IMG/VR virus record: IMGVR_UViG_3300045741_000327
DNA from: a virus
Length of the DNA: 26,757 nucleotides
Reading direction: 5' to 3' (one strand)
Shown here: positions 1-26,757 of the stretch, in pieces
How the letters are laid out: each line of letters starts with the position of its first letter
How positions within the stretch are numbered: position 1 is the stretch's first letter
Program-made: the position numbers and the translations under genes
The notes under the pieces: model-generated
Told to the model about the DNA's origin: nothing
Database searches by the model: none
The model's input: the letters and a program-made list of their open reading frames with translations, nothing else

Positions 1-2
1 CG

Positions 3-119
3 TACGAGGCATTGGTAGAGTACGAACGTCAGCATCCGGGTGATTACATTCACGACGTAAAGCGTGAGAAAAAGTTCGGATGGACGTTTGCTACGAACGG
101 ATTCCTGATTAAAACATAG
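3..119 (+). CDS. 3' end of a CDS truncated at the window edge (hypothetical protein, ...FATNGFLIKT*)
   Basis: Frame 3 is open from the window start to a TAG at 117-119. It ends 5 nt before tRNA-Leu. Confidence 0.35.
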   Translation, partial: YEALVEYERQHPGDYIHDVKREKKFGWTFATNGFLIKT

Positions 120-124
120 TAAGG

Positions 125-207
125 GCCTCGGTGGTGGAACTGGTAGACACGGCGGACTCAAAATCCGCAGCCCATAAAGCGTGAGGGTTCGAGTCCCTCC
201 TGAGGCA
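125..207 (+). tRNA. tRNA-Leu(CAA), type II with long variable arm, CCA encoded (to 210)
   Basis: Acceptor GCCTCGG/CTGAGGC with one G-U. 3-bp D stem. Anticodon stem GCGGA/TCCGC with loop CTCAAAA. T arm GAGGG-TTCGAGT-CCCTC. Discriminator A then CCA. Confidence 0.85.
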
Positions 208-222
208 CCAACTGGAACGACT

Positions 223-432
223 ATGCTGAAGTTGCGATGGAAGTCGTACGTCGTGAAGAAGCGCGGTACTCTGTGGGAGGCTGCTTGTGCCTGCGGAGCA
301 GACCTAGGTGGTGCAGAGGAAAGTGAACGTGAGGCAGCTGAGTCCGAACACTTCAAGGAGAGGCAAGACATGATCGAATTTGGTTTCACTGTCTTGCCGT
401 GCGGTCCAACAGATCGTTCTCTGATGGAATGA
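223..432 (+). CDS. hypothetical small protein (internal Met of track ORF 181..432, which starts inside the tRNA)
   Basis: ORF track. Start moved past the tRNA to the next Met. Weak RBS. Confidence 0.3.
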   Translation: MLKLRWKSYVVKKRGTLWEAACACGADLGGAEESEREAAESEHFKERQDMIEFGFTVLPCGPTDRSLME

Positions 433-462
433 GCACATGTCTCTGTACAAACAGGTGGTCCC

Positions 463-660
463 GTGAGTAAGTACAAGGCTGAGTGGAAGCCCAACTCCAA
501 GAACGAAGCCTTCTGGGATGAGGTCATGGTCGGTCGGAAGATCACCAAGGTGGTCTGGACCGAAGACAGAATCACTGGACTCATCCTCGACAGCGGCGAA
601 GAGGTCTTCCTCCACCACCTGAACGAGCACAAGGACTGCGTCGTAATGATCAAGGACTGA
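463..660 (+). CDS. hypothetical protein (65 aa)
   Basis: ORF track. GTG start preceded by AGGTGG. Confidence 0.45.
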   Translation: MSKYKAEWKPNSKNEAFWDEVMVGRKITKVVWTEDRITGLILDSGEEVFLHHLNEHKDCVVMIKD

Positions 661-765
661 TCGTGAGAGTTCGATTCTCTCCTTGGGGTAGTTTCGCGTA
701 GAGAACATTCGTGCTATTCATGGTGGTGAGCACGATGACCGCATTACGCAAAGGATGATCGAGTA

Positions 766-1017
766 ATGAACCTGGAAGAACTGAAGACAGAAGCAAGGAA
801 GCTTGGCTACAGACTCATCCCGCTTGATTGGAAGCGGAAGGAGTTGAAGGGCCTAAAGCCGAACGGGGAGACCAAGGTGGAACCACCACCTCCATCTCAG
901 CCTCCCCGTAGGGAAGATCCACGCGAGCCGATTCTGGAACAGCTCAGAGTTGCCAGAGTAAGGAAAAACTGGAAGCTCTGTATCGAACTGGAGAAGCAGC
1001 TCGCAGAGATGCACTAA
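766..1017 (+). CDS. hypothetical protein (83 aa, Pro-rich linker)
   Basis: ORF track. AAGGATGA upstream. Stop immediately abuts tRNA-Ala. Confidence 0.5.
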   Translation: MNLEELKTEARKLGYRLIPLDWKRKELKGLKPNGETKVEPPPPSQPPRREDPREPILEQLRVARVRKNWKLCIELEKQLAEMH

Positions 1018-1090
1018 GGGCTCGTAGCTCAGTTGGGAGAGCGCCAGCTTTGCAAGCTGGATGTCACCGGTTCAATCCCGGTCGGGTCCA
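1018..1090 (+). tRNA. tRNA-Ala(TGC), CCA encoded (to 1093)
   Basis: Acceptor GGGCTCG/CGGGTCC (G3-U70 present). D arm GCTC-AGTTGGGA-GAGC. Anticodon loop TTTGCAA. T arm ACCGG-TTCAATC-CCGGT. Confidence 0.85.
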
Positions 1091-1093
1091 CCA

Positions 1094-1348
1094 ATCTTGG
1101 CGGTACGCTCCACTGGGTCTAGCCGTTGACCCCCATCGAGTGGAATCGCTTAGGGCAGTTGCCGGTGCTTGAGCGTGAATACAATGACGTGGGGCAGCAC
1201 GGAGTTCTCGGTGATGCGTGCTAACGACCACGAGGGCCAGGTGGTGCCAAGGTCTGGCCTGAACTGCCCCCGACTCGCTTGTGGCTCTTCTACACTAGAG
1301 GCGCTAAACTCTGGTGATGTCTCAGGCGGGTCGGGGTTTCCACAGTGT
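1094..1348 (+). ncRNA. ORF-free, structure-rich ~255-nt spacer inside the tRNA array (candidate structured ncRNA or degenerate tRNA remnant)
   Basis: No credible ORF. Long-range 8-bp pairing GGGCAGTT(~1155)/AACTGCCC(~1262) encloses nested hairpins (GGCCAG..CTGGCC, CACGGAG..CTCGGTG). Confidence 0.3.
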
Positions 1349-1421
1349 TGGGGCATAGCTCAGTTGGCAGAGCAGCGTCTTGATAAGGCGCAGGTCGTTG
1401 GTTCGATTCCAACTGCCCCTA
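1349..1421 (+). tRNA. tRNA-Ile(GAT), CCA encoded (to 1424)
   Basis: D arm GCTC-AGTTGGCA-GAGC. Anticodon stem GCGTC/GGCGC with loop TTGATAA. T arm GTTGG-TTCGATT-CCAAC. Acceptor TGGGGCA/TGCCCCT with an apparent U1-U72 mismatch. Confidence 0.75.
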
Positions 1422-1428
1422 CCAGTAC

Positions 1429-1502
1429 CGCAACGTAGCCAAGACGGTAAAGGCAGGAGACTGCAAATCTCCCATGCGCTGGTTCGATTCCAGCCGTTGC
1501 GT
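1429..1502 (+). tRNA. tRNA-Cys(GCA), CCA encoded (to 1505)
   Basis: Acceptor CGCAACG/CGTTGCG perfect. 3-bp D stem GCC..GGC. Anticodon stem GGAGA/TCTCC with loop CTGCAAA. T arm GCTGG-TTCGATT-CCAGC. Confidence 0.85.
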
Positions 1503-1518
1503 CCATTTAGAGGTCGCC

Positions 1519-1770
1519 ATGAAGGAAACAATCCGTAAGGTCTTGGCAAAATGCACGCACTTCGACAAGAGAACTTGGTACGGTGATCTTCTACCGACCG
1601 AGGTGCTAGCTCTTTATCGAGACGGGGCCAAGTTCAACGACCGGGACGTAGCTCGAGCTGCGAAGCTGATCTTGTCAGGAGAGATGGGCAAATGGAGCTC
1701 ATACTTCACTCCAACGGAAGATCAGTTGAAAGTTCTGCTCGAACGAAAAAAGGCTGCGGCGCGAGCCTAG
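1519..1770 (+). CDS. hypothetical protein (83 aa)
   Basis: Internal Met of ORF 1474..1770, downstream of the tRNA-Cys 3' end. AGAGG RBS. Confidence 0.5.
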   Translation: MKETIRKVLAKCTHFDKRTWYGDLLPTEVLALYRDGAKFNDRDVARAAKLILSGEMGKWSSYFTPTEDQLKVLLERKKAAARA

Positions 1771-1955
1771 TGGCTACCCTGTAGCGAACCTACAGGGTAA
1801 GCGGGGTGCCGATTCCCCGCCGCGCTCATCACCTGGGAGTGGCTGAGAATGCTGTTCCGGGAGACTTGTAGTCGACCAAGATTTCCTGGGCAGTGATGAC
1901 ACCAGCACCGGGTTCGTAACCCGGATAACGCAGGGGTAGTGTCCTGCCTCCCTTT
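1771..1955 (+). ncRNA. tRNA-like structured region (degenerate tRNA or tRNA-like ncRNA), not a canonical cloverleaf
   Basis: T-arm-like hairpins GCGGGG-TGCCGATTC-CCCGC and CCGGG-TTCGTAA-CCCGG. 8-bp hairpin CCCTGTAG/CTACAGGG. Possible closing helix GCTACCCTG(1775)/CAGGGGTAG(1931). No acceptor/CCA. No ORF. Confidence 0.35.
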
Positions 1956-2029
1956 ACTCCTGTAGCTCAGTCGGATAGAGCAACAGCCTTCTAAGCTGTG
2001 GGTCGGGGGTTCGATTCCCTCCAGGAGTG
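1956..2029 (+). tRNA. tRNA-Arg(TCT), CCA encoded (to 2032)
   Basis: Acceptor ACTCCTG/CAGGAGT perfect. D arm GCTC-AGTCGGATA-GAGC. Anticodon stem ACAGC/GCTGT with loop CTTCTAA. T arm GGGGG-TTCGATT-CCCTC. Confidence 0.85.
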
Positions 2030-2035
2030 CCAATT

Positions 2036-2108
2036 GGGCTGCTAGCTCAGTCGGTAGAGCAGCGGACTTTTAATCCGTTGGTCCTGGGTTCGAGCCCCAG
2101 GCGGCCCA
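2036..2108 (+). tRNA. tRNA-Lys(TTT), CCA encoded (to 2111)
   Basis: Acceptor GGGCTGC/GCGGCCC (one G-U). D arm GCTC-AGTCGGTA-GAGC. Anticodon loop CTTTTAA. T arm CTGGG-TTCGAGC-CCCAG. Confidence 0.85.
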
Positions 2109-2133
2109 CCAAGTGCAGTAGAACGAGGAGACA

Positions 2134-2463
2134 ATGGAAACACAACAGAGCAACGAGGCGCAACAAACTGAGGTGAACCTACGGCACTTCCCGAAGTACA
2201 AGCTGACCGCTGCTTTCACGATTCACGGAAAGCAGGCTCAGATTGCCTTCGCTGCCGCAAGCCCAGTGGACAACTGGTCGAGAAGGCTCGGAAGGACGAT
2301 CGCCCTCAACCGGCTGAAGAGCGACAAGCCAGACGTGAAGCACCGCATCGTCACGGACTTCGACATCCCTGCGCCGAAGTATGAGAAGGACACCCAGGAG
2401 GCCTGGGATGCCTATCTTCTCAACTTGGCTCGTCGAGACATCCTTCCACTTCCTGAAGTGTAG
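2134..2463 (+). CDS. hypothetical protein (109 aa)
   Basis: ORF track. GAGGAG RBS 6 nt upstream of the ATG. Confidence 0.6.
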   Translation: METQQSNEAQQTEVNLRHFPKYKLTAAFTIHGKQAQIAFAAASPVDNWSRRLGRTIALNRLKSDKPDVKHRIVTDFDIPAPKYEKDTQEAWDAYLLNLARRDILPLPEV

Positions 2464-2472
2464 AGGTCATTC

Positions 2473-2865
2473 ATGGCGGACTTGAACTACATCGTCGACC
2501 AGCTCTCCGAGCTCACACTTCCAGAAGCCGGCCAGTTGGCGGAGATGGTAGCCGAGAGGTGGGGAGTCAACATCTTCCTCACCCAGAAGTCGGCACCTCT
2601 GACTGTCAATCCAGTTGCGCTGGAAATCCCGGCCGTCCAAAAGACGGAGTTCGACCTCGTGTTGCTTGGGTGCGGCCCCAAGAAGATCGAGGTCATCAAG
2701 GAAGTTCGTAGTATCACTGGTCTTGGACTGAAGGAGGCCAAGGACTTCGTGGAGTCTGCTGGAGCAGGTTCTCCCCGCACCATCAAAGAATCTTTGAATG
2801 AGGGTGAGGCAAAGGCCTTCTTGAAGAGACTCCTGGACGCCGGCGCAACGGCAGAACTACAATAG
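2473..2865 (+). CDS. rplL: ribosomal protein bL12 (L7/L12) homolog
   Basis: C-terminal domain ...[41 protein letters not shown]... closely matches the bL12 CTD consensus (E. coli: [42 protein letters not shown]). N-terminal dimerisation helix plus flexible linker present. Confidence 0.85.
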   Translation: [130 protein letters not shown]

Positions 2866-2873
2866 AACGCAGG

Positions 2874-2946
2874 GCCCGAGTAGCTCAGACGGCAGAGCGC
2901 CTGCTTTGTAAGCAGGATGTCGCAGGTTCGATTCCTGTCTCGGGCT
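2874..2946 (+). tRNA. tRNA-Thr(TGT), CCA encoded (to 2949)
   Basis: Acceptor GCCCGAG/CTCGGGC perfect. D arm GCTC-AGACGGCA-GAGC. Anticodon stem CCTGC/GCAGG with loop TTTGTAA. T arm GCAGG-TTCGATT-CCTGT. Confidence 0.85.
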
Positions 2947-3068
2947 CCAAATGTGCTGACTGCGGCTTTGGTGAATCCTAGTTGCCCTTTTGGCGTGGCG
3001 GCAAAGAAGCAAACGTGCTGGGGCTAGAGTAGAGTTGTATGGACTACCAAGTTTGCGGTCAGTTTTGT

Positions 3069-3142
3069 GGGGTGTTAGTTCAGTCGGCTAGAACGCCAGC
3101 CTGTCACGCTGGAGGCCACGGGTTCGAGTCCCGTACACCCCG
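3069..3142 (+). tRNA. tRNA-Asp(GTC), CCA encoded (to 3145)
   Basis: Acceptor GGGGTGT/ACACCCC perfect. D arm GTTC-AGTCGGCTA-GAAC. Anticodon stem CCAGC/GCTGG with loop CTGTCAC. T arm ACGGG-TTCGAGT-CCCGT. Confidence 0.88.
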
Positions 3143-3161
3143 CCATTTTCTAAGGTGATAC

Positions 3162-3395
3162 ATGCCAAGACAAGTCATCAAGATCGATGAAATGGACGAG
3201 GACTCTCGTCACGATACGTTCATCACCTTGCGCATGACAATTCAAGAAGCTCTTCGCCGAGGGCTCTTGATTTGTAAATGTGGGCATCGTGATAACAACC
3301 ATTTCACGTTCGAGAAAGGACCTTGTGCTCACTGTGATGAGTGCAAGGAATTAACACTAGTTCCAGTCAATGCCATTTCTTTTGTGGGCGAGTAG
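3162..3395 (+). CDS. hypothetical Cys/His-rich small protein (77 aa). Stop codon lies inside the 5' end of tRNA-Val
   Basis: ORF track. C-x-C...H...C-x-H-C-x2-C pattern. Confidence 0.45.
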   Translation: MPRQVIKIDEMDEDSRHDTFITLRMTIQEALRRGLLICKCGHRDNNHFTFEKGPCAHCDECKELTLVPVNAISFVGE

Positions 3396-3457
3396 CTCAG
3401 CGGTAGAGCGCCTGCCTTACACGCAGGATGTCGCAGGTTCGAAACCTGTCTCGCCCA
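3386..3457 (+). tRNA. tRNA-Val(TAC), CCA encoded (to 3460). Clear paralog of tRNA-Thr(TGT) at 2874
   Basis: Acceptor GGGCGAG/CTCGCCC perfect. D arm GCTC-AGCGGTA-GAGC. Anticodon loop CTTACAC. T arm GCAGG-TTCGAAA-CCTGT. Backbone is near-identical to tRNA-Thr outside the anticodon and acceptor. Confidence 0.85.
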
Positions 3458-3493
3458 CCATCAACTCCGAAGTAATACCAAAGGGGAATTGCA

Positions 3494-5518
3494 ATGGACT
3501 TCCGTGTCTTCAAGACAGCGGTCGCAAAGCAGTTCGATCGGATGCAGAAGCACCAGCTCTTCAGGGTAGCTGTAGACAAGGATCTACTCTGGGAGACGTA
3601 CTTGAAGAGCTTCCCGGCAGGCACGAACCCAGTCTTCCGCAAGCGCACCGAGCACGACTGTGGCTGCTGCAAGCAGTTCATCCGTGCGATCGGCAACACC
3701 GTCGCGCTCATCAACGGAGAGGTGGAGAGCATCTGGGACGTACAGATCCCGGAGGAGCAGGCTTTCCAGACTGTTGCCAACGCTCTATCGGCGATGGTGA
3801 AGTCGAAGCCCATCTGCGACCAGTTCCTGCACTATGAGAACACGGCCGGAACAGACAAGAGCTGGGAGAAGATGGTCGAGCGGGTCCAGACCTGGAATCA
3901 CTTCTTCGTGAACATCCCCAAGGGATACGTCATGAAGAAGGCCGACATCCCAACGGCTCTGAGCGGTCCCCGTTCGACTCGTGATGTGCTGCTACGCAGC
4001 TTGACGGAGATCACGGACGACGCAGTCAACACGGTCCTCGAGCTGATCGCGCAGAACTCTCTGTACCGTGGAGAAGAGCACAAGTTCGCCGTCTCGGACT
4101 TCTACAAGCTGAAGCAGAAGTTCAACAAGTTCAAGACGGACAAGGACAGGGAGATCTTCACCTGGAGCAATCTGAAGGAGACGACCGGATCTGTAGCCAA
4201 GATCCGCAACACCTCCATCGGCACACTCTTGGTTGCCCTGTCTGAGGGCAAGGAGCTGGAGGATGCTGTGAAGTCGTTCGAGGCGATGGTGGCCCCGACG
4301 AACTACAAGCGTCCAACTGCTCTCATCACCAAGGCGATGATCGAGAACGCGAAGTCCAATCTACAGGAGCTTGGTCTGACGTCTGCCTTGGAGCGGAGGT
4401 TCGCAACCATCAATGACATCACGGTCAACAACATCCTGTTCGCCGATCGTTCGGCACGCAAGATCATGACTGGAGATGTCTTCGACGAGCTGGCAGGCTC
4501 GGTCAAGACGACGGTGAAGAACCTCGACAAGGTCGAAGAGGTGCCCATCGAGAAGTTCATCAACGATGTATTGCCGAAGATCGACTCCATGGAAGTGATG
4601 ATGGAGAACGATCACATTGGCAATCTCGTGAGCCTGATTGCTCCGGTAGATCCGTCGGCAGGTCGGCTGTTCAAGTGGGATAACGGCTTCAGCTGGTCCT
4701 ACAACGGCGGCATGGCGGATTCCATCAAGGAGAGGGTCAAGCGGGCCGGTGGAAACGTGACCGGGGAGTTCTGCTGTCGTCTGGCATGGTTCAACTTCGA
4801 CGACCTGGACTTCCACATGGTGGAGCCAGCCAACTACGAGATCATGTTCTCGAACAGGGCACACACGTCTCCGTGTGGTGGCCGTCTGGACGTGGACATG
4901 AACGCTGGAGGTGGTCAAACGAGGGAGCCAGTAGAGAACATCTTCTACTCCTCGATGAAGTCCATGAAGGAGGGTGTGTACACGCTGAACGTGCACAACT
5001 TCTGCAAGCGTGAATCGACGAATGTCGGCTTCGAGGTCGAGGTCGACATCAAGGGAGACGTGTACCACTTCGTTCACGAGAAGGCGGTTCCAGACAGGCA
5101 GACGATCACGGTCGCCAAGTTCAAGTATTCAAGGGCGGGCGGGGTCGAGATCTTGGAGTCTCTGCCAAACTCCAAGTCAGTACGCACGGTCTGGGGAGTC
5201 CCCACCAACACGTTCCAGAAGGTGAACGTGATGATGATGTCTCCGAACTTCTGGGACGCCAAGGCAGTCGGCAACAAGCACTACTTCTTCATGCTGGATG
5301 GCTGCATGAGTGACGCTCCAGCACGCGGGTTCTTGAACGAGTTCCTGAAGGAGGAGCTCAATGTTCACCGCAAGGTGTTCGAAGTAGTGGGATCGAAGAT
5401 GATGGTCGAGCCGTCGGACAAGCAGCTCAGCGGCCTCGGCTTCTCATCGACGCAGAGAAACTCCCTGGTCTGTCGAGTGAAGGGCAAGTTCACCCGTATC
5501 ATCAAGGTCATGTTCTGA
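3494..5518 (+). CDS. large protein of unknown function (674 aa) embedded in the tRNA array
   Basis: ORF track. AAGGGGAA RBS. High GC3 coding signature. HDCGCC Cys cluster near the N-terminus. No motif I can assign (no P-loop, no KxDG ligase motif, no MIDAS). Confidence 0.8.
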   Translation: MDFRVFKTAVAKQFDRMQKHQLFRVAVDKDLLWETYLKSFPAGTNPVFRKRTEHDCGCCKQFIRAIGNTVALINGEVESIWDVQIPEEQAFQTVANALSAMVKSKPICDQFLHYENTAGTDKSWEKMVERVQTWNHFFVNIPKGYVMKKADIPTALSGPRSTRDVLLRSLTEITDDAVNTVLELIAQNSLYRGEEHKFAVSDFYKLKQKFNKFKTDKDREIFTWSNLKETTGSVAKIRNTSIGTLLVALSEGKELEDAVKSFEAMVAPTNYKRPTALITKAMIENAKSNLQELGLTSALERRFATINDITVNNILFADRSARKIMTGDVFDELAGSVKTTVKNLDKVEEVPIEKFINDVLPKIDSMEVMMENDHIGNLVSLIAPVDPSAGRLFKWDNGFSWSYNGGMADSIKERVKRAGGNVTGEFCCRLAWFNFDDLDFHMVEPANYEIMFSNRAHTSPCGGRLDVDMNAGGGQTREPVENIFYSSMKSMKEGVYTLNVHNFCKRESTNVGFEVEVDIKGDVYHFVHEKAVPDRQTITVAKFKYSRAGGVEILESLPNSKSVRTVWGVPTNTFQKVNVMMMSPNFWDAKAVGNKHYFFMLDGCMSDAPARGFLNEFLKEELNVHRKVFEVVGSKMMVEPSDKQLSGLGFSSTQRNSLVCRVKGKFTRIIKVMF

Positions 5519-5528
5519 GAGGAGAACC

Positions 5529-5933
5529 ATGGACGCAAACGCACTGTTCGTAGAGGCAACTCGTCAGCACTTTCGCTTCAAGACTCCGGCAGGTGAGATC
5601 ACCGTCGAAGATCTGTGGGACCTCCCGCTGACTTCGACGGTGAATCGTCCGAACCTGGACGACCTCGCCAAGGCGCTGCACAAGCAGCTCAAGGAGGATG
5701 AGACCGTCTCCTTCGTCCGCCCGGTGGTCAAGAAGACGGCAGAGCTCCAGGCTCGCTTCGACGTGGTCAAGACCGTGATCGACTACAAGGTCGCCGAGCG
5801 TGACGCCAACCTGGCCGCCAAGGAGAAGGCGGAGAGGAAGCAGAAGCTGATGGAGATCATCAGCAAGAAGAAGGATTCCGAGCTCGAGGGCAAGAGCACC
5901 GCAGAGCTCGAGGCGATGCTGAACGCGCTGTAG
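5529..5933 (+). CDS. hypothetical protein (134 aa), Lys/Glu-rich coiled-coil C-terminus
   Basis: ORF track. GAGAGGAGAA RBS. Confidence 0.7.
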   Translation: MDANALFVEATRQHFRFKTPAGEITVEDLWDLPLTSTVNRPNLDDLAKALHKQLKEDETVSFVRPVVKKTAELQARFDVVKTVIDYKVAERDANLAAKEKAERKQKLMEIISKKKDSELEGKSTAELEAMLNAL

Positions 5934-5946
5934 AAATATGGACAGT

Positions 5947-5980
5947 GAGCCGGGGCATGTCACCAAGCCTGCCCCGGCTC
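5947..5980 (+). terminator. 11-bp GC-rich hairpin GAGCCGGGGCA/TGCCCCGGCTC without a U-tract (terminator-like or processing hairpin)
   Basis: Perfect inverted repeat between the CDS at 5529 and tRNA-Gln. Confidence 0.4.
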
Positions 5981-5991
5981 ACAACAAATGC

Positions 5992-6063
5992 TGGGGAGTA
6001 GCCAAGCGGTAAGGCACGGGACTTTGACTCCCGCATACGTGGGTTCAATCCCCACCTCCCCTG
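5992..6063 (+). tRNA. tRNA-Gln(TTG), CCA encoded (to 6066)
   Basis: D arm GCCAAGCGGTAAGGC identical to E. coli tRNA-Gln. Anticodon stem CGGGA/TCCCG with loop CTTTGAC. T arm GTGGG-TTCAATC-CCCAC. Acceptor TGGGGAG/CTCCCCT with U1 opposite U72. Confidence 0.8.
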
Positions 6064-6198
6064 CCACATCTGGAGAGTTACGTGGCCAACTACTTTCAAG
6101 TCAGCTTTCAATTTCCTGGGCCGTTTGTAAACTTCCCAGATGACGACCCATCCTCTCATGCCGCTTGTGCTAACTGTCTCAAAGCGGAAAAGGAGGCC

Positions 6199-6444
6199 AT
6201 GGCATTACTTGATGCAGCCAAGGTCAAACACAAGCACGCTTACTCCTGGCCAGATGGCTCCCTCTATCGGTTCGTCATGACAGAGAAGAGCAAGGCCGAA
6301 CTTGATGTCGCGCTCCTACAAGCCCACGGTGGCGACTACAACAAGCTCATCACCAGATGGGATATATCCGAAGAAACACCCGACAAAGATCCACACAAGG
6401 CGTATCATGATACCCTTGAGTCGTACATGAACGCCGTTGACTGA
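6199..6444 (+). CDS. hypothetical protein (81 aa). Internal Met of ORF 6082..6444 with AAGGAGG RBS
   Basis: Strong SD AAGGAGG 4 nt before the ATG at 6199. The 6082 start lies just after the tRNA-Gln CCA and has no RBS. Confidence 0.5.
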   Translation: MALLDAAKVKHKHAYSWPDGSLYRFVMTEKSKAELDVALLQAHGGDYNKLITRWDISEETPDKDPHKAYHDTLESYMNAVD

Positions 6445-6526
6445 GCGAGAGTGGCGGAGCTGGTAGACGCGCTGGACTTAGAATCCAGTGTCGAAAGACG
6501 TGAGGGTTCGACCCCCTCCTCTCGCA
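6445..6526 (+). tRNA. tRNA-Leu(TAG), type II, CCA encoded (to 6529)
   Basis: Acceptor GCGAGAG/CTCTCGC perfect. Anticodon stem CTGGA/TCCAG with loop CTTAGAA. Long variable arm. T arm GAGGG-TTCGACC-CCCTC. Confidence 0.85.
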
Positions 6527-6533
6527 CCAATTT

Positions 6534-6606
6534 GCTCCCGTCGTCTAGTGGCCTAGGACACCGGCCTTTCACGCCGTTAACACGGGTTCGATTCCCGTCG
6601 GGAGTA
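6534..6606 (+). tRNA. tRNA-Glu(TTC), CCA encoded (to 6609)
   Basis: Very close to E. coli tRNA-Glu architecture (GTCTAG.GGCC.AGGAC D arm). Anticodon loop CTTTCAC. T arm ACGGG-TTCGATT-CCCGT. Acceptor GCTCCCG/CGGGAGT with G1-U72. Confidence 0.85.
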
Positions 6607-6622
6607 CCAACCGGAGAATAAA

Positions 6623-6961
6623 ATGGCAGACTTCAAAGCACCTGATGGGTGGGTTTGGGTTTGTGGTGCGTGTGGAAAAACATCTCTAACCCACTACGGC
6701 ATCGGAAACAAAAACGGCTGGGACGAGTCCTGCATGATGAACGCATACTTGCTCGAGACGGGTGCGCTAGCAGATCCAAAGTGTACCAACCTAGACCTGA
6801 AGTGGCAGGCAGGGATCATCACCAAAACCACTCCTCCAGAGTTCCATGTTCAAGCACTAGCTCGAACGAAAGAAGCTGGAGAGCAGATCTTGGTCGCTTT
6901 GAAGGCCAGGGACAGCAATTATCAGTACGAATTGCGTGAGAAGAAAGCAGAGTCCTCATAG
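6623..6961 (+). CDS. hypothetical protein (112 aa). Stop overlaps the first bases of tRNA-Arg(CCT)
   Basis: ORF track. GGAGAATAAA upstream of the ATG. Confidence 0.6.
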   Translation: MADFKAPDGWVWVCGACGKTSLTHYGIGNKNGWDESCMMNAYLLETGALADPKCTNLDLKWQAGIITKTTPPEFHVQALARTKEAGEQILVALKARDSNYQYELREKKAESS

Positions 6962-7025
6962 CTCAGGTGGATAGAGCGCAGGTTTCCTAAACCTGAGGCC
7001 GCAGGTTCGAGTCCTGCTGGGGACG
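6952..7025 (+). tRNA. tRNA-Arg(CCT), CCA encoded (to 7028)
   Basis: Acceptor GTCCTCA/TGGGGAC (one G-U). D arm GCTC-AGGTGGATA-GAGC. Anticodon stem CAGGT/ACCTG with loop TTCCTAA. T arm GCAGG-TTCGAGT-CCTGC. Confidence 0.85.
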
Positions 7026-7032
7026 CCATTTT

Positions 7033-7142
7033 GGGAGCCGTGTCACGCCTAGAAGGGGCAGACCAACATTGGGTTGGTCCTGGTGCCACGGCTCCCGTTC
7101 ACTGTAGTACAACCCGCAGTACAACACCAAGGAGTAGTACAA
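7033..7142 (+). promoter_or_regulatory. structured leader before the histone-like gene: 10-bp long-range helix GGGAGCCGTG/CACGGCTCCC around a GACCAAC/GTTGGTC hairpin, then three AGTACAA direct repeats that overlap the RBS
   Basis: Inverted and direct repeats read directly. The third AGTACAA ends at the ATG. Confidence 0.35.
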
Positions 7143-7334
7143 ATGGCCAACAAGCCCGCTGAAACACCTCGCCTCGTCGTCGCCTCCGCCATCAAGGAGG
7201 CCGTGCCGGACGAGTTCCGCGTTGCCGGAGATCTCGCTGACGGCCTGAACGCCAAGGTCGCAGGCCTTCTCAAGGACGCCGCTGCACGCGCCAAGTCGAA
7301 CGGCCGCTCCACGATCCGCCCCGACGACCTCTAG
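7143..7334 (+). CDS. singlet histone-fold DNA-binding protein (bacterial HBb / archaeal HMfB-like)
   Basis: 63-aa product ...RLVVASAIKEAVPDEFRVAGDLADGLNAKVAGLLKDAAARAKSNGRSTIRPDDL. It aligns to the histone-fold pattern of HMfB (IGRIIKDAGAERVSDDA...LARHAGRKTIKAEDI) and Bdellovibrio HBb (VVTSKVKKLIKE...AKADGRKTV..RDI), including the conserved G-R-(K/S)-T-(I/V) and the following acidic residue. AAGGAG RBS at correct spacing. Confidence 0.6.
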   Translation: MANKPAETPRLVVASAIKEAVPDEFRVAGDLADGLNAKVAGLLKDAAARAKSNGRSTIRPDDL

Positions 7335-7359
7335 GTCACCCGCTCTTTAGCTTGGAGAG

Positions 7360-7390
7360 GAGGGGCCCTTCGTGGGCCCCTCTTCGCTTT
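7360..7390 (+). terminator. rho-independent terminator (9-bp GC stem GAGGGGCCC/GGGCCCCTC, loop TTCGT, T-rich tail)
   Basis: Perfect inverted repeat followed by TTCGCTTT, directly after the histone-like gene. Confidence 0.6.
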
Positions 7391-7433
7391 AAGAGCTATC
7401 TATGCTTACGATAAAATCCTACAGGGAGGCTAA

Positions 7434-7613
7434 ATGCCTGATCAGCCAAAGACGGCTCTAGACGTGCTGAGAGAGATCATGATCCACCTCCCTCAAGTAA
7501 TTCACATCGTCGAACAGAAAGATGTTGCTCTTGCACAAGACTTGTCCAAGCATCTAGAGGACTGCCGAAAAGTTCTCAAAGCAGGAGTAGGGCAAGATGC
7601 CGCAGTGCCCTGA
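7434..7613 (+). CDS. hypothetical protein (59 aa; below the ORF-track cutoff)
   Basis: ATG preceded by AGGGAGG. Open to the TGA at 7611-7613. Confidence 0.45.
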   Translation: MPDQPKTALDVLREIMIHLPQVIHIVEQKDVALAQDLSKHLEDCRKVLKAGVGQDAAVP

Positions 7614-7845
7614 GCAGCACCTAGAGCCAGTTCACCACAAGAGGATGTCTAGGTGTCCCCGGTGTCAGCTAACCTGGCACGAGGGGTTCAGAATCCATCC
7701 ACCGGATGAAGCTCCGTCTTGTTCCTTGATCCACTACTTCGACCTTTACGACTGTCCAAGATGCGAATTACTCAATCTTGTGCAGGAAGTAGAGGACGGA
7801 TTAGTGGATCTGGAACCGACGAAGTGGATAAGTCCTCAACTTTAG
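7597..7845 (+). CDS. hypothetical Cys-rich protein (82 aa, CPRC...CPRC)
   Basis: ORF track. Overlaps the previous gene by 17 nt. Confidence 0.45.
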   Translation: MPQCPEQHLEPVHHKRMSRCPRCQLTWHEGFRIHPPDEAPSCSLIHYFDLYDCPRCELLNLVQEVEDGLVDLEPTKWISPQL

Positions 7846-7956
7846 CTATGGTAAGACCATAGCTATTTGAGTCATAAGAATATGGAGAGAAGGCTTTCTC
7901 TTTAGGACCTCCCTGAAGCCCCAGACGAGCTTACAATCGAGCTCTCTGGAGGCAAC

Positions 7957-8037
7957 ATGGCCATCGTTGCATCTGTGCTCACCCTGGTCGTCACCATTCT
8001 TCTCTATACATATTTCCGTTTGGAGAAGGAGGATTGA
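7957..8037 (+). CDS. 26-aa hydrophobic micro-ORF (MAIVASVLTLVVTILLYTYFRLEKED)
   Basis: GGAGG RBS 7 nt upstream. Single TM-like helix. Stop 1 nt before the next gene's ATG. Confidence 0.3.
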   Translation: MAIVASVLTLVVTILLYTYFRLEKED

Positions 8038-8038
8038 G

Positions 8039-8305
8039 ATGACCCTCATTACTGATGCCATGCTGGAGATTGAGCACGGCGTCAGGCAACTTCGCTCTGA
8101 ACTTCAAAGAGCGGAGGAGCTTCTGGTGCGCGCTCAAATGATTCTGCGTCAGAGCGACTTGCACAAAGCTGCGCAGTTGGTAGAAGTGATTCAAGGCTAT
8201 TTGACGAGACATGGTAAGCCCACAACCACACAAGAAGGAGTGACAAGTGAGCGGCGTTCCATTGCAGACGCTGGAGAACATGATCCTACTGGGAATGGCG
8301 TTTGA
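8039..8305 (+). CDS. hypothetical helical protein (88 aa)
   Basis: Internal Met of ORF 7967..8305, directly preceded by AAGGAGGATTGAG. Confidence 0.5.
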   Translation: MTLITDAMLEIEHGVRQLRSELQRAEELLVRAQMILRQSDLHKAAQLVEVIQGYLTRHGKPTTTQEGVTSERRSIADAGEHDPTGNGV

Positions 8306-8576
8306 TGACATCGCCAAGAATCTCGGAATGACCCCAGAAGAACTCGCCAAGCAAATCAAGGACGCCAAGGACGCGGCTGCTGTGACGATCAAGCAGCCTT
8401 GGGGGCAGCCTCTCGTCAAGAACCCCACAAAGACGATTTCAAAGCCCGACCCGGACGCCAAGACTCATCCCTACAAGTGCGCCGCTTGCGGAAAGAGGTT
8501 CATTACCTCCAATGACCGCAATCATTGCCTCGAGCTGCACAAAGCTGATGCCAAGCCAAACCGAACTGAAGCTTGA
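8247..8576 (+). CDS. hypothetical protein (109 aa). Possible HTH-like segment (NLGMTPEELAKQI) and C-terminal Cys/His pair
   Basis: ORF track. GTG start after AAGGAG. Overlaps the previous gene. Confidence 0.4.
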   Translation: MSGVPLQTLENMILLGMAFDDIAKNLGMTPEELAKQIKDAKDAAAVTIKQPWGQPLVKNPTKTISKPDPDAKTHPYKCAACGKRFITSNDRNHCLELHKADAKPNRTEA

Positions 8577-8835
8577 TTTCGAAGAATGCACAGTTTGTAG
8601 AGTCAAGCCCGGCTCTCCCGTACTGTGCGAACCATGCCTCCACAATCGAGCCGTCATCAATGAGCTCGACTCTCGCCTGAGCAGAGTGCCAAAAATGATG
8701 ATTCCAAACTACTCGAAGTGGGAGTTGTTTTGGGTCTTCTTGATACTGGCCGCCTTAGCAATCGGCTGTTGGGAAGGTCTTAGGTGGATTCTAGTTTGGT
8801 TATTCCACCACGTTTCGATTGAGTGGAAGCCCTAA
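8512..8835 (+). CDS. hypothetical protein with C-terminal transmembrane helix (107 aa). Start uncertain
   Basis: ORF track. CxxC pairs then WELFWVFLILAALAIGCWEGLRWILVWLF. Confidence 0.35.
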   Translation: MTAIIASSCTKLMPSQTELKLDFEECTVCRVKPGSPVLCEPCLHNRAVINELDSRLSRVPKMMIPNYSKWELFWVFLILAALAIGCWEGLRWILVWLFHHVSIEWKP

Positions 8836-9359
8836 TGCCGCTCACTAGATGCCCACACTATCTCGTCATTGAAGAAGGCGAGTGCATTGAGTGTTACAAA
8901 GACCAGATAGCTAAGTTGAAGCTTGATCTTGGCCGCATGACAGACAATCATGACAAATGCGGCAGAGCTCTCATGGAAACCAGGGCGGAGGCTGAGAGAG
9001 CCTATAAGCTCTTTCCACCCCTTCTAAAGGGCGTCTGTGAAGCTCTGAAGGGTACTCCTCCACCAGAATCGTTGGTCATGTACGACTGGTCAGATCTCCC
9101 AGTCGTAGCAAAGCAGCTGGTGGAGAAGTTCGACAAGGCTTTTAGCCTGCTCTTGAAAATCCAGTGGGTTGAGAGCGAGTACAAAGGTCGGGAATATGAG
9201 TTCTGCCCAGTCTGTGGAAACATAAACGCCCACACCCATGGGTGCGAACTCGGTGACTTCATCTATGCCAACTGCAAGCATGAGATGAAGCGTGGTGAGG
9301 TATCGAGCATGTGCACCAAGTGCCGCTTCACCAAATGGGATGGCGATGAGACGTCCTAG
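8835..9359 (+). CDS. hypothetical Cys-rich protein (174 aa; multiple CxxC zinc-ribbon-like pairs)
   Basis: Internal ATG of ORF 8823 with TAATG overlap on the previous stop. Confidence 0.6.
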   Translation: MPLTRCPHYLVIEEGECIECYKDQIAKLKLDLGRMTDNHDKCGRALMETRAEAERAYKLFPPLLKGVCEALKGTPPPESLVMYDWSDLPVVAKQLVEKFDKAFSLLLKIQWVESEYKGREYEFCPVCGNINAHTHGCELGDFIYANCKHEMKRGEVSSMCTKCRFTKWDGDETS

Positions 9360-9557
9360 GTTTCTTCCAAGATCTGTGTGGTGGTCTCTTTCACAGACTG
9401 AAAGAAACGCTACAGAAGTGAGGAAGACACCATCTGGGAGATATCACGTCACCATTTTCTACTGGTACTGTGAGCCGTCCGACACTTGGGTGATGCGAGA
9501 TGCACACAAGGGCGTTCTCGTACCATTCGGATACATTCTACCGGATTAGGAGAAACA

Positions 9558-9758
9558 ATGAACCCGGCACTAATCTTCATCGGCTGCATCATAGTGCTGG
9601 TGCTTGCTGGTGGCCTGGGTGTCAAAACCTGGCGTAAATGGGATGAGCAGAAATCCAGGAAGCTAGTCTCCAACCTCAAAGCCATGAGTGCACGCCGGCG
9701 TGCGCAAGAACCAACAGACGTATGGGAAGCCTGGAACTCAGAGAAGAGCGATGGGTAG
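9558..9758 (+). CDS. small membrane protein (66 aa)
   Basis: Internal Met of ORF 9486. AGGAGAAACA RBS. N-terminal TM helix ALIFIGCIIVLVLAGGLGV. Confidence 0.5.
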   Translation: MNPALIFIGCIIVLVLAGGLGVKTWRKWDEQKSRKLVSNLKAMSARRRAQEPTDVWEAWNSEKSDG

Positions 9759-10149
9759 TTTCGCCTACGGAACTCCACGGAACCGACAATGGAGAAAGGG
9801 TGTCTGGCTCCGATGCTGTGGGCACAACCCGGCCCTAGAGAAACAGATCCTCAAGAAGGCTCGCTGGGGCGAGTACATCAGCTACATCAAGATCGTAGAG
9901 GTCAAGCCGGACGGCTTTGTCATCGTAGAAGCCTGGTGCAAGAGGCCGGTGATAGACTCTGGCAAGAACTTCACGTGGAACAGACACACCGTCATCCACC
10001 TGTACATCAAGGAAGATCCCAACTGGGTATGCGACCTGAATCTAGGTCGCGGTATGCCGAAGGCTGAGTGGAAGCTCTACGAAGAGGAGGAAGCTCGTGA
10101 GCAGCGAAGTCAAAGTCGTAGCAACAAAGACGCACCGAGCAAAAGATAA
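9751..10149 (+). CDS. hypothetical protein (132 aa)
   Basis: Internal Met of ORF 9688. Overlaps the previous stop. Confidence 0.45.
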   Translation: MGSFAYGTPRNRQWRKGVWLRCCGHNPALEKQILKKARWGEYISYIKIVEVKPDGFVIVEAWCKRPVIDSGKNFTWNRHTVIHLYIKEDPNWVCDLNLGRGMPKAEWKLYEEEEAREQRSQSRSNKDAPSKR

Positions 10150-10360
10150 GCAAGGGAGACAACTCGGCCACATTGGCGAAGTTGAGCGAAGAGTCATCAA
10201 GAATGTTGCAACCTTCGGCGGGAAGCGTTTTGCTGCCTGGCGTAGATTGACTGCCAATGGCGTTCCTATTGGCAGGCCAGAACGTTTTGATACCTTCTCA
10301 ACCGAAGAGAAAGCCATCGAGCACGCTGAGCGCATCTGCAAGAGCTCACAGGTAGAGTGA
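10097..10360 (+). CDS. hypothetical protein (87 aa)
   Basis: GTG start 7 nt after AGGAGG. Confidence 0.45.
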   Translation: MSSEVKVVATKTHRAKDKQGRQLGHIGEVERRVIKNVATFGGKRFAAWRRLTANGVPIGRPERFDTFSTEEKAIEHAERICKSSQVE

Positions 10361-10532
10361 TGACGGACGAAGAGTTCAAGGCACTCAACATCAGGCCGCC
10401 ACAGCCGTTAGACAAGCAGTGCGTACAGATGCACAAGCTGGGCTATTGTGTCTGTACGATGGTGGACTGTATGTGGTGTGATGGTCGTCATCCTCCAAGC
10501 AAAAACTGCCGAAAAATAGAAGGAGGTGCGAA

Positions 10533-11000
10533 GTGAGCATGGTAGAGATGGAAAAGCAGATTGCGGACATCAAGCGCCGATTCGCAGACGAGTGCGCAGC
10601 GATCCGGCAGGCGCAGAACGCGCAGAGTATCCGCCTCTCCGCCCTGGAGGCGCAGGATCCCGCGCCCAAGCCCGCCGCGTGCGGTCCCAGCTGCGTGGGG
10701 ACGTGCCTGGCGTCCGGTCCGCATCTGCGCGATCTGGCGGCGACGCACTTCCCCTGCTTCGGCTGGCGCTGCGACGGCACCGGCCCCGCGCACAACGCCA
10801 CCCCGCCCGCCGCCGCTGACGCGGTGACGCGCGAGGAATTGGCCGAGGCGCTGCGGTTGCTGCATGGGTGGTTCAAGACGGTCGCCGAGATCATCGAAGC
10901 AGATCACGGTGCGGACGAGGAGGACATTGCTGGCGCGCAGGGCGTGCTGGCCGACACCGACACCCTCCTCGCCCGCCTCGACGCGGAGGCCAAGCCGTGA
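10533..11000 (+). CDS. hypothetical Ala/Pro/Cys-rich protein encoded by a sharply GC-rich (~70+%) island
   Basis: ORF track. GAAGGAGG upstream. Codon usage is dominated by GCG/CGC/GCC, unlike the ~50% GC neighbours. Confidence 0.6.
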   Translation: MSMVEMEKQIADIKRRFADECAAIRQAQNAQSIRLSALEAQDPAPKPAACGPSCVGTCLASGPHLRDLAATHFPCFGWRCDGTGPAHNATPPAAADAVTREELAEALRLLHGWFKTVAEIIEADHGADEEDIAGAQGVLADTDTLLARLDAEAKP

Positions 11001-11410
11001 CAGAGGCAAGCAACTGCGAGATTTGTGGTAGACCACTACGCCAAACAGACACAGAAACAGGGTGTCTTGCTGCCTCATACAGAAAACTTGGGTATAGCCT
11101 AGAGAATGCAGTCGGTATTGATTTTGACTGTTATCGTCTAGGCTACGAGCGACTCAAGGCTGAAATCAAACAAAAGAATATCGTAGCAAGCGATCCTCAG
11201 ATGAGGTGCACGGGTACGTTAGTTCACAGTGAGTTTGAGAACTGTCCAGTACATCCCGTTCACACAATGCAACCAATAGGCTCTCCGTGTGGGTACTCTG
11301 ATGGTTGCATCTGCGGTCAGAACTGTGACGATGCAGCTGCTGAAGTCGAAGTAACTGCCGACGCAGAAGAACCAATCGATCCCCACGAGCCTAAGTTCCC
11401 AATCCCGTGA
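10997..11410 (+). CDS. hypothetical Cys-rich (zinc-ribbon-like) protein (137 aa)
   Basis: GTG start overlapping the previous TGA (GTGA). The upstream part of track ORF 10868 is the alternative frame of the GC-rich gene. Confidence 0.45.
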   Translation: MTEASNCEICGRPLRQTDTETGCLAASYRKLGYSLENAVGIDFDCYRLGYERLKAEIKQKNIVASDPQMRCTGTLVHSEFENCPVHPVHTMQPIGSPCGYSDGCICGQNCDDAAAEVEVTADAEEPIDPHEPKFPIP

Positions 11411-11604
11411 GCTCAACCATCTACAAATACAAAGTAGATTGGAAGTGCCCTCTGTGTGGGCGTGTTTTCCCCGCTGCGAAAGTTCAGACGGAAGTCAGCT
11501 ACAAGGACGTGCGAGAATCTGCTAGGGTTTACCGTGAATCCCTCTACAAACTATTGGAGGAACGGGAGACCCACCTCAGGGCACACTCTCAGTCCAAAAA
11601 ATGA
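11407..11604 (+). CDS. hypothetical small protein with CPLCG motif (65 aa)
   Basis: ORF track. GTGA overlap with the previous gene. Confidence 0.5.
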   Translation: MSSTIYKYKVDWKCPLCGRVFPAAKVQTEVSYKDVRESARVYRESLYKLLEERETHLRAHSQSKK

Positions 11605-11813
11605 CTCGAACGGCAATGGCACACGAGACCAAGACCGCAAAAGCATCCAAGCTGTTCCAGCACCAAACAAACGAACAACTAAGGCGAGCCTTTCAGGATG
11701 CCATGCGAGACATGGCTGATAGGCGGCCAAGGACTCTTGCTGCAATGCACGAGGAGGTTACTTGGTATCACAAGCTGAGGGACGAGATGCAGAGGAGAGG
11801 CATTCGTCCGTAG
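11601..11813 (+). CDS. hypothetical basic protein (70 aa)
   Basis: ORF track. ATGA overlap. Confidence 0.5.
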   Translation: MTRTAMAHETKTAKASKLFQHQTNEQLRRAFQDAMRDMADRRPRTLAAMHEEVTWYHKLRDEMQRRGIRP

Positions 11814-11977
11814 CTCCGTGCGCCCACGAACATTACGAGCACTTGGCGGATAGGTCTTCCACTACCGCAGGGTGCATCTATTGGTGCCAGGACTGCGGAG
11901 CTATCTCCATCACCACAGACCGTCGAACCCGTAGTTGGCGACTGCCAACAACTAGGAGAGAGCACCAAGATGCCTGA
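11762..11977 (+). CDS. hypothetical Cys/His-rich protein. Start uncertain (TTG)
   Basis: ORF track. CxHEH...CxxWCxDC pattern. Confidence 0.3.
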   Translation: MVSQAEGRDAEERHSSVAPCAHEHYEHLADRSSTTAGCIYWCQDCGAISITTDRRTRSWRLPTTRREHQDA

Positions 11978-12323
11978 GACCAAGAAGAAGTGGCTCTGTG
12001 TTTGTGAGGGAGGGACCAATCGATCTGTAGCGTTGGCCCTCCAGCTCAAACAGGCAGGTCAAGACGCTCTTGCTGGATCGTGGCGTTACAACTCTCCAGA
12101 GACGTTCCAGATGTTGGTCCTCTGGGCCGATTACGTCGTCGTCATGCAGGCTGAGTTTGCGCCGATTCTGCATGAACAACTTGGCCTGTCTCATTTGATT
12201 GGAGACAAGATGCGCTGTGTAGACGTCGGTCCAGATGTCTACGGTAGCGGAACTCACTTGGGCCTAAACCAATTTCTCCAAGGCGTAGTGGCCGAATGGA
12301 GACAAAAGAGCTGGGAGCTCTGA
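11970..12323 (+). CDS. low-molecular-weight protein-tyrosine phosphatase / ArsC-family phosphatase-like protein
   Basis: N-terminal P-loop LCVCEGGTNRS gives the C-x5-R-S signature. A downstream D-V-Y-G matches the D-P-Y-Y-G acid loop of LMW-PTPs. GGAGAGAG RBS. Confidence 0.65.
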   Translation: MPETKKKWLCVCEGGTNRSVALALQLKQAGQDALAGSWRYNSPETFQMLVLWADYVVVMQAEFAPILHEQLGLSHLIGDKMRCVDVGPDVYGSGTHLGLNQFLQGVVAEWRQKSWEL

Positions 12324-12595
12324 TGGAAAAGATGATCGAGGCATTTGTTCGACAAGTGAAGGCAGTGGACCCTGAACCAGTGGTCCACAAGGACAAGCCA
12401 GCGATTTACCCAACACGCGAGGAAGTAGTCAAGAACAGGAAGTTCCAGATCACCCTCGAGCTGCACCACGACGACATGATCAAGAAGTGGAACATGCCAG
12501 GAGTGCCGACATCCAACCTGTACCTCATCTTCACTGAAGTCCCGGCATGGGCAAAGGTTGGAACGGTCGTGAAGTGGAAGATGATCGAAGAGTAG
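12296..12595 (+). CDS. hypothetical protein (99 aa; alternative start 12323 with TGATG overlap)
   Basis: ORF track. Confidence 0.5.
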   Translation: METKELGALMEKMIEAFVRQVKAVDPEPVVHKDKPAIYPTREEVVKNRKFQITLELHHDDMIKKWNMPGVPTSNLYLIFTEVPAWAKVGTVVKWKMIEE

Positions 12596-12628
12596 TCCCG
12601 CAGTAATCCCCCAACAGGAGAAGAACCA

Positions 12629-13018
12629 ATGGCAGAGGCAGTCGCCTTTACCGCACCCGAGGTGTGCCCAGCGTGCAGGCGGGCATTCTTCGAGGGCTGG
12701 CAGAAGCTGGTCGAACTCCCCACCAACAAGCCCAGGTGCCAGGACGTGAAGGAAGGAGAGAAGACGATCCCTGGCTGCGGCAGGCCGTACACCGGCAAGA
12801 TCGGCAAGATCGACAACACCGGTGACACCAAGATCATGTGGGACAAGGACAACCCCGACGAGGTGGATGCCGCCAGGCTCCAGTTCGAGCACCTGACCAA
12901 GAAGGGGTACCTGGCGTACAAGGCCGAGGGGAACAAGGGCGAGAAGGGGGAGAAGGTCACCAAGTTCGACCCCACCGCCGAGCGGCTGATCCTCACTCCT
13001 CCACTTCGCGGAGGGTAG
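12629..13018 (+). CDS. hypothetical protein (129 aa), CPAC...C...C motif, Lys/Gly-rich C-terminus
   Basis: ORF track. ACAGGAGAAGAA RBS. Confidence 0.65.
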   Translation: MAEAVAFTAPEVCPACRRAFFEGWQKLVELPTNKPRCQDVKEGEKTIPGCGRPYTGKIGKIDNTGDTKIMWDKDNPDEVDAARLQFEHLTKKGYLAYKAEGNKGEKGEKVTKFDPTAERLILTPPLRGG

Positions 13019-13028
13019 GAGCCGGGTC

Positions 13029-13901
13029 ATGCGAGACCTGACTCCAAAAGCCAGCCGACCAAAGAAATACTTCGGAGAGGGTTACATCAAGAAGACGATC
13101 GGCTGGTGGAAGGAAAGGAAGAGGCCCGCGCCAGACCCAGAAGTCCAGAGGATTGCACAACCTGCAATGGGTGGATTCGATACCGCTCCCACCGGCGGTA
13201 GTACGGTAATCCACCCAGTAACCTACAACATGCAGGTGTGGACCAACTGGAACCTCGACACTGCCACCACGATAAATACCATCCCGACTCAGGTGTGGGG
13301 CACGTGGAACAACGTCTACCATACCAATCATGTCACAGCAATCACCAACAACACTGTGATTTGGCAGACGTGGAATGGTCAGACGGGGGCAGCACCGATC
13401 ATCCAAGTGATGACCAATGTCTGGGAGCCCTGGAACGAGGCTTACAGGCAGAGACCAGCACGGCACATCGTAGCTGCGACTCCAGAAGAGATCGCTGCAC
13501 AACGTGAGCGTGAGCGCGTCGCGCGTGAACGTTGGGAGGCGGAAGAGAAGGCCAGGATTGCTGGACAGGAGATTGCCAAGATGAAGGCAAGGCAGCTCCT
13601 GCTCGAGCACCTGACCCCGAAGCAGAAGGAGCAGTACGAGAAGCTCGCCTACTTCGACCTGGAGATCGGTGGCAGGATCTACAGAATCCGAAGGGGTTGG
13701 TCTGGCAACGTCCAGCGCATCAAGAAGGATGAGAAGGGCGTAGACAAGATGCTCGAATCCTTCTGCATCCACCCGAGCGAGTGGGTTCCCGAAGAGGACA
13801 ACCTACTCGCTCAGAAGCTGCTGCTGGAGACATCCGAGGAGGATTTCAGGAAGATCGCCAACATCTCCCGGCACGTTCCAGAAGCAGAGCTGCGCTGTTA
13901 G
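13029..13901 (+). CDS. hypothetical protein (290 aa) with four tandem Trp-x2-Trp-Asn repeats and a C-terminal coiled coil
   Basis: VWTNWN / VWGTWNN / IWQTWNG / VWEPWNE at ~20-aa periodicity. GGTAGGAG RBS. Confidence 0.7.
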   Translation: MRDLTPKASRPKKYFGEGYIKKTIGWWKERKRPAPDPEVQRIAQPAMGGFDTAPTGGSTVIHPVTYNMQVWTNWNLDTATTINTIPTQVWGTWNNVYHTNHVTAITNNTVIWQTWNGQTGAAPIIQVMTNVWEPWNEAYRQRPARHIVAATPEEIAAQRERERVARERWEAEEKARIAGQEIAKMKARQLLLEHLTPKQKEQYEKLAYFDLEIGGRIYRIRRGWSGNVQRIKKDEKGVDKMLESFCIHPSEWVPEEDNLLAQKLLLETSEEDFRKIANISRHVPEAELRC

Positions 13902-13953
13902 TCCCAAGAGTCGGGGCGTGGAGTAATCTACGCCCCGACTCAAGGAGGTTCAA

Positions 13954-14199
13954 ATGGTCACCTTGTACCCAGCGTGTAAATGCTGCGGCAGCGTCGAGCA
14001 CAAGACACCACCATGCTGGGTAGAGCGGTATGGCGGGAAAAGTTCTTCAGTAGAACGTCTTGCAAAGGCCGTGATCCTTTTTCACTACGGTGGCCCGTGG
14101 CACGCAGAACAACAGGAAGAGTGGGAAAAGCTAACCGGAACCAAAGACGCAACTACCAAAAACCTGTGCGACTTTGCCAGGGGGATGCTCACACAATGA
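13954..14199 (+). CDS. hypothetical Cys-rich protein (81 aa)
   Basis: ORF track. AAGGAGG RBS. Confidence 0.65.
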   Translation: MVTLYPACKCCGSVEHKTPPCWVERYGGKSSSVERLAKAVILFHYGGPWHAEQQEEWEKLTGTKDATTKNLCDFARGMLTQ

Positions 14200-14402
14200 A
14201 AAGCAAAGAAGAAGTGGCATCCACTGCTGTACACAATGCATTCGAGTGCTTCAGTAAACCTCCCTGCAAACAATGCCAGGACGTAATCAGGACATTGGGG
14301 GAGATCAAGTCAGTAAAGAAGAGAGAAGAAGCATACGACCTCATCGCCAAGCTAAACGCCATCCTCAAGCCAAAGAAGAAGGCCAAGAAAAGGGTGAAGT
14401 AA
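14196..14402 (+). CDS. hypothetical protein with Lys-rich C-terminal tail (68 aa)
   Basis: Internal Met of ORF 13980. ATGA overlap with the previous stop. Confidence 0.5.
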   Translation: MKSKEEVASTAVHNAFECFSKPPCKQCQDVIRTLGEIKSVKKREEAYDLIAKLNAILKPKKKAKKRVK

Positions 14403-22412: not shown

Positions 22413-22745
22413 ATGAAGTTCTTTCTGACTGGCAAGACGGAAGCATCCCGCGCCTTCCTGTGCACTCCACTCTGGGCAATCATCGCCGGCATGTTCTTCG
22501 ACATGGTCGGCGCGAAGACCAAGCACGTTCATCCGGGGGCACTGGTGGAGTTCCCGGAGCCGAAGGACTGGATGGACGCCCAGTTCATCTTCGGGCACAT
22601 CCAGACGCTGTGCGAGAAGATGGATCTCGAGGTCTCCATCCACCCGGACTGTGTTTCGGCGCTGCCGGTGGTGGACAAGAAGTTCCTGCTCTTGGAGATC
22701 GATCCTCTGCGGGATCTACCTCTGGGGCAGAAGTTCTCCAGTTAG
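22413..22745 (+). CDS. hypothetical protein (110 aa)
   Basis: ORF track. GGAGGTGG RBS. Confidence 0.65.
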   Translation: MKFFLTGKTEASRAFLCTPLWAIIAGMFFDMVGAKTKHVHPGALVEFPEPKDWMDAQFIFGHIQTLCEKMDLEVSIHPDCVSALPVVDKKFLLLEIDPLRDLPLGQKFSS

Positions 22746-22800
22746 TCGCCCCTCCGGATGGAGGGACCGGCAAGGCTTGGAATCACCCAAGCCGGGAATA

Positions 22801-22923
22801 GGGGGATCAAATGCAGCACCCCCTATTTTTACCCCCAAAGTGGCAAATTTGGCCTTTTCCAGGGGATAGGAGGGTAGTCGGAGAAGTAAACCTTCAACCC
22901 CTCTGGGGAGAAAGGGGGCGGCA
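22801..22923 (+). promoter_or_regulatory. intergenic cassette copy: GGGGG..CCCCC hairpin + TATTTTTACCCCC + AAAGTGGCAAATTTGGCCTTTTCCAGGGGATAGGAGGG
   Basis: Shares GGCAAATTT(G/A)GCC(C/T)TTTC and GGGGA(T/C)A(G/A)G with the copies at 23596 and 26201. Confidence 0.45.
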
Positions 22924-23256
22924 ATGACCGCTCTCGAGATGTACCGGGAGCACCGGGCCTCGTGCCTGAACTGCTCTTTCTACGACTGCAACACGGCCCG
23001 TCGGCTGCTGAGCATCGCTGAGGCGGAGGCCTCGCAGCCGAAGTCGGCGATGGACCTGTTCTTCCCCCGCCCCACCCGCACGGTGGTGGTCGAGGTGGAG
23101 CGCCCCCGCCCGGTGGTGGTCATCCGGCCGTCCAGGCCGATGACGGACACCGAGGTCGGCGTCGCCGCCGGGCTGTTGGGTGGAGCGTTGGTCGGAGGAA
23201 TCCTGGGGGCGATCCTCAGCGACTCCCCCTCCAAGAAGAGCAAGAAGGGCAAGTAG
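22924..23256 (+). CDS. hypothetical protein with C-terminal glycine-zipper TM segment (110 aa)
   Basis: ORF track. GVAAGLLGGALVGGILGAIL. Confidence 0.6.
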   Translation: MTALEMYREHRASCLNCSFYDCNTARRLLSIAEAEASQPKSAMDLFFPRPTRTVVVEVERPRPVVVIRPSRPMTDTEVGVAAGLLGGALVGGILGAILSDSPSKKSKKGK

Positions 23257-23358
23257 GGTAAGTAGACGTGCCCTAAACAGACTGCAAGGAGACCCCACTT
23301 CTATGGAGTGGGCTTCTCCTTTTAGCCAAAAGAGATTGAATCCTGGTGATAAGCTAGC

Positions 23359-23559
23359 ATGGAAAAGCTCATCTGGAAGTTGGGTCCGCTTCTCCCTCTG
23401 GGGATGGTGGTCCTGAATGTCTTGAACGTGGTTTCCACGTTCTTGAATGAAGGAAGAATCAAAGTCAATTGCGCACAGTACGCTGTGCGCTATGCGGTCA
23501 CGGTGCCTGCTGCGATGAGGGGAGATCTCTCGCAGTTCATGGTGGTGCTCGCATCTTGA
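23359..23559 (+). CDS. hypothetical small membrane protein (66 aa)
   Basis: ORF track. Confidence 0.45.
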   Translation: MEKLIWKLGPLLPLGMVVLNVLNVVSTFLNEGRIKVNCAQYAVRYAVTVPAAMRGDLSQFMVVLAS

Positions 23560-23561
23560 TG

Positions 23562-23689
23562 GAAGACCCCTGGAGGAGGGTCTTCTTTTAGCCCCAAAAC
23601 GGCAAATTTAGCCCTTTCTGGGGGACAAGGTTTTAGCGAGTAGAAGTTCCTCTTTCACGATCCCGGTATCCGGGATTCAAGGAGAAGTC
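23562..23689 (+). promoter_or_regulatory. intergenic cassette copy: GAAGACCC/GGGTCTTC hairpin + TTTTAGCCCC + AAAACGGCAAATTTAGCCCTTTCTGGGGGACAAGGTTTTAGC, then an ATCCCGG/CCGGGAT hairpin before the RBS
   Basis: Read directly. Confidence 0.45.
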
Positions 23690-24172
23690 ATGTCCCTCGA
23701 GATCAGCGAGATCACGATCGGCCACCAGCCGAACATTCACATCGCCCCCGCCAAGTACCTGTTGGCGTTGTGGGAGGTGATCACCTCCACCATCATCCTG
23801 CCCAGTCTGGGCAGCACCGGCTACATCGACTACTTGACCCCCGAGGACATGGAGAAGGCCTCTGGCAACAAGCGGGCGGCCAAGGGCCAGGACAGCGCCG
23901 GGCGCAAGTGCATCGCCTTCCTGTTGGACGTGTGGCCGGAGGGTCAGGAGAACAAGCGGCGGTGCGTCGTCACCGCGTTCCAGCGGTATGCTGACAACGA
24001 GCTCTTCTGGGTCACCGCCGGTGACAAGTCGTTCATGATCGAGTGCGAGGACGAGCACCGGACCTCGCACGAGAAGATCTCCTCCCTGATGATGGGAGAG
24101 CAGGTCTCCTATGTCATGAACAAGCACGCTCCCGAACTGGCCAGGAAGTACCTGGCCGAGATCCCGCTCTAA
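23690..24172 (+). CDS. hypothetical protein (160 aa)
   Basis: ORF track. AAGGAGAAG RBS. Confidence 0.7.
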   Translation: MSLEISEITIGHQPNIHIAPAKYLLALWEVITSTIILPSLGSTGYIDYLTPEDMEKASGNKRAAKGQDSAGRKCIAFLLDVWPEGQENKRRCVVTAFQRYADNELFWVTAGDKSFMIECEDEHRTSHEKISSLMMGEQVSYVMNKHAPELARKYLAEIPL

Positions 24173-24191
24173 ACCCCAACCAGGAGGCGCT

Positions 24192-24479
24192 ATGCGCCAC
24201 GTTCATGACGCTGTTTGGAGCATCGTCACCTTCGTGGCGATGGTTGTCTCATTCCTCGTTGCTCTCGCAGCCACTGTGTGGCTTCTCCCCCAGGACGTCA
24301 TCGAGGGGGCGGTGGCCGGCTTCAAGGCCGCCAAGTACGAAGATCCCCGCATCTTCCAGAAGGTCCAGGAGGATGTCAACCTTCGCCGGCAGCGCTGGGC
24401 AGCTCGTGCCCAGAAGATTGGCGAGGCAGTCGACCGCAAGGTCGACTACTTCCTCCAGAAGTATCTCCCCCTCGAGTAG
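24192..24479 (+). CDS. hypothetical membrane protein (95 aa)
   Basis: ORF track. CAGGAGG RBS. TM helix WSIVTFVAMVVSFLVALAATVWLL. Confidence 0.65.
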   Translation: MRHVHDAVWSIVTFVAMVVSFLVALAATVWLLPQDVIEGAVAGFKAAKYEDPRIFQKVQEDVNLRRQRWAARAQKIGEAVDRKVDYFLQKYLPLE

Positions 24480-24582
24480 GGAGATGGAGGAAAGAGAATG
24501 CCCGATGAGGGGCCTCTTCTCTTAGCTCAAATATGAGCAAGAAAACGGGACAAGAGAGTAAGCCGAGGTATGGCTTTCCATA

Positions 24583-24834
24583 TTGGAGAAACTGATGTTC
24601 CAACCGAAGAACGACAAGAAGGAGATCCGAAAGGCCATCTTGGCAACTTGTAGATTGGAAGGCTGTACCTGCAATCCAGACATCTCCATCACCGCAGAAG
24701 CAGGCGCAATCAAGAGCGTCGCAGTCGCTCACGATGACTGGTGCAAACACCGCAAGGATACTCCAGAGGAAATCCAGAAGGCTGAATTCGTGGAAGCTGT
24801 CATCCGCGACATGGGAACCAAACACAAGGTCTGA
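24583..24834 (+). CDS. hypothetical protein (83 aa)
   Basis: ORF track. GGAGAA RBS. Confidence 0.55.
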   Translation: MEKLMFQPKNDKKEIRKAILATCRLEGCTCNPDISITAEAGAIKSVAVAHDDWCKHRKDTPEEIQKAEFVEAVIRDMGTKHKV

Positions 24835-24840
24835 CACCCC

Positions 24841-25098
24841 ATGCCACAAAACATCAACAAACCTCCCATCCACATCAAGCATTCAGACTTGCTGCGAGAG
24901 GGGTCTTCTCGTTTCGCATCCCAATGTCCGGTGTGCCATGAGGGGATGCTCCCAGTGTGCAGGAGAGCTCAAGACATGAGCCTGGTCAGGGAAGACCTCT
25001 GCATCCTCTGCGGCCAGGAGTTCGTCTACACCGACGACCAGATCAACGGAGAAGTCCTTCCACCTTTGCCCAACATGTTGGGTTACGGAAAGGCGTGA
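24841..25098 (+). CDS. hypothetical zinc-ribbon protein (CPVC...CILC; 85 aa)
   Basis: ORF track. Confidence 0.5.
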   Translation: MPQNINKPPIHIKHSDLLREGSSRFASQCPVCHEGMLPVCRRAQDMSLVREDLCILCGQEFVYTDDQINGEVLPPLPNMLGYGKA

Positions 25099-25100
25099 GG

Positions 25101-25277
25101 ATGGTGAAAAAGCCGCAGATCAAGCTCACCAAACATGAGCAGAGAATCCTCTTGGACGCGATCACGAAAGGAATCACCGAACCCAACTGGGAGAAGAAGG
25201 TCAAGGCCAGGATCGAGAAGCTCATCAATGAAGCGGCCGAGAGGCTCGCCAAGAAAGGAATCAAGGTGAAAGACTGA
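25101..25277 (+). CDS. hypothetical basic protein (58 aa)
   Basis: Internal Met of ORF 24957. GTGAGG upstream. Confidence 0.4.
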   Translation: MVKKPQIKLTKHEQRILLDAITKGITEPNWEKKVKARIEKLINEAAERLAKKGIKVKD

Positions 25278-25810
25278 TGGCTGTACACTCTGTCATCTTC
25301 TGCGGCAGCAAGCCGAGGAATCACATCTACAACCCCGAAAACGAGCAGAGCGTCGAGGAAACCAAGAAGCTCGTGCGTGAGTCTGTCGTTCGCGGGTGCG
25401 TGATCTTCATGCAGCAGGGCAGTGGAGAGAGGGGGTACGTCGTCCGGGTCCCCGAATTCAGCCCCGTATTTGAAAAGGTCTACGTCGTCGAACAATACTT
25501 TTCAATGCGGGTGAAGAGGGATGGGTCTACCTGGAAACAGATGAAGCAAGAAGTCTCCATCGCCATTACCGAGATGCGACTGGCCCAGATGTTCAGCCAA
25601 GCCAACCTCGATGCGGCAAAGAGGGCTGTCGATGAGCTCGTCCCACTCAGAGAAACCCTCAAGAAGACCCAAGCGAGACTCGCCGAAGAGGAGGCCAAGA
25701 CCCGGAACCTCAAGCATGTCGTCAATGGGCTGAAGAACATGATGGTCGACATCTACCGGGAGAAGATCGAGAAGGATGTCCAGAAGGCCTTCGATGAGTT
25801 CAAGGTCTAA
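25277..25810 (+). CDS. hypothetical protein with coiled-coil C-terminus (177 aa)
   Basis: ORF track. TGATG overlap. Confidence 0.65.
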   Translation: MAVHSVIFCGSKPRNHIYNPENEQSVEETKKLVRESVVRGCVIFMQQGSGERGYVVRVPEFSPVFEKVYVVEQYFSMRVKRDGSTWKQMKQEVSIAITEMRLAQMFSQANLDAAKRAVDELVPLRETLKKTQARLAEEEAKTRNLKHVVNGLKNMMVDIYREKIEKDVQKAFDEFKV

Positions 25811-25855
25811 CTGGGAAGGTCTCACGGGTTCTACCCACCAGAAGGAGAACAAGCA

Positions 25856-26140
25856 ATGGCATGGGATACAGACGATCTTGAAACTCTTCGGGACATCCGG
25901 GCACAGCTGGCGATCATCGCCGATGTCTTGACCAAGACCACCAGCCACAGCGGCGATGAAATCAAGATGCTGGCAGAGAAGATCTTCATCCAGAACATCT
26001 CCAACATCCCCTACAGCCCCCACGTCACCAAGATGATGGCCGAGGAGTCCATCAAGAAGGCCTACCTCTTCTACGAAACCTTTGATGAGCAGAAGTCAGA
26101 CATCATCAGAGAGGTCGAGGAAGAGAGCAACCCCCAGTAG
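25856..26140 (+). CDS. hypothetical acidic protein (94 aa)
   Basis: ORF track. AAGGAGAA RBS. Confidence 0.65.
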   Translation: MAWDTDDLETLRDIRAQLAIIADVLTKTTSHSGDEIKMLAEKIFIQNISNIPYSPHVTKMMAEESIKKAYLFYETFDEQKSDIIREVEEESNPQ

Positions 26141-26160
26141 AACTACCCCCACAAATTCTT

Positions 26161-26276
26161 GAAAGCCAGGAGCCCTCTGGGCCACCCGCTTTCTTTAGCC
26201 TAGAAACGGCAATTTTGGGCTATTTGGGGTGACAAGGTTTTAGCCGAGAAGTTCAACATCTCCTACGGAGGATGCA
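26161..26276 (+). promoter_or_regulatory. intergenic cassette copy: TTTCTTTAGCC + AGAAACGGCAATTTTGGGCTATTTGGGGTGACAAGGTTTTAGCC
   Basis: Read directly. Nearly collinear with the copy at 23586-23640. Confidence 0.45.
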
Positions 26277-26588
26277 ATGCTCACTCTTCTGAACGCGAAG
26301 GTCCGTGAGTTCTGCAACAAGCTCTCTGCAATCAAGACCCCCCACCCGCGCCTGGTCGTCGAGGAGATGGCCATCGCCGTCATCAAGAACAACGACTACA
26401 TCGGCGACGAGGCACGCGAGAAGCTGGCTGATGCCGTCCACGACAGCTCCATCCTCCCCTCCACCAAGCTGGTCCTGGCGTGGGGCGTCTGGAACCCCAG
26501 CGTCGGAGACTTCCGCACGACCGATGAGGAAATGGAGCACGTGGAGCGTTGGCTCCACGAGGCCAAGAAGGAGCAGGACCTGCTGTAG
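26277..26588 (+). CDS. hypothetical protein (103 aa)
   Basis: ORF track. ACGGAGGATG RBS. Confidence 0.65.
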   Translation: MLTLLNAKVREFCNKLSAIKTPHPRLVVEEMAIAVIKNNDYIGDEAREKLADAVHDSSILPSTKLVLAWGVWNPSVGDFRTTDEEMEHVERWLHEAKKEQDLL

Positions 26589-26654
26589 AAATACCCCCAC
26601 AAAAATTGAGAGACGCTACCCCTAGGGTGGCCTTCTCTCTTTTAGGCCTCATGG

Positions 26655-26757
26655 GTGTATCTATTTCTGAACCCAAATCTACCCTAAAACTCTTGTCCCC
26701 TCCCGCTAGGGGCCTATCTATTTTTCAAACCTAAACCTGCCCTAAAACTCTGGTACC
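26655..26757 (+). repeat. two imperfect ~38-bp direct repeats (GTATCTATTTCTGAACCCAAATCTACCCTAAAACTCTTG / CTATCTATTTTTCAAACCTAAACCTGCCCTAAAACTCTGG) separated by a CCCCTCCCGCTAGGGG palindrome
   Basis: Read directly at the 3' edge of the window. CCCTAGGG palindrome also at ~26616. Confidence 0.55.

Follow-up and report, generated by a model that had tools for sequence, protein, structure and literature searches.

The locus and its neighbours

The DNA analysed here – the window, 26,757 nucleotides of IMG/VR virus record IMGVR_UViG_3300045741_000327 – carries a phage tRNA array in which a short reading frame, ORF83, is separated from tRNA-Arg(TCT) by 185 nt lacking an annotated gene. The segment and its neighbours are as follows:

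1519-1770, + strand: ORF83, the upstream CDS in the ORF list; 83 aa, an orphan, with stop codon TAG at 1768-1770
1771-1955: the segment under study, between ORF83 and tRNA-Arg(TCT)
1956-2032, + strand: tRNA-Arg(TCT), genuine, CCA encoded; immediately 3′ of unit B (see below)
2036-2111, + strand: tRNA-Lys(TTT), genuine, CCA encoded; same strand, following tRNA-Arg

The original prediction placed the segment between these two genes and described it as free of ORFs, and both statements are borne out: there is no plausible ORF within 1771-1955, and in each of the three frames the codon-usage score is below zero. ORF83 is coding-like in frame 0 alone, and its product matches only itself among 5.8 billion proteins. 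All 13 real tRNAs of the window have an encoded CCA. Small ORFs in the array mostly run straight into a tRNA; ORF83 and the ORF at 463-660 instead have tRNA-like hairpins directly 3′. A second tRNA fragment lies in the same array at 661-693, and tRNA debris thus does occur there.

Several readings of the segment that depend on nearby sequences were considered and rejected. A -1 frameshift at A AAA AAG (1746-1752) would add only five residues to ORF83, there is no tblastn signal to suggest a pseudogenised N-terminal domain derived from a longer homologue of the downstream ORF, and no homology was found with the other non-coding gap, at 1094-1348.

The segment was not recovered from any relative or collection searched. 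The segment is missing from the closest relative (~80% amino-acid identity), in which the downstream ORF's homologue comes directly after a tRNA-Cys. Compared with this relative the array is a mosaic, in which ORFs, tRNAs, a ribosomal L7/L12 gene and non-coding blocks have been gained or lost. Among the DUF8224 relatives compared, tRNA arrays are present only in those with at least 76% identity, and the element is absent from these array-bearing genomes; relatives gave no match to the segment by blastn, nhmmer or covariance model. RNA ligases (Rnl, RtcB) are encoded beside the tRNA arrays in relatives. A fused query of the small neighbouring ORFs led to one related contig, L010, in which the element is missing. 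A blastn search of INPHARED gave only tRNA or chance matches, and neither pattern nor protein-based scans of IMG/VR found a homologue. In JGI metagenomes – a collection apparently without the window's own contig – one of two patterns with conserved loops and free stems had no matches and the other had 12, none of which folds.

Folding of the segment into two units

The segment was originally proposed to be one structured RNA, with hairpins enclosed by a helix between its 5′ and 3′ ends. The hairpins named in that proposal are all present. The 8-bp hairpin CCCTGTAG/CTACAGGG has in fact 10 bp (1775-1784/1790-1799), GCGGGG-TGCCGATT-CCCCGC occupies 1801-1820, and the third, CCGGG-TTCGTAA-CCCGG at 1908-1924, was misread as a T-arm mimic. 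It is without A58, a base found in every one of 52 real tRNAs from this phage group, and it has the U33, CGU anticodon and A37 of a canonical anticodon arm. The closing helix (1773-1780 with 1933-1940) was not upheld: its ensemble probability is close to zero, forcing it costs +7.5 kcal/mol, and it competes with the 10-bp hairpin for one and the same 5′ strand. The unconstrained minimum free energy (MFE) structure of 1745-2035 consists of a four-way junction (unit A), a cloverleaf (unit B) and the true tRNA-Arg cloverleaf in tandem, and as modelled the 185-nt segment is not a single RNA closed by a 5′/3′ helix.

The fold of the segment is more stable than those of shuffled sequences on both strands (z = -2.9 on the + strand, -2.8 on the - strand), and other spacers in related tRNA arrays have equal or greater structure, with z-scores down to -4.4. 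Two further readings of its structure were set aside: a kink-turn or C/D-box interpretation of CUGA...GUGAUGA, for which (by eye) the required C stem is unpaired, and a CRISPR-repeat mimic, for which the stem orientation does not match that of the type I-E repeat.

Unit A overlaps the end of ORF83 and has the following parts:

1751-1834, + strand: unit A, a compact four-way junction overlapping the ORF83 stop codon
1758-1763 with 1821-1826, + strand: acceptor-like helix, GGCGCG/CGCGCU
1764-1775: D-like hairpin, AGCC-UAGU-GGCU, with the ORF83 stop codon as its loop
1775/6 to 1798/9: central hairpin of 9-10 bp, loop CGAAC
1801-1820, + strand: T-like hairpin, GCGGGG-UGCCGAUU-CCCCGC
1828-1831, + strand: A1828, then UCA (1829-1831)

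About 20 nt of the 3′ end of ORF83, together with its stop codon, fall within this structure, which is the unconstrained MFE fold of 1745-1955 and of 1752-1832 (-42.7 kcal/mol). Its likeness to a tRNA is weak and at noise level. It scores only 6.0 bits against R1, a phage-specific tRNA model, and is missed by both a structural descriptor and a tRNA HMM; ARAGORN calls it (1752-1828, as ‘tRNA-Phe’) only at -ps80, and the 80% threshold yields 34 spurious calls in the window. Four-way junctions are frequent among local folds of this DNA, so that the general argument from such a fold to tRNA ancestry was rejected. Unit A may be a second, more decayed tRNA.

Unit B makes up the 3′ two-thirds of the segment:

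1833-1955, + strand: unit B, a non-canonical cloverleaf apparently derived from tRNA-Thr(CGU); unconstrained MFE, pair probabilities 0.75-1.0
1833-1839, + strand: acceptor 5′ strand CUGGGAG, positions 3-7 pairing with 1948-1952
1842-1906, + strand: D arm, GCUG (1842-1845)/CAGC (1903-1906), with a 57-nt D loop (1846-1902)
1849-1897, + strand: hairpin inserted in the D loop, 49 nt, imperfect, with 23 pairs including 4 G·U (MFE)
1908-1924, + strand: anticodon arm CCGGG-UUCGUAA-CCCGG, anticodon CGU (Thr) at 1915-1917, from R1 and R2 alignments
1930-1947, + strand: T arm, stem GCAGG/CCUGC with an 8-nt loop, GGUAGUGU
1948-1955, + strand: acceptor 3′ strand CUCCCUU and discriminator U1955, no CCA

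It had been stated that no cloverleaf with an acceptor stem could be formed here. The sequence 1833-1955 nevertheless folds without constraint into one, with stems of 4 bp (D), 5 bp (anticodon) and 5 bp (T) joined by tRNA-like linkers of 2, 1, 4-5 and 0 nt. The 14 pairs of these three stems are without exception Watson-Crick, and nothing in the anticodon loop departs from the canonical form. U8 corresponds to base 1840, and G10, C11, U12, A14, G15, A23, G24 and C25 are shared with seven real tRNAs. The base that follows unit B (1956) is +1 of tRNA-Arg.

Nearly all departures from a tRNA fall in the D and T loops, which build the elbow of the molecule. The D loop has 57 nt, as against the canonical 7-11 nt, and no G18G19, and the T loop GGUAGUGU is without T54, T55, C56 and A58 (invariant positions being taken from the 52 tRNAs of this phage group). 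Outside the elbow, five of the seven acceptor pairs are formed, with mismatches at 1:72 (C·U) and 2:71 (U·U), both of which are ThrRS identity pairs in E. coli, and the absence of a CCA end was correctly noted in the original prediction. When the inserted hairpin is removed, the remainder aligns in register with tRNAs. The predicted stability of the hairpin depends on the strand (+ strand, -20.6 kcal/mol; - strand, -10.6 kcal/mol), and its four G·U pairs, with the 10 kcal/mol gained on the transcribed strand, hint at selection acting on an RNA. Inspection by eye showed that ACAC (1899-1902), a remnant of the D loop, complements GUGU (1939-1942) of the T loop, a match that on its own is not significant.

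Relationship of unit B to threonine tRNAs

Standard tRNA finders miss unit B because of the hairpin in its D loop and its rewritten T loop. ARAGORN reports nothing in the segment at default settings, with introns allowed, in its tmRNA search, in mitochondrial mode or at thresholds lowered to 85%, and nothing down to 85% in unit B from which the hairpin has been deleted. The Rfam scan suggested in the original prediction finds no family in the segment either at gathering threshold or at E <= 10, the tRNA family (RF00005) included at the latter cutoff, and R1 gives at most 12.1 bits, which is noise level. A tmRNA was likewise rejected, with Rfam and the ARAGORN tmRNA search, even at relaxed threshold, both negative.

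The relationship was revealed by reversing the search. A covariance model (R3) built from 1833-1955 alone, minus the inserted hairpin, and run against 313 kb retrieved 12 of 12 genuine tRNAs with no false positives. Threonine tRNAs ranked first, led by tRNA-Thr(TGT) of the window (37.2 bits, E = 1.9e-7) and followed by matches of 35.2 and 30.1 bits. A second model, R2, aligns unit B with the tRNA-Thr(TGT) of a relative, L006. A cloverleaf descriptor searched against ~297 kb matched only real tRNAs and the unit B site; it had no matches in 200 kb of tRNA-free DNA and matched one of 20000 shuffled sequences, and when the U8 and loop rules were omitted it gave about six matches per 200 kb. In the tRNA HMM comparison unit B is in register at positions 23-53 and ranks second among 2001 sequences.

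Individual parts of unit B point to the same family. Across 596 Gb of genomes the 21-mer at 1904-1924 is matched exactly only once, at the corresponding positions of a genuine tRNA-Thr(CGT) from Methylobacterium sp. E-045. The T stem is identical to that of the window's tRNA-Thr(UGU), and with its variable and flanking bases it matches this gene (GGAT..CGCAGG ... CCTG.CTC), although the T loop differs. A Smith-Waterman comparison of the whole element with tRNAs is not significant (P = 0.27), and the 8-nt T loop shifts the 3′ part of unit B in a MAFFT alignment with threonine tRNAs. As judged from these comparisons of sequence and predicted structure, unit B is shown to have significant, in-register homology to genuine tRNAs of the threonine isoacceptor family. 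The earlier suggestion of a decayed tRNA therefore holds for the 3′ two-thirds of the segment, where R3 retrieves genuine tRNAs only and tRNA-Thr first, although the structural reading behind that suggestion does not. The annotation is corrected accordingly, from an apparent gap with a mysterious structured RNA to a paralogue of tRNA-Thr(CGU), and other gaps in phage tRNA arrays may conceal similar relics.

Interpretation and comparison with known systems

We conclude, with a probability of roughly 0.6, that the segment is the remains of one or more tRNA genes, still in register in the phage tRNA array, which do not decode and do not make up one RNA. Unit B is a damaged copy of a threonine tRNA with a hairpin inserted and a loop rewritten, and is therefore most likely the relic of a tRNA that no longer decodes, as opposed to an RNA of a new kind. 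It would be a paralogue of the phage threonine tRNAs with anticodon CGU that has kept four helices and the anticodon loop and has probably lost what decoding needs: the D-loop G18G19, the T loop, the top two acceptor pairs and the CCA. Unit A would be a hairpin cluster closing into a four-way junction over the ORF83 stop codon. The segment is presumably co-transcribed with the array, and RNase P cleavage at +1 of tRNA-Arg (1955/1956) would set its 3′ end; if so, it would serve the ORF83 message at most as punctuation or as a structured trailer at its 3′ side, and would not be a translation adaptor. Several observations count against a relic. The damage is not distributed as in neutral decay, since the D, anticodon and T stems are intact and nearly all changes sit in the elbow loops; the inserted hairpin hints at selection and, as described above, ACAC and GUGU of the two loops are complementary; and unit B ends at exactly the position that RNase P processing and CCA addition would require.

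The intact stems, with changes confined to the D and T loops, speak for a functional, tRNA-shaped non-coding RNA derived from tRNA-Thr, with its helices kept and its elbow deliberately remodelled by the D-loop hairpin and the new T loop, and we regard this as a tentative alternative that is clearly the less probable. Such an RNA would be freed from the array transcript through cleavage of the RNase P or RNase Z type, and the strand-specific, G·U-rich hairpin, the junction of unit B with +1 of tRNA-Arg, and the tRNA-like hairpins into which ORF83 and ORF 463-660 run, where most small ORFs run into a tRNA, are all consistent with it, as is the precedent of plant mitochondrial t-elements, which are RNase P/Z substrates and may lie inside reading frames (PMC1920247). 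It is opposed by the lack of a homologue in the collections searched and in the nearest relative, by the loss of two features used by bacterial RNase P, the T loop and the CCA, by the spacers of similar or greater stability that are common in related arrays, and by the ease with which a few indel-type events in a young pseudogene could give the same pattern. Its more specific form, in which unit B is a tRNA-Thr(CGU) remodelled as a stable small RNA released by RNase P, is doubtful; the new elbow would then comprise the 23-bp D-loop hairpin and pairing of the T-loop GUGU with the D-loop remnant ACAC. Possible roles include a decoy for tRNA-targeting host nucleases, a t-element-like processing or punctuation signal, and a scaffold presenting the 23-bp hairpin to a protein. 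If the RNA is made and stable, then – speculatively – it would be a natural case of a tRNA body reused as a phage scaffold or decoy, and such reuse would bear on the idea of phage tRNA arrays as counter-defence. That unit B instead works as tRNA-Thr(CGU), with the D-loop hairpin as an intervening sequence that is removed or tolerated and with CCA added by a host enzyme, seems improbable. The anticodon loop is canonical, including G35 and U36, the discriminator U is in register with the next tRNA, the tRNA-Thr(CGT) of L006 also has a discriminator U and no encoded CCA, and the ligases Rnl and RtcB of relatives could be cited in its favour. However, G18G19, T54, T55, C56 and A58 are missing even after removal of the hairpin, the 1:72 and 2:71 acceptor pairs are mismatched, ARAGORN rejects the hairpin-deleted sequence at the 85% threshold, and there is no RNA ligase among the 38 + strand ORFs of the window that were scanned. 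Introns of this type are not known from the D loop of bacterial or phage tRNAs.

Readings without tRNA-Thr ancestry fare worse. G+C-rich hairpins formed by chance, whether in a spacer, a 3′ UTR or a weak terminator, would account for z-scores that are alike on both strands and alike to those of other spacers, for the abundance of four-way junctions among local folds, for the noise-level behaviour of unit A in every tRNA test, and for CUCCCUUU directly after the final hairpin; but the reciprocal R3 search, the descriptor controls and the unique tRNA-Thr(CGT) match of the 21-mer rule out such an origin for unit B, and a promoter/terminator scan reported no terminator in the segment on the + strand, which leaves this reading very improbable. 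A YrlA- or Y-RNA-like partner of Ro (YrlA being the analogy favoured originally), or a vault-RNA-like partner of the MVP homologue, with T-arm mimics and a closing stem, is already contradicted by the present data. Hairpin 1801-1820 is indeed one step from a canonical T arm (TGCCGATT versus TTCGATT), and an MVP shoulder/Vault_3 protein is encoded at 16105-18822. The gene is 14 kb distant, though, and nothing ties the segment to it, while the YrlA analogy fails in every defining feature that can be tested. The Rfam YrlA, Y_RNA and Vault models are empty in the segment (1740-1975 for YrlA) at E <= 10, the closing stem has a probability near zero, the GNCGAAN0-1G motif is absent (the sole CGAA in the segment reads AGCGAACC), and Pfam finds no TROVE/Ro domain among 38 + strand ORFs, which include some but not all of the small ORFs of a contig that is itself part of a genome. 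A sub-threshold YrlA match at 1977-2087 (29.5 bits; gathering score 69) spans the tandem tRNA-Arg and tRNA-Lys genes, and matches over tandem tRNA genes were discarded as artefacts by the YrlA authors (PMC4201824).

Considered against known systems, the segment resembles YrlA (RF02553) in that the latter is a tRNA-derived non-coding RNA with tRNA-like arms that occurs in some phages. YrlA is, however, permuted, with ends that lie where a tRNA has its anticodon stem and that form the stem bound by Ro, and it has a canonical pair of T and D loops and the GNCGAAN0-1G motif and is encoded within 4 kb of a Ro (TROVE) gene on the same strand (PMC4201824); permutation, loop pair, motif and proximity to Ro are all absent here. 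Unit B resembles a canonical tRNA-Thr(CGU) in sharing a cloverleaf with linkers of 2, 1, 5 and 0 nt, U8, G10-C25, A14, G15, A26, U33, the CGU anticodon, A37, C48, G52, G53, C61 and C62, and differs in its 57-nt D loop, 8-nt T loop, acceptor mismatches, lack of CCA and lack of an ARAGORN or Rfam call.

Plant mitochondrial t-elements are non-canonical cloverleaves located at or over the ends of reading frames in polycistronic transcripts, and some start inside a reading frame, as unit A does (PMC1920247). The two predicted units have the corresponding arrangement, overlapping or following ORF83 and preceding tRNA-Arg. A conserved T arm, GGTTCRANYCC, served to identify the t-elements, whose cleavage by RNase P and RNase Z was shown experimentally (PMC1920247). 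Unit B is devoid of that T arm and unit A has only an approximation to it (GGGGTGCCGATTCCCC), and the comparison is between an organelle in which cleavage is shown and a phage locus known from sequence.

Phage tRNA pseudogenes differ from unit B in that their decay is usually scattered, whereas its helices are intact, its anticodon loop is perfect and its defects sit in two elbow loops, one with a 49-nt insertion. Unit B is otherwise like them: it has lost the T- and D-loop invariants and the CCA and falls below the threshold of every tRNA finder, its homology to one isoacceptor family (Thr) is still detectable, and its register and strand are those of the tRNA array in which it lies.

The tRNA array and its surroundings

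The window is an entire metagenomic contig, 26.8 kb long, from a large phage. Its first 7 kb form an array of 13 tRNA genes, all on the plus strand and all encoding CCA (13/13), with small ORFs lying among them. Encoded in and beyond the array are, among others:

2473-2865, ribosomal protein L7/L12 homologue with both Pfam domains, within the tRNA array
3494-5518, DUF8224 / phrog_1735, a phage protein of wide conservation
16105-18822, MVP-shoulder / Vault_3 repeat protein of 905 aa, also with a weak Band_7/SPFH match

No PHROG family was found for the 905-aa protein. Among cultured phages, the best relatives for the DUF8224 protein come from the Caulobacter phiCbK-like group (59% identity), with no synteny here. 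In more distant DUF8224-bearing phages (contigs L012, L005 and L013) no tRNAs lie near the DUF8224 gene, and RtcB or Rnl-type RNA ligases are encoded nearby (L012 2420-4899 and 8702-9925; L005 3145-4158; L013 1422-2465); L012 also has a ~2.5-kb stretch nearly devoid of called genes.

The nearest relative, represented by two contigs of one sample, shares ~80% identity in DUF8224. It lacks the L7/L12 gene, with tRNA-Thr directly following the upstream ORF, and carries a 301-aa ORF directly after tRNA-Cys (2103-3008 in contig L010). The C-terminus of this ORF is homologous to the 109-aa ORF of the window (2134-2463), which corresponds to only its C-terminal third; in place of the N-terminal ~170 residues the window has ORF83 (an 83-aa CDS), the segment studied here, tRNA-Arg and tRNA-Lys. 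At the corresponding site the relative has neither ORF83 nor the element, and its tRNA-Arg(TCT) and tRNA-Lys(TTT) are located elsewhere.

The segment lies, as originally described, at 1771-1955 between the CDS at 1519-1770 and tRNA-Arg(TCT) at 1956-2032. It contains no ORF and no coding signal, whereas such a signal is present in the upstream ORF, and all three of the hairpins proposed for it exist. Neither ARAGORN nor Rfam, permissive thresholds included, makes a call within it. The fold is more stable than those of shuffled sequences (z ~ -2.9), with a nearly equal z on the opposite strand, and is not exceptional, as tRNA-array spacers of a related phage have z values as low as -3 to -4.4. 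A proposed helix closing the whole segment is not supported: its ensemble probability is essentially zero, forcing it costs 7.5 kcal/mol, and its bases are shared with a 10-bp hairpin. An identical copy is present in one Logan read-set assembly. No homologues were returned when all fetched relatives, INPHARED, IMG/VR and JGI metagenomes were searched by sequence and by model, the metagenomes also with loop-anchored patterns permitting stem covariation, and as far as these searches reach the segment is confined to this contig.

Unit B and its tRNA-Thr ancestry

The statement that the segment cannot form a cloverleaf proved wrong, because 1833-1955 (unit B) adopts one as its unconstrained minimum-energy structure, as it does within 1745-1955 and 1745-2035, with pair probabilities of 0.75-1.0. 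The second supposed T-arm mimic is actually its anticodon arm. The elements of unit B are:

Acceptor: CUGGGAG/CUCCCUU, 5/7 pairs
Position 8: U8 present
D stem: GCUG/CAGC
D loop: 57 nt, containing a 23-pair hairpin at 1849-1897
Position 26: A26 present
Anticodon arm: loop UUCGUAA, with U33, anticodon CGU (Thr) and A37
Variable loop: AUAAC
T arm: stem GCAGG/CCUGC, with the 8-nt loop GGUAGUGU
Discriminator: U1955, the next base being +1 of tRNA-Arg

Unit B lacks CCA, the invariant bases of the T and D loops, and the two outermost acceptor pairs.

When the whole segment was made into a covariance model, its best match outside the window was a genuine tRNA-Thr(TGT) of the related contig L006 (21.3 bits; E = 0.0011 in 148 kb). 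The alignment places GUGGCUGAG (1839-1847) opposite the universal GUAGCUCAG that opens the D arm, CAGC-A-CCGGGUUCGUAACCCGG opposite the last part of the D stem together with A26 and the anticodon arm, and GCAGG...CCUGC opposite the T stem, leaving ~55 nt extra in the D loop.

Bare four-way junctions are uninformative, as local folding of the window yields dozens on both strands. Geometry specific to tRNA is more telling. A cloverleaf descriptor demanded linkers of tRNA length, five base pairs in each of the anticodon and T stems and four in the D stem, a D loop no longer than 60 nt, an acceptor with at least 5/7 pairs formed, U8, and Y-U-NNN-R in the anticodon loop. Across ~297 kb (the window and fetched loci, both strands) it matches only annotated tRNAs, the unit B site and one overlap artefact of two real tRNAs; a 200-kb tRNA-free control gives 0 matches (~6 without U8 and the loop rule, 33 if loosened much further), and dinucleotide shuffles of the segment give 1 in 20000. 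Because this descriptor was designed post hoc, with the site already known, an independent test was sought in a covariance model built from unit B alone with the hairpin deleted. Searched against 313 kb on both strands, it returned 12 non-self matches at E < 1, every one a genuine tRNA aligned end to end, headed by the window's own tRNA-Thr(TGT) (37.2 bits, E = 1.9e-7) and followed by the relative's tRNA-Thr(TGT) (35.2 bits) and a bacterial tRNA-Thr(CGT) (30.1 bits). A sequence-only tRNA HMM aligns hairpin-deleted unit B in register (profile 23-53 to sequence 23-53) and ranks it second among 2001 sequences, 2000 of them shuffles. In 596 Gb of reference genomes, the 21-mer at 1904-1924 has a single exact counterpart, at the identical positions of Methylobacterium sp. 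E-045 tRNA-Thr(CGT). Unit B also agrees with the phage's own tRNA-Thr(TGT) in its variable region, in the T stem and where the 3' acceptor strand begins, but differs from it in the T loop. We regard descent of unit B from tRNA-Thr, as a tRNA-Thr(CGU) paralogue, as established.

Unit A and other structured sites

The 5' third of the segment, unit A (~1751-1834), forms a closed four-way junction in the minimum-energy fold and ends one base from the start of unit B:

Acceptor-like helix: 6 bp
4-bp hairpin: its loop is the ORF83 stop codon
Further hairpin: 9-10 bp
T-like hairpin: GCGGGG-UGCCGAUU-CCCCGC, one step off a canonical T arm
3' end: A-UCA at the position of tRNA N-CCA

Unit A scores 6 bits with a phage-specific tRNA model, which is noise level, is called by ARAGORN only at a threshold that also gives 34 spurious calls, and is matched by neither the descriptor nor the tRNA HMM. 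Units A and B could possibly be tandem tRNA relics, which would fit their spacing, though all tests of unit A are at noise level. A AAA AAG, a classic slippery heptamer, occurs at 1746-1752 in the ORF83 zero frame, 5 nt upstream of the base of unit A, itself a very stable structure; it is probably fortuitous, since a -1 shift merely exchanges the final 5 residues for 10 others.

Right after the stop codon of the ORF at 463-660, positions 661-693 hold a canonical T arm (GAGAG-TTCGATT-CTCTC) and a 3' acceptor-like tail, with 66% identity to the 3' end of tRNA-Leu(CAA) (180-211); GGGGTAGT is common to this site and 1933-1940. This site has the appearance of a duplicated 3' piece of a tRNA, lying on the distal flank of an inserted ORF cassette, and is evidence that tRNA debris builds up in the array. 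A 255-nt non-coding block at 1094-1348, between tRNA-Ala and tRNA-Ile, has no ORF signal, no Rfam match and no similarity to the studied segment or INPHARED. Its plus strand folds strongly (-111 kcal/mol, z ~ -2.3 to -2.8), unlike the reverse strand (z +0.4). The closest relative does not have the block and has 5 nt between the two tRNAs.

Across this phage group, tRNA arrays contain numerous strongly structured spacers with z of -3 to -4.4 (L006 8224-8321, 8397-8489, 9497-9589, 12447-12568 and 14064-14212; window 2950-3068), often with a long-range closing stem and a U-run right before the next tRNA; none of those listed matches a tRNA model or an Rfam family. L006 also contains, at 21480-21541 within a called ORF, a 62-nt truncated tRNA-like sequence. 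The phage tRNA model gives it 41.8 bits; with Rfam tRNA it reaches 27.8 bits, slightly short of the gathering score (29), and ARAGORN makes no call there.

Relic or functional RNA

Unit B is an ordinary kind of object in an unusual state, with helices intact, a hairpin in the D loop and the T loop rewritten. We favor, with a probability of roughly 0.6, its being a degenerate tRNA gene, a relic that does not decode. A working tRNA with an intron is unlikely because the spliced form would remain without elbow invariants and acceptor identity pairs. The main rival, that the RNA of unit B is functional, we regard as considerably less probable; it draws on exclusively Watson-Crick pairing in the D, anticodon and T stems (14 pairs in all), a perfect anticodon loop, changes that fall exactly on both elbow loops, and an inserted hairpin with four G.U pairs that is 10 kcal/mol more stable in the transcribed strand. 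The D-loop remnant ACAC is also complementary to GUGU in the new T loop, a pairing spotted by eye and alone not significant.

As a relic, unit B would take no part in decoding and would presumably be transcribed together with the array, its 3' end being set by the RNase P cut at tRNA-Arg +1; its role would at most be that of a structured trailer, or punctuation, of the ORF83 message. Its interest would grow if its RNA were made and stable.

Among known RNAs, tmRNA (ARAGORN, Rfam) and Vault RNA (Rfam) are unsupported. The suggested analogy to YrlA fails in covariance model, terminal stem, GNCGAAN0-1G motif and Ro-gene linkage, with no TROVE domain in the 38 plus-strand ORFs scanned. A sub-threshold Rfam YrlA match at 1977-2087 (29.5 bits against a gathering score of 69) runs from the second half of tRNA-Arg into the first half of tRNA-Lys, and was rejected as a Y RNA, being the tandem-tRNA artefact known for the permuted YrlA model. 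The closest functional analogy for unit B is with plant mitochondrial t-elements, whose hallmark T arm is absent here; these are non-canonical cloverleaves that guide RNase P/Z cuts, in some cases within reading frames (PMC1920247).

Follow-up and report, generated by a model that had tools for sequence, protein, structure and literature searches.

We found that the gene at positions 2473..2865 (plus strand) of a 26,757-nt stretch of viral DNA (IMG/VR record IMGVR_UViG_3300045741_000327, the whole of which is called the window here) is, judging from its sequence, a genuine full-length homologue of the ribosomal stalk protein bL12 (L7/L12). We consider it fairly probable that it encodes a complete, phage-borne stalk protein that stems from an ancient bacterial, probably proteobacterial, donor and has since been maintained by selection. 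The open reading frame runs from an ATG to a TAG stop and specifies 130 aa. Searched against Pfam, the product matched the Ribosomal_L12 C-terminal domain (PF00542) with 78.1 bits (E 6.3e-22; gathering score 25.9), aa 60-130 covering the full profile (1-67/67). An earlier note on this DNA had predicted this domain and had staked the claim on a match to its profile; the search bore the prediction out, while the motif quoted there as KTEFDV actually reads KTEFDL. The N-terminal dimerisation domain (PF16320) passed marginally, at 25.6 bits for a threshold of 25.0, and the NCBIfam equivalog model of full-length L12 (TIGR00855) reached 92.5 bits (cut-off 84.4) over aa 1-129 of 130. PDB bL12 chains from Thermus, Thermotoga, Deinococcus and Escherichia coli also matched aa 3-129, with E values of 2.8e-20 to 6e-16. 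The start codon can be regarded as fixed, since the protein begins (MADLN) in register with residue 1 of its bacterial counterparts. A Shine-Dalgarno-like AGAGGT (2462..2467, plus strand) lies 5 nt upstream of the ATG and overlaps the TAG stop of the preceding ORF (2134..2463), an arrangement consistent with translational coupling of the two genes. A minus-strand ORF of 99 aa with a TTG start (2487..2786) overlaps the bL12 gene; it was without support and we rejected it as a shadow ORF.

The bL12 protein is built of an N-terminal hairpin, which is its dimerisation and bL10-binding module, a flexible hinge that is typically rich in Ala, Gly and Pro, and a factor-binding C-terminal domain. All three parts could be recognized in the window protein. 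The AlphaFold2 model, built on a 20-sequence alignment and with a mean pLDDT of 63, predicts a canonical bL12 hairpin, a disordered hinge and a C-terminal domain of beta-alpha-alpha-beta-alpha-beta order. The N-terminal domain (aa 1-32; 2473..2568, plus strand) was modelled as two helices, aa 2-13 and 18-30. The hinge (aa 33-57; 2569..2643, plus strand) falls in a segment, aa 31-57, for which no secondary structure was predicted and pLDDT was below 50. The alpha/beta C-terminal domain (aa 58-130; 2644..2862, plus strand) comprises, in the model, strands at aa 60-66, 102-108 and 126-129 and helices at aa 71-82, 86-97 and 110-122. The N-terminal helix and linker proposed from the letters alone are thus recovered as a modelled two-helix hairpin, with a pass for PF16320, and a 25-aa disordered hinge.

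The protein was compared with 74 bacterial bL12 proteins from loci with bL10 directly upstream, a set biased to its closest relatives. Mean identity to this set was 57% in the N-terminal domain and 59% in the C-terminal domain, and of the positions conserved in at least 90% of the bacterial proteins, 15/21 and 29/38, respectively, were kept; substitutions in both domains were mostly conservative. The hinge, whose mean identity was 14%, kept none of its seven such positions. Its length is normal (25 aa vs 24.1 +/- 1.5 in bacteria), but its composition is far from bacterial. Ala, Gly and Pro make up 24% of it, compared with 73 +/- 7% in bacteria (minimum 38%), and bulky hydrophobic residues, including a hydrophobic IFL stretch, make up another 24%, compared with 1 +/- 3% (maximum 15%). 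The hinges of all five PDB species aligned with the phage protein are rich in Ala, Gly and Pro. Because of its normal length and predicted disorder, the modelled hinge is probably still flexible.

Helices 4 and 5 (aa 70-91; 2680..2745, plus strand), located by alignment to E. coli bL12, form the translational-GTPase-binding surface. They are a conserved, positively charged site for IF2, EF-Tu, EF-G and RF3 (PMC6753160). The E. coli residues K65, V66, I69, K70 and R73 pair with K71, I72, I75, K76 and R79 of the phage protein, and G79, L80, K81, E82 and K84 with G85, L86, K87, E88 and K90. All ten positions compared are therefore identical or changed from V to I. Conservation of the two domains together with divergence of the hinge is the pattern expected of selection on both functional domains, and the retained functional residues point to purifying selection and to a retained function. 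For a dN/dS estimate, the single near-identical sequence offers a difference of 1 nt, and at 54% identity, that of the relative after it, synonymous sites are saturated. The hinge is also essential to bL12 activity (PMC6753160), and because its composition here lies far outside the bacterial range, the function of the phage protein could be impaired or changed.

The ancestry of the gene appears to be old. Among 5.8 billion proteins, the only match above 90% identity was the bL12 protein itself, and cellular matches (Sphingomonas, Acetobacter, Myxococcota) were 48-52% identical, with none above about 52%, which argues against a recent capture. GenBank phages and IMG/VR contained no close relative (best 48%), an IMG/VR scan with the bL12 protein alone giving distant matches only. 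A metagenome scan likewise yielded no close relative; it returned almost exclusively bacterial rplJL loci at 45-51% identity, which served as our control set. Three proteins with high scores (P0002, P0003 and P0007, 133-115 bits) were rejected as special relatives, as stretches of bL12 are duplicated within them and they probably represent assembly chimeras of bacterial genes. The most identical protein was P0055 (JGI 3300050821), at 54%, which shares the loop KDF.ESAG.G with the window protein. It is encoded on a 5.3-kb contig beside a T4 gp13-like gene and a carbamoyltransferase gene, and because of these neighbours and the lack of ribosomal genes nearby we regard it as another bL12 in a phage context. 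In a neighbor-joining tree the two proteins were sisters with weak bootstrap support (55%), and the window protein sat on a long branch. The GC content of the gene (0.56) and its GC3 (0.69) fall inside the range of the other genes of the window. Together, the identity levels, the tree and the matching composition suggest an old acquisition, with a proteobacterium as the probable donor, after which the gene diverged while its two domains stayed under constraint.

The gene is located among 13 tRNA genes that form an array with small ORFs in between (125..7028), all on the plus strand. ARAGORN and Rfam found the same 13 tRNAs, as the earlier note had counted them. That note also placed the bL12 gene directly between tRNA-Lys and tRNA-Thr, which holds on one side. 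The tRNA-Thr (UGU) gene (2874..2949, plus strand; Rfam 70.6 bits) begins 8 nt past the bL12 stop codon. The tRNA-Lys (UUU) gene (2036..2111, plus strand; RF00005, 70.3 bits) is not adjacent: after a 22-nt gap it is followed by a 109-aa ORF (2134..2463, plus strand), the true 5' neighbour, which is separated from the bL12 ATG by 9 nt. It is a two-gene cassette that sits between the two tRNA genes, with tRNA-Lys as its 5' boundary. The product of the 109-aa ORF had no match in Pfam, NCBIfam or PHROG, and its eleven distant relatives were mostly small proteins. We considered whether it could be a diverged bL10 and rejected this, given the lack of any family match and a bL10 panel that was blank in the window. 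A role as dedicated partner of bL12 was also rejected: its nearest homologue examined (P0124, 48% identity) is encoded in a 168-kb phage-like contig without bL12.

In cells, the bL12 gene shares the rplJL operon with rplJ, the bL10 gene, which precedes it. A panel of bL10 sequences gave no tblastn match anywhere in the window. Among 80 bacterial loci from metagenomes, the same panel recognized a bL10 gene immediately before bL12 in 77, and the remaining three are too short to be judged. Rfam detected only tRNAs over the window, with no L10 leader RNA. The missing rplJ partner is a trait of the gene rather than of the protein, and it is what would be expected of a viral copy. Across 1..7500, promoter-like and terminator-like sites did not exceed the shuffled expectation.

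By HMM classification, the bL12-like viral proteins from the IMG/VR scans fell into two classes. Dozens of phage proteins carry only a motif resembling the C-terminal domain (helices 4 and 5), embedded in unrelated sequence. A smaller set is full-length and encoded without bL10: the window protein and those of loci L002/L017, L010, L012-14, L015, L018, L022, L023 and L048. A tRNA gene was found within 1 kb of bL12 at 5 of these 11 loci (the window, L015, L022, L023 and L048, with arrays of 12-23 tRNAs) and at 4 of 67 loci of the first class (Fisher p = 0.002, or 0.003 with related loci collapsed); because the sample is small and was picked by sequence pattern, this recurrence is a lead and not a result. 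At L002, bL12 is 1.2 kb from three tRNAs and next to IF3-like and bS21-like genes. Phage markers were present near several copies, namely a T4-type RNA ligase gene in L015, a UvsX-like gene in L022 and HNH endonuclease genes in L048. The proteins of L002, L015, L022, L023 and L048, and P0055, resemble the window protein in having an N-terminal domain, a hinge and a C-terminal domain without an accompanying bL10, several of them within tRNA arrays. In contrast to the window protein, with which they group weakly, the other full-length viral proteins derive from different bacterial lineages (low-GC loci and actinobacterial-type). Placement of bL12 next to tRNA genes thus appears to recur across unrelated phages, and most full-length viral copies have hinges poor in Ala, Gly and Pro.

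The rest of the window makes a phage origin probable, on the strength of a few phage-family genes. A gene pair on the plus strand (3494..5933) encodes proteins of 674 and 134 aa belonging to phrog_1735 and phrog_2018 (PHROG E values of 2e-281 and 9.7e-45). They share 59% and 44% identity, as well as gene order, with gp145 and gp144 of Caulobacter phage phiCbK. The phiCbK genome is roughly 216 kb. A 905-aa ORF with major-vault-protein domains matched, in the phage collection, only huge-phage genomes of 462-735 kb. The window also contains a nucleoside 2-deoxyribosyltransferase-like gene. An IMG/VR scan with the 674-aa protein gave no match, the peptide patterns being too specific, and when 25 kb of the window was compared with GenBank phages by megablast, short tRNA matches only and no related genome came up.

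Because none of the 26.7 kb encodes a structural protein, a phage origin is probable rather than proven. The stretch could instead be a bacterial island, a plasmid, another element or an assembly chimera, its bL12 then being a cellular paralogue, a view favoured by the lack of capsid, tail, portal and terminase genes, by the orphans that make up most of its ORFs and by a scan of the IMG/VR collection that did not recover the contig. We find it highly improbable, since the phiCbK-like pair is syntenic, the vault-like protein has matches confined to huge phages, and all plausible genes lie on one strand with neither a housekeeping gene nor bL10 among them. A chimera is further opposed by a Logan contig (SRR35487356), not necessarily from an independent sample, that is 99.9% identical over positions 2054-3140 of the window and reproduces both junctions of the cassette formed by the 109-aa ORF and bL12.

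If the gene is indeed that of a phage stalk protein, it would probably act as follows. The bL12 gene would be transcribed with the surrounding tRNA genes in one long precursor; no promoter or terminator above chance separates it from the array. tRNA processing, 8 nt beyond the stop codon, would generate the 3' end of its mRNA, and translation would start from the Shine-Dalgarno site of the gene itself. Through its conserved N-terminal hairpin the product would dimerise, and the dimers may exchange onto the C-terminal helix of host bL10, as those of cellular bL12 do. The conserved surface of helices 4 and 5 would recruit host IF2, EF-Tu, EF-G and RF3. Alongside the phage tRNAs, the protein could maintain full stalk occupancy and rapid elongation in the infected cell. 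The rewritten hinge may change how far the factor-binding domain reaches or how it moves. Of these steps, we infer ribosome incorporation, binding to host bL10, co-transcription and the benefit to the phage. The earlier note saw in this gene a deliberate remodelling of host translation, a reading that may hold but has weak experimental backing in the literature.

An intact stalk protein need not stimulate translation. Free dimers might titrate the GTPase factors of the host, or dimers with an abnormal hinge might fill the bL10 sites, so as to slow or re-programme host translation, for instance in host shut-off. The hinge lends this some weight, as it is required for activity yet compositionally aberrant and rich in hydrophobic residues while both binding modules are intact; moreover, ribosomes carrying a phage bS21 were severely impaired in vitro (PMC6375957), so a stimulatory effect cannot be assumed for viral ribosomal proteins. 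We still think such a decoy or inhibitor quite unlikely: the gene lies among 13 tRNA genes, which are normally taken as translation support, the hinge is of normal length, predicted to be disordered and probably still flexible, and the phage needs the same ribosomes for its own proteins. The protein might also serve away from ribosomes, as an adaptor for some factor of phage or host, which may hold for the phage proteins carrying only the helix 4/5 motif. The dozens of such proteins in IMG/VR would fit, as would the PHROG matches to the window protein, which were restricted to aa 64-98, and the bL12 domains reported inside much larger phage polypeptides (PMC6375957). The window protein, however, passes the full-length equivalog model and keeps a complete N-terminal, bL10-binding domain, which is hard to explain unless attachment to the stalk still matters, and we judge an off-ribosome role very unlikely.

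The gene could, finally, be a neutral passenger, a host gene captured in a recombination-prone tRNA region without a selected function. tRNA regions may be permissive insertion sites, and arrays of this kind are mosaic regions full of orphan ORFs. No close phage relative carries bL12, and the phiCbK-like phages that share the neighbouring phrog_1735/phrog_2018 pair lack it. Against this, the reading frame and Shine-Dalgarno site are intact, the composition matches the rest of the contig, and the protein is about 50% diverged from every cellular bL12 with its functional positions preserved and only the hinge randomised. The same arrangement of bL12 and tRNA genes, which appears in several unrelated phage lineages, also speaks against it, and we see only a slim chance that the gene is a mere passenger. 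A selected stalk protein remains our preferred reading, and it can be extended. Large phages of unrelated lineages may repeatedly have built a "translation booster", in which a complete bL12 with a non-alanine hinge is encoded in a tRNA array and expressed from the same precursor, the divergence of the hinge (in the window, L012, L015, L022, L023 and L048) being adaptive rather than drift. We put this forward as speculation and think it rather unlikely to hold in full. If it did, the altered hinge would change the space sampled by the factor-binding head, and GTPases would be recruited with different kinetics. The bL12-depleted ribosomes of slow-growing hosts might thereby be re-armed, or ternary complexes with phage tRNAs favoured.

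With bacterial bL12 (rplL; TIGR00855, PF16320 and PF00542), the window protein shares the 130-aa length class, the three-part architecture, a net acidic character, the conserved N-terminal hairpin and the factor-binding residues of helices 4 and 5, at 48-52% identity (Sphingomonas, Acetobacter, Myxococcota). It differs in its replaced hinge and long branch, and its gene in lying among tRNA genes without the rplJ-rplL operon, bL10 or the L10 leader. Mizuno et al. (2019, PMC6375957) ranked bL12 second in frequency among the ribosomal proteins encoded by viruses, and noted a tendency of viruses to carry those ribosomal proteins that are readily exchanged from one ribosome to another. The bL12 domains of Ralstonia phage RSB3, Dinoroseobacter phage DFL12phi1 and Salmonella phage FSL SP-076 described in that study also retain the EF-Tu and EF-G residues, and viral bL12 was interpreted there as replacing or supplementing that of the host. 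In the cultured phages, with genomes below 80 kb, these domains are about 30-40% identical to cellular ones and often lie in larger proteins (up to 724 aa). The window protein, unlike these, is a complete two-domain protein of about 50% identity and equivalog level, encoded in a tRNA array of what is probably a large phage. A single peptide from a phage protein with a bL12 domain was identified in purified 70S ribosomes of E. coli, but the tagged phage bL12 was unusable for ribosome purification (PMC6375957), so its incorporation was weak or inefficient.

In huge phages, L7/L12 has been listed with tRNAs, IF1/IF3, S1 and S21 in the translation repertoire (Al-Shayeb et al., 2020, PMC7162821), and it is with these genomes alone, within the phage collection, that the 905-aa neighbour in the window finds its matches. 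A homologue of L7/L12 has also been reported in the cultured Herbaspirillum jumbophage Aino (2026 study, PMC13573597). Neither report describes the completeness of the bL12 domains, the divergence of the hinge or placement in a tRNA array.

Phage bL12 genes were therefore already known (Mizuno et al., 2019; Al-Shayeb et al., 2020), and the gene of the window is a well-preserved further example. What it adds is modest: an equivalog-grade two-domain protein, a selectively rewritten hinge and a tRNA-side placement that apparently recurs. Phage-encoded ribosomal proteins blur the line between virus and cell, and the functional evidence is thin, that for phage bL12 having so far come from a bL12 domain within a larger phage protein. 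The intact factor-binding residues and rewritten hinge of the window protein amount to a natural hinge-swap experiment, which makes it a convenient candidate for asking whether bL12 from a virus can attach to host bL10 and alter translation. Should adjacency to tRNA genes hold up in larger surveys, phages would seem to combine the supply of tRNAs and the recruitment of GTPases in a single module.

Most of the 13 tRNAs in the array that includes the bL12 gene (window 125..7028, + strand) read A-ending or minor codons, namely UUG, GCA, AGA, AGG, ACA, GUA, CAA, CUA, GAA, and AAA. Codon usage was computed from 15 window genes, in which these codons were minor as well (5-19% of their families), except for AGG and GCA, which represented 28% of Arg and 20% of Ala codons, respectively. 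Since the array-read codons are mostly minor there, the anticodon set is no simple mirror of codon usage in these 15 genes.

Directly 5' of bL12, a 109-aa ORF (window 2134..2463, + strand) belongs to a small family with the motif IRHFP..RLT...A.A...D.W.R..GR.IA..RL and is possibly translationally coupled to bL12. An exhaustive phmmer search recovered 11 relatives of this ORF. Among them, a protein of 5,126 aa (P0122) had 18 tandem matches, and another of 3,460 aa (P0128) was also matched.

The phrog_1735/phrog_2018 gene pair (window 3494..5933, + strand), approximately 630 nt 3' of bL12, is present in 546 phage records. We also observed it in the IMG/VR locus L043 (7788..11823), approximately 1.3 kb downstream of a gene for a 103-aa protein, which is flanked by tRNA-Leu and tRNA-Lys and whose product carries a bL12 helix 4/5-like motif at its C-terminal end. 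With two cases only (the window and L043), recurrent linkage between this pair and a bL12-like gene is possible. Further along the window, we identified a nucleoside 2-deoxyribosyltransferase-like protein (14403..14882, + strand; PF15891, 71.7 bits). Caulobacter phage phiCbK similarly has its own gene of this type (gp163), in the same region as gp145/gp144, the phiCbK genes syntenic with the phrog pair. The window also encodes a 905-aa major-vault-protein-like ORF (16105..18822, + strand; Pfam MVP_shoulder, 83 bits; Vault_3, 41.6 bits) with a GC3 of 0.93, and its only matches in the phage collection were the huge-phage genomes LR756500/501/503 (462-735 kb; 38-41% identity).

In a low-GC, 124-kb viral contig (L002, IMGVR_UViG_3300026189_001009; 6153..10363), proteins resembling ClpX, IF3, and bS21 are encoded in a row with three tRNAs, a cysteine desulfurase resembling SufS, and full-length bL12. 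These consecutive genes, identified by eye from their translations, form a compact translation and proteostasis cluster. In a 55-kb viral contig (L015, IMGVR_UViG_3300046504_000195; 7327..8354), a tmRNA gene lies directly 5' of full-length bL12, both within a 20-tRNA array, and a T4 RnlA-like RNA ligase gene is close by. Two low-GC (27-28%) huge-phage contigs from IMG/VR, L023 (322 kb) and L048 (241 kb), each carry a CUA-anticodon tRNA, labeled 'Pyl' by ARAGORN, in their bL12-bearing arrays. This tRNA is probably an amber suppressor, and such a putative suppressor hints at alternative coding in these huge phages.

Follow-up and report, generated by a model that had tools for sequence, protein, structure and literature searches.

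A GC-rich gene body in a phage of about 56% GC, probably acquired by recombination with a high-GC phage

The GC-rich segment described here is the body of a real coding gene that probably entered a phage of about 56% GC by recombination with a phage of 65-72% GC, a reading to which we give a probability of roughly 0.65. The DNA analysed is a viral metagenomic contig of 26,757 nucleotides (IMG/VR record IMGVR_UViG_3300045741_000327), hereafter the window, and the features of the locus are collected in Table 1. The evidence comes from base composition, synonymous codon choice, the distribution of a rare protein family and the gene order around its members. These four are observed; the direction, timing and route of the transfer are inferred, like the binding of zinc and the role of the protein. 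The locus provides a controlled example of gene flow between phages differing in composition; it stays inside known phage mosaicism and does not represent a new kind of biological system.

Table 1. Features of the GC-rich locus in the window, with coordinates, strand and the basis for each.
Feature	Coordinates	Strand	Basis
GC-rich segment, the compositional island proper	10574..10997	.	change-point likelihood and sliding windows
First ~13 codons, AT-richer and resident-like	10533..10573	+	30-bp GC of 0.47 at 10540-10569; 5' boundary interval
Island gene, 155 aa from GTG 10533 or 153 aa from ATG 10539 (JGI gene call P0001)	10533..11000	+	ORF, coding-type GC1/2/3, homologues P0002-P0015
Ribosome-binding site AAGGAGGT at 10520-10527, then GTGA overlap at 10533-10536	10520..10536	+	sequence
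Upstream gene, 59-aa Cys-rich protein, GC 0.51, GTGA overlap at each end	10357..10536	+	ORF, sequence
Downstream gene, 137 aa, GC 0.49, motifs CEICGRPL...CYRLGYERL, GTGA-joined	10997..11410	+	ORF, sequence, L011 homologue
Cys/His core C-x3-C-V-G-T-C ... P-H ... C-x4-C-D-G-T-G-P-A-H	10680..10793	+	alignments: invariant C, G, H, C, D, G, P, A, H
CDGTGPAH codons TGC GAC GGC ACC GGC CCC GCG CAC	10770..10793	+	family nucleotide comparison
3' patch encoding LLARLDAEA, 33 nt, 91% nucleotide identity to the 3' end of the L001 gene	10958..10990	+	blastn

Maximum-likelihood two-state segmentation separated a segment of 72.6% GC from flanks of 51.6% GC (9800-11800), with a log-likelihood ratio of 31 nats. 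In 200-bp windows GC was 0.63-0.75 across 10500-11000 against 0.46-0.55 either side, with an abrupt return. The 400-bp GC maximum of the whole window (0.7275) was found at 10591, the rest of the window having a mean GC of 0.558 (sd 0.042, maximum 0.6875). An island of 70% GC or more among neighbours of about 50% had been proposed in an earlier note from the sequence; it is confirmed by both the GC profile and the segmentation, as is the AT-richer character of the neighbours, those in the coupled operon having a GC3 of 0.43-0.60. The same note had placed the boundaries at the ribosome-binding site and the stop codon. This holds for one end only: the 3' edge lies within 10984-11021 and so coincides with the stop codon, whereas the interval for the 5' edge, 10556-10606, leaves out the start codon and falls 20-70 nt into the gene. 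The AT-richer first codons may have been kept from a resident 5' end, or they may simply reflect the AT-rich composition usual around translation starts.

The complete gene has a GC of 0.701 (GC1/2/3 of 0.72/0.53/0.86), and its base composition deviates significantly from the rest of the window. Among the 51 plus-strand ORFs it ranks first in GC (z 3.6), second in GC1+2 and sixth in GC3. Total GC, with its first rank and local peak, therefore bears out the island. GC3 as a sole marker does not, since values of at least 0.8 are common to about ten other genes in the window and GC3 alone is no mark of foreignness. Two opposite-strand ORFs, 10391-10894 and 10488-11078, showed weaker similarity to a family contig (L001) and were rejected as shadows of the plus-frame match, their length being due to the scarcity of stop codons in high-GC DNA.

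The island gene is one of a series whose stop and start codons overlap by 4 nt (GTGA at 10357, 10533, 10997 and 11407; ATGA at 11601). The stop codon of the upstream gene overlaps its GTG start, and a further GTGA at 10997-11000 links its own stop to the next start, as had been noted from the sequence. The neighbours themselves had been drawn incorrectly. The gene immediately before is not 10097-10360, because the 59-aa gene intervenes, and the stretch from 10997 to 11604 comprises two genes (10997-11410 and 11407-11604) rather than one. The first of these contains a weak, sub-threshold match to DUF6011. No promoter-like or terminator-like site was found beside the island gene in a consensus scan (promoters of sigma-70 type only), nor were there direct or inverted repeats flanking it. 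Within the window no stretch of the island above 12 nt is duplicated; a diversity-generating retroelement target was ruled out, there being no template-repeat copy in the window. Rfam covariance models returned two miRNA matches only, at chance level (E 0.65-0.79), and a structured RNA or known RNA family was ruled out on that ground.

The encoded protein had been described as Ala/Pro/Cys-rich. It is indeed rich in Ala (31/153 residues), with Pro (10) and Cys (6) only moderately represented. It has no match among Pfam or PHROG families, nor in a sequence search of the PDB. A single-protein search of 5.8 billion proteins returned only the protein itself and P0002, its closest relative, with 47% identity over 65% of the length. 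HMMER was run over all 1.84 billion representatives, and with a profile search in addition the family grew to 12 proteins in the 5.8 billion and 5 further representatives in the 1.84 billion (one in the coiled-coil only). Beyond the window's own protein there are 14 members, namely P0002, P0003 and P0005-P0015, plus P0004, which was matched only in the coiled-coil part. The family is rare, unnamed and undescribed.

The protein begins with a coiled-coil helix, continues with a Cys/His core whose last residues are CDGTGPAH and closes with a helical hairpin. In the family alignment the N-terminal part is a helical, coiled-coil-like segment with an R-x-A-A-L-E motif, and a Pro/Ala-rich linker precedes the core, whose family-wide form is C-x3-C-V-G-x-C ... 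P-H ... C-x(2-4)-W-x-C-D-G-T-G-P-A-H. This core is the only part conserved throughout the family, the C-terminal part being variable. AF2 models show the core as a small beta-hairpin plus a helix, and the modelled core gave no clear fold match. Its pattern of conserved residues suggests a metal-binding site, probably for zinc. Two C-x3/4-C-x-G-x-[C/G] half-sites and conserved His residues within about 45 residues, together with the predicted beta-hairpin and helix, call to mind DnaJ-type CxxCxGxG zinc knuckles and the HNH/His-Me finger. The product would be an early protein built of these three parts, presumably an accessory protein binding a host or phage partner.

The first alternative to be weighed is that the gene is simply resident, an Ala/Pro/Gly/Arg-rich protein being encoded with the phage's own GC3-rich, host-adapted codon usage and no transfer being involved. 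Most resident genes in the window have a GC3 of 0.43-0.70, and about ten reach 0.80-0.93, including 3494-5518, 5529-5933, 12629-13018, 16105-18822, 19759-20334, 21613-22053, 22924-23256 and 23690-24172. GC3 alone is misleading here because the phage has this GC3-rich class of its own, and a value that is only sixth of 51, with residents as high as 0.93, agrees with residence. The tight GTGA coupling to the neighbours does too, as does the presence of a family member in the same position on another contig (L011, below). When the protein was recoded with resident codon frequencies, the expected GC was 0.606 with the low-GC3 class and 0.687 with the high-GC3 class, against 0.701 observed. About half of the excess GC is due to the Ala/Pro/Gly/Arg-rich amino-acid composition, and the GC3-rich style of the residents might in principle supply the remainder. 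As composition and resident-high codons together predict a value so near to that observed, the GC content itself requires no foreign origin.

However, foreign and resident genes can be told apart by which of the GC-ending codons they favour. In the resident high class GCC, GGC, CCC and GTC are the favoured codons, and 27% of Arg is encoded by AGG. The island gene has neither AGG nor AGA, and its Ala codons are GCG in 16 of 31 cases, a departure from resident high-class usage at P = 1.8e-4. Two codon models were compared over its 152 codons, one from the resident high-GC3 class and one from the genes of four high-GC phage contigs, which were picked because they carry the family and from which the family genes were excluded. 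The log-likelihood difference was +14.4 nats toward the high-GC phage contig model. None of 5000 recodings under resident usage reached this value (mean -17.5, sd 5.9); among recodings that follow the usage of native high-GC phages it is typical (mean 16.8, sd 5.5). Revising the resident class left a difference of +13.0 nats, reached in 0/3000 simulations. Expressed per codon, the gene scores +0.085 and all 10 resident high-GC3 genes, on the other side, lie between -0.117 and +0.023; its per-codon fit to the resident low class is worse than that to the resident high class. For the family genes of two AT-richer contigs (L006 and L011), the same comparison gave no preference for native high-GC usage over the resident-high model of the window. 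The synonymous codons of the island gene are thus incompatible with the resident high-GC3 class, and indeed unlike every resident class, and they match those of phage contigs of 65-72% GC, a plausible donor class. Moreover, a large difference in expression level is unlikely given the GC3 of the coupled neighbours (0.43-0.60), and the same family forms islands on 45% GC contigs that have no high-GC3 class among the neighbours. We therefore regard a purely resident origin as rather unlikely. Acquisition from a high-GC phage remains the preferred reading, and under it the foreign gene body would not yet have drifted toward the resident composition.

The contigs carrying ten of the relatives were examined. 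In all of them the family genes lie in strings of short co-oriented genes, and the genes that can be named are phage genes for replication, recombination or lysis. These comprise a primase-helicase, ligase, DNA polymerase A and PD-(D/E)XK nuclease (L001), an ERF recombinase, exonuclease and Lar-like protein (L003), a Lar-like protein and integrase (L004), a DUF3799 exonuclease (L005) and an M15 peptidase (L010). Five of the ten contigs (L002, L003, L004, L005 and L012) have a uniform GC of 0.70-0.72 into which the family gene blends. In L001 (0.65 GC), which carries P0002, and in L010 (0.63) the GC of the family gene somewhat exceeds that of its contig (0.71 and 0.74, respectively). Two further contigs, which are independent assemblies from other samples, contain islands of their own. 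On L006 three consecutive genes (767-2344) stand at about 0.68 GC against flanks of about 0.45, with a GC3 of 0.74-0.83 against 0.41-0.49. On L011, a contig of 45% GC, codons ~42-138 of the family gene have a GC of 0.65-0.72, with 8-10 GC-ending codons in every 10, and GC is 0.42-0.47 in the first 40 and last 10 codons and in every neighbouring gene. No high-GC3 class was seen among the neighbours on either contig.

Because the family blends into contigs of 0.70-0.72 GC and forms islands in those of lower GC, it appears to be native to high-GC phages, and it appears to reach AT-richer phages repeatedly. Searching with the product, which the earlier note had proposed as a check, led to a rare family found mostly on phage contigs of 65-72% GC. 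Its closest homologues are thus in donor-like genomes and its distribution is patchy, with a best identity of only 47%. No member was confirmed in 185,579 GTDB species genomes (two scans, one genome per species), and a protein-pattern scan of metagenome contigs confirmed none. At the DNA level the CDGTGPAH pattern had 73 matches, every one of them a chance match out of context, in a collection evidently without the window contig. A tblastn search of 50,697 phage records with the window protein and P0009 gave no match. Two huge-phage loci, L007 (LR756501) and L008 (LR756500), were set aside; they share only a vault-like protein with the window, and L007 has a GC of 32%.

The gene order on L011 bears on the route of entry. 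There the gene next after the family member is homologous to the downstream gene of the window, and a 4-nt overlap joins it to the family gene. This homologue (GC 0.41) has 38% identity over 52 aa and shares the motifs C-x-I-C and CY[KR]LGYERL; the synteny is based on two short matches with E of about 1e-5 to 1e-6 in small databases. On L002 a protein with the same two motifs lies directly upstream of the family gene. That the L011 gene directly precedes a homologous neighbour suggests the replacement of one allele by another at a locus common to both contigs, through recombination between homologous alleles rather than a fresh insertion. Conservation in syntenic position, which the earlier note had named as evidence against its reading, is thus partly seen; of the single-gene acquisition claimed there, the foreign high-GC source is supported and the clean new insertion is not. 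AT-type 5' ends precede the islands in the window, L006 and L011, and the L011 island stops before the stop codon. Most likely, a family member already at the locus would have been replaced except for its first ~13 codons, and no new transcription unit would have been inserted. Close relatives of the phage were sought by megablast of 9000-13000 against INPHARED, by four single-protein scans of IMG/VR and by a protein search with the downstream gene, and none was found; alignment of the downstream-gene family against IMG/VR confirmed no relative.

The family is visibly mosaic, with candidate junctions recognisable from sequence patterns, and this too points toward exchange between homologous alleles. 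Members P0006 and P0008-P0011 have a near-identical C-terminal half that begins right after CDGTGPAH, and their N-terminal halves differ. The CDGTGPAH block itself is encoded by an identical 24 nt, TGCGACGGCACCGGCCCCGCGCAC, in 6 of the 9 members of high-GC style, the window's own among them, and a single position is changed in each of the remaining three. It is kept despite overall protein identities of 26-47%, and may be a mosaic junction. The AT-shifted members on L009 and L011 use other synonymous codons for CDGTGPAH, indicating that the protein motif itself is under selection. In addition to the 3' patch shared with L001 (Table 1), the window gene has patches of 90-100% nucleotide identity to L006 (25 nt, encoding RLSALEA) and L003 (27 nt).

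Mosaicism of phage genomes by recombination at gene or domain boundaries is the subject of the modular theory (Botstein; Hendrix and colleagues). The present family resembles it in the module-sized exchange between phages of different composition, in the members that share one half and differ in the other, and in the short conserved nucleotide patches at the candidate junctions. Unlike usual mosaicism, the exchange spans a gap of 15-25 points in GC, and the same rare family recurs in at least 3 lower-GC contigs. The recurrence of its GC-rich patch in those contigs hints at selection for the gene or at a recombination-prone sequence.

A bolder reading would make the family a specialised cassette, which recombination at short conserved patches would carry repeatedly from high-GC phages to AT-richer ones sharing their hosts. 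The 24-nt CDGTGPAH block and the patches for RLSALEA and LARLDAEA may be conserved beyond the need of the protein. The Cys/His core might then represent a small metal-binding domain of a new type, conferring a selectable function early on, for example in anti-defence or host takeover, or it could have an activity that promotes its own exchange. We consider the cassette decidedly unlikely.

Returning to acquisition by ordinary recombination, the source was more likely a phage than a bacterium. The earlier note had inferred an actinobacterial-like donor. Its high-GC part is upheld, since the codons fit the family contigs of 65-72% GC and the closest relative is on a phage contig of 65% GC. The taxonomic part fares poorly. 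A GC above 70% with usage rich in GCG, CGC, GCC and CCG is typical of Actinobacteria, and the sub-threshold DUF6011-like motif in the neighbouring gene points weakly the same way, that family being common in actinophages. However, the DNA polymerase of L001 is nearest to those of phages of Xanthomonadaceae, with 44% identity to Stenotrophomonas phage AXL3 and Pseudoxanthomonas phage PW916 against ~25% to a Gordonia phage. The L005 exonuclease gave a mixture of Paracoccus, Burkholderia and Arthrobacter phage matches. The 50,697 phage records without a tblastn match include thousands from actinophages, the GTDB genomes yielded no member, and the window's own affinities are with Caulobacter phages. 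An actinobacterium or actinophage as donor is thus quite improbable. The L003 DNA and the L003 exonuclease, also searched for taxonomy, had no match. The lack of amelioration would suggest that the transfer was recent; no near-identical donor was found.

In a review of phage morons (Juhala/Hendrix), such genes are defined by an atypical GC content together with a promoter and a terminator belonging to the gene itself (PMC3594210). The island gene resembles one in being a single, accessory and patchily distributed gene with a GC unlike that of its neighbours in a phage gene string, which implies horizontal transfer. Accordingly, a classical moron or a mobile element, such as a free-standing homing-endonuclease-like gene that spreads itself, was weighed as a further explanation; the islands of the family in unrelated contigs and the beta-beta-alpha arrangement of the modelled core are in keeping with it. 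However, the second part of the definition is lacking: no promoter-like or terminator-like site adjoins the gene, which is coupled translationally to both neighbours through GTGA overlaps. It is also without flanking direct or inverted repeats, and the 5' edge of the island is intragenic in the window, as both edges are in L011. As for a nuclease, none of the 14 members has any Pfam match, to HNH or another nuclease included, even at E <=1, the core gave no clear fold match, and the helix that follows the conserved His varies among members in sequence and length. A classical moron or a self-spreading element consequently has little probability.

A metagenomic chimera, in which DNA of a high-GC organism was mis-joined into the phage contig, would suit a metagenomic contig that alone carries this exact protein, but it is very unlikely, with a probability close to negligible, because the 424-nt segment continues the reading frame of a resident-type 5' end, finishes precisely at a stop codon overlapping the start of the next gene, encodes a protein whose homologues are all phage-borne, and has counterparts in two independent assemblies from other samples.

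The window also contains information on the host. It carries 13 tRNA genes between 125 and 7028, and 10 of the 13 anticodons are for A-ending or otherwise AT-type codons (UUG, GCA, AGA, AAA, ACA, GUA, CAA, CUA, GAA and AGG). These codons are used by the low-GC3 residents and avoided by the high-GC3 genes. Such a pattern is expected of a phage AT-richer than its host, and tRNA arrays are carried by large phages whose GC is below that of their high-GC hosts, for example the phiCbK-like phages of Caulobacter. Two window genes, 3494-5518 and 5529-5933, have 59% and 44% identity, respectively, to gp273 and gp274 of Caulobacter phage phiCbK. The tRNAs and these homologues make a high-GC proteobacterial host plausible. 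A host of high GC is probable, and in it the phage would encounter temperate or lytic phages that are themselves GC-rich. No other genes common to the window and the compared 42-kb stretch of phiCbK were detected. The 13 tRNA genes and the gp273 and gp274 homologues are the points in which the window resembles the large, tRNA-carrying phages of the phiCbK type; it differs from phiCbK itself in GC content, 56% being well below the figure of about 66% for that phage.

The codons for CDGTGPAH, a motif in the conserved Cys/His core of the protein family to which the GC-rich gene belongs, were compared between the window (10770-10793) and the family genes of the other loci (L001-L012). The same 24 nt are found in six of the nine members with high-GC style, and the other three each differ at one position. 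Codons of another core motif, CVGTC, are nearly always TGC GTG GGG ACG TGC. Moreover, five relatives (P0006 and P0008-P0011) are near-identical in the C-terminal half past CDGTGPAH, and their N-terminal halves are unlike. These sequence comparisons give the motif the appearance of a mosaic junction.

Two lower-GC contigs carry the family in GC-rich islands (L006 and L011; see table). The third gene of the L006 island (1625-2344) encodes an Ala/Tyr/Thr-rich repeat protein. In L011 the GC-rich patch lies fully within the family gene, with both gene ends and all neighbours at 0.42-0.47 GC, and the encoded protein terminates directly after CDGTGPAH, lacking a C-terminal domain. Elsewhere in the window, the C-terminal domain encoded by gene 19759-20334 shares 46% protein and 72% nucleotide identity with that of P0013, the L006 family member. 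By this match, the phage groups of the window and L006 have a second module in common.

Features located in the window and in contigs L006 and L011 (window coordinates unless a contig is named)
Feature	Position	Strand	Details
tRNA genes (13)	125-7028	all +	Leu-CAA, Ala-TGC, Ile-GAT, Cys-GCA, Arg-TCT, Lys-TTT, Thr-TGT, Asp-GTC, Val-TAC, Gln-TTG, Leu-TAG, Glu-TTC, Arg-CCT
Two-gene block	3494-5933	+	homologous to phiCbK gp273, gp274
Cys-rich small genes	8823-9359, 10357-10536, 10997-11410, 11407-11604		CxxC motifs
Nucleoside 2-deoxyribosyltransferase-like protein gene	14403-14882	+	PF15891, 7e-20
Gene for 905-aa vault-like protein	16105-18822	+	Major Vault Protein shoulder PF11978 (2e-23), Vault_3 repeat (1e-10)
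C-terminal domain of gene 19759-20334	last ~70 codons (about 20190-20330)	+	CEDCKADHADPITAAAERIAIGAKPKGLCCEWSRR
110-aa ORF	22924-23256	+	GC 0.679, GC3 0.93; second GC-richest in window
GC-rich island, 3 genes	L006 767-2344		GC ~0.68 vs ~0.45 in flanks; first gene is family member P0013
Family gene with internal GC-rich patch	L011 711-1163		patch at codons ~42-138

Across the whole window, GC3 of resident genes ranges from 0.43 to 0.93, and C-ending codons (GCC, GGC, CCC, GTC, ACC) are favoured in around ten GC3-rich genes. Most of the window's tRNAs target A-ending codons, which are used by low-GC3 genes and avoided by high-GC3 genes. This suggests that the phage is AT-richer than its host. 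The two resident styles may be host-adapted, highly expressed genes and genes dependent on phage tRNAs. Codon usage of the 110-aa ORF is near neutral between the resident model and the model built on high-GC phage contigs that carry the family.

The vault-like gene has a GC3 of 0.93. In the phage database, relatives of its product were found only in LR756500, LR756501 and LR756503, huge uncultured phage genomes of 462-735 kb, with 38-41% identity over >80% of its length. LR756501 has a GC of 32%, so at least one of these genomes is low-GC. When 40-kb stretches of the huge phages were compared with the window, no gene match was found beyond the vault-like protein.

The block homologous to Caulobacter phage phiCbK matches gp273 (59% identity over 674 aa) and gp274 (44% over 130 aa). 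The families concerned, phrog_1735 and phrog_2018, are both unassigned in function. Relatives of the larger protein occur in 550 phage records.

Finally, start and stop codons overlap by 4 nt at five successive junctions (10357, 10533, 10997, 11407 and 11601), four as GTGA and one as ATGA, which links these small genes, among them the Cys-rich ones in the table, into a translationally coupled chain.
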